Source: a virus (Duplodnaviria; Caudoviricetes). Taken from it: DNA of 64,000 nucleotides. The stretch covers positions 1 through 64,000 of IMG/VR virus record IMGVR_UViG_3300035498_000327. One strand, given 5' to 3'. The notes under the pieces are model-generated. The model did no database searches, was not told the DNA's origin, and saw only the letters and a list, made by a program, of their open reading frames with translations. Below, piece after piece: positions 1 through 64,000 of this stretch. The first letter of the stretch is position 1. Each line of letters opens with the position of its first letter. The translations under genes were made by a program, and so were the position numbers.

Positions 1-2025
1 GAGACGTTTATAGTCTTCATCATCTTTCTTCATCTTCTTTATCTTCTTCTCTATGATGGAATTGATATAGAAGAGTCTAGCAAGTTCATGCTTAATACCT
101 TCGATGTTGTTTTCACTATAAGTAGTGAGAAGCCTATGACTCTCTTGATATTCTGCTTCGAGGTCTCTAGGCAACTCTATGAAGAGATTACCACTTCTTC
201 CGAATCTTACTGGTAAAGGTTTAGCTTCTACTATGATAGCAGTAGGAGTAAGTAACTCTCTAATCTCATTAAGAATCTTATCTGCCTCTACATTCTTAGT
301 CTCGCAGTAGAAAGCATCTAAAGATTTCTTATTGAAGATAGCTTCTACTACTTCATCTAATGGTTTTACTATAAGACCATCTGGAAACAATTTAGAGTGA
401 AGAAGGCTATTAACCTTTCTTCTTACTGGGCCTGCTTTATAAGCCTCTACTGTTCCATCATAGACTGTGAATAGCTTATTGTTAGCATTAGTATGCTCGA
501 AGTCTCCTGGAGCTACTATATTGCTGGGTTTACCAGTAAGGTCTAAGTTGATACTCTTAAGTACATTGTCCACGAACTGAGAACAAATCATACTAAGATT
601 ATAAGCGGTGTCTTCTCCTTTGTTCACTACGAGCTTGAAGATATTCTTCATATTGTAAGTAGTCTGATCCACATGCCTCTTATAGTAGTCAATAACCTTC
701 GCGAGCTTTTCCTTAACCTTAGGCTCGACGAAGAATGTGATGACCTTAAGATTAGGTTGTTTAGCATGTTTATAGAATCCAAGATTCTCGATTGAGAATC
801 CTGATTTTCCATTAGGGTCTGAGAAGTTGAAACTGAAGATATGATCCATCTTCTCATCAAGAGATATACCAGCATGAGACCAACGAGAATGAGTCCATCC
901 TCTAATGACTTTACTTACCATTCCTCCATGATTGATAAGAGTAATGTATACTGGCTCTAACTTCACTAGAGGATTCTTTACTGCTTCCTCCACAGCATCA
1001 AGCTTAGAGATATCTATGATCTGAAGTCTCTTATGCTCATTGAACCAGTTTATCTGCCTCTGTCTAGCATAAGCTATACTAGATTCATTATATGGAACAC
1101 TAGGATTCCAGCCAAGTCTTATTATTTCATCAGTATTTCCTTCAGCCATAGCTTTACGGATATTCTCATGAAGTTCCATAGACTTATCTCCGTTTAATAT
1201 ATACTCATATGGATCTACATCGAGATTAAATAAATCACTCATCTCATCAGGGGTAAACCAAGGAGTCACTTGAGGTATATCTTCACTGTAGTCAGAGTAG
1301 CCATTCTGTATCTCATCATAGTCTTCATATAGCCTACTTAGTACAGCGTTCTCATATAGAGAGCTTTTACTTGATATCTTCTCAAGTAGTCTACACTTCA
1401 TTCTCAATGCATCACAACTAACCATCTCTTCCTTTATATCTGAGACATATTCATTAAGAGTTCTATCAGACACTGGAACGACAAAGTTTAAGTCTGCTTT
1501 GATATTGGCAAACTTATTCTTCATGATATTATACATATTGTATACATCGTAACCCCAGATAGAGGTAGAGTATTCATTAGAGAACCGTCTTATATCTGAT
1601 TGGAGGTTATTGAAGTTTCTGTACTTAGTCTCTAACTCTTCTTCCGTATAGTCTGGTTTATCGTCTTCTACCCATGGGTTTATGATAATCACACCATGTT
1701 GAAGAGATAACTGGTTTACCTTATCTATCTTCTGTAGATTAGACTTAGTTTCATCTTCACTCAGTTCAGCTTTCAACTTAATACGGAAGTTAGAGTCATC
1801 GAGTCCTGCTTCAAGTACAGAGTCGTCGGAGATCTTATCATTAGCTGATATAAGATTATGTTTGAGCAACTCGTATAACTCCGTATTGGTTCTACCATAC
1901 TTAGCTATACAACACTCATCAGATCTTTTTCTCTGATCATACGTCATAGCTTGCCAATTCTTCATATCAATCTCAAGAGACTCAAAATCATCGAAAGTAA
2001 CGTTTATAACGTTCTCATTATCCAT
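1..2025 (-). CDS. Large protein, truncated at window edge, with a permuted papain-like (NlpC/P60, YiiX/YaeF-type) domain; probable virion protein
   Basis: Absent from the ORF track (no stop in window). ATG at 2025 after GGAGG, open to base 1. Hand translation gives GWTHSRWSHAGISLD (900-856) followed by MICSQFVDNVL (591-559), the His-before-Cys order of permuted NlpC/P60 enzymes. Confidence 0.7.
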   Translation of the reverse strand, partial: MDNENVINVTFDDFESLEIDMKNWQAMTYDQRKRSDECCIAKYGRTNTELYELLKHNLISANDKISDDSVLEAGLDDSNFRIKLKAELSEDETKSNLQKIDKVNQLSLQHGVIIINPWVEDDKPDYTEEELETKYRNFNNLQSDIRRFSNEYSTSIWGYDVYNMYNIMKNKFANIKADLNFVVPVSDRTLNEYVSDIKEEMVSCDALRMKCRLLEKISSKSSLYENAVLSRLYEDYDEIQNGYSDYSEDIPQVTPWFTPDEMSDLFNLDVDPYEYILNGDKSMELHENIRKAMAEGNTDEIIRLGWNPSVPYNESSIAYARQRQINWFNEHKRLQIIDISKLDAVEEAVKNPLVKLEPVYITLINHGGMVSKVIRGWTHSRWSHAGISLDEKMDHIFSFNFSDPNGKSGFSIENLGFYKHAKQPNLKVITFFVEPKVKEKLAKVIDYYKRHVDQTTYNMKNIFKLVVNKGEDTAYNLSMICSQFVDNVLKSINLDLTGKPSNIVAPGDFEHTNANNKLFTVYDGTVEAYKAGPVRRKVNSLLHSKLFPDGLIVKPLDEVVEAIFNKKSLDAFYCETKNVEADKILNEIRELLTPTAIIVEAKPLPVRFGRSGNLFIELPRDLEAEYQESHRLLTTYSENNIEGIKHELARLFYINSIIEKKIKKMKKDDEDYKRL

Positions 2026-2032
2026 GTCTTAC

Positions 2033-3442
2033 TTACCTCCTTTCTTCTTTAGTAGCTTTAGTACTCATATAGTTCTCCGCTACGTTCATGATATACTCCT
2101 GGATTCTATTGCCGCTTTCTGCTACCACTCCAGGGCATATGGTAGACTCAGTATAGTACTTACCATTAGCCAAATTCAGCTTAGTAACACCACCAGTACC
2201 CTTTCCACTATCTACAGCTTCTATCAAGAATCTCTTATCTGTTCCGATGATATACTGCTTGGTCATATTAGTCAACTCATTGTAGAAAGCATACATATCA
2301 AGAGTAGCTTCAGCCATAGGCTCAAACTTAATCTGGTCTGGAGTATAGAGCTTCTTACCGAATACTGCTTCATAGATGAATCCTTCCTCTACAAACTCAT
2401 CTAAGTGGCCTTTGATGGCTGATTCGAATCTAGCCTTACCATCCTTCACTTTATATAAATCATAGGTAGAATCTTTTAAAACGCCTCTATCACCCTTTCT
2501 AAGTTTACCTTCCCTATCCCTATAGAAGATTGAGTTAAAAAGAGGAGAATCAGAAATTGCGAAGTCCTCATCATCCGAGAATACGTTGTTTCCGGAGCGG
2601 TTTATAACGTAGACATCATTACTACTAGCCGCCATAGGCATCATACCTTGTATACCAGCAAACATATTTTCATTGATATTGATTACCCTTTCACCAGACT
2701 GCTCTACTAGTTGCAACTTAAGGTCACTCATAGTAACTAAGAGCTGGCTAAAGTCATTGTTTGTAAGCCTAAGATAGTTGAAGTCTGTGTTCTTGATGAT
2801 ATGCTCCTCCTTAGCTATCTGCTTAGCTCTATACTCTGGCATACTTCTGTTATTAGGTTTATCTCCACCGTCCTTAACTTCTATGATGAGATTATAAGGG
2901 ATATAGTAGATATCAGAAATATACCAGTGCAACTGCCCTCCATATTCGTACTGCATGGTAGGACCAGGAGTAGCAATATCTACAGCCTTACAATTCAGTA
3001 CCTTATCCATAAACTCAAGAGTCTTTCCTTCATAGCTGCCAGTATATACCATGACTGTACCATCAGAGAATCTGTATCTACTAGAGATACCTCTATTAGC
3101 AAGCATCTTCTCCTGGCCTTCTACAGTCTGAGTAATCCTGGTTACTCCTCTCTTTTTCATCATATTTGCTTCGAAGTTCTTAACGAAGCTATCATGACAA
3201 GCTTTCTTACCACACTGTCTATCGTATCTTCCTTTTTCTTCATCCCACTTAGTAGGCCCACCGCATTCAGTACACCTACCATTATAGTCCATATTGTTTG
3301 GGTAGTTGATGGCGTTAAAGGCTACTCTCATTGGAGTAAACCCTTCAGGTATCATATCTTCATGCTTCATTTCAATGTGTCTAATTAGGTCCTTTCTCTC
3401 TTTCTTAAGATCGCAGTAAGGACACTTATATTTCTTACCCAT
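2033..3442 (-). CDS. Zn-finger plus TnsA/T4 gp4-like PD-(D/E)XK nuclease (head-completion-like)
   Basis: Start refined to ATG 3442 (GGAGGTGA SD). CPYC..H..KH C2H2 finger, CTEC/CGKKAC, YTGSYE...YISD...IIEVK nuclease motif. Confidence 0.55.
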   Translation of the reverse strand: MGKKYKCPYCDLKKERKDLIRHIEMKHEDMIPEGFTPMRVAFNAINYPNNMDYNGRCTECGGPTKWDEEKGRYDRQCGKKACHDSFVKNFEANMMKKRGVTRITQTVEGQEKMLANRGISSRYRFSDGTVMVYTGSYEGKTLEFMDKVLNCKAVDIATPGPTMQYEYGGQLHWYISDIYYIPYNLIIEVKDGGDKPNNRSMPEYRAKQIAKEEHIIKNTDFNYLRLTNNDFSQLLVTMSDLKLQLVEQSGERVININENMFAGIQGMMPMAASSNDVYVINRSGNNVFSDDEDFAISDSPLFNSIFYRDREGKLRKGDRGVLKDSTYDLYKVKDGKARFESAIKGHLDEFVEEGFIYEAVFGKKLYTPDQIKFEPMAEATLDMYAFYNELTNMTKQYIIGTDKRFLIEAVDSGKGTGGVTKLNLANGKYYTESTICPGVVAESGNRIQEYIMNVAENYMSTKATKEERR

Positions 3443-3515
3443 GTCTTCACCTCCTAAATTATTAATAAGTTGAGGTGTATGTGGGTAGGCCAACTTAATA
3501 ATAAATCGTAAACTT

Positions 3516-3527
3516 TTACAGGTGAAA
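3516..3527 (+). promoter_or_regulatory. AR9-type late promoter motif AACA-N6-TA (representative; 16 intergenic copies listed in findings)
   Basis: AACAcaagtaTA directly upstream of the baseplate gene cluster. Confidence 0.6.
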
Positions 3528-3560
3528 CACAAGTATAATTTGGAAGGAGAGTATGAAATT

Positions 3561-3938
3561 ATGGCTATTATGCAGCGTGAATACCTACTCACTACAAATA
3601 AATTCAAGGAACCATCAGTCGTCACTGGGTCTAATGCTATAGGCTTACTCCTGATGAGACTTATAATGATGGAACCAGGAACAGATCCTCTACATCCCGA
3701 AATGGGAGTTGGAATAGGAAACTACAGATATACAATGGATAAAGAAGAAGACCTTAGATCAAGAATAGAATCGCAGATATCAACTTATCTGCCTTATTTC
3801 TCTGATGCTATAGTATCACTTGTCTATTGCCCAGATCATACGGTAAATATAGAGATAAGTATGAACGATGTAACTTATGTCTACGACTCATCTGAAGCTC
3901 CTACTCCTATTACACTAGAGGATGTAACAAGCAACTAA
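3561..3938 (+). CDS. Baseplate wedge protein, T4 gp25-like
   Basis: LIMMEPGTDPLHPEMGVGIGNYRY resembles the gp25/GPW motif; about 125 aa. Confidence 0.6.
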   Translation: MAIMQREYLLTTNKFKEPSVVTGSNAIGLLLMRLIMMEPGTDPLHPEMGVGIGNYRYTMDKEEDLRSRIESQISTYLPYFSDAIVSLVYCPDHTVNIEISMNDVTYVYDSSEAPTPITLEDVTSN

Positions 3939-3962
3939 ATTTCATAAGGAGGTTTTATAGAT

Positions 3963-5879
3963 ATGAATGGAAGAGCTGTAGACGCAGATATAAATACTTC
4001 TAGCACTAGAAGAACGTCTTCATCTAGTAGACCTAGAAAAGAGCCTACGATTCCTGGAGTTACATTAGATTCAGGAGGAGCAGAAGAAGCAGTTTCTCAT
4101 ATTCTTCCTAAGCAGGAGCAGCCAGTTCAGCAGGAGCATGGAACTAGACGTCGTGTAAGTATTTCAGACATTGTTCCAGATAAAGAAGAAAAGAAAGATA
4201 TCCCTGGAGTTACATTGCTTAAAAGCCCTCAGGATGAGATCCTTAAGCCAGGTGGAGTATTTGACCAGTATGTAGCAGAGAAGACAGAAGAAATGAGACA
4301 GAGAATGGCTGAAGAGGAAGCTAAGCGACAGGCAGCCATGGAAGAAGCAGAGCTCGGAGAAGATGAAGTAGATGAGTTCGGTGATGAGTTAGATGAGGAC
4401 GAGGCAGACATCTTATCTAATGAGGATGCACCGGCATCTGAGGCTTCTAATGTACACGTTAACTCAGTATCCAGAGATGATGTATCTAACTGGGAGGCCG
4501 AAGAAGAGGAAGAAGAGCCTGAAGTGGAGGATGAGGAAGAGAACTTCGAAGACGTAGAAGATTCAGAGGTCCCATTCTATCAGGCTATGAAAGAAAAAGG
4601 CTTCCAGGACGACTATGAGTATCCGGAGGAATATAATCTCCCCGAAGATAACTTCTTAGACGATGAAGAAGAAGTAGAAGATGAACCGACTGAAGAGGTT
4701 ATCGAAGACGACGAGGAAGACAATGAAACTCTGGATCATGAGCTGGGAGCTAAGAAGATTAGATTCGTTACAACAGATGACGAGTCTGTAGACGATATCG
4801 AGAAAGAAGTAGAATCTGATACCGGTGAGCCGTCTGATGATGAGAGACTTGAGGAACTTAGAGCTCAGATCGCTGAGAAGATTAAGCCTACGGCTAGGAA
4901 GCTTAGTCTTGAAGGCTGGACCGTAGCGAACAAAGCTACCGCTTCTAACAGAATCTTTGATACAACAGAGGCTTCCGCAGGTAAGTGGGTACTCCCGGCT
5001 ACTGGTATCTGCATTGAGATGAGAGAAATCTCCGGGCAGAAGATCGAGTACATCCGTGAAAATATGGGTAACAATCCGACAGCTGCAAGAAACCGGCTTA
5101 AAGTACTGTATGAGCACGTTACTACTCCTAAGCCACAGAGTTTTGAAGCTTGGACTAAGAGTATCGCTTATGCTGACTATGATCATTTGTTCATGCCTGT
5201 ATATCTGGCAGCATTCTCAGACTCTAACTACATTCCTCAGACATGTGAAATCGAGAAGAACAAGATTCCGCGTAAGGAAACTGGCTGTGGTAAGATGTTT
5301 ATTACCGATAATATCCCAATCATGAAGTGTGTGAAGTTCAAGGATAAGGAGTCTGAGTCAAAGTTTTGGAAGTTATATGACTCCGACAGAACAAACGCAG
5401 ACGGTCTGTATGCAACAGAAATTCTGCCTATCTCTGATAAGTTTGCTATCTCATTCAGAGATCCTTCCTTGTACAATATCTTCTTTGAGAGTGCTTCTTA
5501 CGGAAAGGAGTTCTCTGACAAGTACAACAACATTATTTCTATCATGCCATATATTGACAAAGTATATTGGCTGGATCACGCTAATATGAAGATGGTAGAA
5601 GTTACGTACAAGAAGTATGAGAACAACGCTGCTAAGACAGCTAAGTCAAAGGTAATTCGGTACTCTAAAGTATTCGATACATTCAGTACTGATGAGTATT
5701 CTAATATGCTCAATATCATCAACAGTATCTCTGACCGTGTTGACTGGATGTCATATCAGATTCCGGAGTTGACTTGCCCTGAGTGCGGCAGAGTAATCCC
5801 AGAAGAGCCACTTAGCGCTTCAGGACTGGTTTTTACACGGCATCGGTTGGGAATTTTAGCCAGTTCGTCGATAAATTAA
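3963..5879 (+). CDS. Acidic N-terminus plus baseplate hub/tail assembly chaperone-like domain (T4 gp26-like)
   Basis: 638-aa ORF; D/E-rich first half; internal Cys motif and C-terminal CPECG; lies between gp25-like and gp51-like genes. Confidence 0.4.
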   Translation: MNGRAVDADINTSSTRRTSSSSRPRKEPTIPGVTLDSGGAEEAVSHILPKQEQPVQQEHGTRRRVSISDIVPDKEEKKDIPGVTLLKSPQDEILKPGGVFDQYVAEKTEEMRQRMAEEEAKRQAAMEEAELGEDEVDEFGDELDEDEADILSNEDAPASEASNVHVNSVSRDDVSNWEAEEEEEEPEVEDEEENFEDVEDSEVPFYQAMKEKGFQDDYEYPEEYNLPEDNFLDDEEEVEDEPTEEVIEDDEEDNETLDHELGAKKIRFVTTDDESVDDIEKEVESDTGEPSDDERLEELRAQIAEKIKPTARKLSLEGWTVANKATASNRIFDTTEASAGKWVLPATGICIEMREISGQKIEYIRENMGNNPTAARNRLKVLYEHVTTPKPQSFEAWTKSIAYADYDHLFMPVYLAAFSDSNYIPQTCEIEKNKIPRKETGCGKMFITDNIPIMKCVKFKDKESESKFWKLYDSDRTNADGLYATEILPISDKFAISFRDPSLYNIFFESASYGKEFSDKYNNIISIMPYIDKVYWLDHANMKMVEVTYKKYENNAAKTAKSKVIRYSKVFDTFSTDEYSNMLNIINSISDRVDWMSYQIPELTCPECGRVIPEEPLSASGLVFTRHRLGILASSSIN

Positions 5880-5893
5880 GTTGTGTATGCAAC

Positions 5894-6139
5894 TTGATGA
5901 AAGGACGACTCACCATGGGTGAGCTAATGAACTTACCGAATAGGATCTTCCATACATTATACCATAACCACTATCTAGTAGAAGAAGCTCGTGCTAAACG
6001 AGAAGCAGAAGAAGCAAAGAAAGGAAAGTCTAGTTCTAACGGAAGGAAGTTCAGAAATCCTTTAGATGATATGACAGCTACTCAGATGGAGGACTTGGAA
6101 GATGAATTGGAGGATGCAGCCGAGGAGGGAATGCTATAG
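5894..6139 (+). CDS. Small T4 gp51-like hub assembly protein (start uncertain)
   Basis: MGELMNLPNRIFHTLY resembles the gp51-type motif. The frame is open upstream to 5816. Confidence 0.35.
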   Translation: MMKGRLTMGELMNLPNRIFHTLYHNHYLVEEARAKREAEEAKKGKSSSNGRKFRNPLDDMTATQMEDLEDELEDAAEEGML

Positions 6140-6451
6140 ATGGACAGAGTAGAGTATGCTCACTCTATAAACACTGGATCTTTAGATTTCAGCTCAGCTT
6201 TCATCAACTATTTCGATCAACTAATGGGCGTATATGGATTCATTCAACCATGTAACTACCAGATCGAGATAGTTAGTTCAAATAACAATATCCTTGTTCT
6301 GAATATGAAGTTCAAGGATGGAGAATCTGCATTGAAGATATGTAGTATCTTGAGTGCTTCAGATAGAGTGATGCAAATATATGGTAGAACTTTTAAGTTC
6401 GATGTGTACCATGTTTCATTAGATACAATTCAGTTACAGATAACAGAATAA
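6140..6451 (+). CDS. Hypothetical protein
   Basis: 103-aa ORF abutting the previous gene, followed by a terminator. Confidence 0.6.
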   Translation: MDRVEYAHSINTGSLDFSSAFINYFDQLMGVYGFIQPCNYQIEIVSSNNNILVLNMKFKDGESALKICSILSASDRVMQIYGRTFKFDVYHVSLDTIQLQITE

Positions 6452-6455
6452 AGAT

Positions 6456-6489
6456 AGGGTGGAGCTAGGTAATCTGGCTCCACCTTTTA
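6456..6489 (+). terminator. Intrinsic terminator
   Basis: AGGGTGGAGC...GCTCCACCCT stem followed by T residues. Confidence 0.7.
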
Positions 6490-6523
6490 CATTTCAGTAA
6501 GTTTAGAAAGGAGGAATCACTAA

Positions 6524-8744
6524 ATGCTTGGATACAATAGCGTTATATCAGAGATAGATAGACTCATTGAGTCAAACCATTATTCCACTATCGATGAACT
6601 GCTTGAAATGGCTAACGATGTAATGGAAGAGGCTGTGCTTACAGAGATCGAGTATAACAAGGTAGTCAAACACCTTAAGCTTGAGATACTTGATATAGAC
6701 AGATTTGTATCTGCTAATGATTGTAAGCAGGTCACTAACCCAGTATTCTTTATTCGGAACAACATTCCTACAGATGATGGGTTACTGTCTAATACTATCT
6801 TTGGAATTACGAGAGATGATAGAGCTGGAATCTATGCTTACATTGACTTAGGAGGATGGTTTATAGACCCATCTTGTTATAAGACATGGATAAGAATGGA
6901 CTCCCACATTAAAGAAGTCATCCATGGGCTCGATACTTATACTGTGAATGAAGCAGGGGAGATAGTTCCTAGTGCTAGTGGCAGTAATGGTATAGACTTC
7001 ATCAAGAAGAATATAAATAAGATTAAGTTTAAGTCTACTGACTCTATCAAAAGAGACTTGAAGATACAGTACTTAGAGAAGAACAAGAACAGAATGTTTA
7101 TCAACAAGTATCTTGTCATACCACCATTCTATAGAGATACTAACACCGGTAAGAATGGTACTGTAGGTGTAGGTGGTGTGAATGTATTATATCGTAATCT
7201 TATCTTAGCAGTACAGGCTCTTAACTCTACACAAGATTATGGTTTCGACAACACTGGTACACTTAGAGCAAGAATCCAAGAAATACTTATGTCTATATAT
7301 GACTGGTTCTGTGGCAATACTAATGCTACTTCCTCTGTAGAACCAGGAGTAGGTATTGCCGGTAAGAAGGGTGTACTTCGTATGGCTAATATGAGTAAAA
7401 CAACTAACTATTCTTCTAGAATGGTTATAGCCGCACCGGAGTTAAAAGCAGAGACTGTAGACGACATGATGGTTAACCAAGAGCATACTGCTTTACCATT
7501 AGCCGCTTGCTTAGCTAACTATAGAAACTATATCATCTTTAACGCTAAGAGATTCTTTGAGCAAGAGTTCATCGGTAATGAGCAATACTTAGTGGTAAGG
7601 AAGAATGGTAAGAGAGAGTATGTGAATATGAAAGATCCCCTTATGGAATTCTCTGATGAGAAGATAAAGAGGGAAATGGACCGTTTCTTACACGGATATA
7701 ACAACAGATTCGTTCCGATATCAGTACCCTTAGAGGATGGAACTACTGTATACATGGCATTTAAAGGTAAGTTTAATAAGCCTGGAGAAGGCGAAGAGAG
7801 CTTATGTAAAAGAAGACTCACCTGGTGCGACGTATTCTATATCAGTGCAGTAGAAGCAGTCAGAGATAAGAATATTCTCATAGTAAGATATCCTGTACAG
7901 ATTGAAATCTTAAGACCTGCAGCATAACCTAAACCGAAAGGCATGGTATGAAAAACCCATCTAATGCTGGGAGAGGATAATGCTCATATGGCTATACTCA
8001 TAGTAGTCGAAAGACAGAAACAAATGTATGAGATTTCTATATGCTGAAAAGCTAAGTAGAATATGTAATTCCTTAATCAGCAGCGAAGTTAAACTTATAG
8101 TTTAATGTGCTCACAGATCATCGAAAGCTAGATACTCTTCATTGTCAGAAATGGCTAAACGCGAAACTCGGGAAGAGTTGAGAATAAGGTATAGAGATAT
8201 ACACGAAGCGAGTAGAGTAGAGCCTTATATAGGTACGGCATCCTGATATCAAGTAAGTCCGTTTAAATCGAAATGGTGGGATTAGGTATAATATGGTAAC
8301 AGTATATACCTAGTGTGATATGATCGGCATAAGTAAAATATGTGAGATAGTTATTTCAATCAGATAACAACGAAAGCAGTAGTGTCTTCTACTAAAGAAA
8401 CAGAGCCTATGTATATAGACGGTAAATACTATCCTTATTACCCTAAGATAAGGGAAGAGGATATAGGGTCTAATACCGGTAATACTTTCGTTGACACCCT
8501 TAAAATGAGTAACTTATACTTGGACGGTATGGGGGGGGACTATGATGGAGATACCGTTACGGCTAAGTCTCCTTATACGATTGAGTCTAATCAGGAGTTA
8601 GATGAGTTCATGAACTCTAAAGCTAACTTTATTAACTTAGGCGGTAATAACGTTAAGATAGTTAAGGCTGATACAGTACAGTCACTATACTCCCTTACTA
8701 AAGTACTTGATAAGTCTAAGCTTAAAGATCCGGTATTTGAATGA
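6524..8744 (+). CDS. Multisubunit RNA polymerase beta' N-terminal/catalytic subunit, spliced: join(6524..7896,8345..8744), 590 aa
   Basis: Motifs DGLLS..IFG, VIPPFYRD, GKKGVLR, NYSSRMVI, VRYP in exon 1; GGDYDGD catalytic motif in exon 2. Splicing restores RYPV-DSYFNQ in frame (1773 nt). Confidence 0.9.
7897..8344 (+). ncRNA. Group I intron (ORF-less, IA-like), 448 nt
   Basis: 5' exon ends in T and intron ends in G. IGS GCAGCAT (7919-7925) pairs with ATCCTGT. P3 CCCATC/GGTGGG; P7 CAGATCA (8114-8120)/TGATCG (8321-8326) with bulged A; AATCAGCAGC Q element. Confidence 0.88.
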
Positions 8745-8750
8745 TACAAT

Positions 8751-8780
8751 GGAGGTGTACTTATAGTCTAGTACACCTCC
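8751..8780 (+). terminator. Hairpin terminator after RNAP gene
   Basis: GGAGGTGTAC/GTACACCTCC 10-bp stem. Confidence 0.55.
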
Positions 8781-8910
8781 ACTAATACTGCTTAGTATGA
8801 TAAACTATAGAAGCGATGTAAATATCTATAATTACAAGCATCAAAACAATTTATTAAAATCATGTATAGGCTAAGATGCCTACATGAAGAGTTTAAAGGA
8901 GGAAAGAGAT

Positions 8911-9753
8911 ATGGCACTTGGAAGCGAAAACACTTATGGGAACAACGGCAACAACAAAAAGGTGTTTGATCCTACTTACTATAGTAGAATCAGAATCAAG
9001 AACAGAGACAAGAAGGCATTGGACTTCAACTACAGTCGGGGGCTGCTTAAGGTTATCCTCTCAGAAGAGAGAGATAACTACAGATATGAGGATATGACTT
9101 ATATCACTATTAGTCCAACTAAAGCAAGACTTTTGATTGACCAGCTTGAAACATTCATCGGCAGAATGAAGAGCGGTGAGCCTATTGATCCTAAGGAAGG
9201 AGTCGGTATCAACAGCGGTATTGGTGAGACCGTAAACTTCTTAATCTTTAAAGTAACTGGAAATAGACCTGATGTGCCGGAGCATTCTATCGTAATGGGT
9301 AAGATCAGCCAGAACGGCATCGTGGAGTGCAGCTATGAGTTTGTCTTCAACGTAGACTATGATTTCAGTCTGCATTGGAGAGATGTAGACTCTATGGATG
9401 TAGAGAAACAGATAGACCAGTTTATGGGAATCAAGATGTTCTTGGGAGTACTTAAGGAGTTTGCAAACAGCTCGTCCGGAGCAATCGGTGCTTCTGTATG
9501 GGATACCGGAAGGTATGAGGTAAACAGACTCTCCAAGAAGATTGACCCGATCTACAACAAGCTTGGGATTGAGATATCCCACGGTAATAGGGAGAGAGAC
9601 AGAGCAGACATGGGTTCTGCATCTGAGAACTTCTTCACGAGACAGAGCTCATCTTACAGTAACCAGAACTCTCAGTCTAACCACAAGTCCTATACGGAGA
9701 TTGAGGGAATTCTTTCTGATGATGAGTATGGTGATATGCCTGAGGAGGACTAA
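8911..9753 (+). CDS. Hypothetical protein, possibly ssDNA-binding (acidic C-terminal tail)
   Basis: AGGAGG SD before ATG 8911; S/N/Q linker, then DDEYGDMPEED tail. The function is inference only. Confidence 0.3.
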   Translation: MALGSENTYGNNGNNKKVFDPTYYSRIRIKNRDKKALDFNYSRGLLKVILSEERDNYRYEDMTYITISPTKARLLIDQLETFIGRMKSGEPIDPKEGVGINSGIGETVNFLIFKVTGNRPDVPEHSIVMGKISQNGIVECSYEFVFNVDYDFSLHWRDVDSMDVEKQIDQFMGIKMFLGVLKEFANSSSGAIGASVWDTGRYEVNRLSKKIDPIYNKLGIEISHGNRERDRADMGSASENFFTRQSSSYSNQNSQSNHKSYTEIEGILSDDEYGDMPEED

Positions 9754-9755
9754 TA

Positions 9756-10445
9756 ATGGTTAGATCCATACTTCCAGGCAGTGGGAATACAGGGGGGTTA
9801 ATGACTCCCCTTATCCCATTCAATGTAATAGTAGATACAGACGAGGGTTTACTAAGGGTAATATACAAGTACTATATGGATAGTACAATCTTCAATAGAA
9901 GTTTCTTTGAAGGCCATACCATAAATTCATTAGCACAAGCATTGTATGAACGTGAAATGGAAAACCCACTGTATCTATGCATCAATGATGAGTATAAGGA
10001 CTCATGTGATAGCCTCTACAAGGAGTTCATGGAAACCAAGTATGAGACTATCCTAGATTGGTCTGTAATCACAGAAATATATAGACTTATCAGACTCTTT
10101 AACAATGAGCCAGATATTAAGTTGACTATAGTATGTGAAAGACAAGAAGAAGTAGACTGTCTCAGGGCTTCAAAAGAGACTAAGGATTGTAAGATTATCC
10201 TTAGTGACTCTCTTAAGCCTGAGACTATAAAATCATTCAACCAATTCTTTTTTAAGAGTATAGGCGATGCTATACCTTATACGAAGTATTTGACTGGTAA
10301 GACGATCTACTTTTCCAACTATACATTCAATTCTAAGGCTGGAGAGAATGATCCTATACTGGCTATACTGTCTGAGAACAATGTAGTCAATTTTATTGAT
10401 GTATTTAGATTTGACAAAGGAGATAAATCCGTTGAAGACGAGTAA
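9756..10445 (+). CDS. Hypothetical protein
   Basis: 229-aa ORF in an operon with the chaperonin. Confidence 0.6.
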   Translation: MVRSILPGSGNTGGLMTPLIPFNVIVDTDEGLLRVIYKYYMDSTIFNRSFFEGHTINSLAQALYEREMENPLYLCINDEYKDSCDSLYKEFMETKYETILDWSVITEIYRLIRLFNNEPDIKLTIVCERQEEVDCLRASKETKDCKIILSDSLKPETIKSFNQFFFKSIGDAIPYTKYLTGKTIYFSNYTFNSKAGENDPILAILSENNVVNFIDVFRFDKGDKSVEDE

Positions 10446-10522
10446 AGAGAAGTATGATTTGATGTGTTTAAATTTGGTAAAGGAGATGACACGGTTGAAG
10501 TTAAGCAAAGAGAAGTATGATT
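10397..10522 (+). repeat. Degenerate 63-bp tandem duplication
   Basis: Units 10397-10459 and 10460-10522 both read TGATGT.TTTA.ATTTG..AAAGGAGAT....C.GTTGAAG...AG.AAAGAGAAGTATGATT. Confidence 0.8.
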
Positions 10523-10545
10523 TTACACAGGAGTACAAGACACAT

Positions 10546-12306
10546 ATGCCTCATACTGTATCGACTGTTGTAGATACTAATCGGGACAATGTAGTGCCCA
10601 GGGAAAAGCTTCAGTCTATTTATATTAAGACGCTTAATACCATCGCAGGATACTTGGCCAACACGTTTGGTCCTATGGGTTCAAACACGAAGCTTATCCG
10701 AGGAAACAATGCTGAGACTATTGTGTCCGAGTACACTAAGGATGGACATAATGTACTCAAACATATTCTGTTCTCTAACCCAATTGAGATGTCTATCCAA
10801 GCTGAGATGGTAGATATCACTCATCATGTAGAACATGAGGTAGGAGACGGTACTACATCAGCAGTTATCCTGGCTTCCAAGATCTACAAGTATATTGCCG
10901 ATCTTATGGAAGATGAGAAGGTGCAACCCTATGACGTTATTTATGCTTTCAAGAGGGTTGTAAAGATGATCCAGGAAGAGATCATCGCTAATGGTAGAGA
11001 GGCTACGTTAGAAGACATCTACGATATCTGTATGATTTCTACTAACGGCAATGAAGAGGTATCTCAGAACATCAAGAATATCTATGAGAAATACGGGATG
11101 GATGTATCTATCGATGTTTCCATCTCTACAACAAACGACAGTATGATTAAGGTGTACGATGGGCTTACTATCACAGAAGGTTACTCTGATCCGGCATATA
11201 TCAACAACACTAAAGATGCTACGGCAGAGATACATAATGCGCAGATCTATGCTTTCATGGACCCCATTGATACAATGGAAATGATATCTCTGTTTGAGAA
11301 GATCGTAATGAACAATATCATCGAGCCGCTGCAGGCAAACGAGATGTGTGTTCCTACAGTAATCATTTCTCCTAAGATGAGTAGGGATATGAGTTCACTT
11401 ATGCAGACAGTTATTGAGTACATGCACCAGGCAGCAGACAATCAGAAACCGCCTCTGCTTGTTATCACAGATATCATCGGCACAGATGAAGGAATCTATC
11501 TTGACATCGCTAGACTCTGCGGGTGCAAGTATATCAGAAAGTATATTGACCCGGAGATTCAGAAAGCAGATGAAGCAAAAGGATTAGCTGCTAACCTGGA
11601 GAATGTATGCAGCTTTGCTGGCTCAGCAGAGTTAGTAGTTTCCGATGTAGGAAAGACTAAGTTCATCAATCCATCTAAGATGATGGATGAGAATGGAGAG
11701 CCCTCTAAGGACTATACAGCTTTAATCAACTTCCTTCAATCAGAGTTAAACAATGCAAGAGCTAACGGTGAAGATTCCCGGGCAGTGGGAAGCTTAAGAA
11801 AGAGATTACGCTCACTCCAGGCTAATATGGTAGAGTACCTTGTCGGAGGTATTACTATCGCAGACAGAGATGCTGACCGTGACCTTGTAGTAGATGCAGT
11901 AAAGAACTGTGCTTCAGCAGTAGAGAACGGTGTAGGATACGCAGCTAACTTTGAAGGATTAGTTGCTTCCCTTGACGTATATGATGATCTCTTATCAAAA
12001 GATGGAGATACTTATGATGAGTTTCACCTGGAGACTAAGCTGGCTATCTTTATCTTCTTGTCTTACTTTGATACTCTTGAGCTGCTTTACGGTACAGTAT
12101 TCCGTGAAAGCGAAGTAGAAGATAAAGTAATACAGTCCATCAATACCGGTATGCCTATCAACCTTAGGACAGGTGAATTTTCCGACACTGTAAAGACATC
12201 TATCATGACGGATGTAAAGATACTTGAGGCTATATCTAAGCTTATAACGATTATGGGTACGTCCAATCAATGCCTGCTTCAAGCGCCACAACTCAATACT
12301 TACTAA
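10546..12306 (+). CDS. groEL: Phage chaperonin (GroEL/Cpn60-like)
   Basis: NTFGPMG, TKDGHNVL, VGDGTTSA, GGITIAD motifs; AGGAG SD before ATG 10546. Confidence 0.9.
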   Translation: MPHTVSTVVDTNRDNVVPREKLQSIYIKTLNTIAGYLANTFGPMGSNTKLIRGNNAETIVSEYTKDGHNVLKHILFSNPIEMSIQAEMVDITHHVEHEVGDGTTSAVILASKIYKYIADLMEDEKVQPYDVIYAFKRVVKMIQEEIIANGREATLEDIYDICMISTNGNEEVSQNIKNIYEKYGMDVSIDVSISTTNDSMIKVYDGLTITEGYSDPAYINNTKDATAEIHNAQIYAFMDPIDTMEMISLFEKIVMNNIIEPLQANEMCVPTVIISPKMSRDMSSLMQTVIEYMHQAADNQKPPLLVITDIIGTDEGIYLDIARLCGCKYIRKYIDPEIQKADEAKGLAANLENVCSFAGSAELVVSDVGKTKFINPSKMMDENGEPSKDYTALINFLQSELNNARANGEDSRAVGSLRKRLRSLQANMVEYLVGGITIADRDADRDLVVDAVKNCASAVENGVGYAANFEGLVASLDVYDDLLSKDGDTYDEFHLETKLAIFIFLSYFDTLELLYGTVFRESEVEDKVIQSINTGMPINLRTGEFSDTVKTSIMTDVKILEAISKLITIMGTSNQCLLQAPQLNTY

Positions 12307-12351
12307 AAGTAAGTCTTGGTTGCCATATAACTTTCTCCCAAAATCAGACAA

Positions 12352-12379
12352 GGTACTGCGGGTATAATCTCGCAGTACC
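12352..12379 (+). terminator. Hairpin after chaperonin gene
   Basis: GGTACTGCG/CGCAGTACC stem. Confidence 0.5.
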
Positions 12380-12424
12380 GAGTCAACTCAGAAGTAATAT
12401 TTCATGTGGAAAGGGAGATAGCGT

Positions 12425-13207
12425 ATGACATTTGACGAATACATTACGAATCCTATGGGAAAAAGTAATGCAGTATTGTCCGCTGCAGTTAGAGAAGCTC
12501 AGGGAAGGATATACTCCAACAAGTTCAACAATGTTCTGCTTAGGGAGAATGGAAGGATTGACTACTATATCTATAAGAGTAAGAGTGACGCTTACTGGGT
12601 ACATGTCAAAGTACCCTCAGAGGTAGTTAAGAACTTCTACTACGACGTAGTAATGAAGTTTACTGGCAATGCTAAGCTTGGGGCAACATCTGCTGGTTTA
12701 GACAAGTATCAAGTGGAGTTTTACTCTAATGACCCTGCTTTTGTTTATACCTATGCTCATGTGTTTTCGAAGAAGGGGCTGTTCATAAAAGAGCTGTCCT
12801 CTAAGATGTCTAAGAAGGCACTAAAGACCCCTGCAAGGGAAAAGAACCCAGAGAACACAGTGGGGTATGTGAAGAGTCTATACTTTGCATATCTCTTTAT
12901 GAAGAATAGAGGGCTCTTTAGTAAGATTAAGTACGTCGGTGCTCCTGACTTGGATATGAGGTATCTTTTGTCTCAAATAGAGGATGCAGATACGAAGATA
13001 CAGAAAAGACAAGATGAAGGAGCGAAGATATCACAAAGAAAGAAAGTCACCATATCCAAAGATGACTATAGAAGACTCAAAGGACGTGGTGTCTCCGATG
13101 ATTCTCTGACTGGATTTAATGTGGCAACTACCAACAAAGTTGGTGTGGTTAAGAACTCGGCAATCAATAAAAGCGTTAAGAGGACTAAATCCGTAAAAAG
13201 GTTCTAA
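12425..13207 (+). CDS. Hypothetical protein, basic C-terminus
   Basis: 260-aa ORF with SD. Confidence 0.6.
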   Translation: MTFDEYITNPMGKSNAVLSAAVREAQGRIYSNKFNNVLLRENGRIDYYIYKSKSDAYWVHVKVPSEVVKNFYYDVVMKFTGNAKLGATSAGLDKYQVEFYSNDPAFVYTYAHVFSKKGLFIKELSSKMSKKALKTPAREKNPENTVGYVKSLYFAYLFMKNRGLFSKIKYVGAPDLDMRYLLSQIEDADTKIQKRQDEGAKISQRKKVTISKDDYRRLKGRGVSDDSLTGFNVATTNKVGVVKNSAINKSVKRTKSVKRF

Positions 13208-13253
13208 AGTTATAAACTATATACACGAATCTTTGTAAGGAGGATGTTACGAT

Positions 13254-14768
13254 ATGCAACCAATTAATATCATTAAAGACGATCAACCATATCAGAGACC
13301 TGAGTTTATAGACGACTGGGTTCCTGAACCGGCTAATGTAATATTCAAGAATGTAAAGCGCTATTTCATAGCGCCAGTGTCCTCGTTCTGGAGGACAGAG
13401 CAGAATGTCGGACTAGATATGTTCGACTTGACTACTAAGAAATGCTATAACTCTCAGGAGATGAGGGACCATATGTGTCATTACCTCAACTACTTCGAGA
13501 GGTTTTATGATCAAGAGAAAGAGTATCTGACCATCCTATGTAGAATCAAGTTCATGATAGGATATGGTAACGGGTACAACGTAAACAGCTTTATATACGA
13601 CATAAGACGATACATATTGACTGATTCAATCATAAAGAAAGTGAACTCTATGGTTGATGACAATTATCGTCTTGCGTTGAACTACAATTCCATCAACAAT
13701 CCGGCGTTGCAGTATACAGATGATCACGCTAAGATGCTGATGACAATGAGTGTGTTAATGAACATGGTAATACCTTTGTTGACGCACTTCGCTTATGCAA
13801 ACAAGATAACCGATATCGACAGCTTCTTATTAGAGGTGTATGACTACATCATCTATATATATCCTGATGTCGATATTTATAGCAAGATGTATGAAACATG
13901 TATCACTAATGTCTCTAAAAACGAGCAGAGAAACAAAGGATTGTGGATTAAGCAAGATATCAGAGGGTTAGACACTGTTATTCATAGTGATAACTCTCTT
14001 GACAACATTGTCTTGAATATCATGCCGAAGTATACGTTCAAAAGAAACGTTATCAACTTCAACTTCACATCCATAAACAATAACACAGGATTCCAGATCA
14101 TAGATATAGAGTATGAATACTCTTATGTACCATTATCAAGTTCTAAACGTGATGAAGATAGCACAAGTGAGTTCGACAAATTTGAGGCTACACTCACGAA
14201 ACAGAACGAACAGATATATCTACAGAATAAGGTAAACTGCTTTGGTACAAATTCAGTAATAGAATCTGTCTATGGTCCATTTGATGACAATGAGGTAAGG
14301 TTCTATATAAACGAATTGTCAGATGATGAAGGAAACTGTGTCAATGGATTCCAGAGGCAACTTATCTTCAATATCTTCTATAAGTATTTTGGAGATAGTA
14401 GTAGCATCAATGCTATCAATAAGGTTGACTATATCAAACTTATGATTGCGGCGAGAAAGATTCTACAGAGTCAGTATATGGTAGTGTTACCATATATAGT
14501 ATCATCTAAGATAGAAAAATTAGTAGGCCGAAAGACAGTCAACAAGAAAGAGATGACTAAGCTTGAGGCTTCTAAGTACTATCCGATGGTGGTACAGAAG
14601 TATCAGAACGAAAAAATAATAAGGCAGATTCTGTCAACTATAGCGACTATAATCTCATCTGATTTCAGAATTGTAGACTTCCACGATTTAGAGATCAATG
14701 GCCGTATGATAGAAACCGTGCCAGATATGATCATCGAGGAATACTTGATGTATACCTTACTAATCTAA
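13254..14768 (+). CDS. Possible non-virion RNAP promoter-specificity subunit (phiKZ gp68/AR9 gp226-like)
   Basis: 504 aa, similar in size to gp68/gp226; C-terminal N.FQ..L...F pattern; located near primase. Weak recollected similarity only. Confidence 0.35.
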   Translation: MQPINIIKDDQPYQRPEFIDDWVPEPANVIFKNVKRYFIAPVSSFWRTEQNVGLDMFDLTTKKCYNSQEMRDHMCHYLNYFERFYDQEKEYLTILCRIKFMIGYGNGYNVNSFIYDIRRYILTDSIIKKVNSMVDDNYRLALNYNSINNPALQYTDDHAKMLMTMSVLMNMVIPLLTHFAYANKITDIDSFLLEVYDYIIYIYPDVDIYSKMYETCITNVSKNEQRNKGLWIKQDIRGLDTVIHSDNSLDNIVLNIMPKYTFKRNVINFNFTSINNNTGFQIIDIEYEYSYVPLSSSKRDEDSTSEFDKFEATLTKQNEQIYLQNKVNCFGTNSVIESVYGPFDDNEVRFYINELSDDEGNCVNGFQRQLIFNIFYKYFGDSSSINAINKVDYIKLMIAARKILQSQYMVVLPYIVSSKIEKLVGRKTVNKKEMTKLEASKYYPMVVQKYQNEKIIRQILSTIATIISSDFRIVDFHDLEINGRMIETVPDMIIEEYLMYTLLI

Positions 14769-14832
14769 AGGACAAAAGAAGATAGTGTGGGAGGTAAAGT
14801 ATACTTCCCACACTATTAAGGGGGAATGTGAT

Positions 14833-15138
14833 ATGATTAAATTCTACTGCGCATGTTTTATGATAGCTGCAGTATGCTTAGCAGTACACTATATGTACTG
14901 TAAGATTAGAGACCTAGATAGGACTAACAGTAATTTTCCGGCGTTTATAGGGGCTATGTTTGTCAGTATAGGTCTAGTGCTCTGTGCGTTAAAGACAGTC
15001 ACTTTTTTCAATGATTTCATCCTATATGGGATAAGCTCCTTGTTTGGTTACTTTGTAGACATACTGAAACTTGTATATATAGGCTTCTTTGGATACATAC
15101 TAATCATGATATACTTGGAGGAGAAAAATGAAGAATAA
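14833..15138 (+). CDS. Small membrane protein
   Basis: About three hydrophobic segments. Confidence 0.55.
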   Translation: MIKFYCACFMIAAVCLAVHYMYCKIRDLDRTNSNFPAFIGAMFVSIGLVLCALKTVTFFNDFILYGISSLFGYFVDILKLVYIGFFGYILIMIYLEEKNEE

Positions 15139-15370
15139 GAAAGTGTTCGGTTTATACCTGGTGCTGAATATAGCATCAGGATTACTGGCTATAGTGAGTA
15201 TTATATACTTGATGTGTACACTACTCACAGAAGAAGGACTAAGCACAATACATATGCTACAGAAGATAGCTCTAATATCTTTTATAGTGATATGCTCATG
15301 TTTCATCAACTGGTTCACACTAGTTATAATAAAGATGCTAAGAAAGGATGACGACTGTAATGAGCGGTGA
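15128..15370 (+). CDS. Small membrane protein
   Basis: Two hydrophobic segments; overlaps the previous stop. Confidence 0.55.
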   Translation: MKNKKVFGLYLVLNIASGLLAIVSIIYLMCTLLTEEGLSTIHMLQKIALISFIVICSCFINWFTLVIIKMLRKDDDCNER

Positions 15371-15443
15371 CGATATAAGATTCTTAATAGCGTTTGCTCT
15401 CACACTAGTTGTACTTTACATTATAAACAGAGATAGAGCCTAG
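15360..15443 (+). CDS. Possible 27-aa membrane peptide
   Basis: MSGDDIRFLIAFALTLVVLYIINRDRA, overlapping the previous gene end; not in the ORF track. Confidence 0.3.
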   Translation: MSGDDIRFLIAFALTLVVLYIINRDRA

Positions 15444-15476
15444 GGGTTTAATCTCCTAGGCTTTTGAGGTGATAAT

Positions 15477-16538
15477 ATGAATAACAATACTTTTTTACTT
15501 GGGGAGAAGTTTAAGCAGTACTTCCTAAGCGCTGTGCCTAGTGCTAGACTTGCTTCAGGAGGTAAAGAAATAAACTGTAGGTGTTTTGAATGTGGAGACT
15601 CTAGAAAGAGTCAGAAGTCTAGGCATATGTATCTCAGTATGCCTACTGAAAAAGATCCAGGATTCTATTACTGCCATCTATGTAATTGCTTTGGAGCTAT
15701 ATCATATCGGAAGTTAATAGACTGGAGTATATTCGATGCAGACTTAGCAAATGAGTTGTTGATACACAACTCTGTAGTTACTGGATCTGTGAAATATAGA
15801 AAGATTCAACATGGTAAAGCATTCAGAGTCTATAACGATTACATCAAGAATGATCAACTCTCTATGGAGAAAAAGATCTATATCAATAATAGACTCGGGA
15901 CTAATCTTACAGATAAGGATTTCATGCAACTCAAGATAGTCATCAATCTAAATGACTTACTTGAAAGGAATCATATCACTACTTACACTAGAGATGTAGG
16001 TATAGTATCAGACTTAGATAAGGCCTTTGTTGGATTCTTATCATTGGACAATGGATTCGTTACACTAAGGAAACTTGATGACAGAATGGTATATAAGAGC
16101 ATAGATTCTAGGTATGTGAACTATCGTATATTCGATAAGTCAGATACCTCAGAAAGATTCTATGTGGTACCACAAGTCATAGACCTCTTACAACCGCAGA
16201 GGATCAAGCTTCATATAGCAGAGGGAGCTTTTGATATACTCTCTATCTATCTCAATGTAAGAAAGAGAGAACCTGGTATATATGCTACTGTGTCTGGCTC
16301 TAATTATTCATCTATCATATCATACTTCATGATTGAAAAGCAGCTTCCTAATCTTGAGGTGCATCTGTATCCAGATAATGATCAGAAGCAGTGGAAGATG
16401 GATAGAATCATTAGAGAGTATTATCCATACCAGATTCCTATATACATCCATAGGAACGTAGCTCCTAATGAGAAGGACTTTGGTGTATCACCAGATAGAA
16501 TCAAAGAAACAGTGTGGAAGGCCAACAACTGGGTATAA
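15477..16538 (+). CDS. DNA primase (DnaG-like; Zn-binding plus TOPRIM)
   Basis: CFECGD...CHLCNC Zn domain; IAEGAFD and YPDND TOPRIM motifs. Confidence 0.8.
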   Translation: MNNNTFLLGEKFKQYFLSAVPSARLASGGKEINCRCFECGDSRKSQKSRHMYLSMPTEKDPGFYYCHLCNCFGAISYRKLIDWSIFDADLANELLIHNSVVTGSVKYRKIQHGKAFRVYNDYIKNDQLSMEKKIYINNRLGTNLTDKDFMQLKIVINLNDLLERNHITTYTRDVGIVSDLDKAFVGFLSLDNGFVTLRKLDDRMVYKSIDSRYVNYRIFDKSDTSERFYVVPQVIDLLQPQRIKLHIAEGAFDILSIYLNVRKREPGIYATVSGSNYSSIISYFMIEKQLPNLEVHLYPDNDQKQWKMDRIIREYYPYQIPIYIHRNVAPNEKDFGVSPDRIKETVWKANNWV

Positions 16539-16586
16539 TAGCCTAGCTCAACATCAATATAATTTGATGAAAGGAGTGATTATCGT

Positions 16587-17810
16587 ATGGGGAAGTTTAT
16601 AAACACAGAGTATAAGCAAACTATAGAAGGTTTAACTTCTATGTCTACAGACTTGCTTAACAACAATCTGTATAAGTTTAACGATAAGAAACCCACTAAG
16701 GTTAGGTATTGGAATATAAATAAAGATAAATCTACATTGGACCAGGGTTCTAAGCTTGCTATGGATGAGATAGGTGATGAGTCACCACTCCGGTTTAATC
16801 AGATCGATGACTTATTCTTATTCGGTATACCTAGAATGGAACTTAACTTTGAATTTGGAGACTTCGGCCTGGAAGCAGAAGAGATCAATGGGGAGTGCTT
16901 TATGATGCCTAATATCATAGAGCCTACCCCAGGAGACTTCTTCCAGATAGACTACATTCCTGAAGGGTATTTGTTTAAGGTAACTGGAGTAGATAGAGAT
17001 ACTTTTGTTACCGGTTCTACTGTATGGAAGATAGCCTATAAGCTTGACCGTATTAGTGACATAGATATCAAGAAGAATGTGGTAGAAGAGTTCATAGCTA
17101 TAGATACACAGCAGGGTACTAACTTCAGAACTGTAGTAGGAAAGAAGAGTTATCTTAAGGCAGTAGAGTTAGATGAGCTTGGAGCTCGTCTTAAGAAGTA
17201 CTACATCGATTTATTTTTTAGCGATCCGGTGCAGACTTTCATCTACAAGTATCTGAATGAGTCTAATATGTATGATCCATTCTTGATTGAGTTCATCATA
17301 AGGAATGGTATACTTATCAACTCTAGCTCTAAGTATGTACATGTAGAGCATCAGACTCCTCTGTCTAACACGTTTGCTATAGACTACGATAACTCTCTCT
17401 ATAGAGCATTCGAGACTATGTCTATAGATAAACTCGTATCTTCTGTCTATGTATGTCAGGCCAAGTGTATCACTAGTATGATTAGTGTATTCTATTCAAG
17501 ATATGAGGATTACTTCGAATTGGATTATAAGCCTCTAAATGGTGTAGCTCCTGGGCCATTTAACTCTAGAGACTATATAGAGGTATTCCCACAGGACTTA
17601 GTGTATGCTATACAGGACAATACAGAGATAGTAGAAGAAGGTAAGGAGTACCAGAATATCTTCGTAAAGTACTTCCATGGTCAGGATATAGACAGGGAAG
17701 ATTTAGAGCATATCAACAAAATTAAGTATGATGACGCTAAAGAAATCTACTATATGCTCCCATTGATCATATTTACGTTAGAATATTACACGAAAAAGCT
17801 GCTAAGTTAA
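16587..17810 (+). CDS. Hypothetical protein, probable virion component
   Basis: 407 aa; late-promoter motif at 16550. Confidence 0.45.
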   Translation: MGKFINTEYKQTIEGLTSMSTDLLNNNLYKFNDKKPTKVRYWNINKDKSTLDQGSKLAMDEIGDESPLRFNQIDDLFLFGIPRMELNFEFGDFGLEAEEINGECFMMPNIIEPTPGDFFQIDYIPEGYLFKVTGVDRDTFVTGSTVWKIAYKLDRISDIDIKKNVVEEFIAIDTQQGTNFRTVVGKKSYLKAVELDELGARLKKYYIDLFFSDPVQTFIYKYLNESNMYDPFLIEFIIRNGILINSSSKYVHVEHQTPLSNTFAIDYDNSLYRAFETMSIDKLVSSVYVCQAKCITSMISVFYSRYEDYFELDYKPLNGVAPGPFNSRDYIEVFPQDLVYAIQDNTEIVEEGKEYQNIFVKYFHGQDIDREDLEHINKIKYDDAKEIYYMLPLIIFTLEYYTKKLLS

Positions 17811-17880
17811 CATAACTGTAAAATCCAGAGGGTTTATAGAACCCTTTTAGGACGATCTTTAAATCCAGAAGGAGGTAATA

Positions 17881-18543
17881 ATGATGAGTGATTTTCAGTC
17901 CGTTTTTGATCACGCTGGAGAAGTAGAAGATGAATTCGATGCTATCTTTGGCGGTAATGAGGATGGAGAATTGATTGATGCTTGCTGCGGCTTTAATGAA
18001 GCAGGTGAGTGTGAAACAGATTTTGACGAGCTGCATCAGACAGAAGGCGATGCTGAGCCGGATGATTTCGAAGACGATCTTCGTGTAGATGACCCAACAG
18101 ACAACGCGCCTAGTGGAGCAGAAGGTACAGATTCTGACCCGGCTATCGATTTGGCTTTGGGTGAATGTGATGAGTTCAGCGATGTAGGTAAGCCAGGCAA
18201 GACAGATGCCGATGACTTCTACAGCGATTACAATGAGCCGGAAAAGGATTCCGCTTTGACCGGAGAAGGCCGCGATGTCAATATGGATAACGAAGACATC
18301 GAAGGTGAGTTCGACAAGATTGCCGAAATGGCTTGCGGAGGTAGCTATTTTTTTGAGGGTTCCTGCCGGGAAGACGGAGAAGAGTCCAGTGAAGACTTGG
18401 ATGTAAATGACGATATGGACTCTGTAATGGATGGCATCGATGGCGGGGACTCAGAAGATGATTCAGTTGATGAAGCTGCTGATGATTATGAAGAAGGAGA
18501 TTCCGATCTTGTGGACCTGGTAGCAGGAAACCACGAAGAGTAA
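17881..18543 (+). CDS. Hyperacidic protein
   Basis: About 80 D/E versus about 7 K/R in 220 aa (hand count); GGAGG SD; late-promoter motif at 17809. Confidence 0.7.
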   Translation: MMSDFQSVFDHAGEVEDEFDAIFGGNEDGELIDACCGFNEAGECETDFDELHQTEGDAEPDDFEDDLRVDDPTDNAPSGAEGTDSDPAIDLALGECDEFSDVGKPGKTDADDFYSDYNEPEKDSALTGEGRDVNMDNEDIEGEFDKIAEMACGGSYFFEGSCREDGEESSEDLDVNDDMDSVMDGIDGGDSEDDSVDEAADDYEEGDSDLVDLVAGNHEE

Positions 18544-18564
18544 GGAATAAAGGAGGTAATTGTC

Positions 18565-19272
18565 ATGGCATTGGAAGAACGTTATACTTACACCGTACAT
18601 CCTCGTAGGCCTATCCGGAATATCATCCAGGGTACAGCAATCCTAAGACCAATGACATTGTCGTTGACTAAGGAAGAAGTACTTAAGTGTATCAAGTACG
18701 GCGCAGTATATCGCAAGTTTTATATGGACTCCAATCTTGAAAAAGTTACGCCGTCTAATCTTGATAGATTGCACCGGCAGAAGCACATCACGGAAGCAGA
18801 GTACAAGGCAATGTTTGTGGAGAAATGGAAATCCCACAAGGATATTGTAGAGATATTGAAGGATGAGCTAAAATCCGAAGAAGGTCAGGTAGAAGATGCT
18901 ACACCAATTCTCGACGACCAGAAAGAGGAATCAGCCGATACGACAGAAGAAAAAAAAGTAGAAGAGGAACAGTTATCTACAGATAACAACGCCCCGGCTG
19001 ATTCTGTAGAGAATGATGAAACTGAAGGTGTCGAAGATGAAGAAAGCAAGAATGCTGAAATTGAATCTACTGAGAAAGATTCTATTGATGAAAAAGAAGC
19101 GGATTCAAATGTATCGACAGATATTTCAGCAGACAGCTTAGATGAGTCTAAGCCGAAGCCTAGTGGTAATCCTGCTTCTAAATCTGGAAAAAAGAAAAAC
19201 CGCAAGAAGAACAGCGGTAATTCTAATCATTCAGTAACATCGTCTGTTCCTGAGACTGCCCCAGAAGATTAA
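18565..19272 (+). CDS. Hypothetical protein, globular N-terminus plus acidic low-complexity tail
   Basis: 235-aa ORF with GGAGG SD. Confidence 0.65.
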   Translation: MALEERYTYTVHPRRPIRNIIQGTAILRPMTLSLTKEEVLKCIKYGAVYRKFYMDSNLEKVTPSNLDRLHRQKHITEAEYKAMFVEKWKSHKDIVEILKDELKSEEGQVEDATPILDDQKEESADTTEEKKVEEEQLSTDNNAPADSVENDETEGVEDEESKNAEIESTEKDSIDEKEADSNVSTDISADSLDESKPKPSGNPASKSGKKKNRKKNSGNSNHSVTSSVPETAPED

Positions 19273-19279
19273 AATGAAT

Positions 19280-19308
19280 TTGGAGTACGGTAATGATCCG
19301 TACTCCAA
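19280..19308. terminator. Hairpin between convergent genes
   Basis: TTGGAGTACGG/CCGTACTCCAA 11-bp stem. Confidence 0.65.
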
Positions 19309-19342
19309 TTGGTTCTGCCACGTCGATGCAAGCTTTTGATGA

Positions 19343-19471
19343 TCATGGCCTCTTGCCTTCCACCCCATACGTAGAATGCTCATCCATCCAGTCGTCGTCA
19401 TCATCCTTAGCACTTCGTGTTGTAAAGACAAACCTCCAAAAGTCTTTACACTTCATCATTAGAACCTTCAT
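19343..19471 (-). CDS. 42-aa peptide
   Basis: AGGAGG SD then MKVLMMKCKDFWRFVFTTRSAKDDDDDWMDEHSTYGVEGKRP; not in the ORF track. Confidence 0.45.
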   Translation of the reverse strand: MKVLMMKCKDFWRFVFTTRSAKDDDDDWMDEHSTYGVEGKRP

Positions 19472-19576
19472 TTTAAAAATACCTCCTGTAACTATAGTTC
19501 CCGTACCTTACTCTAAGACTAATGGACTCTATTCGGTCAGGTACATGCATATAGTATATGACAGAGGTATAGTAGA

Positions 19577-20185
19577 TTACCGACTACATACAGAGTACAG
19601 AATCTCTTCTGTAAGTTTACGGGTATTGTAATGAAGGTCTCCTTTTTCTTCATCTGCGTCTTTCTCATACCAATCTAAGATATTACTCTTAAAGTGATAC
19701 GACATAGCCTGCCAATCACAAATCATGTGAATGATAGCTCCTAGAGTCATCTCTTTAGGTTCATTGTTGTTGTCATAATGTCCGTCTATTACTTTCCAGT
19801 ACTTCGGATGGTGGTCATTATGCATGAAGTGGTGTTCCCAAGCTTTATTATAGAGCTCTTCTACATGATCTTTGTATACCGGATCAGCATTCATATTATC
19901 CTCTTCTGCTTTTGTAGGATAGTATTTCATTCTGTACGCTATGAACTCATCGTCTGTCATCTTACTGTCGTCATGATGTAACACATCGTCCTTGATACTC
20001 ATTACTGCTTTTTGCATCTCTACGTTAGAGATACTATCAGTTTCTTGGTAGCCAAGGTTAGATAGAAAGAGTTCCTTGTAAGCTCTCCTTACATTAGCTA
20101 AGTGATCATTGATATACTCCATGTACTCCTTCTCTTTGCTTATTAACTCTTCTGCTTCTCCACATTCTTCTCTAAGTATTACCAC
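19577..20185 (-). CDS. HD-superfamily phosphohydrolase-like protein (DUF5662-type)
   Basis: NDHL, HDDSK, HHFMHNDHHPKYW, HMICDW motifs. Confidence 0.65.
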   Translation of the reverse strand: MVILREECGEAEELISKEKEYMEYINDHLANVRRAYKELFLSNLGYQETDSISNVEMQKAVMSIKDDVLHHDDSKMTDDEFIAYRMKYYPTKAEEDNMNADPVYKDHVEELYNKAWEHHFMHNDHHPKYWKVIDGHYDNNNEPKEMTLGAIIHMICDWQAMSYHFKSNILDWYEKDADEEKGDLHYNTRKLTEEILYSVCSR

Positions 20186-20250
20186 GATTCTTCCCTCCTT
20201 TCAAAATAAAAGAGGTGTACAAAGGTAGTACACCTCATTCATTACTCTTA

Positions 20251-21429
20251 TCACTTTAATTCATCCAGTGCGTCGTAGTTGAAGAACAAACCATATTGTC
20301 GTTTGTCAACTATCTTCTTTCTAGAGAGCTGCTCTCTAAGATCACGATAACGTAAAGCTACTTCTCTCCACTTCTTAATCTCTGCTTCAGACAAACCTTC
20401 CGTATTGTAGATGTAATCTTCAAGAAGATTGATTCTACTGTTGATCTGTCTGAGGGCATAGTATGCATCCTCTTCAGTCTCAGCGTTCTTAACCCTGATA
20501 GTATACTCATAGAGGTCGTCTTCGATAGCTCTAAGCCCATTCTTCTTAATGTTTCCGAACAGACTTCCTCCGGACTTTGCTTCTCTCATGATACGAGCTG
20601 ACTCAATCATTACGTCTGTATTGATTCTCTGTAAGCTCTTGATAGTCCTATCAGTCTCCGCTTTCAACAGCTTAGAACCGGTGAATCCCATGGCTTCCTT
20701 AAGGGTCTCGATTGCAGAGGGTCCATTGTGTTTTACGTCTCTATAAAGGTTAAAAGCCCACTTTATGAGCACCAGATTAGGATCTTTCACAGTGCTTCCA
20801 ATTCCAAAAACGCTTGATCTAGCCTTTATCAGTGCACTCATTAAGGAATCGCGTAAATTTGCAGAATTGATGAATTCATTGGAAAGAATATCGTCTACAT
20901 CCTCCTTATAAGTAGAAGATGTAATCTTAATGAGAGCATCTTTAATAGCAAAGATAAGAATCTGTGAATAGTTCACTGAGTCCTTAATACTGATAGCTTC
21001 GTCCTCGTTTGCGATATAGAGATCAATGATGGATCTTACTTCATTGATAGGCCCTGGCCCTAAGACCAATGAACTTACTTCATGCAGAAGATAAGCAGAG
21101 ATCTCTGATGCTTCTAAGCCTGCACTAAACAACTTAGAATCAATCTCAAGCATATATCTGTTGATTTCCATTTCTTTATCTGAGAAGAGGATATCAACAA
21201 GATCGTTAGGAGTTAGTGTAGGATTGATCATGATACCGAAGAACATCTTGTCTGTGTTCTCTGTATACATTACATCAACACAAGTCTTAGTAGGGAATAT
21301 CTTATTGAGAGTATCTCTAATGACTTTGGTGTCTACTGTAGCAGAATCTCCACTTGCGATATTTGTAAAGGCTGCGTCAAGTCTATTCTTGTCCGTTTCA
21401 CTCATCGCAGCCAATATAGCCTTATCCAT
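20251..21429 (-). CDS. Probable head/virion protein
   Basis: Directly downstream of the capsid gene; degenerate zincin-like LLHEV. Confidence 0.5.
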   Translation of the reverse strand: MDKAILAAMSETDKNRLDAAFTNIASGDSATVDTKVIRDTLNKIFPTKTCVDVMYTENTDKMFFGIMINPTLTPNDLVDILFSDKEMEINRYMLEIDSKLFSAGLEASEISAYLLHEVSSLVLGPGPINEVRSIIDLYIANEDEAISIKDSVNYSQILIFAIKDALIKITSSTYKEDVDDILSNEFINSANLRDSLMSALIKARSSVFGIGSTVKDPNLVLIKWAFNLYRDVKHNGPSAIETLKEAMGFTGSKLLKAETDRTIKSLQRINTDVMIESARIMREAKSGGSLFGNIKKNGLRAIEDDLYEYTIRVKNAETEEDAYYALRQINSRINLLEDYIYNTEGLSEAEIKKWREVALRYRDLREQLSRKKIVDKRQYGLFFNYDALDELK

Positions 21430-21487
21430 GTATGTTTCTCCTTTCTTGTTTATTTTTAATTCAAAGTTTAGCCAATACAAAATAATA

Positions 21488-21515
21488 CGGGGTAGGCCTT
21501 TCTGGACCTACCCCG
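21488..21515 (-). terminator. Hairpin after capsid gene
   Basis: CGGGGTAGG/CCTACCCCG stem. Confidence 0.6.
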
Positions 21516-21536
21516 ATCTGTAGCTTAATCTTATTC

Positions 21537-23288
21537 TTATGCTTCAACTAATCCGGTCGGATTCAGAATCTGAATACGTCCCTGAACTGGCTGATACTCA
21601 ACGAACTTCCAATCCTCATAAGCGTGGATTGCTGGCAGAGCCGGGTTCGCGATGTTACGGATTTCATTGGAAATGTACAGCTGATAGTCATAGATTCTGT
21701 AGATGATTCTCTCGCTGTTACGCGGGTTCAACAGAATCATCAGCTCGCAGGTACCTCTCATCTTATCGGAACCGATGAAGTTGTAAACTCTCTTGTCGGA
21801 TGTGTTAACAATGGTCTGAGTGTAGTCCAAGGTAACAGGACCGATGTTTGCCGGAGCCTGATAGCTGTATTCCTTCGGGGTAATCTTACGCACGATTTCC
21901 GGATCACCAAAGATTGTAACGGTCATGTTAGGATCATTCAATACCTGAAGCATTCTGGTTACATAACCATCCAGGTAATCCATGAATGTCTTATGACGCC
22001 ATTCAACATGATCCAGAGCGTATCCGTCACGCGGTGCGAAATCGAACTTGCCCCAGAATGATGTTCTCTCATCCATTCTCTTGTAGCTGGTATCCAGCTC
22101 CATCTTGATATGGTCGTCCTTGTAGTTGGACATAGCGTTCTTGAACATGCCCATCAGCTTGGTCAGCTGATTTACGTTGTACATAGCAGCCAGGTCTTTT
22201 ACTTCCCTCGGGCTGATAGTGGTATTGATCGGAATGTTTGTAGGAATCTCAACCAGGTCGGTATCAACTTTCCACTTAACCTGGCAGGTTTCCAGCATGG
22301 CATTACTGGTATCCAGCTTAGCGGAAAGCTTAACAGCTGTAATCTTTCCGTAGGTAGCCATGATGTTGAACTTGTTCTTGTTCATAGAACCGGAAATGGC
22401 TTCTTTAATCTCTACTTGTTTTGTTTCTCCATCTACTTTCTGCTTACAGCTAATCGTCAGAGGCTGCACAACAGTTCTTTCGAAGTGGTTTGGTCCACCG
22501 TAGTTCGGAGTGAATCTGATGTTGGTCCTGAACCAAACGTCATCAGTCTCTTCAGCTTCAGCGATCTCGCCGCCTTTTTCGATGTATCCTTCATCATTAG
22601 GTTTAATGTCGCCTTCTTCGATAACAACACCTTCTACCTTTACAGCAGAGATATATGTATCAATACCCAGGCTGTCCAGGGAAGTACCGCCAAGTTCTGC
22701 CAGGATGTCGTTGTCATCCTCTGTCTGCGGCAGCGTCAGCTCGAACTCTTTCATCGGGTTCGTAGCATCGATAGCTGCGGTCATCTTGTTCTGATCCAAG
22801 AACATATCCAGCTCTTCTCCCTCCGGAGTAACCAAGATACGTCTCTCAAGAGAAATGGTAAACTTGGGCTGCACGGCCGTAACCTTCTGAATACCACCTT
22901 TGTCAAATACGTTGTTCATTAAGATGAGTTTATGGATAGGCAAAGCCATACCAACTACCGGGTTGTACTCAGCCAGGGTAGCGTGCTCAAACATAGCATG
23001 GCAGTCGTTCTCGAACTGCTCCTCCATCATCTCTTCTTCGTCATCAATATCTTCTGGCTCCAACTCACCGTTGGATGTATCAACAGAATCCTCAACAAAG
23101 AAACGCTTCATGGTTTCTTTAGTTGACGGACGACGCATAACCTTGGTTGGCTCTTCGAAGATGTCACATCCGTCTTCATTCAGGATGTAACTTGCGGTCT
23201 CCAAAAAAGTCTTTGCAAATGGATATAAGGGATCTTTTCTGTAAGAAGATCCAGCGACAGTTTGCTGTCTTGTTCCACCAATAGGCAT
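21537..23288 (-). CDS. Probable major capsid protein
   Basis: 583 aa; strongly biased codon usage typical of a highly expressed gene; own late-promoter motif (23370-23381); in the head cluster near the prohead protease; acidic N-terminal pro-region. Confidence 0.6.
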   Translation of the reverse strand: MPIGGTRQQTVAGSSYRKDPLYPFAKTFLETASYILNEDGCDIFEEPTKVMRRPSTKETMKRFFVEDSVDTSNGELEPEDIDDEEEMMEEQFENDCHAMFEHATLAEYNPVVGMALPIHKLILMNNVFDKGGIQKVTAVQPKFTISLERRILVTPEGEELDMFLDQNKMTAAIDATNPMKEFELTLPQTEDDNDILAELGGTSLDSLGIDTYISAVKVEGVVIEEGDIKPNDEGYIEKGGEIAEAEETDDVWFRTNIRFTPNYGGPNHFERTVVQPLTISCKQKVDGETKQVEIKEAISGSMNKNKFNIMATYGKITAVKLSAKLDTSNAMLETCQVKWKVDTDLVEIPTNIPINTTISPREVKDLAAMYNVNQLTKLMGMFKNAMSNYKDDHIKMELDTSYKRMDERTSFWGKFDFAPRDGYALDHVEWRHKTFMDYLDGYVTRMLQVLNDPNMTVTIFGDPEIVRKITPKEYSYQAPANIGPVTLDYTQTIVNTSDKRVYNFIGSDKMRGTCELMILLNPRNSERIIYRIYDYQLYISNEIRNIANPALPAIHAYEDWKFVEYQPVQGRIQILNPTGLVEA

Positions 23289-23403
23289 AACCTCTATCTC
23301 CTTTCATAAGATAAATTTTTGTTATTAACCATAAATCCCACCATGAAGCGGAAGTCTAGGGCTAATCTTTACAATAATGTTATAATTTGTAGTTTTTAAC
23401 AGG

Positions 23404-24135
23404 CTACTTAACTGCATCTTTTTGCTTTACTTTGTCGAGTTCTTGTACTGTAAGCTTGATACCATTGAGGATAGACAAGTACCTATTGAAGTTGACGTCA
23501 TTCTCTATATAGGAATTGCTATCGTAGACATTAAGAAGATAGTAGCTGATATACTCCTTAAGATCATACATAACCGTCAGTATTCTCTTGATGATAGGCT
23601 TGAAGTCCTCGTTCTCATCTTCGATAAGTTGGTTGAACTTTTCTATCAGTCCATTACACTTACCATACAACTCGACATACATTCTCTTGAGAGTCTGAAT
23701 CTTTCTCTTCTTCTCACTCTCAGACAAAGAGTCAAACAGTTCTCTATCAAGAGCTTTCTCCTCAGAGTCTGTGTCAGAACTCTCTTCACCGGAATTATCG
23801 TCCTGATTGTCGTCGGTGTTATCATCTCTATTTCCGTCATCATTGTTCTCTTCTTCCTGGTCAGGTTCAGAGTCTATATCGTAGTCGTCGTTCTCTGACT
23901 GGTTGTCATCGTTGTTGTCGTCCTGGTTATCGTCTTCTTGGTTTTCATCTGTATTGTCTTCCTGATTAGAGTCATCAGTAGCTTCAGTATCGCCATTGTC
24001 TGTATCATTATTATCACCAGCGTCAGCATTATCATCTCCACCTCCTCCATCATCATTAGAAACAGTGGGAGCACCTGCTGGAGTTTCGTCGTCTTCTCCT
24101 TCTTCGAATAAGAATCTACGTTTAATGAATGGCAT
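23404..24135 (-). CDS. Acidic head/scaffold-like protein
   Basis: D/N/E-rich N-terminal half, helical C-terminal half. Confidence 0.5.
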   Translation of the reverse strand: MPFIKRRFLFEEGEDDETPAGAPTVSNDDGGGGDDNADAGDNNDTDNGDTEATDDSNQEDNTDENQEDDNQDDNNDDNQSENDDYDIDSEPDQEEENNDDGNRDDNTDDNQDDNSGEESSDTDSEEKALDRELFDSLSESEKKRKIQTLKRMYVELYGKCNGLIEKFNQLIEDENEDFKPIIKRILTVMYDLKEYISYYLLNVYDSNSYIENDVNFNRYLSILNGIKLTVQELDKVKQKDAVK

Positions 24136-24160
24136 ATGATCTACCTCCTTTCCTATGTGC

Positions 24161-26986
24161 TTATTCTTCCCTCAGACCAGTAGCAGAACCAGGAAGTATG
24201 TCCTTACCAATTCTGATATTGTATCTGATTCTCTGATACTGCCTCTGTAAGTCTTTCTTATATGCAAGAAGCTTACGATACTTCTTCATATTATCATTAC
24301 GCTCTGCAATAGCAATCTCTTTCTCAACTACTTCCAATTCTGTAGAGAGCTCATCAAGCATAAGTAATCTCTCTTTCTTGGTAAGTCTCTTAGAGGCAGC
24401 AAAGCCTCCTACTGCTGTAATAACTCCGGCCGCAGGATTGATAGCTGAGATACCGGCAAGAGCAATAGCTGTCTTAATACATCTAGAGAATGATGGGATA
24501 ATAGAACCCTTAATGATAGCTTCTCTTCTATCGCTAACTAATGCATTCTTTATACCCTTAGTCAGACGGTCGAAGTCCATATCGAGATTCTTAGATATCT
24601 CTTTCTCTTTAGTACTAGCATCCTTCAGCTTAGCCTTGATACCTTTAGCAAACAGTTTCAGATTAGTAATGTTTACCCCGGCGAATGGGTTATGAGGATC
24701 ATTCTTACCAGACTCATCTGGTCTATCTAGTTTGATCTTTTCCTTAACCTTATCTACGATATTCTTACCATCCTTACCGTCATCTTTAGTATCCTTCTCA
24801 TCCTTGATGTCTTTTTTGTTCTTGTCGTCATTATTCTTATCTTTGTTGATAGGAACCTTTTCACGGATCTTATCTCCGATGGTCTTCTTGTCCTCTTCCT
24901 TCTTCATCTCTTCTTTCTTCTTATTGATAGCCTTCTTCTCATCATCAGACTCAAGAAGTGAAGAAATGATATTACAAGCTTCCATCTGGAGATTTAAAGG
25001 AGCTTCTTCATGACCCCAGTTCTTCATAGCCCACTTAATCTCTCCGGATTCTGTGTATGTATCCTTAGTATGACTCTCACTATAAGAAGAGTATAGTTTA
25101 TCTATATCTTCTCTAGTAATAGTGTCTACATACTTAGAAGCCTCTATAATAGAAGAGAACCTAGCAGAGTCGATATCATTGATACGGGACTGTATAGACT
25201 CTACAATACCACTATAGAGATCTATGTCTACAGAGTCTAAGATAGCTGCTTCATGCTCTATCTCAAGAACACGTCTCTTATCTTCTTCTGATAACTCTCC
25301 TTTAGCCTCTTTCTCTTCATCATCAGAGAGAAGTATAGTAGAGTATCCTTCGAGTCTAATCTCTACAGTGTCTGGATTCACAACGTAGTATACCTTACCT
25401 TCAGACTGTGAACCAAGAACGTTCTTGTTGATCTGCTCACAAACCTCAGTAAGTACATCTTGTACCTCCCAGAAGTTAGACTCATCAACGATTCTGTAGC
25501 TGCATACGCATATATCGGAAGTATCGTTCTCTGTGATAGTCTCATATAGAGAAGTCTCTTTAAGACCTTTTTTCTTTTTGATAGGAGTAAGCTTGCCTGC
25601 AATCTTATCCATCAACTTCTTGCCTTTACCCTTAATGAACTTGTCTGCATCCATAGCAGCCTTGATAAGATTCTGGAACTTGAATATCTTAAATTCATTA
25701 AGGTAATAAGCATGAGAGATAGGAGAATCAATAGACTCATTGATACTTCTAATCATATCAACGTTCTCGTTTGTGTATACGAAACTTCTGAGCTCATTAA
25801 GCTTATCTATTGCTTCCTTATAGGCATCCTTAAGAGCTACATACTTAGAGGCAATAGGTTGTTCAAGCTCACCAGACAACTCTACATCTAAAGCCTCTAA
25901 AGCTCTAGTATAGTGAGCAACGATATCATCAAGCTCATCTCTACTATACGTCCATGGAACACTATCCATCTGAGAGTAGATATTCTCCGGAATAGTTCTA
26001 AGCAGTCTAGTAATGTCTGATATGTCGTAGTCATCTGTGAGCATAAAGTCCTTAACGAACTTCAGTACTGCGCCGAAGTTCTTACAGAAATCGCTTCTAT
26101 CATGACAGTACCCAATAGGCATAGTTCTAATTACAGATCCAAATCCGGTGTCTACATCCTTATCATCTGACTTGATGTAGTCATTAAGACATCTCAAGAT
26201 GCATGAGCCATTATTGTCTTCATATTCTTCTTCAGTAAAGTATCTAAGAGAACTAGTATCATTATCTGTAATCATAGAGTTCTCTGAGAGGACAAGCTTC
26301 ATACCATCCCGGTCTTTGTCTGTAATGTCTCTCTTAGTCAGATAATACTCTGTGACATACTTCACTAATTTTCCGGAATCATATAGAGCCTTATGCTTCT
26401 GTAAGTCGTAAGAAGCTTCCTCCAAAGTAAGACTAAGTCTCTGAGATAGAGTCTGATCACTACAGCTCTCATCTATCACTCTACAGATTCTTTGAGCAAA
26501 TCTCTCTACTCCTTTTCCGATAGTGGACTCTACTATATCATCTATATCATACTGCTCCTGGAGCTTCTCATGGTTAGAGGAGATTCTATCACACATGATA
26601 TATTGCTTAGAAGCACACTCAATAAGCATTCTCTGGTGATACGTAAGATCGTATCTAGGAAGAACATATTCCACCACGTAATCTGGATTGCTGATATAGG
26701 GCAGTATACTACCTACAAACTTATTCGCCAGCTTATTAGCGTACTGATAATCGTTGGAATATCCTTGGATCATCTGCAAGCATCCCTCATAGTAAGCATT
26801 AGCATTGTTAGGGCATTCGCAAGAATGGAAGAACTGGTTTACATCGCTCTTGGCTTCCTGGAACCTCTCTTTCCGTATTGAGGCAGTAGCTCTCTCTAAG
26901 TACACTTTACAGTCAGGCTTGTTGTAGTCAGAGGAAATTGATTTGGCTCTTTTCTCAACCAAACCATAGTTCACATAGTGTCTCAT
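24161..26986 (-). CDS. Large probable head protein
   Basis: 941 aa; late-promoter motif at 27015-27026; K/D-rich linker. Confidence 0.5.
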   Translation of the reverse strand: MRHYVNYGLVEKRAKSISSDYNKPDCKVYLERATASIRKERFQEAKSDVNQFFHSCECPNNANAYYEGCLQMIQGYSNDYQYANKLANKFVGSILPYISNPDYVVEYVLPRYDLTYHQRMLIECASKQYIMCDRISSNHEKLQEQYDIDDIVESTIGKGVERFAQRICRVIDESCSDQTLSQRLSLTLEEASYDLQKHKALYDSGKLVKYVTEYYLTKRDITDKDRDGMKLVLSENSMITDNDTSSLRYFTEEEYEDNNGSCILRCLNDYIKSDDKDVDTGFGSVIRTMPIGYCHDRSDFCKNFGAVLKFVKDFMLTDDYDISDITRLLRTIPENIYSQMDSVPWTYSRDELDDIVAHYTRALEALDVELSGELEQPIASKYVALKDAYKEAIDKLNELRSFVYTNENVDMIRSINESIDSPISHAYYLNEFKIFKFQNLIKAAMDADKFIKGKGKKLMDKIAGKLTPIKKKKGLKETSLYETITENDTSDICVCSYRIVDESNFWEVQDVLTEVCEQINKNVLGSQSEGKVYYVVNPDTVEIRLEGYSTILLSDDEEKEAKGELSEEDKRRVLEIEHEAAILDSVDIDLYSGIVESIQSRINDIDSARFSSIIEASKYVDTITREDIDKLYSSYSESHTKDTYTESGEIKWAMKNWGHEEAPLNLQMEACNIISSLLESDDEKKAINKKKEEMKKEEDKKTIGDKIREKVPINKDKNNDDKNKKDIKDEKDTKDDGKDGKNIVDKVKEKIKLDRPDESGKNDPHNPFAGVNITNLKLFAKGIKAKLKDASTKEKEISKNLDMDFDRLTKGIKNALVSDRREAIIKGSIIPSFSRCIKTAIALAGISAINPAAGVITAVGGFAASKRLTKKERLLMLDELSTELEVVEKEIAIAERNDNMKKYRKLLAYKKDLQRQYQRIRYNIRIGKDILPGSATGLREE

Positions 26987-27108
26987 ATACTATTCTCCTT
27001 TCCCTTTTCTAGATTATAGTATTGTTAAACACCACCTAAAATGGTAGGCCTTAACATCATCATAAATACGAAGTTTCGCATTCTTAGAGACGGAAAGGAG
27101 ATAATATT

Positions 27109-27930
27109 ATGATTCCAAAGAATATTGGGTATATTATCTGCGAATCTGATATCACCTCGGCTGAGGTGACTAATGTCGTTGGCAATACGAGTGGAAAGAT
27201 CATTGCTGAAGGCATTATTCAGACAGCGGATGAAAGAAATAGAAATGGAAGATTCTATCCTAAGGAAGAACTGTTTCCTCAGCTTGTAGCACCAAGAACC
27301 CTTGAGCTCTTGAATGCTGGATACTTAAGAGCTGAGATGGGCCATCCATTATCAAAAGAGCTTATTAGACAGCAGACTATTGATGATACAAGAACTTGTG
27401 CTAGATTCCTTAAGTTATGGACAGAAGGGCTTAATGTATGGGCACGGTTCACCGGTACCAACAATGAGCATGGTAAGGCATTCATGGCTGACTTAGCAGA
27501 AGGATGTAAGCCTGCATGGTCCTTGAGAGCTTTAGGTTCTATCGAAAACACTAGAAGAGGTGCTGAGGTAAGAAACCTTAAGGTTATCACATGGGACCAG
27601 GTTATCTATCCATCTCACCCTGGAGCTTATACACAGCGTATAGTGTCTGAGTCTGCCGGAGTTAGAGACTTTGATACAAAGGGAGAATCACTTATTATTC
27701 CTTTGACTAATAAGCAGGTTCTCAACTACATTAGATCGGAGTCAGCAAACCTTAAGTTCATGACAGAATGCTTCGACTTCATGTATGACAGTATCAATAT
27801 CAATGAGAGTAACTCTACTGTTACACTTACCGGAAAAGATGGAGATATCATGGTAGTGAATCTTGAGACTCATATCCACAATGAGATCATGAATTACTGT
27901 TCTGAGGTAGCTTCATACTTTGAGAAATAG
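27109..27930 (+). CDS. Prohead core protease (T4 gp21-like)
   Basis: ADERNRNGRFYP, AEMGHP, WSLRALGS, TWDQVIYPSHPGAY. Confidence 0.85.
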   Translation: MIPKNIGYIICESDITSAEVTNVVGNTSGKIIAEGIIQTADERNRNGRFYPKEELFPQLVAPRTLELLNAGYLRAEMGHPLSKELIRQQTIDDTRTCARFLKLWTEGLNVWARFTGTNNEHGKAFMADLAEGCKPAWSLRALGSIENTRRGAEVRNLKVITWDQVIYPSHPGAYTQRIVSESAGVRDFDTKGESLIIPLTNKQVLNYIRSESANLKFMTECFDFMYDSININESNSTVTLTGKDGDIMVVNLETHIHNEIMNYCSEVASYFEK

Positions 27931-27951
27931 AATAGCGTAGAGGTGATAAGC

Positions 27952-28740
27952 ATGGCAATAAGCAATAAGATGACCGACCTTCTCAACAAGATAGAGAGAA
28001 GATTAGGGCTTATACCGTTAACGCCTCACTTACCAGAGAATCTTAACAAAGCAGCCTGGGCTAAAGTCATCGAGGAAGATACTTTAGTTACTTTCTCTAG
28101 GTACTTCTATCATAAGATTAGATTCTTAGTTAATGACGAGACAACTTACAATAAAATCGAGAACGGTGTTAAGGTATACTATATCAAGGATGAGTACTTA
28201 CAGGGAATGAAATTACTCGGTGTGGAGGATATAGACTGGCAGGATTTCAGTGGGGATAATATAGCCTTAGCCCAGACTGGAGGCTATGGTTACTATACTC
28301 CTAACTATATCGGCTGTCCTGTATGTACTTATGAGACTATGATGGGTTATCAGATGATGGCTGATATGCAGAGTCTGTATAACCAAGGTATATACGTAGA
28401 CTTTGAGTATCCAAACAAGTTGATACTTTCTGGAATAGGAGGTACTGTCATAAACATAAAGAAGTTTGTGGTAAACCTTCTGGTCCAGCATCCTAATCTT
28501 AATACTATCTCACCTACTAAGATGGAAACCTTTGAAGCCCTGGCACAAGCAGACGTAGCAAACTTCTTACAGAAGAACTTGAGATATGTAGACGGGTTAG
28601 AGACTGTCTATGTGAATATAGATCTGAAGCTTAGTGAGTTGGAGTCTGAAGCTGGTAAGAGAGACAATATTATCGATGATATCAAGAATTCCTATGTATC
28701 TGCATCTAATGATAATATCCCATACATTTTAACGGTATAA
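27952..28740 (+). CDS. Hypothetical virion (neck-like) protein
   Basis: Operon with the protease; neck assignment from position only. Confidence 0.35.
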   Translation: MAISNKMTDLLNKIERRLGLIPLTPHLPENLNKAAWAKVIEEDTLVTFSRYFYHKIRFLVNDETTYNKIENGVKVYYIKDEYLQGMKLLGVEDIDWQDFSGDNIALAQTGGYGYYTPNYIGCPVCTYETMMGYQMMADMQSLYNQGIYVDFEYPNKLILSGIGGTVINIKKFVVNLLVQHPNLNTISPTKMETFEALAQADVANFLQKNLRYVDGLETVYVNIDLKLSELESEAGKRDNIIDDIKNSYVSASNDNIPYILTV

Positions 28741-28808
28741 AGGAGTAACTTGGGTAGGGTTATAGTAATCCTACCCTTTATTTGTATTACTATAAGGAGG
28801 TAATCGAG

Positions 28809-29300
28809 ATGATACATTATTGTTCTGGAGACGTATACAAATCGGAAGAGGTAGACATTATATTCAATCCGGTGGGAGTTAGAGATAACAGTAAAGGGTT
28901 TATCAAGAAAGTAAAGAAGTTGTATCCTGAAGCATATGAGCAGTATAATGAGAGAGTCTGGATGTATAGCGTCATGGAACTAATGGGAGATATACAGCTT
29001 GTCTATATAGACAATGGAAGATTTGTATTCAACGCATTCTGCAAAGATAGGAATGGTAATATCGACAAGCTTGCTTTCACTAAGACCCTTGTAGAGATCT
29101 GTAACTTATGTCACGAGTATCATGCCTCTCTTGGTATAGAGTATGCTTTAGGTGTACAAGAGAAACCAGAGAGAAAGTGGTTATCAACTATCATAAAGGA
29201 AACCTTTAGGGGAGTAGATGATGTGGAAGTCACAGTATATGACAGACCAGTGCATCATAAGTCTAAGAATACAAATGTAAAGCATAACAAGAATAGGTAA
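28809..29300 (+). CDS. Macrodomain (ADP-ribose-processing-like) protein
   Basis: GDVY..EVDIIFNPV...GF...VKKLYPEAY..Y...GDI..V...RFVFNAF pattern; degenerate. Confidence 0.55.
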   Translation: MIHYCSGDVYKSEEVDIIFNPVGVRDNSKGFIKKVKKLYPEAYEQYNERVWMYSVMELMGDIQLVYIDNGRFVFNAFCKDRNGNIDKLAFTKTLVEICNLCHEYHASLGIEYALGVQEKPERKWLSTIIKETFRGVDDVEVTVYDRPVHHKSKNTNVKHNKNR

Positions 29301-29444
29301 CATTATCGTAAGGGTACAATGCCGAGTCCCTTAACGAAGTTTTTCCATGATGAGTCTTTTTTCAAAAGGACAAATCCTCCGGACCTTGGACAAGTCCGGA
29401 GGATACCTCCCCTCCCTTCTCACACATTGCAATGTGACATTTAA

Positions 29445-29471
29445 GCCCGTGCACAATCTGGGTGCACGGGC
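29445..29471. terminator. GC-rich hairpin, probably bidirectional
   Basis: GCCCGTGCAC/GTGCACGGGC 10-bp stem. Confidence 0.65.
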
Positions 29472-29489
29472 CTATTTGTCTTCTCTATC

Positions 29490-29894
29490 TTATTTGGCTT
29501 TCCGCTGAGCCTTAATGTAATCCTTCTGAGCAATCTTGGAGATCTTGCTGGCCTTGTTGCCGTACTTCTGCATGATCTTTGCGATAAACTCCTTTTCTTT
29601 CTTTCTGTTCTTAACCAGCTTAGTCCACAGAGGATCTTTGTTCTGCTTAGCCAGCTCGAATGCTGTCAGCTTTTCCCTACGTTTCAGGTCGTCTGCCTTT
29701 CCCAATCTCATCAAGGTAGGTTTCTTGAAAACACCTTTCTCCATAAGGGCCTGCGCCTCTGCTGACTCACAGAACTCCTTAATCTGTTCCTCGGAACCTC
29801 GTGAAATGTCATCGTATAAGAACTTCTCTACAAGAGCCGAAAGATCAACACCCTCGGTCATAGAACCGATCACGTCACTACCAAAAATACTCAT
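29490..29894 (-). CDS. Small probable head protein
   Basis: 134 aa, basic C-terminus, AGGAGG SD, late-promoter motif at 29950-29961, biased codons. Confidence 0.6.
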   Translation of the reverse strand: MSIFGSDVIGSMTEGVDLSALVEKFLYDDISRGSEEQIKEFCESAEAQALMEKGVFKKPTLMRLGKADDLKRREKLTAFELAKQNKDPLWTKLVKNRKKEKEFIAKIMQKYGNKASKISKIAQKDYIKAQRKAK

Positions 29895-30071
29895 AGTATG
29901 TTTCCTCCTTTAAGAATTTTATATTTGTGAGCTTTATAAGCTCTTGATTTACAGTAATGTTAAAAAGCCACCATATTCAGTGGAATCTTATATCTTCTGC
30001 GACATCCAAGTAATACTGTGAAAGGAGATATACTATAGATACGATAATATAAAGAAAGGAGAGTACCAAAT

Positions 30072-33000
30072 ATGATACTTACAGAGAGTAACACAATAGC
30101 AGCATATAAGAAAAGTATGTCTGATTGTGTTAGATTGTTTATGCCTTATGTATCAGAAGAAGACTTAAGTAATGTACTAGATTACTCAGTACAGAAGCGC
30201 TTCAGAGATGCAAATTGTAAGGTGGTCAACTCATATACGAATAAGACTGCCGACATGACACTCTTAGCAGTGTCGGACTATATAATGAAGAGAGAGCCTA
30301 TAGTCACAGCATACGGTACTATGTTTAGACATCATGGAACTGTGCCTAATCCATTAGCAGCTGTAGTGCAAGGCTTTCTTGACAAACGTTCAGAAGATAA
30401 AGCAATGATGTTTAAATTTCCAAAAGGTTCAGAGGATTTTGAGAAGTATAACCTGCTACAGTCCTTAACTAAAAAGGTCCAGGGACATATGGGAAGTGAT
30501 TCTCATATACAAACTGTCTTAACGGCTGGAAAGCTCTAATGACTAAATAGCTACAACGTAATGAGAGATCATAAGCGTGAATGCGACCGAAAGGTAGAAA
30601 GAATATTTAGTATAAGTATATGGTGATAGTAAGCCTAAGTACTTGAATAATGAGTAATCAGCTTCTAAGTTTTAGTTGATTCAACTATTAAAAGATCAAC
30701 GACTATCGAAAGGTAGACAACCATGCAGTAGAAATACGAAATAGAGTGTAGCTTAAATTTGGAATCTAGGTGGTTTGAGAATAAGGTATAGAGATATACA
30801 CGAACTGAGTAGAGTAGAGCCTTATATAGGTTAGTATTAGAGTGAGATTAGCTCTATGTGAATCTATTAAATCGAAAGAGACAGTATCTCTGTGATATGG
30901 TAACAGTATCACAGAGATAAAAATATAGTCTAAGTGTAAACGTGGACAAGATAGATGCCAACGGTATGAAGATAGATACAACTATTGAATTGCTGCCTGG
31001 GCTCGAAAGGGTCAAGTGATAAGACCAAGAAATTCTCTGGGACGGGCTAAAGATCTAAGTGCCTCTTATTGAGGAAGCGAAAGCGAAAAGTCTAAAGACT
31101 TAGATATGGTATAAGGTGATAGTAAGCCTAAGTACTCTTCATCAAAATGCCCTACCAGCAGCCAGCCTAATGTGAGAGCATTAGTAGGTTCATCGACTAA
31201 GAATTTTTGGCGTCGGCTATCATTCATGATAGTTTTCTGTAGGGTACAAGCGTATCCGAAACCTGGTCTACCTAAGTGAGCTTAGGCTCATATGGTAAAG
31301 ATATAGTCAGTGCTAACGAGAAATACGTTAGAAGGTTAGATAGTAGCGCATCTAATCGCAACACAACAGATTTATGGCGTACTAGGTATGTATACAAGTC
31401 TAGTATACAATATCAATACAGCAACTAGTATTACATCACAAGGTAGAAGCCTTGTATCTTCTATGACAATGTTCTTCGAGAGCTTCTTAGCGAACAATGT
31501 GAAGTTTGGAAGCATAAACGAAGTTCTTACTTTTATCAATAACGTGAAGAGTGAGAGGCCTAATAGGAAGTATAACGATTGGGTCGTATTAGACAATCCT
31601 AATATATCTGTAGCAGACTGTTTTGTTAAGGTAGTAATGAGCTGTGGATATAGATGGATTCCAGATGATAATGAGTTAGAGATTATCTGGCAGGCTATAC
31701 AGAACTTATGTCAGGAAGACATTAACAGGGTATACTATAAGAACAACTTGTATGAGTTTATGGAAAACAGTACACTGAGGAGAGCTGTAAAAACTATTAT
31801 GCTTAGTCTTAAGGAGCCATTCATGAATCCTAATAAGCCTCCGAAGAATGTGATTCCTATGCTCGATGAGTTGACTGAGCTGATGAGAGAGTATGTATAC
31901 TATCGGTATATGTATATAGACAGAATAGACAGATGTGATAATATGATCAAGTCTGTTACTCTTGTGTCCGATACAGATAGTACTATTATATCTCTTGATG
32001 CTTGGTATAGGTATAACCTTGAGCATCTTAAGGATGTAGACTTCCCTATCAAGAAGATAGTAGAAGATCCAATATACCAGATAGAAAGAGATGAGTTTGG
32101 AGATATTGTTGATAAGAACTATCTGAATCCAATAGAAGAAATAGAGGTGAAGTACGATTACGATTTCTTCTCAGATGAGTTGATTGAGCTGGAGCATACT
32201 ACAAATCCATTAGTAGTATTACCTCAGGACAATATACGGCATAGTATTCTCAATATACTGGCTTATGTATTAGATAAGCTAGTGAATGATTATATGATGA
32301 AGTATTGTTTCAATAACAACTCATACAGAAATGATGAGATTAGAAAGTGTAAGATCATAGCTAAGAATGAGTTTCTCATGAAGCGACTTCTAATGACACC
32401 TGTTAAGAAGTCTTACGCAACGTTGCAAGAGGTGCAAGAAGGTAATCTGGTACCACAAGATAAGCAGCTTGATATCAAAGGTATTGCTTCTATGGCTAAA
32501 TCTAGTATGGCTGAGAGTACTAGACATGCACTTAAGAAGATATTGTATGAGGATATCATGAATACTCCAGTGATAGATCAGTTCAAGATAATAAAGCATG
32601 TTGCTATACTGGAGAAGCAGATAATCAATTCCTTGTATGATGGGTCTAAGGAGTTCTATAGACCAGTAACAATCAAGTCAATGTCTTCATACTCAGATCC
32701 AATGAGGATTCAAGGTATCAAAGCATCTGTTGTATGGAATGCCTTAAAGGATGAAGCATTGCCAGCCATCAATCTTGATGAAAGGAATGCTGTAGATATA
32801 GCTAAGGTTAAGATAACACCTAATACATTGCTGGAAATCAAAGAGAAGCATCCAGAGGTGTATGAGAAGGCTTCAGAGTTACTTAAAGAGAAAGCTTTCA
32901 AAGGTTGTATAGACAGTATAGCTATTCCATTAGACACAGAAGTGCCAGAGTGGTTACTTGATCTTCTTGACTACAATACAATCGTAAATGATAACGTGGG

Positions 33001-33079
33001 TGGTTTCGTTTACGATAGCGTAGGTATAAAGAGGTTCGGAAGAACAAGGGTAAACTATACAAACATCTTACAATTATAA
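30072..33079 (+). CDS. Family B DNA polymerase, palm/thumb half of a split enzyme, spliced: join(30072..30465,30943..30965,31370..33079), 708 aa
   Basis: Splicing yields QSLDKIDANGIYG (motif B, Q-x3-K-x3-N-x2-YG); motif C is SDTDS; the 2127 nt are in frame. Confidence 0.9.
30466..30942 (+). ncRNA. Group I intron (ORF-less, IA-like), 477 nt
   Basis: IGS GGGAC (30482-30486) pairs with exon end GTCCT including the U.G pair; P3 ACTGTC/GACAGT; P7 ACGACTA (30699-30705)/TAGTCT (30926-30931); terminal G. Confidence 0.9.
30966..31369 (+). ncRNA. Group I intron (ORF-less), 404 nt
   Basis: Exon ends in T and intron ends in G; P7 TCGACTA (31193-31199)/TAGTCA (31304-31309); canonical S element AAGATATAGTC; P3 GACCA/TGGTC. 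P1 pairing is less clear. Confidence 0.87.
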
Positions 33080-33093
33080 GGAGGATATAAGAA

Positions 33094-33429
33094 ATGGTAT
33101 ATAAAATAATTACATTATGTGGGTCAGCAAAGTTTAGAGACAAGGTTCCTGAGATATTCAAGGAATTGACTAAGCAGAAGTATATTGTTATTACTCCATA
33201 CTTCTTTGGCCCTAATGAGCAAGATGAATTAGAGCCTATATTAGAGGATCTTGAATACATGCATTTCCAGCGTATAGATATGGCTGATGCTTGCTTTGTA
33301 GTCAACCCAGATGGTTATATAGGTAAGAGTACTCTTATAGAAATTAAGTGGGCATATGCTCATGGTAAAAAAGTATTTTACCTTTCCGAGTATCCGGATA
33401 TGATAATACCTGAGGAAGCATGGAATTAG
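33094..33429 (+). CDS. Nucleoside 2-deoxyribosyltransferase-like protein
   Basis: IITLCGS...HFQRIDMAD..FVVN.DGYIGKST..EI.WAY..GK.V pattern. Confidence 0.65.
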   Translation: MVYKIITLCGSAKFRDKVPEIFKELTKQKYIVITPYFFGPNEQDELEPILEDLEYMHFQRIDMADACFVVNPDGYIGKSTLIEIKWAYAHGKKVFYLSEYPDMIIPEEAWN

Positions 33430-33657
33430 GTGTAGATATAAGGATCTATCAGTTTTCGTACATTTAGAGTAAGGGAGGTGGAAACATTAAAGTAAAATCG
33501 TGATAAGACATCAAATCGATGAAAGAAAATACTTCTTTTGATCGATCTGTTTATATAGAGATCTGCGGCCTGCAGTGGTTTTGACATAATGTACTAGTAG
33601 AGTATTAATCACTTATAATAGTGATATACTATATAAATGCATGAAAGGAGATTTTTC

Positions 33658-33816
33658 ATGGCCAAAGAAATTGGTTTGATTTGTGAGCAGGGTGATATGG
33701 GGCTTTTCTATGATCCGCTGAATGAATCTGACCGGAAACTTTATGAACAGCAGAGAAAACAGAAGGAAAAAGGACATAAGTCCAACTCTGCAAGTAACGA
33801 GAGTGGTAAGCGGTAG
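33658..33816 (+). CDS. 52-aa protein
   Basis: AAGGAG SD, MAKEIGLICEQGDMG...; followed by a hairpin; not in the ORF track. Confidence 0.55.
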   Translation: MAKEIGLICEQGDMGLFYDPLNESDRKLYEQQRKQKEKGHKSNSASNESGKR

Positions 33817-33860
33817 TAATACTGCTTACCATTTTTTGATTGTCGAGGAGGTTAAATATC

Positions 33861-34748
33861 ATGACAACAGAAATGCAACCAAGAAACAATAGCACTATTG
33901 GGGAAATCAGTAGTAAGCAGGAGGCACGATACAGAAGAAACATGTTCATCATGAAGATTCTGTGTGCTTTCTGCTTACTCGCAGCAGCTTTAGTCATCAT
34001 GAATGACAGAGACACAACAAAGCAACTTTTAGAAGCACAGGCTAAGTATGATGAACTCCTGTCAGAAAAAGAGGCCTTGACTTCTGACTACAATGAGCTT
34101 TATGAAACATATGAAGCTATGTACTCCGACTACACTAGTAGTTTGGAGTACGTTTCACAGTGTGAAACAACAATTCAACAGCTTAATGAGGTTGTTGATG
34201 AGCTTGATGAGCAGGCTAAAAGCTTAGCTACATCAAACGAGGAGTACTATCAGACAATCCAACAATATGAACAAAGGGAAGAGCTATTCGACAAATACGA
34301 ATACGCTATAGAGAGAACTAACGGGACACGTACTGATATTACTTATGAACAATTGATCAATCTTGAAGAGTTAACAGCGGAAAAGAATGTTGACACAGAC
34401 CTGGTACTCTCAATATGTATGGTTGAGAGCAATGGCATCGAGGATGCCAAGAATCCTATATCTACAGCAAGAGGCTATGGACAGTTCCTTGCAAGCAGTG
34501 GTAAATATGTTTACGAAGATATTATGGAAGCCGGTGTATATGATCATAGTTATGCATTAAACGGAGACACGAATTTTACAATGATGGTATATTACTTAGA
34601 CTACCTTGAAGATAAGTTTAGTGGCAATCTGTATAAGTGCATAGAGTTCTACCGAGGACGAGATGGGGAGATACTTGAAGATTACATGGAAAAGATAAAC
34701 AGTTTTCTAAACAACAGTAGCAAGAGCATAGCTTCATTGAACTCTTGA
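33861..34748 (+). CDS. Membrane-anchored coiled-coil lytic transglycosylase (SLT-like)
   Basis: N-terminal hydrophobic helix, about 100-aa coiled coil, LVLSICMVES and ARGYGQF SLT motifs. Confidence 0.75.
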   Translation: MTTEMQPRNNSTIGEISSKQEARYRRNMFIMKILCAFCLLAAALVIMNDRDTTKQLLEAQAKYDELLSEKEALTSDYNELYETYEAMYSDYTSSLEYVSQCETTIQQLNEVVDELDEQAKSLATSNEEYYQTIQQYEQREELFDKYEYAIERTNGTRTDITYEQLINLEELTAEKNVDTDLVLSICMVESNGIEDAKNPISTARGYGQFLASSGKYVYEDIMEAGVYDHSYALNGDTNFTMMVYYLDYLEDKFSGNLYKCIEFYRGRDGEILEDYMEKINSFLNNSSKSIASLNS

Positions 34749-34914
34749 CGTCGTCGGTGTTTGTATATATAAACACATAAGGAGTAAAGGAGGAATGTAG
34801 TTTATAGTTCCAACTGAATAGTGTGATATATTGGCCGAAGGTGTTATAATAGTACACCTTCGGCTTTTATATGATAGAATAAAAATTTTTATATCCAAAA
34901 GGAGGACAAAGACA

Positions 34915-36072
34915 ATGAATGAAAACATGAAAGCACTGATTATCGGTGTAGGAGCAGCAGGAAACAAGGCAGTGCTCACAGTACAGCAGATGAATGCGGA
35001 GATCGCGTTAGAAGATATCATCCTTGTAAACAGTACACCAAAAGATATACCAGCTGATTTTGCTGGTACCAGCATTATCATCAGCCCAGATGATTCTGGC
35101 TGTGGTAAAGAAAGAACCATTGCTAAAGAGTTTACCCTTACAGCAATCCAGTCCGGTAAGTTTGACATCGCAGAGAAGGTAGAGAGTTATGATATAATCA
35201 TCATTGTAACCTCACTTGAAGGCGGTACTGGATCTGGTTCTGCTCCTATAATTGCGAAGTACTGCAATGAGGTACTTGGCAAGAATACTCACCTTATCGG
35301 ATTCACTGGATTCGAGGAAGACGCCAGAGGCTTACAGAATACAGTAGAGTTCTTCCAGGAAGTAGGTAGCAATATCATGGTTCAGTGTATCCAGAATAAG
35401 TCTTTCCTTAAGAGCTGTGGAGGAAGCAAGTTCAAGGCAGAGCAGGCAGCAAACCGTGAGCTGGCAAACAGAATCAGAATCCTGGATGGAAGTTTATTAA
35501 GAGCCTCCGAGCAGAATATTGATTCTACAGATATCTACAAGGTGGTGAACACTAATGGTTATATGACCATTGAGTCCGAGACAATCAAGGGTTCTCTTGA
35601 TGATGTCTCTAACTTCAACAAGCTTTGTGAGATGATGATCTACAATAGTAAATCTCTCAAGAGCTCTGATCCTGGTCAGGTACGTATGGCTGTTATCATG
35701 AATATCAGCCCTGTATCTGAAGACTTTATCGACAGTAACTTTACACTGTTGAAAGATGCATATGGATATCCTTATGAGTGCTTCATGCATAAACAGTATG
35801 ATGAATCTCAGCCGGAGTACATAGCTTTCATCTCTTCTGGACAGAAGATGCCATTAGATGAGGTTAAAGCAATATACGACAGATACGTTGAAGAGTCTAG
35901 TAAGGTCAGCAGATCTAACGACAAGTTCTTCGACGAAGTAGCCGGATTTAAAGGAAACAAGGACGATAACAAATTTAATATGGGTCGTCCTACTCAGAAG
36001 ACCACAGTAAATAAAGCGGATTTCATGAAGCAGTTCCAGACGAAACCGACGAAAAACGAAAAGAAGGGATAA
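34915..36072 (+). CDS. phuZ: Tubulin/FtsZ-family GTPase (PhuZ/TubZ-like)
   Basis: IIGVGAAGN, VNST, GCGK, EGGTGSG signature; GGAGG SD before ATG 34915. Confidence 0.88.
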   Translation: MNENMKALIIGVGAAGNKAVLTVQQMNAEIALEDIILVNSTPKDIPADFAGTSIIISPDDSGCGKERTIAKEFTLTAIQSGKFDIAEKVESYDIIIIVTSLEGGTGSGSAPIIAKYCNEVLGKNTHLIGFTGFEEDARGLQNTVEFFQEVGSNIMVQCIQNKSFLKSCGGSKFKAEQAANRELANRIRILDGSLLRASEQNIDSTDIYKVVNTNGYMTIESETIKGSLDDVSNFNKLCEMMIYNSKSLKSSDPGQVRMAVIMNISPVSEDFIDSNFTLLKDAYGYPYECFMHKQYDESQPEYIAFISSGQKMPLDEVKAIYDRYVEESSKVSRSNDKFFDEVAGFKGNKDDNKFNMGRPTQKTTVNKADFMKQFQTKPTKNEKKG

Positions 36073-36075
36073 GAT

Positions 36076-36951
36076 ATGTTCCAGAGCTTAAGGAGAGACT
36101 CAGTGCAGCAATGTGCTGAGTCTCCAAAGATAATGCCTAAGTTTACAAGTGTGGAGTACACAATGGCAACTCTATTGGATAAGTTGAAGAATATCAATGC
36201 GTTGACGGATAAGGATATCCAGGATATCATTTATCGTCAATACGATACGATTCTCAACTACGATTTATTTTTAGCAAGCAGCGAGTCTAGAGCTGTAGCT
36301 CAAGAGTTGTTTACTAATGAGAGGTTCTTGAATAGCTTGATTGTATGTGTTCCTAACTTGAATCTTAATGAACACCAGATCATATGTTGCAACAAGCTTG
36401 CTTATGACTATATCGCATTACACTCGGCTACAGACTGTAATCAGGTTATAAGAGACCTGCTTATGGAACTTAGCTTTAGAGTAAACCTTAAGACAGTACT
36501 AGCTCTATCAGCTATCATAGGGTTAGATAACGCAAAGTACTTAGCTATGCTAAGGAAGTCATCTTTCAGGGAAGACAAGAATGTAAAGAGAGTCAATAGA
36601 TTCTTGATTATGTCTGGTCTTGAGTTACTTGAGCAGAATATGATAGACATATACTGCAAGATGTTTGATAGCATTTCAATCTTATTCACGACAACAATGT
36701 TTAGCTTACCAGAGCCTAATTACACAAAATTAGAGCTTATTAGATACGAAGAAATGTCAAAAGCAATGATTGACATGATAGACAGTATGCCTAGTGTAGA
36801 AATTAAGGCTGTACTGTCTAATTACGCAAGTTCATACTCTATAAATGGAGAGCCTCCTATAAGATTCAGTATGAGAAACATACATCAGTCTTATGTGAGA
36901 ATCAATAGAGTGATAAGTGAACTACTCGATGATGGGATTATTGTACCATAA
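36076..36951 (+). CDS. Hypothetical helical protein
   Basis: 291 aa, 3 bp after the tubulin stop. Confidence 0.65.
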   Translation: MFQSLRRDSVQQCAESPKIMPKFTSVEYTMATLLDKLKNINALTDKDIQDIIYRQYDTILNYDLFLASSESRAVAQELFTNERFLNSLIVCVPNLNLNEHQIICCNKLAYDYIALHSATDCNQVIRDLLMELSFRVNLKTVLALSAIIGLDNAKYLAMLRKSSFREDKNVKRVNRFLIMSGLELLEQNMIDIYCKMFDSISILFTTTMFSLPEPNYTKLELIRYEEMSKAMIDMIDSMPSVEIKAVLSNYASSYSINGEPPIRFSMRNIHQSYVRINRVISELLDDGIIVP

Positions 36952-37043
36952 AGAGAGGGTAGGGGCAATCCCACCCTCCCCTTTAGTCAGTTTTCTTACT
37001 CCAGAACACTATAATAATTACAGTTAGAAGGAGGAAGGATACC

Positions 37044-38228
37044 ATGAATTATGATAAGGTCACCTCAGTCATAGTTAATAAGCTGTACCCTAAGGTAGAA
37101 GCTTCTTTAGATAAAAACGCTAATGCTTTGAAAAAGGTTATATCTAACTTCATTAACAAGAACTACGATCTGTTGTATGCTACTGCACCATATGACAGAA
37201 TATACTTTAATCAGAACGATATTGATGCTATCTTTGGAGCATTGAAGTTCACTGAGAAGGAGGCTATAGATATCCTAGAGGAGACATTCTTCTGGGAATT
37301 ACCTTATAACCCTCAGTGTGCAAAGGAACCATACGTGGAAGTGCTACTCATGAGTATAAGATACATGCTTAAGAAAGGTAGACAGAAAGATGCAGAGTTA
37401 GTAACGATCTATCTCGCATTCTCTGGTAAGTTCTATTCTTCTGTGCATGGTCTTATGTTCCCATTAGCGCCTCCATCTAAGTACCCAGCAGTAATGGACT
37501 ATGTAGTAAACAATATGCTTACTGAGAAATTTGACCTGAGGAAGTATGGAACTGTATTTGGAGCTATAAGATCTCTATGTATTACATGGTTGAATACGTA
37601 TGCTAGTGAGCTTAAGGGTAAGCCGGATGATGAGCGCTGTGGTAAGCTACTTCAGCAGTTACGTGATAGAGAGCGTTCATTCATGTACAATATCAAAGAC
37701 CTCTACTATGAGGCATATCATAACAAGTTGTACTTGAACTATGAGACAGACAATTTGGAAAGTGGTGCCGAGTTCAGAATCACTGACAACGATGCTCAGA
37801 AGGCAGCTAGATATACTGAGAATGCAGTAAACTATCTTGTATCGAATGCTGTATCGTTGCAGATATGCAATAAGTGTAAGGACCAGAACATCAAAGCTAC
37901 AGAGATCAAAGATATCATGGAAGCTATAGTGTCTAACAACGATAACCTTCCTGCATTAAGAAGGGTAATCAATATCCTTATCTGTGACTTCATGAGAAAC
38001 TATAGTGGAAAGCCTATATCATCAGTGGAGTTCATATCACATAGTATCAAGGCTAAACCTAATACTAAGGATAAGTATATCATAGAGCTTAAGGAAACTA
38101 TAGCTAGTTGGCTGGATGAAAACTCAGAGAACTACAGAAGACGTAAGAGCAGGATATCTACACAGAACTCTTACCAGAAAGCAATACTTATGTATATAGT
38201 ACTGATTATAAATCAGACATCGAAGTAA
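37044..38228 (+). CDS. Hypothetical protein
   Basis: 394 aa, GGAGG SD, late-promoter motif at 37005. Confidence 0.65.
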   Translation: MNYDKVTSVIVNKLYPKVEASLDKNANALKKVISNFINKNYDLLYATAPYDRIYFNQNDIDAIFGALKFTEKEAIDILEETFFWELPYNPQCAKEPYVEVLLMSIRYMLKKGRQKDAELVTIYLAFSGKFYSSVHGLMFPLAPPSKYPAVMDYVVNNMLTEKFDLRKYGTVFGAIRSLCITWLNTYASELKGKPDDERCGKLLQQLRDRERSFMYNIKDLYYEAYHNKLYLNYETDNLESGAEFRITDNDAQKAARYTENAVNYLVSNAVSLQICNKCKDQNIKATEIKDIMEAIVSNNDNLPALRRVINILICDFMRNYSGKPISSVEFISHSIKAKPNTKDKYIIELKETIASWLDENSENYRRRKSRISTQNSYQKAILMYIVLIINQTSK

Positions 38229-38296
38229 GATACGTGGAGGTGGTTTTTCATAATCACCTCCACTTCATTGTAATTAAACAAGGAGGAGAAGGTAAT

Positions 38297-39349
38297 ATGA
38301 TAAAATTAAACGAGTATGGTAGATTGATAGAGCAATACTCATATACTTATATGCAAGGCAAACCTGTCATGATTAGTTATGATAAGTATAAGGAGGAATA
38401 CAAGTCGATTAATGAACCATTGAATAGTGAAAAGCATATATCAGTAGACGCTATAGGCAAAGAGACTTATTTGGTAGAAGCAACTACGTCTGATGGTAAG
38501 ACAGCATATGATGTAACTGGTAAACCTCAGCTCTATATCAATATATTAGAGGATAACTCACATGATCATAAGCCTGATGACATAGTAGTCTATAGATATG
38601 ATACAGCTGAAAACAAAGATAGAGAAACATACTATCTGAAGTTCAACTACTGTGGCAATAAGGTAGCTAATATAGCTGTTAACTATAAGAGAATAGCAGT
38701 TTATGATAAGCACGATAAGAAGCTTATGGTCTTTGATATCACTGATGACGGAGCGATTGACTTTGGTCGTACTCATGAGAAGATATACTTTAAAGACTAT
38801 GGTATTGTAGGTTCTACAGATGAGAAGGTATACTTTATAGATAATGATTACAACCAGTGGTCCTACTATATAAACGAAGACTATAGTTTTATAGAGCCGT
38901 TACAGCTAATGATTTATAAAGTTAATGGTCCATCCTTCGGCCATGACTTAAACCATGAAGAACTGTTATCTCAGTCTATAAGTTGTGGAGATCAACTAGA
39001 ATGTATAGCACAGTATGATGCAGACGGCATGGTAAGAATGGTTTATGAAACTAGTAGTAATTGCCCTCTATCTATGTATGAGAAAGCAACTTATGAAGAA
39101 GGGAACATCGAAAGTATGCATTGTGAACGTTCTGGATCTACTATTATATCAGTATATCCCACTATGCTCACAGAGAACCAAGACAACCTAAAGCACCAAT
39201 TCTTATCACTGTGGACTTATGATACATATTTCAAGGATACAGAAGGTAGACCAGAGCACTTTACCCGTCGGATATATCTGTTAGATAATCAAAAAAGAGA
39301 CCAGTTGATAGCAAATATTAGTTGTGCACGTATTTCGACCACAGACTAG
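38297..39349 (+). CDS. Hypothetical protein
   Basis: AGGAGG SD before ATG 38297. Confidence 0.6.
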   Translation: MIKLNEYGRLIEQYSYTYMQGKPVMISYDKYKEEYKSINEPLNSEKHISVDAIGKETYLVEATTSDGKTAYDVTGKPQLYINILEDNSHDHKPDDIVVYRYDTAENKDRETYYLKFNYCGNKVANIAVNYKRIAVYDKHDKKLMVFDITDDGAIDFGRTHEKIYFKDYGIVGSTDEKVYFIDNDYNQWSYYINEDYSFIEPLQLMIYKVNGPSFGHDLNHEELLSQSISCGDQLECIAQYDADGMVRMVYETSSNCPLSMYEKATYEEGNIESMHCERSGSTIISVYPTMLTENQDNLKHQFLSLWTYDTYFKDTEGRPEHFTRRIYLLDNQKRDQLIANISCARISTTD

Positions 39350-39356
39350 CAAAAGA

Positions 39357-39382
39357 GCCCATAGGAGTAAAATCCTATGGGC
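39357..39382. terminator. Hairpin between convergent genes
   Basis: GCCCATAGGA/TCCTATGGGC stem. Confidence 0.65.
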
Positions 39383-39389
39383 CTTAAGT

Positions 39390-41147
39390 TTAGCATTTAA
39401 AGTTTACATAGAGGCAACCTTCATCTCCGTCTCCAGTGTCTACACTAAGGAGTCCTGGTAATGAGGATATCATTCTGTCTTTCATAAGCTCTTTCTCTAT
39501 ATGCTCTATAGTCTTATGAAGAGCCTGACGTACATACTGAGATCCATCATAGATAGACAGAGCCATAAACTTCTCATTCACTATTTCTACTCCGCATGTA
39601 AGCTTAGGAACGTTTCTGTTCTTATTGAAGCCATCAAATTCATCACTATCTATAGTGATATCGTTAGCCTTCATGAATACATCGAGATCCTTGCGAATCT
39701 TCTTTTGCATATTAGGATCTTTGTTGTATCTCCTAACTATTTCCCTTACTCTAGCAGTGACTATATCCATAGTATCCTGCTTCTCAGTGTCCAGATCTTC
39801 TGGTTTCACTTCTGTATATCTGTCGTTTTTCTTTTTTAGAAACCCTTCGATGAGTGACCCATCAGATTCTCTGATATTTGTTCTCTTAGCAGGAAATCCT
39901 TTAGGTAATGGTTTAGGCTTAACTCCTTTAGGAGGAGTAGAAAGAAGATAGTATCCTAACTTAGCATCAGCTTCCTTTAACTCAGATGGCTCTATATCGG
40001 TTCTAAAGTCATCAAACTCATTCTTCTTATCAAAATATGGTTCATCTTCAATGAATTCATAGATAGAGCCGGAAGCAGACATGATAGTACTATTGTCATC
40101 AAATCTAACTTCATATAACCCATTCCTAAACTCATTTCTAAGTTGCTTGAGTAAACCATTATCCATATCCTCATAGCCGCCGCCCATACAAGATTTCTCA
40201 AACTGCTCAAAATTCTTGCAGCTCGGTGAATGTTTGCTACAATAGTATTTAGCAAAATCTGACGGTTTGATATGGAGATACTTTAGTACGTACTCATATT
40301 CATAGAAATCATCTGCCGTAGCCTTAAGAGCATTGTTATAATCATTCATTGCCCTCTCTATGACTTCATCATGGTTAACAACAGGAGCGTTGTTTTTCTT
40401 CTTGCCAAAGAGTCCTTCTGTTACTACCGCTTCGCTGAATGGTACTGTTCCGAAGTACTTTTCACACTCCGTACAGAGAAATACAGGTTCACCCTTTAAG
40501 AACACCTTAACCTCTCCACCACATTTAGGGCAAGTTCTAGGAACTTTATCACCTTTATCGTTGACATAAGCAATCTCTTCTAAGAAAGATTCCTTAAAGT
40601 ACTTATCAACAACATTAGTTGCAGTAAAGTACTTGTTATCAGGGTCAAGCATCTTTAAGGATTTCTCTAAGTCGCCAATTATATAAGGAGCTTCGAGTTT
40701 GAATATCTTATCTAAACGAGTTACCTGGATTTCCTTCTGAACTTCATTTACACGGCGTAAGCCATCTTTGACTCTAGCTGCCATTCTCTTCTTCATCTTA
40801 GGATTCTTCATATATGGAAGCAAAGCCTTTGTAAGAGTAGATATATAAGGCTTATTATAATGCAGGTTCAAATCAGCAACTCGTTTCTTACCAACCAAAG
40901 TATCTAAAACGAAAGTATAACATGCAAATGCAGTGTTCTCCTTAAACTGAGGATCTGTGTCTTTGACAAGCTGAACTGCCTTCTTAGAAACTTCTGCTGG
41001 AGATAACTTAAGATCTTCAGGCTGTAGACATTTGATTTTTGACTTTTTCATTAGCTCGACACGTTTCTGGTAATCCTTTTCAGATTCCAGAAGTATATTT
41101 ACTGTTTCCTCTATCTCTTCTATCGCTTCTTTATCGGCATCACTCAT
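39390..41147 (-). CDS. Modular probable internal head protein with Zn ribbon
   Basis: 585 aa; CPKCG...CTEC; modules separated by hydrophobic-x-E motifs. Confidence 0.45.
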   Translation of the reverse strand: MSDADKEAIEEIEETVNILLESEKDYQKRVELMKKSKIKCLQPEDLKLSPAEVSKKAVQLVKDTDPQFKENTAFACYTFVLDTLVGKKRVADLNLHYNKPYISTLTKALLPYMKNPKMKKRMAARVKDGLRRVNEVQKEIQVTRLDKIFKLEAPYIIGDLEKSLKMLDPDNKYFTATNVVDKYFKESFLEEIAYVNDKGDKVPRTCPKCGGEVKVFLKGEPVFLCTECEKYFGTVPFSEAVVTEGLFGKKKNNAPVVNHDEVIERAMNDYNNALKATADDFYEYEYVLKYLHIKPSDFAKYYCSKHSPSCKNFEQFEKSCMGGGYEDMDNGLLKQLRNEFRNGLYEVRFDDNSTIMSASGSIYEFIEDEPYFDKKNEFDDFRTDIEPSELKEADAKLGYYLLSTPPKGVKPKPLPKGFPAKRTNIRESDGSLIEGFLKKKNDRYTEVKPEDLDTEKQDTMDIVTARVREIVRRYNKDPNMQKKIRKDLDVFMKANDITIDSDEFDGFNKNRNVPKLTCGVEIVNEKFMALSIYDGSQYVRQALHKTIEHIEKELMKDRMISSLPGLLSVDTGDGDEGCLYVNFKC

Positions 41148-43036
41148 TCCGTCATAAAAGACTCACTCACAGATTTACTAGAAGTCTCGATCTTCTTTAA
41201 GTTAGCTTCCACAGCAGTCAGCATCTTCTTAGCATCCTTATCATTAGGATTCTTCTTAAGTTCTTTCTCACACTTCTTCTTAAGCTGATTGAGCTTAGTA
41301 TTGAGCTTCTTCATGTTAGCCTTCTTAGCCATACCATTAAGCCCACCCAAGAACTTCCAAAATGCTCTAAGAACTACTACTGATAATGCTAAAGCTACTG
41401 TAAAGGTTATAGTTACTCCTACAGTAAGTACAATAGCTCCAAGAACTGCGATACAATAAGCAGCGCCTTTAAGATCGGAATCAAATCCAGTTCTTAATGT
41501 CTTCTCTACAATCTTTGGATCTGTAAGATCTCTCTTTGTGAACTTCATCTCCTGTAAGATTGTTTCTTCGCTAATATATAAGCCAGCAGCTAATTCAGAA
41601 GATTCTTTTAATACTGGATTCTGAGAGTCCAGTATCTTCATACATGTTTTAGCATCAGCAAGTATCTTCTTAGCATCAGATGAGGTAAACATCTTGTCTC
41701 CCTCTGCTGCTTTCTTAGTACAGTTCACGATTACCCTACTGCAATAGCCGGTTACATACTGCTTATCCTTCTCAGATAAATACTTGCTACCAAGCTTGAT
41801 GATAGTAGAAGCAGTATTAGGATAACCTTTCTTCTTACCTGTCAAATAGTAATCTGTAAGAGCCATTGCTTCCATGAAGTATGATTTAACAAATCCACTT
41901 TTCTGTTTGTCGCTGAATTCGTTATCAGAGAGTATAGTTTTGATCTTTTTACTTAAATTTGAATCATTGGAGATATAATCATCCGTAGTAGGCTTTAAGT
42001 CCTTCTCAACTTTCTTCATGAAGAGTTTCTCCTGGAGAACGGACTTAGTGTGTCTATCATACATATCTCTGTCTAAAGCAGACTCATATCTGAAGCCACT
42101 ATCTATAGTTTCAGAGCCTACTCTCATGATAGCATTAGTGTAGGTAACAATAGTACGACCGCAAGCACCCTCTATTTGCCTCTGGTTGTTTATATACGAC
42201 CCACAGTAAGCATTGGTTATGATCTCTGAGAAGGAAGGAAACAACTCACAACCGAACTGGCATCCTGCTCCGTATATCCAATTCCACTTCTCAACGAAGA
42301 TATCAGTACCCATACCTTTAAGCTTAAAGGTATTAGAGATAGATGTGATGATAGTGTTGATGTTTAAGAGATCTTCATCGCTGTAGTAGATCTCGATAGT
42401 GTTAATATCTCTTCTCTCTATACCGGAAACCTTAGCGGCAAGATTCTTTACACTCATATCTTCTCTACTTAAACCAAGGATACTGACCTGGAAATACATA
42501 GCCAGAATGTAAGCAATCTTGTTACGGTTTTCAGAGTATCCGCCTAATCTAAGATAGTCAAAGATATGACTAGCCAGAGCAACAAAGCACTCTGTACCGG
42601 ACTGAATGACTGTAGAGTTATTGGTAATTCTCATTGGATCGTTGTAGTAGACGATATTAGTCATAGCAGATAAGAGATATGTACATAGCACATCTATCTT
42701 ATTGCAGACATAGTACCCATTCTTTTCTGATATCAGACCAGAGCAGTCAATGAATACCTTAAGTGATCTGTCCGTCTTTACGTCCTTGCAAGTAAACACC
42801 TTAAATGATGCAGGTAATCCTTTGTTGTAGAAGCTAAGTACCACATCATCTCTCATGAGTACTCTAGACAATACAGCACTGGTTTGTCTGCGCTTTACAT
42901 CTTCTATTATTCCCATAAACTGCTGGGATCGCTTATCGATTCTTTCGGCCTTCATAACGTACTCAAGAATGTTTCTCTCATAATTGGGTATCTTGGTGTA
43001 CAGATATGAGTTGGCGAATGTCTTAACCTCATTCAT
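41144..43036 (-). CDS. Modular probable internal head protein
   Basis: GGAGG SD before ATG 43036; late-promoter motif at 43068-43079; hydrophobic segment near the C-terminus. Confidence 0.5.
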   Translation of the reverse strand: MNEVKTFANSYLYTKIPNYERNILEYVMKAERIDKRSQQFMGIIEDVKRRQTSAVLSRVLMRDDVVLSFYNKGLPASFKVFTCKDVKTDRSLKVFIDCSGLISEKNGYYVCNKIDVLCTYLLSAMTNIVYYNDPMRITNNSTVIQSGTECFVALASHIFDYLRLGGYSENRNKIAYILAMYFQVSILGLSREDMSVKNLAAKVSGIERRDINTIEIYYSDEDLLNINTIITSISNTFKLKGMGTDIFVEKWNWIYGAGCQFGCELFPSFSEIITNAYCGSYINNQRQIEGACGRTIVTYTNAIMRVGSETIDSGFRYESALDRDMYDRHTKSVLQEKLFMKKVEKDLKPTTDDYISNDSNLSKKIKTILSDNEFSDKQKSGFVKSYFMEAMALTDYYLTGKKKGYPNTASTIIKLGSKYLSEKDKQYVTGYCSRVIVNCTKKAAEGDKMFTSSDAKKILADAKTCMKILDSQNPVLKESSELAAGLYISEETILQEMKFTKRDLTDPKIVEKTLRTGFDSDLKGAAYCIAVLGAIVLTVGVTITFTVALALSVVVLRAFWKFLGGLNGMAKKANMKKLNTKLNQLKKKCEKELKKNPNDKDAKKMLTAVEANLKKIETSSKSVSESFMTE

Positions 43037-43103
43037 TGCAGTTATGCCTCCTTTGCATATAATCATTTACATTAATGTTCCGGATATCTGTTTTGGTTGA
43101 ATT

Positions 43104-43113
43104 ATATATTATA
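43104..43113 (+). promoter_or_regulatory. Putative early promoter motif ATATATTATA (also 56725-56734, 63066-63075; variant 59382-59394)
   Basis: Identical 10-mer shortly upstream of the SD/start of accessory operons; resembles the phiKZ early promoter motif TATATTAC. Confidence 0.5.
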
Positions 43114-43152
43114 AGCATGGTAACCAAATAATAATTCTAAAGGAGGGTAGTA

Positions 43153-43302
43153 ATGAAGAAGTGGAAAGAGCTTACAAATGAAGAGAAGATAGAGCAGGAG
43201 ATGAAAATGACTGCTACTCTATTAGCTGGTGCTATTGTTGAAGTAGTACTACTGACTATATCACTGGCTATTCTCGTAAACAAAATCTTATCATTGTACT
43301 AA
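43153..43302 (+). CDS. 49-aa membrane peptide
   Basis: AGGAGG SD; hydrophobic C-terminal half; not in the ORF track. Confidence 0.55.
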   Translation: MKKWKELTNEEKIEQEMKMTATLLAGAIVEVVLLTISLAILVNKILSLY

Positions 43303-43305
43303 AAG

Positions 43306-43764
43306 ATGGAGGTGAAAGAGGTGTACGATGAAGAGAAAAAGAAACTAAAGTTGTTCGCAGTTCGTGCTCATGCTAAAGAGAATATAGATGAGTTATATGA
43401 TCTTCTATACTGTGTAAATAATGAGAACGAGGCTAAGAAGATATTCCTTAAGGAATATGGCAAACGACTTGAAATTGATGGCATCCATCCAGTCGTAGGA
43501 AACTATGCCACTCTATACTATTTCGTAGACAATGTGATATTAGAAGGTGGCGACCACAGCTCATACACTGTTAATGCTAGAGAGAATAATAGTGGTGAGT
43601 TTACTGTAACTATTGACAATGTGCTAGGAGTTTCAGACATGGTAATCAAACAGAAGAACTGCCATTCTCATCAGCAACTTGTGGAAGATGGTGTGTATAT
43701 CTATACACTAATCGTTATGATAAGTTTGGATGACTGTTCACCAAGATATGTCTGGTACGATTAA
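43306..43764 (+). CDS. Hypothetical protein
   Basis: 152-aa ORF. Confidence 0.55.
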   Translation: MEVKEVYDEEKKKLKLFAVRAHAKENIDELYDLLYCVNNENEAKKIFLKEYGKRLEIDGIHPVVGNYATLYYFVDNVILEGGDHSSYTVNARENNSGEFTVTIDNVLGVSDMVIKQKNCHSHQQLVEDGVYIYTLIVMISLDDCSPRYVWYD

Positions 43765-43825
43765 AGACATCAATGTGTTGACTCTATGAAGAAACAAAAG
43801 TAAAAATTTGAGGAGGAAAGTAACA

Positions 43826-44512
43826 ATGAGTGAAAAGAAGAAAAATAAGAAGGGCATCGATGGGGGGATGCTGGTAATATTCGTATTATTGTGCATCATA
43901 TTGTTTTACTCTCTCAGTGGAAAGCTCTACAATGCTACACGTAAAGCAACAGATGAGTCAACAGAAAGTACACTTGTAGAGGAAACAACCACTGAGAGTG
44001 AACCGGAAGAGGCAGAAACAACTACAGATACTATAAATGTACAGTCGGAGGAGCCGGAGCAAACAGAAGAAGTAGAGGAAGAAGAACCAGTTGCTACAGT
44101 TGATAGCGAAGACGGTGAAGATCCAGATGAAGACTATGTATATGAAGAACCGATTATGCCGGATGGTCTTTATCTTTACTTTGTAGACAGCGATTATGTA
44201 ACAGTAGGTATTACTACTACTGGTACTGATGAGAATGGACTTAGAACTGGCAAAGCTACATTCTATTCTTATAGTAAAGGACAGAGTGTAGAAACTCATG
44301 AAGCAAGCTTCATTGAGGATAGCGAGGACTCTAATACGTTCACATGTAGTGATGATAAGTACATACTTAAAGCATTAGACTATGGTGCACTTAGAGTCCA
44401 GCGTGCATCTAAAGATGATACAGAGACCGGATTTGAGAATACTTATATTTTTATATACGGTTTCGATGGTTATAGTGAGACTGTTGTTAGGAGTGATAAT
44501 AGTGGTCTTTAA
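43826..44512 (+). CDS. Membrane-anchored protein with acidic E/T-rich stalk
   Basis: Basic N-terminus, one TM helix, acidic linker, beta-rich C-terminal domain. Confidence 0.6.
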   Translation: MSEKKKNKKGIDGGMLVIFVLLCIILFYSLSGKLYNATRKATDESTESTLVEETTTESEPEEAETTTDTINVQSEEPEQTEEVEEEEPVATVDSEDGEDPDEDYVYEEPIMPDGLYLYFVDSDYVTVGITTTGTDENGLRTGKATFYSYSKGQSVETHEASFIEDSEDSNTFTCSDDKYILKALDYGALRVQRASKDDTETGFENTYIFIYGFDGYSETVVRSDNSGL

Positions 44513-44951
44513 TATCATCTCAACACTAGAAGTTGAGACAACAAAGTATTCTTATAGCCTAAATCCGGATGGGACTAGAGCTATAGATACAGAACACAGT
44601 GAGCAGGAGACCTTCGTGTTTAAGTTCGACTCATTATCGAATGAGCGGATTATATTCAGGGAAGGTCCTCCTGTACTGGGAGTAGATGGTAAAGAGATGT
44701 ACTTCGATATGAAGAATGGTTCTCTTAGAGGAATACACTTTGAAGACTCTGAGCATATCTGGATAGTGCGTAAGCCAAAAGACTTCATGTCACAGTGTAG
44801 AGAAGCCTACTTGAGACAGAAGATTACAGAACGATTCCTTGGTATTATGGATGAGTCTCCTGCTAGTAAGGATAAGGAGGAGCTATCTGAGATACTGGAT
44901 GAGTTTGAAGTATCTGGTAAACTAGAAGAAGAGGACTACTTAGAAGAGTAG
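44502..44951 (+). CDS. Hypothetical protein
   Basis: GTG start after AGGAG within ORF 44382-44951. Confidence 0.5.
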   Translation: MVFNIISTLEVETTKYSYSLNPDGTRAIDTEHSEQETFVFKFDSLSNERIIFREGPPVLGVDGKEMYFDMKNGSLRGIHFEDSEHIWIVRKPKDFMSQCREAYLRQKITERFLGIMDESPASKDKEELSEILDEFEVSGKLEEEDYLEE

Positions 44952-45034
44952 TCCTCCTTCCTTTGTCTCACAGACTTTTATTTTTTATACTCGCTGGAAC
45001 ACCATATTAAAAATCTCTAGGAGGTGGATTTATA

Positions 45035-45994
45035 ATGTCTGCGATGGACCTTATCATGATGAACAGACAGATGACTGACAATCCTCTATATGTACACAAC
45101 GACAATGGGGACAGAATAGATTTAAGCGATCAACCAATGTTTGAACAACCTAATTTCATAGATTCTGTTGGCTCTGACTTACTGAATAGAAACAATAACA
45201 CAGTATTCGGCAGATACATGTATAACGGGGTTAGAGTACCTCGTGTTACATATGTATTGAGTTACTGTGCAGGAAATAGAGAGTACCTTATGGAATGGGC
45301 TGCTAGACTAGGTGATAACTACACTGTAGTGAGGGACAGAACACTTAGTGCTGGTACTAAAGCTCATGAGGTAATAGCAGAATACCTTACTAGTGGAACT
45401 ACTTACACAATGAAGAATGTTCCACGTACTAACCGCAGGGAAGTAAAGAAAAGTGTAAACAATTTTATGGCTTGGTATAATCATGTAACTCTCAACCTTG
45501 GCTGGAAGGTTGAGATTTTCCTTTCGGAAGTTCCACTAATCTGTCCTTGGTGTGGTGGAACAGCAGATGCTATACTTATAATCAACGGAAGGAAGTTCTT
45601 AGTAGACTTCAAGACCTCTAAGAAGATTAGTCCAGATTACTTCATACAGGTCTCTGCTTACAAGTGGATCTTAGACAACTTCTATCCTCAGTATGGTCCT
45701 ATAGAAGGAGTAGGTATACTAAGATTTGATAAATCTGCTGATACTTATGAGGATATATTCTTAGAAATGAATGTTCCACAAGATGCTCAGTTTATACTTC
45801 ATTGTCAGCAGGTATTCGGCTTAGCCTTAAACATGTTCTACACTATGAATGTCATCACAGCTGAGGCTAATAATATAAGGAATGAGAAGAAGTCACAGAG
45901 TAACATCGGTGCTATATCAGAAGGTATTAAGCAAGCTCCTGTAGTGAACAAGAGAGCTGAAGCTAATAAAGAGTATAAGAGAAAGAGGGGATAG
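45035..45994 (+). CDS. PD-(D/E)XK exonuclease (RecB/Cas4-like fold)
   Basis: PRVTYVL, GTKAHE, SEVPL, GTADAI, VDFKTS, QVSAY motifs. Confidence 0.8.
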   Translation: MSAMDLIMMNRQMTDNPLYVHNDNGDRIDLSDQPMFEQPNFIDSVGSDLLNRNNNTVFGRYMYNGVRVPRVTYVLSYCAGNREYLMEWAARLGDNYTVVRDRTLSAGTKAHEVIAEYLTSGTTYTMKNVPRTNRREVKKSVNNFMAWYNHVTLNLGWKVEIFLSEVPLICPWCGGTADAILIINGRKFLVDFKTSKKISPDYFIQVSAYKWILDNFYPQYGPIEGVGILRFDKSADTYEDIFLEMNVPQDAQFILHCQQVFGLALNMFYTMNVITAEANNIRNEKKSQSNIGAISEGIKQAPVVNKRAEANKEYKRKRG

Positions 45995-45998
45995 GGAA

Positions 45999-46562
45999 AT
46001 GATGATATACAAGGTTCTTGACACGAACAACGAAATCAATAACTGGTATCGCTCCAGTAATCTTCCTAAGTTAGTAAGGAAGATGATAGCGAAAAGTAAG
46101 AGGAACAAGCTTCGTAAGTTTGTCAATCAGTACGTTAACGATGAAAACCATCTCTTTACCTTAGAAGAGATATACGAGTTCATTGAATACTGTAACAGGT
46201 CTTTAGATCATCCGGAGATGTATCTGGAGTCTATCTTGTGGATAGATGAAGATCCTTGGAACGTATACTCTACCACGTTTAAGTGTGACGTAGATGAAGA
46301 GAATAAGACTTATATATTCTCTATCAGCAATATAAGTATGAGAAGTAATGAGTTCATTCTCAGTATCAGAGAGCGTAACGTCAAAGGTATTCGGACTATA
46401 GCAGCTATCAATTGTAATGAGACTGGGTTAAGAAGTGGTGTTAGAGATAAGCCAGAAGATATACAGAACTTAGTACGTGGATTCAATGCTATGATAGCAG
46501 AGATGATGGGCGTTTTGCTTAACAAGGCTCTTGATAGATCAGAAAGGATATATGAGATATGA
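45999..46562 (+). CDS. Hypothetical protein
   Basis: 187-aa ORF. Confidence 0.6.
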   Translation: MMIYKVLDTNNEINNWYRSSNLPKLVRKMIAKSKRNKLRKFVNQYVNDENHLFTLEEIYEFIEYCNRSLDHPEMYLESILWIDEDPWNVYSTTFKCDVDEENKTYIFSISNISMRSNEFILSIRERNVKGIRTIAAINCNETGLRSGVRDKPEDIQNLVRGFNAMIAEMMGVLLNKALDRSERIYEI

Positions 46563-47218
46563 AAAGAGATACAGTGAATAATGAGTTCTTGAAACTCGTA
46601 TATGACTTCTATGACTATTATAAGTTTCCTCCTGAGGAGAAAGTAGTAGAAGTTAAGAAAGGTGAAGGATTACTTGGGTTCCTTAAAACTACCACCATTA
46701 CCGAGAAGGATATTGCTCGTGAAGAACTGTATAGCTCCTTATCTAAGATGCATAAGTCCCTTAAGAATGATACTCCAACGTTTGATAGACTGTGGGATTT
46801 TTGTGAGTTCATAAGGGTAGCAGAGAAGATCTTCTTCTATTACAATAGCCCGGAAAATGATCTGTATGTAGAAGCAGATATTACTAATGCTGGCTCTGGA
46901 ACTAGAAAGTTCAGGATATCAGATACAGAACTCGGTACAGAGCTTAGGTTCACCTTAGATAAGGATGTCTTAGGTGTTAACAGTATCCGTATCATAATAG
47001 TAAGAGACTATGGACTAAAGATGGAGAACTCTTATACTATAGCTGATGGACAGATAAACTACCAGGATACATCAGACCTCTACTTGATCAATGAAATCAA
47101 CTTCAAGCTTAAGAAGGTTATGAATAACTCCTTTACGCAGATACTGCGCTTTATAGAACCAGACTATAGTAAATATGAGATACCAAAGGAGTTTGATTAC
47201 TATGACGCCAAACTATAA
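46559..47218 (+). CDS. Hypothetical protein
   Basis: 219-aa ORF with ATGA overlap. Confidence 0.6.
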   Translation: MKRDTVNNEFLKLVYDFYDYYKFPPEEKVVEVKKGEGLLGFLKTTTITEKDIAREELYSSLSKMHKSLKNDTPTFDRLWDFCEFIRVAEKIFFYYNSPENDLYVEADITNAGSGTRKFRISDTELGTELRFTLDKDVLGVNSIRIIIVRDYGLKMENSYTIADGQINYQDTSDLYLINEINFKLKKVMNNSFTQILRFIEPDYSKYEIPKEFDYYDAKL

Positions 47219-48320
47219 TAGAGGAATGCTTGTTGAGGTTCATATAGCAGACTTACACTTTGCTGCTTTTGACCCTAAGACACAATTTGATATACTGCAA
47301 GAACAGTTCTTGAATGAGATAGCTACATACCCTAGGATAGATATAATAACTGTCCTAGGGGATATTTTTGATCATAAGCTGATGTCTAACTCTGATGGAA
47401 CTATGTTTGCAGTTCAGTTTATTGACAGACTTATTGGAATAGCTAGAGCTAAGAATGCTACAGTAGTATTGCTTGCTGGTACCATGAGTCATGACTCAAA
47501 TCAGCTTAAGTTATTCTATCACTATGTCAACGACCCTACTGTTGATGTAAGGGTAGTAACCACGTTACAATTCGAGATGATTAAGGGAGCTAGAGTACTA
47601 TGTATACCAGAACTATATGGGTTAGATGAGAATATCTACAGACAACACTTGTTCGGAAGCGGATGGTATGACTCCGCTTTCATGCATGGTACGTTTAAAG
47701 GAGCAGTATATGGAGATACAGTAGGTAATGGAAGACTGTTTAGAATAGAGGACTTCATAAACTGTAGCGGCCCTATCATCTCTGGTCATGTACATAATGC
47801 TGGCTGCTTTGATGGATACTTCTACTATTGTGGGTGCCCATATAGATGGAAGTTCGGAGAAGAACAAGAAAAGGGTTTTATCGTGTTAATACACGATTTA
47901 GACTCCGGAGCGCATTATGTACATTTTAACAAGATTGAGAGCTTCAGATTTGATACAATTTACGTCGACGAACTGACTAATGCAGACCCTAAAGCGATAA
48001 TCGATTACATAAATGACCTTAAGTATAGAAGAGGTATAGACTTCATTAAGGTTAGATTTAGGGTCCCAGTAACAGGAGCTAGTAAGACTATCATCAGTAA
48101 CTACTACAGAAACATTAACGATACTACTGTGGAGTTTCTTGATGTAGAGGAAGAGCAAAAGAAGAAGATGGAGGATAAAGTAAAGAACTCAGAGTACGAC
48201 TTCTTAGTCAGTGATCAGTATACTGATATGGAAAAGTTCATTATGTACGTGAACCATCAGGAGCAATCACAGTTTATCACAGTAGACCAACTAAGAGCAT
48301 TATTAGAGGAGGAGGTATAA
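47202..48320 (+). CDS. sbcD: SbcD/Mre11-like metallophosphoesterase nuclease
   Basis: ADLH, GDIFD, GTMSHD, HGT, GHVH motifs. Confidence 0.85.
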   Translation: MTPNYNRGMLVEVHIADLHFAAFDPKTQFDILQEQFLNEIATYPRIDIITVLGDIFDHKLMSNSDGTMFAVQFIDRLIGIARAKNATVVLLAGTMSHDSNQLKLFYHYVNDPTVDVRVVTTLQFEMIKGARVLCIPELYGLDENIYRQHLFGSGWYDSAFMHGTFKGAVYGDTVGNGRLFRIEDFINCSGPIISGHVHNAGCFDGYFYYCGCPYRWKFGEEQEKGFIVLIHDLDSGAHYVHFNKIESFRFDTIYVDELTNADPKAIIDYINDLKYRRGIDFIKVRFRVPVTGASKTIISNYYRNINDTTVEFLDVEEEQKKKMEDKVKNSEYDFLVSDQYTDMEKFIMYVNHQEQSQFITVDQLRALLEEEV

Positions 48321-48321
48321 T

Positions 48322-48498
48322 ATGGATATTAGAGTAAAAACTAGTGGTTCCGTTTTCTTTCCGAAGTACTTTAAGAATTGGAAAGTAGAAGCTTTCCGTA
48401 AGGCTCATAAGGAAGGCAAGATTGAGTTTGAGACCGTGTATCAGTTTTGCAGTAACAAGCTTAAGCCTGTAGTGAAAATTAAAGCTAAGGAGGAATAA
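48322..48498 (+). CDS. 58-aa basic protein
   Basis: GGAGG SD; MDIRVKTSGSVFFPKYF...; not in the ORF track. Confidence 0.55.
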   Translation: MDIRVKTSGSVFFPKYFKNWKVEAFRKAHKEGKIEFETVYQFCSNKLKPVVKIKAKEE

Positions 48499-48502
48499 GA
48501 AT

Positions 48503-48772
48503 ATGATTATAGCTATACACGTATCTGATGATGAAATCACTTATACGGATAAAGTGCAGAAACTAGTTGATGGTTTCGTAGAACCAAAGAAAGAAAGTGC
48601 ACATGAAACTAGGGAAGAGATCAAGGAAGCATTATCAGATATCCTGGGCATTAAAGTTAATGATGTAACGCTTGTCGGTAATGAATTGCTTCGGTTAATT
48701 GGGCACTATATTGAAAAAACGGAATACAATATGAGAAGTCTCAGTGCTTTAATTTCAGTCTTTAAAGACTAA
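48503..48772 (+). CDS. Hypothetical protein
   Basis: 89 aa, AGGAGG SD. Confidence 0.6.
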   Translation: MIIAIHVSDDEITYTDKVQKLVDGFVEPKKESAHETREEIKEALSDILGIKVNDVTLVGNELLRLIGHYIEKTEYNMRSLSALISVFKD

Positions 48773-48778
48773 TGAACA

Positions 48779-49163
48779 GGTGGAGATCGTTGCGCTTGGT
48801 GGCTTCGATGTGCTTATGCTGGTAGTTATGTGCAAACTTGTAGCTGTTCTTATAGTGGTGATCCTGCATATGAATGGTACGTTACTAATACTAAAATTTG
48901 TGTGCCGCTGGTGGAGATCGTTGCGCTTGGTGGCTTCGATGTGCTTATGCTGGTAGTTCTACAGTAGCTTGTTCTGCTGGAGGTGTTGGTAGTACTGAGC
49001 GTAATGCTATTTCTTCTAAATATGGTGTACCGCTGGTGGAGGTCGTTGCAGTTGGTGGCTCCGAGATGCTTGTGCTGGTAATACTGTTAATGCTTGTTGT
49101 ATTGGTGCTGGTGCATGTATTCCTTCATACTATGGGGTAAAAGATACTTACGTTGGTGTGCCG
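48779..49163 (+). repeat. Array block 1: three head-to-tail DGR variable-region-like cassettes (48779-48907, 48910-49032, 49035-49163)
   Basis: Each reads GG(D/G)RC(A/S)WWLR.A.AG...C...(C/G)VP; junctions are CCGCT|GGTGGAG. Confidence 0.85.
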
Positions 49164-49183
49164 ATTAGAAGGAGGTGATACTT

Positions 49184-49462
49184 TTGCATTCTAAGGTTAA
49201 TTATATTATTGATCAAACTTTACGTACTCTAGGTGTAGAATTAGAGGTATTCGATAAACTGAATAAGATTGTCAAGATATCTGTCCCTAAAGAATCTTGG
49301 GATTATGTAGAAAGAGACCTGGATTCTGAAGCACTGGCTAAGAACATAAAGAGGTCTTTTATACAACTACGTTTCATCGATGATAGCTGGAAGTTCTCCT
49401 ATAGAGTAAGTAATAAAGTATGGACTAAAGAAGAGTATATGAAAGTAAGAAGTAAGACTTAA
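49184..49462 (+). CDS. Hypothetical 92-aa protein between the two cassette blocks
   Basis: AGGAGGTGA SD then TTG at 49184. Confidence 0.6.
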   Translation: MHSKVNYIIDQTLRTLGVELEVFDKLNKIVKISVPKESWDYVERDLDSEALAKNIKRSFIQLRFIDDSWKFSYRVSNKVWTKEEYMKVRSKT

Positions 49463-49472
49463 AGATATTAAA

Positions 49473-49735
49473 GGTGGAGGTCGTAGCAGTTGGTGGCTCC
49501 GGAGTGCTAGTGCTGGTACTTATATTAGTGCTTGTAGTATTAGTTCTGATCATCCTTCTAATCTTCAGGTGAATTTAAATTCTGATATTAAATTTTGTGT
49601 GCCGCTGGTGGAGGTCGTTGCAGTTGGTGGCTCCGATGTGCTGTTGCTGGTAAGTTTGATAGATCTTGTGCTTGTAACGTTACTAATTGCGCTATATCAC
49701 TTGGTGTTAGTGATGCTGGAGATGTTGTTGTGCCG
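49473..49735 (+). repeat. Array block 2: two more cassettes (49473-49604, 49607-49735)
   Basis: GGGRSSWWLRSASAG...FCVP and GGGRCSWWLRCAVAG...VVVP; same junction. Confidence 0.85.
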
Positions 49736-49794
49736 CAGGTTACAAATCTATATGAGTTATGACATACTTGTAAAATTAAAGGAGGTAGGATTAC

Positions 49795-50403
49795 ATGAAA
49801 AAACATATCATTGTGATAAACGGTAAAGGTGGATGTGGCAAGGATACCCTTATAAACCAGGCTAAACAAGCGTTTAAAGTCTGGAATATTAGTTCTATTG
49901 ATCCAGTTAAGGATATTGCTAGGCAGCTTGGTTATAAAGAAGAAAACAAGGATGATAAGTCTAGGAAATTTCTGTCTGACTTGAAGAAATTGATTGTAGA
50001 GTGGAATGACACACCTCTTAGATACTGCATAGATCAGACTAAGTCATTCATTTATTCCACTATTGGTTCTTTATTGTTTGTCCATATCAGAGAACCGGAG
50101 GAGATACAGAAGTATGTTAAAGCCGTAAAGGCAATCATCAATGAGCTTGAGGAGGTAGAAGATATAGACAAAAACAGTGTTAAAGTTCATACACTTCTTG
50201 TCATGAGACCTCTTACTGACACAAAAACGTATGGAAACCCATCAGATGATGGGGTGGAGGAGTTTAAATATGACTTTGTCTTTAATAACAACGAGACTAA
50301 TGAGTTAATCGCTAGGTACTCTTTCGTTATCTTCTTGGAACAGAACATAGTAAACCCTTATATCTATCAGAAACAGAAGGAAAACCGAGAAGGTAAGCTC
50401 TAG
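49795..50403 (+). CDS. P-loop nucleotide kinase (dNMP kinase-like)
   Basis: INGKGGCGKDT Walker A; FVHIREPEE. Confidence 0.7.
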   Translation: MKKHIIVINGKGGCGKDTLINQAKQAFKVWNISSIDPVKDIARQLGYKEENKDDKSRKFLSDLKKLIVEWNDTPLRYCIDQTKSFIYSTIGSLLFVHIREPEEIQKYVKAVKAIINELEEVEDIDKNSVKVHTLLVMRPLTDTKTYGNPSDDGVEEFKYDFVFNNNETNELIARYSFVIFLEQNIVNPYIYQKQKENREGKL

Positions 50404-50477
50404 GGCTTACCTTTTTTGCCTCTTCATATGAGACAAACACATTAATAATCGTGAGAAAAGTTAGGGGATAGATATCA

Positions 50478-52298
50478 ATGAAAGTAAAAAGAAACAGTGG
50501 ATACAAGTCCATTAAAGATAAACCTATCAAACTCGTTTTAGATATAAATACCCTTGATATAATGTGTAGGTATGCAATCTCTAGTTCTAGTTTAATTAGA
50601 ATGAGTCATGTGACTAATCTTAGAAAACTAGTTACTTCATTAGACCGTTCTACATATGAGAACGACCCAGAGAAGAAGAAGAGAATTGAGTTCATGGAGA
50701 AAGCACTTGAAGCAAGAATCGAATATCATCTTACAGATAGGAATATGATATTGAGTCATGCTAACGGAACTTTACCATTTGAACTCGATTTTGTAGACTA
50801 TAAATCGCCTGAGCTAAATAAGAATGAGTTAGCTTGGGTGAATCAGTTGATATCTGAAACTATACAGTACAATTTTATGTACGATAAGATGCCTCAGTTA
50901 CAAGATATATGCACAAGATTCAATTCTTCCGACTACTCCACTAGGGGAGGCATTGTAAAAGAGTTTGAGAAATTAATAGATGAGTTAAAGAACGATTTTA
51001 GGCATTCTAAGGTAGAGAATAACAGTAACGAAATGACTTTCTCGCTTCGTGAAGGGGTGTTTGAGTCATGCGTTACTGACGTATATAACACGATAACTAA
51101 TCCGAACCATAGACTTATAAGTGGTATGAGTGGATTGAATGAAATGATAGGAGGTGGATTTGAATCTGGTAGAGTTTATATGCTGTTTGGTATTGGAGGT
51201 ATTGGTAAGTCTCTTACGTTACTTAACCTCTTAACCCAGATAAAGAAGTATAATACAAATTATAAGACTAAGGACCCAACTAAGACTCCTTGTGTAGTTC
51301 TACTTACAATGGAAAACACAATGATTGATACAATCAGTAGATTGTTTTCATTGGTTGATAATGGAGTAGGATATATCGGTGATTACACATTAGATGAAGT
51401 TATTAATATACTTAGGACCAGCGGCAGATTAGTTGTAAATTCTGAGTCTCCAATAGATATAGTAGTTAAGTATCGCCCGAATAAGTCAGAAGATACGAGT
51501 TACTTCTACACATTGTGTGATGACTTAGAGGACGATGGTTATGAAGTGATATGCTTTATCCAGGACCATATCAAGAGAATAAGATCAATCTATGGTAATC
51601 CAGACATAAGAATAGAGTTAGGTGATATTGTAAATGAAATGAAGGTATTCGCAGCAGACAGAGATATACCAGTCATTTCAGTATCTCATTTGAATCGAGA
51701 TGCAACTAAGATAGTAGAAGATGGAGCAGCAAAAGGTGGTACTACAGATATTACCCTTAAGATGGGTAAGTCTAATGTAGGTGAGTCACTATTGATGATA
51801 GACAACCTTGACTGTGGCATCATCATAAATCTTGACTTTGATCAAGATGGTAATAGATATCTTTGCTATAACTTGATTAAGATGAGAGATAAGACAGCAA
51901 GAACTTACATAGCACAGCCATTCACCTATGGTTCAACTATAAGACTTGCAGAAGATGTAGGACAAGTTCCGGTATTCAAAGAGTCACTTCATATGGCTCC
52001 TGGTTTGAATAGGAATAGTTCTATCAGAACTAACTCAGCAACTACTATTATGAATCTTGATACTATCATCAATGATAGCGACAGTGATATGGACAATGCA
52101 TTTTCTAATGCTTCCATCTATTATGATTTGAATAAGACAGTAGAAGAAGCACCAGAGAGAGAAATCATATGCCCAATTTACTTCATAGAAGATAGTAAGC
52201 CAGACTTGTCTAAGCTTAACATACTTAAGGATAAGATTAGACAAATGAGAGTACCAGAAGAAGTAACAATAGAACCAGAACTGTTTATGATAGGATAG
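50478..52298 (+). CDS. dnaB: DnaB-like replicative helicase
   Basis: GIGGIGKS, TMEN, FIQDHIKRI, SHLNR, NLIKMR. Confidence 0.85.
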   Translation: MKVKRNSGYKSIKDKPIKLVLDINTLDIMCRYAISSSSLIRMSHVTNLRKLVTSLDRSTYENDPEKKKRIEFMEKALEARIEYHLTDRNMILSHANGTLPFELDFVDYKSPELNKNELAWVNQLISETIQYNFMYDKMPQLQDICTRFNSSDYSTRGGIVKEFEKLIDELKNDFRHSKVENNSNEMTFSLREGVFESCVTDVYNTITNPNHRLISGMSGLNEMIGGGFESGRVYMLFGIGGIGKSLTLLNLLTQIKKYNTNYKTKDPTKTPCVVLLTMENTMIDTISRLFSLVDNGVGYIGDYTLDEVINILRTSGRLVVNSESPIDIVVKYRPNKSEDTSYFYTLCDDLEDDGYEVICFIQDHIKRIRSIYGNPDIRIELGDIVNEMKVFAADRDIPVISVSHLNRDATKIVEDGAAKGGTTDITLKMGKSNVGESLLMIDNLDCGIIINLDFDQDGNRYLCYNLIKMRDKTARTYIAQPFTYGSTIRLAEDVGQVPVFKESLHMAPGLNRNSSIRTNSATTIMNLDTIINDSDSDMDNAFSNASIYYDLNKTVEEAPEREIICPIYFIEDSKPDLSKLNILKDKIRQMRVPEEVTIEPELFMIG

Positions 52299-52305
52299 AG
52301 CATTT

Positions 52306-52333
52306 AGGAACAGCCCTATGATGGGCTGTTCCT
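52306..52333. terminator. Hairpin between convergent genes
   Basis: AGGAACAGCCC/GGGCTGTTCCT stem. Confidence 0.7.
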
Positions 52334-52341
52334 TTTAGGTG

Positions 52342-52773
52342 TCATGCTTCGTATTCTGCTCTATTGGCAGACATGTATTCGCTCTCGGCATTGTATACAC
52401 TAGACAAGAAGTCTTTGAGTACAGAGTTTCTTGGTAGATAGAGATCACCCCTCATTGTAAACTCTGTAGGGGTAGCTATACCATTCACAGCCAGTATAAT
52501 AAAGTCCAACTGAGTTGAGCCATAAACATCATAAGCAAGTAAGTCTGGAGAGTATCTATAGTGTACTCTCTCCATATCTGTAATACCGGTAACCTTAACA
52601 CTTATCGTTTTCAACTCAGTGAGATAATCGTCCACTATGCAATGGTCTATTATCTCTATTCCATTCTTCTTATCGAGTATGGAGAAATTTCTGTACGTCA
52701 TATCATCACTAGTTCCTGCCTCTACAAACTCAGCTAAAGTACATGTATAAGCAGGTGAATCTGTTGTTGCCAT
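52342..52773 (-). CDS. Baseplate wedge protein, T4 gp53-like
   Basis: YSPDLLAYDVYGSTQLDFIILAVNGI motif; late-promoter motif at 52803-52814. Confidence 0.65.
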   Translation of the reverse strand: MATTDSPAYTCTLAEFVEAGTSDDMTYRNFSILDKKNGIEIIDHCIVDDYLTELKTISVKVTGITDMERVHYRYSPDLLAYDVYGSTQLDFIILAVNGIATPTEFTMRGDLYLPRNSVLKDFLSSVYNAESEYMSANRAEYEA

Positions 52774-52898
52774 AATCTCACCTCTTCTGGTACTATTAAT
52801 TTTATTAAGATGTTTTGTAGGCATAAACTATAGAGCTAGTGAAAGGATTAAAGTATAACAAGAAGAAAAACTAACCATTAAAAGGAGGTATATCATTT

Positions 52899-55010
52899 AT
52901 GGAATATCTACAAACACACGGTCCTTATAGAGAACTTGTAGAGACAGGTTTTCAAACAGTAAACACTAAAGACTTAAACAAGGCAAATATTGATGAGCAC
53001 TTTGATGCTATCATTGCCATCTTACAGGATGGGATAGAGACCCCATTCGTTCAAAGTATGATGGTTAAGGTCGTGTTCTCAGATGGTATTGATATCGATC
53101 TGAGTATCTTCGACTATATGTATAACTTGATGTTTTGGCATCTAGTTGCAGACGTAGACCAGGAGATCCAGTCCATTCACCTGTTCTACTATGAAGACAT
53201 AACAAAGAGAAACATAAAGGAGTACATGGATAATATCTTCGTTAAGCAGAATAGAACTAAGATATCTTTCATGGAACTCAATCAGATAGCTGACCATGCT
53301 ATAACTCTGTTTAGAAAGCTTAGTCAGTTTCAGATGTATCTGTCTAACACAGTAAACTTAGAGGATACAATAAGTCTTATGCAGAAGTATAAGGAGTTCA
53401 ATGATACCGTTCATCTTGATATGACCGGAATACCAATAGCTGATGTAAAGAGCATAGGTATGGAAGCCACATATAAGCAGGTAGAGTACATCAAGAACAG
53501 CAATCATTGCTTAAGGGATTCATTCAGATCTGGTGAGGCTATATCTATTAAGCAGTATAAGGAAGTAGCAGTAAACATCGGCTCTAAGCCAGATGGCCAA
53601 GGAGGAGTATTCCCAAGTATTATCAATCATTCATTCATGAATGGAGGATTACAGACACCAGAAGAGTTATGTATAGAGTCCTCTGTAGGTCGTATAGCTC
53701 AGATATTGCAGAAAGGTAATGTAGGTGAGTCAGGAGCATTCGCAAGACGTCTTGGCTTGAATAACCAGGATACAAGAATCCATAACAATCCTCATTATGT
53801 ATGCGATACAAAGAACTTCGAGGTGGTTACAATTAAGAATGGAATCATGCTCGATATGTTTGACATGAGATATTATAAGTTGAATCCTAAAGGACCAGAT
53901 TTGTTGCTTGATGCTTCTAGAGATAAACACCTTATAGGGCAAACACTGTATTTCAGATCTCCAATGACTTGTGCTTCTGCAGCAAGAGGAGATGGAATAT
54001 GCTATAGATGTTATGGAAATCTTGCTTATGTAAATAGAGATATCAATATAGGCCAGATAGCAGCAGAGTTACTTAGCTCTATCTATACTCAGATTCTGTT
54101 ATCTGCTAAGCATCTTCTTGAGTCTAAGGTCATTAAGATGCAGTGGACTGAGGGATTTGAAGACTGGTTTGAGGTTAACTTCAATACCATAGGTCTGTAT
54201 CAAGATAAAGAGTATCGTGGAGTGAAGATTATCATTCCTAACGATATCCAGAACGATGACGAGCTTGATGATGTAATCTATTCCGACTACATCACAAACT
54301 TCTTATTGCGATTTGGAAACAATATGGAGTTAGATATCCATACATCTGAGGCAGACCCTATCTATATCCATCCAGATCTGATGAGGGTTATAGCTGCTTC
54401 TCCTAGTACAGACGATGGAACCATTATAGACGCAAGTAAGATTACAAGTCTTCCGGTTCTATTCATGATTAACTTCAAGAATAGCGAGTTATCTAGGACC
54501 ATGCAGCAGATTAAGAATATCATCGACAACAAGTCTTCAATTAAGAAGTATGACAGAAACAGTATACTTGAAGCATTCATTGACACTAATATAGAGGGAG
54601 GTATTAAGCTTAACTCTGTTCACTTCGAGGTACTTCTGATGAACCAGATTAGAGCAGCAGAAGACATTCTGGAGACTCCTGATTGGAGCACTTCTGGAGA
54701 AGATTGTCAGCTCATTACATTAGGAGATGCCCTTACTCATAATAGGTCTATATCTATAAGACTACAGAATAATAAGATTGATAAGGCTCTCATCAATCCA
54801 GACAACAGAAGGGTGGATAAACCCTCTAATATGGATGTATACTTCATGAAGCAACTCCAGGGATTCATAACCAATAAGGATATTGTTGATGATTCCTATA
54901 AGTTGAAGAATGATATAGAGGACAATAGAATTAGTCCTATCTATTTCCTTAATGGAGATGCAGAGAATGAAGCGATGAATGATGCTATATCAAGAAGCAG
55001 TAAAAAGTAA
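52899..55010 (+). CDS. RNA polymerase beta' C-terminal subunit (phiKZ gp74-like)
   Basis: Bridge helix GESGAFARRL, RSPMTC, GICYRCYG, trigger-loop-like IGQIAAE...TQILLSAKH; followed by an SF2 helicase as in phiKZ gp74-gp75. Confidence 0.88.
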   Translation: MEYLQTHGPYRELVETGFQTVNTKDLNKANIDEHFDAIIAILQDGIETPFVQSMMVKVVFSDGIDIDLSIFDYMYNLMFWHLVADVDQEIQSIHLFYYEDITKRNIKEYMDNIFVKQNRTKISFMELNQIADHAITLFRKLSQFQMYLSNTVNLEDTISLMQKYKEFNDTVHLDMTGIPIADVKSIGMEATYKQVEYIKNSNHCLRDSFRSGEAISIKQYKEVAVNIGSKPDGQGGVFPSIINHSFMNGGLQTPEELCIESSVGRIAQILQKGNVGESGAFARRLGLNNQDTRIHNNPHYVCDTKNFEVVTIKNGIMLDMFDMRYYKLNPKGPDLLLDASRDKHLIGQTLYFRSPMTCASAARGDGICYRCYGNLAYVNRDINIGQIAAELLSSIYTQILLSAKHLLESKVIKMQWTEGFEDWFEVNFNTIGLYQDKEYRGVKIIIPNDIQNDDELDDVIYSDYITNFLLRFGNNMELDIHTSEADPIYIHPDLMRVIAASPSTDDGTIIDASKITSLPVLFMINFKNSELSRTMQQIKNIIDNKSSIKKYDRNSILEAFIDTNIEGGIKLNSVHFEVLLMNQIRAAEDILETPDWSTSGEDCQLITLGDALTHNRSISIRLQNNKIDKALINPDNRRVDKPSNMDVYFMKQLQGFITNKDIVDDSYKLKNDIEDNRISPIYFLNGDAENEAMNDAISRSSKK

Positions 55011-55077
55011 AACATATAACGGGGTGGTTTCATATCACCCCGTTTATTTTTTGGAGCAAAGGAGGAAGATGAAGATC

Positions 55078-56685
55078 ATGAGTAAGATAACAATACGAAA
55101 CTCATGCATCATCATAGATGATTACGAACTGGGGCAATGTAGAGAATTAGAGAGAAACTTTATGGTGTATGACCCGGTAGCACATACTTACGATAGATTC
55201 GGTATGTGGTATGATGAAGATATGGGGAGACTGTATTTGCCTAGAGGATTAGATGTATGGAAGATTAAGCAGTACCTCAAACAGGAGATAGTCTACAAGG
55301 AGAAGCCTAATGACTTCCAGACTATAGACAACATGATGCTTAAGTATAAGCCTAGGGATGAACAGCAGAAAGAAGCTCTTAGATTCATGGTAGGAGTCAA
55401 TGAGTACGAAGCAAATGCTAGTGAGCCACAACTGTCAGTGAATCTTAATACTGGTAAGGGTAAGACATACTGTTCTATTGCTGCTATAAGTATCCTTAAG
55501 GCTAAGACTATGATCATCACAGCATCAGTAACTCTACTTAAGCAGTGGAGAGATAATATCTTAGAGTATACTAATCTTAAGGATAAAGATGTACTAAAGA
55601 TAGAAGGTTCCCATATGCTTAATATGATACTTGTAAACAGGTCTGTTAGAGCAAGTGAGGCTAAGATATTCTTATGTACTCATGCTACGTTGCGTTCATT
55701 TGGCGAAGTATATGCCTGGGAAAGGCTGAATGACATATTCCTCAACCTAGGTATAGGAATCAAGATATTTGATGAGGCTCATACCAACTACGACAATATG
55801 ATAATGACAGACTTCTTCACTAATGTGGCTAAGACATACTATGTAACAGCAACTCCTGCCAGATCAAACTTTAGGGAAAACAGAATCTATCAGCTTTCTA
55901 TGAAGAATGTACCTGGTATAGACTTGTTTGATGCAGTGAATGACCCACACACGGAGTATATAGCTATCAAGTATAATAGTAGACCTACTCCTAAACAGAT
56001 ATCTCAATGCAGAAACAGCTATGGGTTAGATAGAAGTAAGTATACAAACTATGTAACACAGCAACCTAACTTCTATTACATGCTTAGAATTATCATGGAC
56101 TTGGTTATTAGGAGTGATGGTAGGTCATTGTTCTATATTGGAACTAATGAGGGAATACTTAGAGTATACTATTGGATAGGTACTAACTATCCGGAGTTCT
56201 TAGGCGATATAGGAATCTATTCATCTCTTGTACCTCCTGAAGCTAAGTATAAGGAGAAAGGTAAGAAGCTCTTATTGTCTACTACTAAGTCTGCTGGACT
56301 AGGAGAACATATCGAAGGTCTTAAGATGACTATAGTACTCGCAGAGCCTTTTAAGTCTGAGGTCATAGCAAGACAGACATTAGGCCGTACAAGAGATAAT
56401 GATACTGTCTATATAGAGCTTGTAGACTTAGGCTTTAAGTGGACAAGACACTTCTACTATGCTAAGCTTCCGGTGTTTAACAAGTATGCCAGCGATGTAA
56501 GTGATACTACTATAGACCAGTATGAGTTAGAGTGTAGATCTCAACTCTTAGAGGAGCAAAGAGCCCCTTATCCAGAGTCTCCTATAGAGATGCATGATGA
56601 GCGTTTCTTTGAGTATACTGTAGATGATGGAATGGGAGATGACGACGATAGAAGCCCTATATACTTCTTTGATCAGCCACAGTAG
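55078..56685 (+). CDS. Superfamily 2 (DExH) helicase
   Basis: TGKGKT, IFDEAH, TATP, QTLGRTR. Confidence 0.85.
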   Translation: MSKITIRNSCIIIDDYELGQCRELERNFMVYDPVAHTYDRFGMWYDEDMGRLYLPRGLDVWKIKQYLKQEIVYKEKPNDFQTIDNMMLKYKPRDEQQKEALRFMVGVNEYEANASEPQLSVNLNTGKGKTYCSIAAISILKAKTMIITASVTLLKQWRDNILEYTNLKDKDVLKIEGSHMLNMILVNRSVRASEAKIFLCTHATLRSFGEVYAWERLNDIFLNLGIGIKIFDEAHTNYDNMIMTDFFTNVAKTYYVTATPARSNFRENRIYQLSMKNVPGIDLFDAVNDPHTEYIAIKYNSRPTPKQISQCRNSYGLDRSKYTNYVTQQPNFYYMLRIIMDLVIRSDGRSLFYIGTNEGILRVYYWIGTNYPEFLGDIGIYSSLVPPEAKYKEKGKKLLLSTTKSAGLGEHIEGLKMTIVLAEPFKSEVIARQTLGRTRDNDTVYIELVDLGFKWTRHFYYAKLPVFNKYASDVSDTTIDQYELECRSQLLEEQRAPYPESPIEMHDERFFEYTVDDGMGDDDDRSPIYFFDQPQ

Positions 56686-56778
56686 CATGTAATCCTTTCC
56701 GAGCTAATTGTAGCTTCTATAATCATATATTATAGACATGAACGTAGAAGCTACATTTATAAAGAAAGGAGAAAAATC

Positions 56779-58488
56779 ATGTTAAGTAATATTGTAGAAT
56801 CTATCAGTTACAACGTAAACAATACACTTTTCGGAGGTTATGGAGTTGGAGGAAAGAGATCCATCAAGAATTCGGAAAGCGAAGTCAATTCCTACTTTTC
56901 CAGATTGGAAGGCGGGGAACATCCATCAGCTAAAGTTGAATATTGGATTCCAGACCATTTTAGAAGACTGGAGGAAAACAGCAGTAGTGAAAGCATAAGA
57001 AACCGCTATAGTGCTAGAGCTTTAAGCGGCTATCGCTGCGCCTGCCATGTATTCGCATATCTGTCAGGTGTAGAGGCATCATTTGGTGAGTACTGGAACT
57101 ATGAGAAGAGGATTTGTGCAAATGCAATATGTGCTCATTTCCAGTTACCACCAATCTATGTGGACAGCGATGTAAGCAACGTCAAATTGAAGTTATCTGA
57201 CTTCGATGTACATGGCCCAAAGAGCCGTCTTATCATTACAGAGGAAATTCTCTCAAAAGCATACGACAAGTTCCCAGTTAAGGGATTGTATAAGGATGCT
57301 AGCAACAAGAATATCGAGGAGGAAGAGAAGAATACATCATCTGCTAATGATACCACAGAGAAGTTCACTGATGACGATGTTGAGGTTATCAATGTCGAAG
57401 CGGAAGTTGTAGAAGCAACTAAACCGAAAGAGAAAGCTAGTGAACTTCTCCTTACAGAATCAGGCTTGCCCAAGCCAGAAAAGACTCTCGATAGCCTCAT
57501 TTTCAGTAAGGATAATATCGATGCTGTCAAAGTGTTCATCGACTATCTGAAGAATAAGATTGATGAATTCAGTGCTGAGTCTGAGCATCCTGTGGATTCT
57601 AATGAGGACGACAATACAATCGATGTTGAGTCTATTGAGACAAAGCAGGAGAAAGAACCTGTGGAAGAGCAGCCAGTCGAGGAGGAGAAGACGGCAGAAC
57701 CAGCAGTGGAGGAACAGAAGGGTCCAGAGATCCCAATAAAGACACTGCTCAACAATGACAATCTTGTTCTATTCCCAGAGAATGGAGCAAACAAGTTGCC
57801 ACCTAAGCAGGAGGAGAAGTTCATGAGAATATATGGAGAATATCTCCAGGGTAAGAACTTCGAACTCCATAGACTACAGGGAGGATATATAGAGTGTGTA
57901 ATCTGGTTATCTAATGGAGGTTATATTTCACATAATATAGATCCAGGTCTGATGATTGGCGACGATTACTACTTAGCGGCTAGTGTTGTAGTCGGAGATC
58001 CGATAGCTCCCATATTCGGTACAATAATGGTACATCCATCTGAGAAGGATATCGTATACAAGGTATTCAACACAATGGATCGTCAATATATCTTGACGCC
58101 GGATGAGTTCCAAAGAGCTCTCAGTCACCTGTTCTTTAACCAGAGGATCTATTCAGTGGTAGATATGAGCAACATGGGAGATCGGATTACAAAGCTTAAG
58201 AAGAATCCAGAAGACTTCAAGAAGTTGGGGCAGAAGCTTACCTACATCATAAATCTGCTCGATGGAACTCCGATGTTTGGCCGTATGAGATTCAGCAAAT
58301 GGAATGGCGTAGACAACTTTGAACTGTCTTCGAATGAAGATAAGAAGAACAAGATAAGAAGCCCGTTCCCACAATTCACACTGGAGTATAAATCTGGTGT
58401 AGTAGTACAGGTTACCGGCGATGATGTGCTGGTACAGTTTAATGGCAATAGCCAAAAGTTCACCATAGACAACTACGGTGTACTTTAA
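56779..58488 (+). CDS. Hypothetical protein with acidic linker
   Basis: 569 aa; early-promoter-like motif upstream. Confidence 0.65.
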   Translation: MLSNIVESISYNVNNTLFGGYGVGGKRSIKNSESEVNSYFSRLEGGEHPSAKVEYWIPDHFRRLEENSSSESIRNRYSARALSGYRCACHVFAYLSGVEASFGEYWNYEKRICANAICAHFQLPPIYVDSDVSNVKLKLSDFDVHGPKSRLIITEEILSKAYDKFPVKGLYKDASNKNIEEEEKNTSSANDTTEKFTDDDVEVINVEAEVVEATKPKEKASELLLTESGLPKPEKTLDSLIFSKDNIDAVKVFIDYLKNKIDEFSAESEHPVDSNEDDNTIDVESIETKQEKEPVEEQPVEEEKTAEPAVEEQKGPEIPIKTLLNNDNLVLFPENGANKLPPKQEEKFMRIYGEYLQGKNFELHRLQGGYIECVIWLSNGGYISHNIDPGLMIGDDYYLAASVVVGDPIAPIFGTIMVHPSEKDIVYKVFNTMDRQYILTPDEFQRALSHLFFNQRIYSVVDMSNMGDRITKLKKNPEDFKKLGQKLTYIINLLDGTPMFGRMRFSKWNGVDNFELSSNEDKKNKIRSPFPQFTLEYKSGVVVQVTGDDVLVQFNGNSQKFTIDNYGVL

Positions 58489-58607
58489 TTTGGTTGTAGC
58501 ATATACGTTCACAGGTAATGGGGTGTTCCAAGTGGTGCACCCCTATACCACATTATTTTTTGCTAAACTCTTATGTAAAAGTAAGAGTAGGGAGGAGAAA
58601 GACAACA

Positions 58608-59354
58608 ATGAGCAACAGTCCAATAGTATTCTTAGATTATGACAAGATAAGTGATACACTTATCTATTTCAGTGCAGATATAACACTTAGATTCAATGTA
58701 CAGTTAGGAAGGAAGGATAAAGACGGTCATAGGAAATTCTTCCATAGAGAAACTATGTATGAATCTAAGTATAGCAACGTGGGTCCTGTAGTAGGCATAA
58801 GAAGGGATATGAACTTCTACTACAGTATAGACGATGCAAGAAACTATATAAACGGAGTAATGATTTCAATCCAAGATGTAATGTTGCTGAAGATGCTAAT
58901 GGATAACAATATACTTCCATGGTTTATAGGAAAGAAAAACATCTACGGCACAAATCCAGACGATGGACAGCTCGTAATTACCGGAAAATGGAAGCCTCAG
59001 CAGTTCACTTTGTCTGATTATAAGTATTTAGAGTTTTTACCTATAGTTCTAGTGTATGAGGACGGAAAGAGCAATTATGGGATTCGCATGATCGTAAATG
59101 ATCCTAATAACTTCGTTGATATGGATCTCAACAGATTCATGGCATTCTATACTATCATAGCTAATACAGACATGTATACGTTAGCCAGTACTATGCTTAC
59201 TTATGCTAAGAATGAGCCTTATGGGGTAAATATGTATAGTATGCTGGAAGAAGGCAGGAATATAAGGTATAATAACGGCAGCAATAACGAAAGACCACAA
59301 AGAGGCGGTAATAGGTCATATGAGACCAAGAAGAACTTCTTTGACTCTATATAG
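58608..59354 (+). CDS. Hypothetical protein
   Basis: GGAGG SD before ATG 58608. Confidence 0.6.
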   Translation: MSNSPIVFLDYDKISDTLIYFSADITLRFNVQLGRKDKDGHRKFFHRETMYESKYSNVGPVVGIRRDMNFYYSIDDARNYINGVMISIQDVMLLKMLMDNNILPWFIGKKNIYGTNPDDGQLVITGKWKPQQFTLSDYKYLEFLPIVLVYEDGKSNYGIRMIVNDPNNFVDMDLNRFMAFYTIIANTDMYTLASTMLTYAKNEPYGVNMYSMLEEGRNIRYNNGSNNERPQRGGNRSYETKKNFFDSI

Positions 59355-59485
59355 CAAAATTGTAAAAGTACCAAATTATGCTTATATAATATAGAAGTGT
59401 AAAGAGAATAGAAATAAGTTAATCTTATCTATTCATAAACCATCACCAGAAAACAAAAGTAAATTAAAAGAAAGGCGGTACTATT

Positions 59486-59728
59486 ATGAAGTATTACGTA
59501 TTAAGAGAAGAAAAGAGAACAGTTGAAACTATTAACGGAGCAACAGAAACGAAGATTATCTATGATCCTCGTCATGCATTACTTGTAACTGACGATCTTG
59601 GAACAGCAATTGGTTATTTCAAAACCCAGATCAAGCGGGAAGAAAGAACATCGAGTTGTTCGCAGAGAGCTTTGTACAGCCTGCACATTCCACAAGAAGA
59701 AGCAGAGTTATATCAGCTCTTAACATGA
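59486..59728 (+). CDS. Hypothetical protein
   Basis: 80-aa ORF. Confidence 0.55.
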   Translation: MKYYVLREEKRTVETINGATETKIIYDPRHALLVTDDLGTAIGYFKTQIKREERTSSCSQRALYSLHIPQEEAELYQLLT

Positions 59729-60033
59729 GACACGACGGAGTTATCAACCAGTACTTCTCAGGTCTTCAAAGCCTGGCAAGGTACAGCGAGATCAACAGAG
59801 ACAACATATCCTACTTCGTAGCTCAGTACATCATCAACGAGAATGGTAAAGAGGTTATGAAGCAAATGGATGTGATTGATGCTTACAGAAACATTGACAA
59901 CGTACTGTACGAAGTTGAGGATTGCCGCGGCTATCATGGTAGAGATACCAAGAAGCTGCTGAAGGCAAATCAGTACAGAACCAATGTAGCAATGCTTCCG
60001 TTTGAGACAATCAACAGAAGTGAGAATTGGTAG
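59725..60033 (+). CDS. Hypothetical protein
   Basis: ATGA-coupled to the previous gene. Confidence 0.55.
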   Translation: MRHDGVINQYFSGLQSLARYSEINRDNISYFVAQYIINENGKEVMKQMDVIDAYRNIDNVLYEVEDCRGYHGRDTKKLLKANQYRTNVAMLPFETINRSENW

Positions 60034-60044
60034 ATCACACAAAA

Positions 60045-60072
60045 GGGAACCTGGGAGAAATCTCAGGTTCCC
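60045..60072. terminator. Hairpin between convergent genes
   Basis: GGGAACCTG/CAGGTTCCC stem. Confidence 0.65.
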
Positions 60073-60098
60073 AAATTATGATCAAGTCATTTTATTTT

Positions 60099-60839
60099 TT
60101 ACTTTCTCTCGATAGCTTGCTTCTTCTGCCTCAGAGTATATGGAGTCATGTATTCCTCAGTAACTAAGTTAGACATGATATGAGCTCCCAGGAGATATAC
60201 ATTAAGCATATTCTTAGCAAGAGAGTCATCGTTCTCTACATCTATATCTTTCTCAGAAACAAAGCCTTTAGTAGAGATAACGTTGTTCATCTGGCTTACT
60301 GCTTTAAGAGCATCTGCTCTAGACCTGGAAAACTCATCCATATTATACTCAAGACCCATTACTGCTAAGGACTCGAATTCGCGGTCTGTCTCTTTACCAC
60401 CTTTATCTACCTTAGTAAGAAGACCGGTTCTCATATCACGATGGTCAATGTCTATAGCAATATGAGTCTTCTTAGCTACTGTTTGTTTCAGTCTCTTAAG
60501 GTGAATGTATACTACTACACATTCCTTAGTCTGAATTGGTATTCCCTCATCATTAGTGAATACATGAGGAACGTTTACCTTCTCCAGTAGAGGCTTATTC
60601 AGAAGCTTAAATGCATCGAAGATATCATACATCTTCGGTTCTACCTTGAAGATCTCCGTATGGAATCTAAACGGTAGTCTCCTTTGGAGAAACTTATAGA
60701 AGTCATTGTCGCTCATATCAGCAAACAGTCTCTTATAGTAGTCAGAGTTAGTGCCACTCTTATCTATTGTATCAAAGACCTGATATATCAATGCTTCTAT
60801 CTGGTTTCTTTTTTGCTTACTTATCAATTGATTAGGCAT
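60099..60839 (-). CDS. RNA polymerase beta C-terminal fragment (probably virion RNAP)
   Basis: YIHLKRLKQTVAKK aligns by eye with YMLKLNHLVDDK; KGGKETDREFESLAVMG aligns with GGQRFGEMEVWALEAYG. Confidence 0.65.
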   Translation of the reverse strand: MPNQLISKQKRNQIEALIYQVFDTIDKSGTNSDYYKRLFADMSDNDFYKFLQRRLPFRFHTEIFKVEPKMYDIFDAFKLLNKPLLEKVNVPHVFTNDEGIPIQTKECVVVYIHLKRLKQTVAKKTHIAIDIDHRDMRTGLLTKVDKGGKETDREFESLAVMGLEYNMDEFSRSRADALKAVSQMNNVISTKGFVSEKDIDVENDDSLAKNMLNVYLLGAHIMSNLVTEEYMTPYTLRQKKQAIERK

Positions 60840-60842
60840 AGC

Positions 60843-61289
60843 TTAGTTCACTCCTATCACTCTAATGTCTTTTACTTTAATAGACCCTCCTATGAAACAT
60901 ACTAAGAACTTTGTTCCTTTAGGTACAGTGTCTACAAAGTTTAAGAGAATATACTTAGGTATATTCAACTCAACGTAGTTTGATTCCTTATATGGGGTTA
61001 TCATTATACTGCTATTGTTTAGTATGTTTCTTACAGTACCAGTACCAGCATCAGTCTCTACGGGCTCAGAAGTCTCAGCCAGAGGATTAAGAATTGGGAT
61101 ACTGAATTTACCCTTCATGTCAGTATAGAGTTCCTCAGCACGAGGATAATAGATATTGCCTGACTGAAGTTCTTCCACTGTAGGAAACGGAGGTAATGCA
61201 GGAAGAGCTATGTCTTCAAGAAGAATGGCTATCTCAATATAGCCTAATATACTACTAGATCCATCATAAAAGCCCAATTTACACACCAC
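60843..61289 (-). CDS. Hypothetical late protein
   Basis: 148 aa; late-promoter motif at 61302-61313. Confidence 0.55.
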   Translation of the reverse strand: MVCKLGFYDGSSSILGYIEIAILLEDIALPALPPFPTVEELQSGNIYYPRAEELYTDMKGKFSIPILNPLAETSEPVETDAGTGTVRNILNNSSIMITPYKESNYVELNIPKYILLNFVDTVPKGTKFLVCFIGGSIKVKDIRVIGVN

Positions 61290-61349
61290 CTAACTCATTT
61301 TTAATACTATGTTCAACTTATACAAATTCAACGATTGGAGGAAGATATT

Positions 61350-61826
61350 ATGGTTTTCTTAAGTAATGGAGTCATGCAGTTCGATGACGTCTATGACCTC
61401 ATTTATAACCTCTTGAACACCATCGGACTATCTATTGACAATAATGGATACATCTATGATCAAGAGTCTAAAGTTCATATTCAGATTCATGGATGTAAAC
61501 TTAAAGCAAGTGTAGATCCTAGGATACCTTGTTATGCAGGGCAGGGTGAAGTCGTATTCGACATCCTTAACAATATAAGATTAGTAACTACTATGCTAGG
61601 GTACTGCATAGATAAGGAGACAGCTCTTAACGGATTCAGATGTATATCTCAGTTCCCAGAGGAGATTCCTGAGTCTCGTATGACTGCTATGACTCTTAAA
61701 ATGGCAGACCAGACTAATAGAACTACTCTGTTCTATAACAACAAGTGTCTAAAGTTCATACACGCAATGTTCTTAGTCTACGACGAAAATGTAGACTTAA
61801 CAAATTTTGATTCGGAGAGACAATAA
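61350..61826 (+). CDS. Hypothetical protein
   Basis: GGAGG SD before ATG 61350. Confidence 0.6.
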   Translation: MVFLSNGVMQFDDVYDLIYNLLNTIGLSIDNNGYIYDQESKVHIQIHGCKLKASVDPRIPCYAGQGEVVFDILNNIRLVTTMLGYCIDKETALNGFRCISQFPEEIPESRMTAMTLKMADQTNRTTLFYNNKCLKFIHAMFLVYDENVDLTNFDSERQ

Positions 61827-61827
61827 G

Positions 61828-63051
61828 ATGGATAATATAGTTTTCACAGAAGATCAGGAACGTATTATACAAGAAGCAGTTGACTGGTACCATAACTCAT
61901 CTGAGCAGACGTTTCAGTTTGCTGGTGAGGCTGGTACCGGTAAATCTGTCGTTTTGAACGAAATAGTCAGGAGATTAAGGATGTCTCCTGAGGAAGTAAT
62001 GCCTATGGCGTTCACAGGCCAGGCGGCTATAGTAATGAGGCTAAAGGGCTTTAAGTTTGCTAGAAGTATTCATTCCTCATTATATAGATTTGACTATATA
62101 GCTCAGGACTTCATGGATGCTTACAATGTAGACCAGATGTATAACAGACCTAGGAAGGAAAAAATCTTTAGACCTAAGTCACCAGATGAGATACCTAGCT
62201 ATGTAAAGCTATTCGTTATAGACGAAGGATATATGGTTCCTAAGAATATGAGGTCTGTAATAGACTCATTTGGTAAAAAGGTATTAGTAGCAGGAGATGA
62301 TGGGCAATTACCTCCTGTATCTGGAGAACCAGCATACTTCGTAGATGGTAACGTAAGAAGACTAACTCAACTCATGAGACAAGCAGAGACTAATCCTATC
62401 ATTTACATAGCTCATAGAGCTAGATTAGGATTACCAATCCATTGTGGTAGATATGGAGATAACGTTTTAGTAATTGAGGACAGAGATCTTACAGATCAGA
62501 TCATATCTATACCACAAGCTATAGTGTGTGGAACAAATGCCACGAGAGATATGTTTAATAAGTATATAAGGGAAAGAATCCGAGGAATCCATTCAGACTT
62601 ACCAGTATATGGTGAGAGAATGATTTGCCGAGATAACAACTGGCAAATAGAGAGAGATTATATCTCTCTCGCTAATGGTCTCGTAGGGACTGTAGTTAAT
62701 TCTCCTGGTATTGGAGGATTCAATGGGCGAAACTTTAAGATGGACTTCCTTCCTGACTTATCTAACTCCGTTTTCGATAATCTAGACGTGGACTACAAAT
62801 ACTATAAAGCTCCTTATGAAGAACGTAAGGATCTTAAGTTTGATAAGTACACCACGGGAGAAAAGTTTGAGTTTGCTTATGCTCTTACTAGCTACTTATG
62901 CCAGGGTAGTGAGTATCATACCACAATGTATATAGAGGAGTTCCTCAGGTCCAATATACAGAACCAGCTAAACTATAGTAGTGTAACAAGAGCTAAGCAG
63001 AATCTGATTTACGTTAAGAAGTCCAAAAGGTTCTATTCTTTCTTTAGTTAA
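61828..63051 (+). CDS. SF1B helicase (RecD/Dda-like)
   Basis: GEAGTGKS, VIDEG, GDDGQLPPV, AYALT...QGSEY, VTRAK. Confidence 0.85.
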   Translation: MDNIVFTEDQERIIQEAVDWYHNSSEQTFQFAGEAGTGKSVVLNEIVRRLRMSPEEVMPMAFTGQAAIVMRLKGFKFARSIHSSLYRFDYIAQDFMDAYNVDQMYNRPRKEKIFRPKSPDEIPSYVKLFVIDEGYMVPKNMRSVIDSFGKKVLVAGDDGQLPPVSGEPAYFVDGNVRRLTQLMRQAETNPIIYIAHRARLGLPIHCGRYGDNVLVIEDRDLTDQIISIPQAIVCGTNATRDMFNKYIRERIRGIHSDLPVYGERMICRDNNWQIERDYISLANGLVGTVVNSPGIGGFNGRNFKMDFLPDLSNSVFDNLDVDYKYYKAPYEERKDLKFDKYTTGEKFEFAYALTSYLCQGSEYHTTMYIEEFLRSNIQNQLNYSSVTRAKQNLIYVKKSKRFYSFFS

Positions 63052-63100
63052 AGTGAGCGATGACAATATATTATAGAGAGGTGAAAGGAGAAAAAGTATC

Positions 63101-63691
63101 ATGAGTAAATCAGAAGACGACTTCTTTGGTAATGGTAAACCAAGGGTAGAGCAGGCTGTCTATTTTATAGGGAAAGATGAGCAATATCAAGTAAATCCTA
63201 TCTATAACTTAGATGAAACGCCTAATACACCTGATAGATTTGTCATACTGAAGACTACCGCTAATGGTAAGTTTCTGATAGGTGATATGATTCACTATTC
63301 TATCAATGGATGGGATCTAATCACAGATTCTGATAATGCTATCTTTGTAGACAATATCAATAAGACAGCATTCATCAGGGAGTATAGTAGGGCTCTGAGA
63401 GAAATAGCTCCAGAGAACCCGGAAGAAAGACAGTACGTCATATTAGTATATGATGCGTCCGGAGAAGACCTTAATGAATGGGTTGCAGTAATGGGACGTA
63501 CAAATGCATATGAGTACATCAAATCTCATGCTTATACGATGGATGTAGGCAACTCCATTGTTATAACAGAGAATGTTCCTCTAAAGGATGCTTTAACGGT
63601 ATCACAGTTTGTCCACTACTTAAAGAACGGTGATATCATTGGAGATGATGGATTCTATATAGAGGAATATGAGGAGACGGAGTTTGACTAA
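63101..63691 (+). CDS. Hypothetical protein
   Basis: 196 aa, AAGGAG SD. Confidence 0.6.
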   Translation: MSKSEDDFFGNGKPRVEQAVYFIGKDEQYQVNPIYNLDETPNTPDRFVILKTTANGKFLIGDMIHYSINGWDLITDSDNAIFVDNINKTAFIREYSRALREIAPENPEERQYVILVYDASGEDLNEWVAVMGRTNAYEYIKSHAYTMDVGNSIVITENVPLKDALTVSQFVHYLKNGDIIGDDGFYIEEYEETEFD

Positions 63692-63719
63692 AATCTAAAG
63701 GAAAGGAAAGGTGTTAGGG

Positions 63720-64000
63720 ATGGCACAAAAGAATCGTCAAAACTATTTTGACCAGAGCATCAGACAATTTGGAGAAGACTTCATTATGATGCTCACACCC
63801 GAAAAGATTCAAAGATCCGCAAAGCAAAGGATATTTAGAGAAATGGTTCAGGGTCATATTGATTACAGTGTATACGGTAAGTACTTTACTGACCCGAAGT
63901 TTTTTGAAAATCTACTAATCGCGGCGTATGATGAACTCAATAATAATGCGATTATAAAATCAGCGTTAACAGAGTTTGATCTTCATCATCCTGGTAACAA
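63720..64000 (+). CDS. Hypothetical protein, truncated at window end
   Basis: MAQKNRQNYFDQ... open to the last base. Confidence 0.55.
   Translation, partial: MAQKNRQNYFDQSIRQFGEDFIMMLTPEKIQRSAKQRIFREMVQGHIDYSVYGKYFTDPKFFENLLIAAYDELNNNAIIKSALTEFDLHHPGN

Follow-up and report, generated by a model that had tools for sequence, protein, structure and literature searches.

Motif B of the catalytic subunit of a divergent family B DNA polymerase is interrupted in a jumbo phage genome by two insertions spaced by 23 nt, which are very probably ORF-less group I introns of IA type that self-splice singly and descend from two homing events. The gene is split in three exons with defined boundaries, both insertions have an RNA core with covarying helices, and relatives of the phage are polymorphic for the occupancy of the two sites. 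Self-splicing activity is probable from this structure and from the conservation of the essential gene that hosts the introns; a homing origin and the independence of the two reactions are likewise probable. The DNA analysed, termed here the window, covers the initial 64 kb of a viral contig from IMG/VR, which is 72.7 kb long and represents ~29% of the genome (estimate). Its sequence marks it as part of an AR9/PBS1-like jumbo phage, uncultured and known from metagenomes.

Polymerase gene and insertion sites

The gene of the polymerase catalytic subunit is composed of positions 30072–30465, 30943–30965 and 31370–33079 of the window (+ strand). Exon 1 (30072–30465; 131 codons plus 1 base, the last base being U30465) aligns to AR9 g152 and to 40 full-length homologues at their N-terminus. 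The micro-exon (30943–30965, + strand) has 23 nt, ends with T and encodes (L)DKIDANG. Exon 3 (31370–33079, + strand) provides 569 codons plus the stop; its first residues, IYGVLG, are the end of motif B and it also codes motif C (SDTDS). The exon 3 protein matches Pfam PF20286 divDNApol (1.2e-24) and, over residues 1–39, PF00136, and tblastn matches it to proteins named “DNA-polymerase catalytic subunit” in Bacillus phages AR9/PBS1 and in Staphylococcus jumbo phages (27–29% identity). No other gene of the contig matches divDNApol. A search of the 72.7-kb contig did not recover the exonuclease and motif A, which belong to the amino-terminal half of the polymerase. In AR9-like phages, this polymerase is encoded as separate pieces.

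The three exons joined by script form an open frame of 2127 nt (708 codons plus stop) whose product reads LLQSLDKIDANGIYGVLGM across both joins. Its closest relative, the intron-less metagenomic homologue P0002 (708 aa), is identical over LLQSLDKIDANGIYGVLGM. The spliced 708-aa product aligns end to end with AR9 g152, encoded by an uninterrupted 641-aa gene (BLASTP, 8e-72), and the alignment is gap-free over residues 127–183, the segment that covers both joins. The protein search with exon 3 retrieved 1439 relatives. The 40 full-length homologues (about 700–750 aa) align without gaps across both joins, and the micro-exon peptide is kept in 40/40. Intron-less homologues thus align across the two joins that a sequence-only reading of the window had put forward.

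Family B motif B (K-x3-N-[SG]-x-Y-G) is recognized in the spliced product by its Lys, Asn, Tyr and Gly at the proper spacing, with Ser replaced by Gly. Using the intron-less P0002 as intermediate, DKIDANGIYG aligns to YKIVANSVYG of solved poxvirus family B polymerases (E about 1e-3, in an alignment limited to this fingers segment), and its counterpart in AR9 g152 is KLLANSFYG. This correspondence with the poxvirus segment confirms the micro-exon as carrier of the motif B Lys and Asn; the same assignment had been made from the DNA letters and it agrees with both the poxvirus and AR9 g152 alignments.

The related contigs were collected from IMG/VR, from JGI/ENA metagenomes and by gene look-ups; the distance from the end of exon 1 to the start of exon 3 was measured and the sequences were read. 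Four states of occupancy were found. Both sites are occupied in the window, L005 and L054, with a 23-nt exon between the introns in each; the latter two polymerases have ~87% and ~70% protein identity to that of the window, respectively. Only site 1, an insertion inside the Leu codon, is occupied in L040 and L049. Only site 2, an insertion after the GGT codon, is occupied in L003, L014, L023, L029, L044, L051, L052 and L053. Neither is occupied in ~20 loci. When L003, L005 and the window are aligned with intron-less loci, the insertions fall at exactly 30466–30942 and 30966–31369. The four occupancy states among relatives therefore fix both boundaries to the base, and they reproduce to the nucleotide those of the sequence-only reading (intron 1 30466–30942, micro-exon 30943–30965, intron 2 30966–31369).

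Other types of interruption were rejected. A twintron, with nested introns, is ruled out since the 23 nt between the introns are true coding sequence, which intron-less relatives have in unbroken continuity with the exons on either side. Stops in all frames rule out an intein. An assembly artefact is ruled out by the same layout in the independent assemblies L005 and L054.

The interruptions have consequences for annotation. Gene callers drop the first 170 residues of the window polymerase, motif B included: the public call P0001 (538 aa) begins inside exon 3, in line with the expectation that this motif would escape ORF callers. The 120 protein clusters nearest to it comprise 60 that are full length and include motif B, 7 that start exactly at the micro-exon peptide and 53 that start after motif B. 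It appears that the two sites are commonly interrupted and that this is routinely mis-annotated, and a large share of the entries for this polymerase family is truncated because the introns are unrecognised.

Group I architecture of the two introns

A group I core is present in both insertions, with P1 featuring a U·G pair, P10, P2–P9, the P3/P7 pseudoknot and a terminal G, and neither contains an ORF with a Pfam match. Their assignment as two ORF-less group I introns, proposed beforehand, is borne out by these core helices and by their covariation. The rule of an exon U and an intron G at the splice sites holds at both junctions (U30465/G30942 and T30965/G31369), as had been read from the DNA.

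Intron 1 (30466–30942, + strand; 477 nt, no ORF, IA-like, terminal G30942) has its P1 guide GGGAC at 30482–30486, facing the last 5 bases of exon 1 (GUCCU, 30461–30465) by four Watson-Crick pairs and a U·G wobble at the splice site; this is the P1 noticed previously and described then as perfect. Directly 5' of it, the P10 guide GUCCA (30477–30481) pairs with UGGAC at the start of the micro-exon (30943–30947). The further helices are P2 (30487–30495/30500–30508, closed by a GUGA loop), P3 (30514–30519/30879–30884), P4 (30524–30529/30658–30663), P6 (30664–30666/30693–30695), P7 (30701–30705/30926–30930) and P8 (30887–30897/30907–30917). A long insert of P7.1/P7.2 type spans 30706–30878 (173 nt).

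Comparison by script of the site-1 introns from the window, L005, L049 and L040 revealed covariation in P1, P10, P2, P3, P6 and P8. In L049, exon and guide are both changed and still pair (P1 AGCCU/GGGCU, P10 AUCUA/UAGAU). P3 is paired in every lineage, reading CUGUCU/AGACAG in the window, CCAUUC/GGAUGG in L049 and CCUCUU/GGGAGG in L040, and P6 is UCU/AGA in the window versus AGG/UCU in L005. P7 (GACUA/UAGUC) is uninformative on covariation because it is invariant among the four copies. Minimum free energy folding of intron 1 recovers P2, P3, P4 and P8 (z = -2.7).

Intron 2 (30966–31369, + strand; 404 nt, no ORF, IA-like, terminal G31369) has a shorter P1, in which the guide GCUG (30992–30995) faces CGGU at the end of the micro-exon (30962–30965) by 4 pairs, 2 of them wobbles. 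Its P10 guide UGAAU (30986–30990) forms 5 pairs with AUUUA at the start of exon 3, is separated from the P1 guide by a 1-nt spacer and is weaker than P10 of intron 1. They are followed by P2 (30997–31004/31009–31016, with a GAAA loop), P3 (31022–31027/31264–31269), P4 (31037–31040/31155–31158), P5 (31044–31047/31149–31152), P6 (31161–31163/31187–31189), P6a (31167–31172/31179–31184), P7 (31195–31199/31304–31308), P7.1 (31217–31223/31226–31232), P7.2 (31242–31247/31252–31257), P8 (31270–31272/31294–31296), P8a (31276–31280/31287–31291), P9 (31313–31318/31326–31331) and P9a (31336–31341/31350–31355). Folding recovers many of the same helices, with an MFE z = -1.1 that is not significant. The pairing is maintained among the 8 aligned site-2 copies: 90.1% of the cells are paired versus 28–38% when the 3' partner is slid, 33/73 pairs are changed on both sides, and 0/500 shuffles reach the observed values. 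These counts come from alignment A2; the MAFFT alignment A1, which misplaced the short L044 intron, was left out. Note that A2 has L014 and L023 shifted by one or two columns at P3, which lowers the P3 count; their P3 helices were checked by script outside this alignment.

Helices between the 5' strand of P7 and the 3' strand of P3 are a feature of subgroup IA. Intron 2 has two hairpins there (31217–31232 and 31242–31257), as does the compact L044 intron, and by this architecture both window introns resemble subgroup IA, the phage type. A hairpin of intron 1 (30619–30639, + strand), with strands UAUGG and CCUAAG, matches the canonical 11-nt GAAA-tetraloop receptor. The window has two exact copies of its 21-mer, against 0 in shuffles, and blastn shows that the 28-nt stretch around it is 27/28 identical to 31109–31136 in intron 2. 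A second motif resembling the 11-nt receptor, CCUAAG...UAUGG, lies in P8 of intron 2 (31271–31295, + strand) and is kept in 7/8 site-2 introns of A2. Several GAAA loops are found in the two introns, and from the published motif the UAUGG/CCUAAG elements are putative GAAA-tetraloop receptors. By blastn, the window introns share only the 28-nt stretch and a weaker 25-nt match, which rules out a tandem duplication of one intron; their P7 is identical.

The Rfam group I model RF00028 has a gathering cut-off of 50 bits. At the gathering threshold there are zero Rfam matches across the whole window, and at E <= 1 intron 2 is the single one; a profile search of the contig itself with RF00028 gave zero matches at E <= 1. 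In the local search, intron 1 has two partial matches (15.3 and 12.8 bits). Intron 2 matches the model along its full length with 23.5 bits (E = 0.0017 in the local search, 0.09 for the whole window), and the match includes its most conserved segments, UCAUCGACUA and AGAUAUAGUC, with the J6/7-P7 and J8/7-P7 consensus. Introns of relatives at the same sites, which are more compact, exceed the cut-off, with 53.8 bits for that of L049 at site 1 and 100.1 bits for that of L044 at site 2. The window copies contain large peripheral inserts, which are penalised by the model.

Sub-threshold Rfam scores, together with the lack of intron ORFs, the short P1 of intron 2 and a contig that holds only ~29% of the genome, could be read as the mark of dead insertions, with splicing lost and the gene a pseudogene, or of introns that depend on a protein cofactor or maturase supplied from elsewhere. 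This is extremely improbable: the core helices are all intact and are maintained by compensatory changes across lineages, the exons are open with clear conservation at the protein level, the exon 3 gene is the sole divDNApol match in the contig, and the twin layout recurs in three independent assemblies.

Splicing, arrival and maintenance of the twin introns

Two functional introns would each have their own ribozyme fold and have their splice sites chosen by their own internal guide. GGGAC of intron 1 would bind the exon-1 end GUCCU (P1) and the adjacent GUCCA the micro-exon start UGGAC (P10), while in intron 2 GCUG would bind CGGU of the micro-exon (P1) and UGAAU would bind AUUUA of exon 3 (P10). 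Two GTP-initiated self-splicing reactions, free in their order, would then join the three exons, and the spliced mRNA would code the 708-aa polymerase subunit with an intact K-x3-N-G-x-Y-G motif. Either intron may splice first because each uses only its own few exon bases. The single public RNA run retrieved, X1 (gut metatranscriptome, 5% of sampled words), yielded five short contigs that are neutral as regards splicing: one lies exactly on exon 3 (31945–32152), several lie on intron pieces at 90–95% identity, and no splice joint is among them.

The 5' strand of P3 in intron 1 (CUGUCU) does not pair with the 3' strand of P3 in intron 2 (UGGUCU). The same holds for GCUG, the guide of intron 2, with UCCU at the end of exon 1, and for GUCCA, the P10 guide of intron 1, with AUUUA at the start of exon 3. 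Guides and P3 strands do not cross-pair and exon inclusion is therefore favoured. Experiments on tandem Tetrahymena introns found inclusion to be favoured where the splice-site recognition elements are differentiated (PMC10136302); skipping of a 24-nt exon is known from engineered Tetrahymena introns in tandem (PMC10136302, PMC11878797).

Omission of the micro-exon in the window gene shifts the frame and leads to a stop ~20 codons past the join (script). The sequence-only reading had anticipated this frameshift, and it proposed in addition that the two splicing events are ordered and that skipping may act as a regulatory checkpoint. These two proposals find no support: each intron uses its own exon bases and occurs alone in relatives, the lack of cross-pairing between guides and between P3 strands favours inclusion, and two selfish insertions are the simplest account. 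Regulated alternative splicing, in which the ribozymes cooperate or compete and micro-exon skipping gives an inactive frameshifted product that tunes the supply of polymerase, is accordingly given a very low probability. The early stop after skipping and the P7 shared by the two introns speak for it, and precedents are provided by Twort orf142, SIOphi and the engineered Tetrahymena tandem introns. In SIOphi, an exon is skipped in about half of the transcripts (PMC11878797). In orf142 of Staphylococcus phage Twort, the tail tube gene, introns 2 and 3 (IA2) are reported to flank a 23-nt exon that is skipped (Landthaler & Shub 1999, cited through PMC10136302 and PMC11878797). The Twort introns are described there as highly similar, whereas those of the window share only the 28 nt and the weak 25-nt match and differ in guides, P2, P3 and periphery. 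Differentiated recognition elements favour inclusion (PMC10136302), and a coupled function is unneeded by introns that are each found alone in relatives.

Independent arrival and independent splicing of the two introns is the most likely reading of their sequences, because their guides and P3 helices differ and each occurs singly elsewhere. Relatives of both carry endonuclease ORFs in the P6 loop: that of the L040 intron at site 1 codes NUMOD4 and HNH_3 domains, and at site 2 the ORFs of L029 and L051 code HNH_3 and NUMOD4, respectively. Sequences similar to parts of intron 1 are also present as unannotated stretches in three other phages. Two are in Pseudomonas phage EL, between the RNA polymerase halves and adjoining an HNH gene, and in Listeria phage LPJP1, after rpoB. 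The third, in a Kayvirus, follows the tail sheath/“virion protein 5” genes and precedes the next ORF; it is free of annotated features and shares 75% identity with part of intron 1 over 107 nt. Note that the window also has a likely intron in an RNAP gene.

The simplest origin would be two independent homing events followed by ORF loss, or by capture of ORF-less forms. Two intron lineages, whose relatives bear HNH genes in P6, would each have homed to one of two neighbouring conserved sites, and the endonuclease ORF would have been lost from the window copies or never been present in them. The simplest reading of the present state is that of two selfish insertions rendered harmless by splicing.

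An alternative is selection for double protection: each ORF-less intron would destroy the recognition site of one circulating HNH endonuclease and shield the polymerase gene in co-infection. HNH-bearing introns do exist at both sites in relatives, twin occupancy is found in three lineages with about 70–87% protein identity, and an intron HNH endonuclease confers a competitive advantage among jumbo phages (PMC11620839). I-PfoP3I leaves intron-plus DNA uncut because its target is disrupted (PMC3428280). Cleavage by the enzymes of these relatives is hypothetical, and I-HmuI and I-HmuII, which are HNH intron enzymes, also cut intron-plus DNA (PMC3428280). Furthermore, protection is an automatic by-product of homing for which selection is unnecessary, and many intron-free relatives thrive. 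Selected double protection is thus rather unlikely. The broader proposal that the twin layout is selectively kept, be it as a double shield against two HNH endonucleases or as a skipping-based brake on polymerase supply, is similarly doubtful, and the two selfish, independently spliced insertions remain the preferred reading.

Related systems and significance

The closest parallel of the window gene is Twort orf142, where two phage introns of IA type in one protein gene are likewise spaced by an exon of exactly 23 nt. The hosts of the introns differ, a tail tube gene in Twort and motif B of a family B polymerase in the window, and so does the evidence, since splicing products with skipping are reported for Twort while the twin introns of the window are known from DNA. 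In Coxiella burnetii 23S rRNA a 34-nt exon is found between two group I introns (PMC10136302). The likeness is the very short exon flanked by group I introns; the host is a bacterial rRNA gene with introns of different subgroups (IB2 and IA3), in contrast to the phage protein gene of the window.

Polymerase genes are recurrent hosts of such introns. IA2 introns with HNH endonucleases are found in those of SPO1 (I-HmuI), SP82 (I-HmuII), Bastille (I-BasI) and Pf-WMP3 (I-PfoP3I) (PMC3428280). As in the window, the conserved fingers region of their replicative polymerase is interrupted by a group I intron. Shared too is the presence of HNH ORFs, which here are the HNH_3/NUMOD4 ORFs in P6 of relatives of the window introns. 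Those polymerases belong to family A and have one intron each, whereas the window polymerase is a divergent family B enzyme whose gene has two ORF-less introns. Bastillevirinae have polymerase genes with 2–3 introns and a small exon in phiNIT1 rNDPL (PMC11878797); several group I introns occupy one core replication gene, as in the window, and it took RNA sequencing to reveal the small internal exons of these phages. These phages are Herelleviridae of ~150 kb in which other genes and sites are interrupted and splicing was demonstrated experimentally, while the window case derives from sequence.

AR9 and the phages MarsHill, Madawaska and Machias are intron-rich AR9-like jumbo phages, polymerase genes included (bioRxiv 10.1101/2020.12.14.422802). 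They have the same type of polymerase as the window, with 27–29% identity, and their RNAP genes are split too, as is likely in the window. The MarsHill polymerase catalytic-subunit gene is annotated as intron-split, and AR9 g152 is uninterrupted, unlike the window gene. The twin sites in motif B and the micro-exon are absent from the preprint on MarsHill, Madawaska and Machias (bioRxiv 10.1101/2020.12.14.422802).

Phage polymerase genes with introns, and a 23-nt exon framed by group I introns in tandem, are thus already documented, and the window adds no new principle. Its novelty lies in where the introns sit, namely at motif B in the gene of a divergent family B polymerase, and in a clear set of empty, single and double alleles among uncultured relatives. 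An essential catalytic motif here offers targets spaced by 23 nt to two intron lineages with HNH-bearing members. The empty, single and double alleles that coexist in nature could be used to study homing, site competition and a possible protection between co-infecting jumbo phages. Should the twin layout prove to be kept by selection, it would provide a natural system in which to follow how introns compete at adjacent sites within an essential motif.

Gene calls and neighbourhood of the polymerase gene

The public gene call for the window's contig, P0001 (538 aa; 31388-33079), begins at an internal methionine of the third exon of the family B DNA polymerase gene. As in P0001, motif B is missing from 53 of the 120 nearest protein clusters, while seven of the 120 start exactly at the peptide encoded by the micro-exon. 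On the 5' side of the polymerase region is a gene for a prohead core protease (27109-27930, + strand; Pfam Peptidase_S77, 1.7e-10). A tubulin/FtsZ-like gene (34831-36072, + strand) is found a few genes 3' of the polymerase, with an SLT lytic transglycosylase-like gene in between, and PF00091 (Tubulin) is present at the equivalent position in the relatives L051 and L054. In the related contig L029 a cluster of six tRNA genes (4289-6248; Rfam tRNA, 39-66 bits) is located downstream of the polymerase gene.

Group I introns at other sites and in other genes

The related polymerase gene of L044 carries an additional group I intron 3' of the motif B site (L044:2609-2944; 42.8 bits with the Rfam model RF00028), and the polymerase gene thus has at least three intron sites clade-wide. 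A third group I intron of the window likely splits an RNA polymerase beta'-like gene at 7928-8381 (+ strand). The flanking ORFs span 6524-7927 and 8382-8744, the latter coding for GGDYDGD. Within this candidate, RF00028 has a weak match (17.3 bits, 7965-8117), and 55 of the 57 nt at 8178-8234 are common to intron 1 of the polymerase gene (30775-30831).

Relatives of intron 1 also occupy a different gene in related phages (L013:1-560, L017 and L018). They are 70% identical to intron 1 across ~300 nt and differ from it in P3 and P7. L018 and the twin-intron locus L005 are parts of a single contig, and the L018 intron has an ORF in its P6 loop for which no Pfam match was found.

Exchange of modules between intron lineages

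The P5-extension segment AAUAGCUACAAC...GUGAAUGC, which Pseudomonas phage EL also has, is part of intron 1 in the window, and in L052 and L054 it lies in the intron at site 2. The two intron lineages thus swap modules.

Follow-up and report, generated by a model that had tools for sequence, protein, structure and literature searches.

Five tandem cassettes in a lineage-specific insertion

The window analyzed here is a 64,000-nucleotide stretch (positions 1 to 64,000) of the virus record IMGVR_UViG_3300035498_000327, a contig of 72,707 bp estimated to be 29% complete. Among cultured phages, Bacillus phages AR9 and PBS1 come closest (∼36% identity), and a megablast search against GenBank phages gave no match. 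The locus under study lies in the replication module of this giant phage, among genes for an exonuclease, an SbcD-like nuclease, a dNMP-kinase-like protein, a DnaB helicase, and an RNA polymerase beta subunit. There, an array of five related cassettes is arranged in two blocks on the + strand, in the orientation of the flanking genes, with units U1 to U3 at 48779-49165 and units U4 and U5 at 49473-49737. The features are as follows (a slash marks the boundary between two units).

48321..49794, + strand: lineage-specific insertion of 1.47 kb, with 58-aa, 89-aa, and 92-aa ORFs and both cassette blocks, between the SbcD-like nuclease and dNMP-kinase-like genes (by synteny with the relative G001, see below)
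48503..48772, + strand: 89-aa ORF, matching no known family, directly upstream of block 1
48779..48909, + strand: U1 cassette, 131 nt, a variable-repeat-like copy with frame 0 open, DUF6273 profile positions 128-155
48905..48916, + strand: U1/U2 junction, CCGCT/GGTGGAG, with the identical 12-mer at 49030-49041 and 49602-49613
48910..49034, + strand: U2 cassette, 125 nt, first 49 nt as in U1, core 2 codons shorter
49035..49165, + strand: U3 cassette, 131 nt, final unit of block 1, with the 3' end CCGAT and then running into the ribosome-binding site of the next gene
49184..49462, + strand: 92-aa ORFan between the blocks, with a TTG start after AGGAGGT, absent from G001
49473..49606, + strand: U4 cassette, 134 nt, core 1 codon longer, both framework Cys codons changed to Ser
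49607..49737, + strand: U5 cassette, 131 nt, first 30 nt as in U3, 3' end CCGCA

A repeat search recovered the array as one repeat family with spacings of 131, 125, 438, and 134, and a 29-nt motif from the 5' part of the units occurred five times against zero occurrences expected by chance. There was no sixth copy of the unit in the whole 72.7-kb contig, nor did this contig contain a target gene, a template repeat (TR), or a PF00078 RT.

Through the full-length target proteins described below, we reached a relative, IMGVR_UViG_3300035520_000350 (here G001; 242,978 bp, 99% complete), whose DnaB is 78% identical to that of the window. The SbcD-like gene, the kinase gene, and DnaB are directly consecutive in G001. 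Since the SbcD-like and kinase genes abut there, the region 48321-49794 is an insertion specific to the lineage of the window. The comparison of orthologous loci proposed in an earlier note on this DNA thus found no array at the corresponding site of G001, and none was present elsewhere in that genome. The insertion site looks like a hotspot in the replication module.

All three small genes inside the insertion are without relatives. There is no homology between the 89-aa and 92-aa ORFs, and neither matches a family; a search of 5.8 billion proteins with the 92-aa ORF returned only the query itself. As the earlier note had pointed out, both blocks start just past the stop codon of a small gene, U1 6 nt after the TAA of ORF 48503-48772 and U4 10 nt after the TAA of ORF 49184-49462. 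The former ORF and the open frame of U1 are in the same reading frame, with TAA TGA ACA between them (48770-48781), whereas block 2 is not in frame with its upstream gene. Scans for promoters and terminators were unremarkable, and no tRNA was detected. A weak RAGATH-35 match inside the 89-aa ORF (48536-48604, minus strand; 21.7 bits versus a gathering score of 38.9; E, 0.34) is most likely due to chance.

The cassettes resemble DGR variable repeats

The frame-0 peptides of all five units matched the C-terminal part of DUF6273 (PF19789), at profile positions ∼128 to 165 of 172. These matches were individually weak (E of 0.01 to 0.09, each below the curated cutoff) and had the same location in 5/5 units. 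DUF6273 is a C-type-lectin-like domain diversified by the DGRs of Firmicutes phages, with a C-terminal variable repeat (VR) (PMC10743442, PMC11792537, bioRxiv 10.1101/2024.10.15.618418). We built a profile from the five units and searched it against 1.84 billion and then 5.8 billion proteins, which yielded three kinds of matches: short Asn-rich ORFs, which are translated TRs; full-length DUF6273 (PF19789) proteins of 270 to 314 aa with the same framework at their C terminus; and short ORFs of other contigs that span cassette junctions. Two of the full-length proteins, P0006 and P0007, are 96% identical and differ almost exclusively between Gly-Gly-Arg and Gly-Val-Pro-Leu, which is the span of one unit. 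Within 20 kb of P0006-like target loci (L013 and L014), no TR was found.

The composition of the units is also that of a VR. They are poor in Asn (4%), hence of VR type rather than TR type, and T occupies the third codon position in 68% of their codons, compared to 41% expected from amino-acid content and phage codon usage. This NNT excess is, as judged from codon composition, a fingerprint of DGR mutagenesis (AAT-to-NNT). With the DUF6273 match in 5/5 units and the NNT excess, the view of the units as DGR variable-repeat-like sequences was supported. In the variable columns of the unit alignment, which has no TR on the contig for comparison, A and G are equally frequent (8/10 each).

Frame 0 contains no stop and no frameshift in 214 codons, against 5.8 stops expected (P = 0.0015 in codon-position-preserving shuffles), and all length differences among units are whole codons (multiples of 3). 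The units have neither a start codon nor a DUF6273 body, TAA TGA precedes U1, and successive units are out of frame with each other: as previously noted, the unit periods of 131, 125, and 134 nt are each 2 mod 3, and the units never fuse in frame. None of them terminates an expressed target gene, as a functional VR would. We read the units as coding-type sequence that is not translated as such. The five would be untranslated DNA copies of a DGR-target VR, equivalent to the C-terminal ∼43 codons of a receptor-binding protein with the C-type-lectin-like DUF6273 domain.

Identical junctions, shared 5' ends, and divergent cores

The three internal junctions are identical, CCGCT/GGTGGAG in each case, and the shared 5' prefixes are real, with 49/49 nt in common between U1 and U2 and the first 30 nt in common between U3 and U5; both observations of the earlier note were reproduced. 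Its description of the 3' parts as fully divergent applies to the cores, which are 35 to 45% identical (chance level), and not to the last 14 nt, which are 71 to 79% conserved.

We compared the cores of the equal-length units U1, U3, and U5 over columns 47 to 117. In addition to the low overall identity, their identity at codon position 3 was no higher than composition predicts. The TR core of G001 is 43% A, and two products of such a TR are at least 57% identical. The observed 35 to 45% therefore shows that the cores are not siblings of one G001-like TR. The cores of U2 and U4 differ in length by -2 and +1 codons, respectively, and G001 itself has three tips of different length. On these alignments, the cores are best described as separate alleles from different templates or paralogous tips and not as the outcome of re-homing of a single TR on a duplicated unit.

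The shared prefixes are real replacement or recombination breakpoints. They end after column 49 (U1/U2) and after column 30 (U3/U5), that is, in or at the edge of a 46-nt conserved 5' tract, which is the longest stretch of homology between units. At its 3' end, U1 groups with U4 and not with U2. Recombination, either among cassettes or with a live VR, would account for this mosaic no less well than retrohoming in the 3'-to-5' direction.

The unit ends do not coincide with the template-repeat ends of two reference DGRs

A canonical DGR lies ∼60 kb from DnaB in G001; its components are a 554-aa RT, a single TR, an Mtd_N protein, and three DUF6273 paralogues. At this locus (L083, G001:C1:220000-238000, minus strand), the RT occupies 4657-6321 and the TR about 6681-6800; the paralogues have 289, 294, and 292 aa, and the TR is matched only by the tip of the 289-aa gene, the other two tips being different in length and without a template. 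The homology between the TR and VR1 spans 127 nt, with an A in the TR at nearly every mismatch of the printed alignment, and a 13-bp GC hairpin lies ∼20 nt 3' of VR1. The VR and TR of Roseburia phage Shimadzu (LR596903), our second reference, have 129 nt, and 17/18 mismatches fall at TR adenines.

The fixed ends of the units had been taken as the mark of a defined RNA or cDNA unit, which raised the question of whether they match the TR boundaries and the IMH. Checked against both DGRs, the ends were offset, by 12 nt (5') and 13 nt (3') from the G001 TR and by about 4 nt (5') and 9 nt (3') from the Shimadzu TR, and the distal segment was absent. Over the 12 nt preceding the 5' boundary of the TR, a seven-way alignment showed that the units match VR1 of G001 and not its TR (GGTGGAGGTCGT versus GGAGGACGT in VR1); GGAGG.CGT is common to the units and VR1, and the TR diverges there. 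On the other side, the unit 3' end CCGCT lies 13 nt before the end of the TR/VR homology in G001. No spacer sequence was found within the units. As the units contain 12 nt of target-gene-only sequence and end 13 nt short, they were probably copied from the VR DNA of a target gene and not from TR cDNA, provided that the TR of this phage resembles that of G001. Compared to the G001 DGR, the idea of an RNA/cDNA unit thus fails.

Retrohoming of BPP-1 requires the distal repeat end (IMH) and a downstream hairpin/cruciform, which are also sufficient (PMC3240598). The units lack a complete IMH as well as the hairpin, since no GC-rich inverted repeat or hairpin follows any unit in 48000-50500. With the distal segment and the hairpin missing, the cassettes do not have the appearance of canonical targets for retrohoming. 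The suggestion that the array itself is an active DGR target was not supported, in view of these absences, of the U1 and U2 cores being 6 nt apart in length, and of the chance-level identity of the cores.

Related arrays and identity to an expressed variable repeat

Similar arrays recur on several unrelated contigs. Their junctions were deduced from predicted ORFs reading across them, on contigs of 36,040 bp (P0001/P0005) and 13,418 bp (P0004/P0010/P0020). In P0005, one junction agrees in phase and residues with those of the window array, and another, further upstream, belongs to a unit that keeps ∼9 nt more of its native tail and so extends close to the end of the TR. A different junction, of +9 nt, occurs in P0013. 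In P0010 and P0002, the reading frame passes from 1 to 0 to 2, which corresponds to periods of 1 mod 3 and to junctions 1 nt shorter. The related arrays thus display at least four junction forms other than that of the window. None of about five independent junction types is in frame (0 mod 3), an absence without statistical significance (about 0.13 by chance). The junctions are uniform in the window array and vary from one array to another, a pattern suggestive of founder junctions that spread through unequal recombination and later acquired small indels.

One cassette of P0005, which is flanked by other cassettes, is identical over 44/44 residues, including every hypervariable position, to the VR at the C terminus of P0020, a full-length target of 292 aa, and the flanks of the two differ on both sides. 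This identity within different flanks implies that whole tips have been copied between an array and an expressed gene in this phage group. The copying may have gone in either direction, or both sequences may be recent copies of a third one.

When viral contigs were scanned for the unit motif at the DNA level, no match was obtained, and metagenome contigs gave only chance matches in high-GC DNA. Searches for related loci with the unit alignment, P0005, or P0020 likewise returned nothing from viral contigs. Fifty-two other viral records with DUF6273 targets had no array and contained at most three matches each (the VRs plus the TR).

A putative store of silent tip alleles

We favor an explanation to which we would give an even chance of being correct, namely, that the array is a duplicated, recombining store of silent tip alleles copied from the VR DNA of a DGR target. 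A single head-to-tail duplication would have made the founder junction, possibly at a 3- to 4-nt GCT(G) microhomology between the VR end and the preceding Ala-Gly-Gly codons, a microhomology read from the amino-acid sequence of P0020 and not from the DNA of the window phage. Unequal recombination would then have copied the same junction, whose identity would be inherited and would not be the mark of repeated precise insertions, and recombination inside the 46-nt conserved tract would have produced the shared 5' prefixes. Any tandem array that descends from one founder duplication shows identical junctions, so their exactness is uninformative about a retro-mechanism, and the inference of such a mechanism in the earlier note was largely not borne out. 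The silent alternative tips would be swapped with the live VR by recombination, an exchange seen in related contigs and not in the window phage. From these relatives we infer both the donor function and the TR boundaries for the window phage, and a silent store of alternative tips is accordingly the most likely role that we can propose for the array. As a caveat for a donor role, the units would share only ∼12 nt of 3' homology with a live VR, a short tract for homologous recombination.

A more elaborate possibility, which we consider doubtful, is that the array serves as an allele bank in active use. Whole ready-made tips of different loop lengths would pass from the silent cassettes into the DGR-target receptor-binding gene of the phage, and host-range variation would have two tiers, cassette swap and adenine hypermutation; the swap might use the DGR RT on cassette-containing transcripts. 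Conversely, the array is dispensable, as G001 manages without one and 0/53 other DUF6273-target viral records have more than three matches, and it could be debris. We judge it rather unlikely that the cassettes are functionless, decaying duplicated 3' fragments of a target gene in a hypervariable insertion hotspot with ORFans. Besides the absence of the array from the closest complete relative and from these 53 records, such decay would agree with the ORFans on the array flanks and with the junctions of related arrays, which vary by 1-nt and 9-nt indels as if unconstrained. However, frame 0 is intact throughout the 214 codons, conserved flanks surround saturated cores, similar arrays occur on several unrelated contigs, and one cassette is identical to an expressed VR (P0005/P0020), all of which argue against debris.

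The remaining explanations involve the DGR machinery more directly or dispense with it. That the cassettes are active DGR targets, in which partial retrohoming from the 3' end after duplication replaced the cores but spared the shared 5' prefixes, seems improbable to us. The polarity fits, as identity is kept in 5' and lost toward 3' in both U1/U2 and U3/U5, the NNT excess is as expected, and the units keep the first half of the conserved 3' segment (GTGCCGCT). The two elements needed in BPP-1 (PMC3240598) are nevertheless lacking, namely, the distal 13 nt of the VR/TR homology and a hairpin comparable to the 13-bp GC hairpin at VR1 of G001; moreover, the core of U2 is 6 nt shorter than that of U1, and third codon positions of equal-length cores match only at chance. 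A cDNA concatemer formed by RT template jumping, or the stepwise site-specific addition of TR-length cDNA, is very improbable, given the 12 nt of the units that are absent from the TR of the relative, the missing spacer, and an Asn content of VR type and not TR type, even though unit lengths of 125 to 134 nt are close to the 127 nt of the TR in G001 and the 129 nt of that in Shimadzu and a longer junction type in relatives, inferred from P0005, nearly reaches the TR 3' end. We attach the least credence to the units encoding small products of their own, whether hydrophobic frame-1 peptides, a 9-codon frame-2 mini-ORF behind a GGAGGT-like motif, or a small RNA. Frame 1 does give conservative V/I/L changes and every unit has GGAGGT with a TTG 8 nt further on, but frame 1 contains 4 stops and has no ribosome-binding site, frame 2 contains 30 stops, no RNA structure signal was obtained, and the conservation is explained by the frame-0 homology to DUF6273.

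Comparison with known systems

The units are similar to canonical DGR VR/TR pairs with DUF6273 targets (G001; Shimadzu, LR596903; Faecalibacterium phages, PMC11792537; tentaclins, PMC10743442) in VR family, length, and NNT-type codons. With the targets themselves they share the framework Gly-Gly-x-Arg-Cys, the WWLR motif, the terminal Val-Pro-Leu, and homology to the DUF6273 C terminus. Unlike canonical VRs, they form five tandem copies without gene body, start codon, or hairpin, and their conserved 3' segment is truncated; the array is also ∼60 kb (by synteny) from the position of the DGR in the relative, and its cores are too different for one TR. By sequence, the units belong to the DUF6273 VR family, yet they lack three defining features of a functional DGR target. 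Ordinary microhomology duplication with unequal crossing-over shares with the array the identical junctions, the breakpoints in the longest homology tract, and the variable copy number and junction indels among relatives. In contrast to neutral tandem duplicates, however, the cores are saturated, the flanks are conserved, and the frame is preserved.

Neisseria pilE/pilS and Borrelia vlsE with its vls cassettes are bacterial silent-cassette gene-conversion systems. Like pilS and vls, the array consists of promoterless partial copies of a surface-protein gene, restricted to its variable part and placed head to tail, with conserved flanks, divergent cores, and open frames; its units have the makeup of a silent library, being partial, promoterless, tandem, in-frame copies. 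It differs from these systems in that there is no expression site on the contig, transfer is seen only in relatives, and the locus is phage-borne and layered on a retroelement mutator. By analogy, its arrangement would work most like that of the bacterial silent-cassette loci. A full-text literature search found no published description of tandem arrays of silent VR cassettes. DGRs are thought to diversify the tip only at template adenines and from a single template. Silent arrays of framework-diverse tips, if real, would add stored recombinable alleles in the manner of bacterial antigenic-variation cassettes, and such stored alleles would widen the host-range space that the phage can reach.

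Other features of the units

Each unit starts (48779-48826 in U1 and at the same place in the others) with GGAGGT, which resembles a ribosome-binding site and is followed, after 8 nt, by TTG GTG and a frame-2 mini-ORF of 6 to 9 codons that ends in a conserved TGG TAA/TAG; this mini-ORF is probably a by-product of conserved codons. A structured RNA was considered and rejected, as there was no Rfam family at the gathering or a relaxed threshold, folding z-scores ranged from -0.45 to +0.64, and 0 compensatory pairs were counted.

In U4 only (49485-49508), both framework Cys codons read Ser (TGC to AGC and TGT to AGT). Both are T-to-A substitutions at sites where the TR of G001 has no adenine, and the paired loss of the Cys codons would fit a disulfide pair. 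In U1 (48851-48862) and in the expressed VR1 of G001, the same residues, Gly-Asp-Pro-Ala, are found where the TR of G001 encodes Gly-Asn-Pro-Asn; this coincidence at two hypervariable codons could reflect chance or shared selection.
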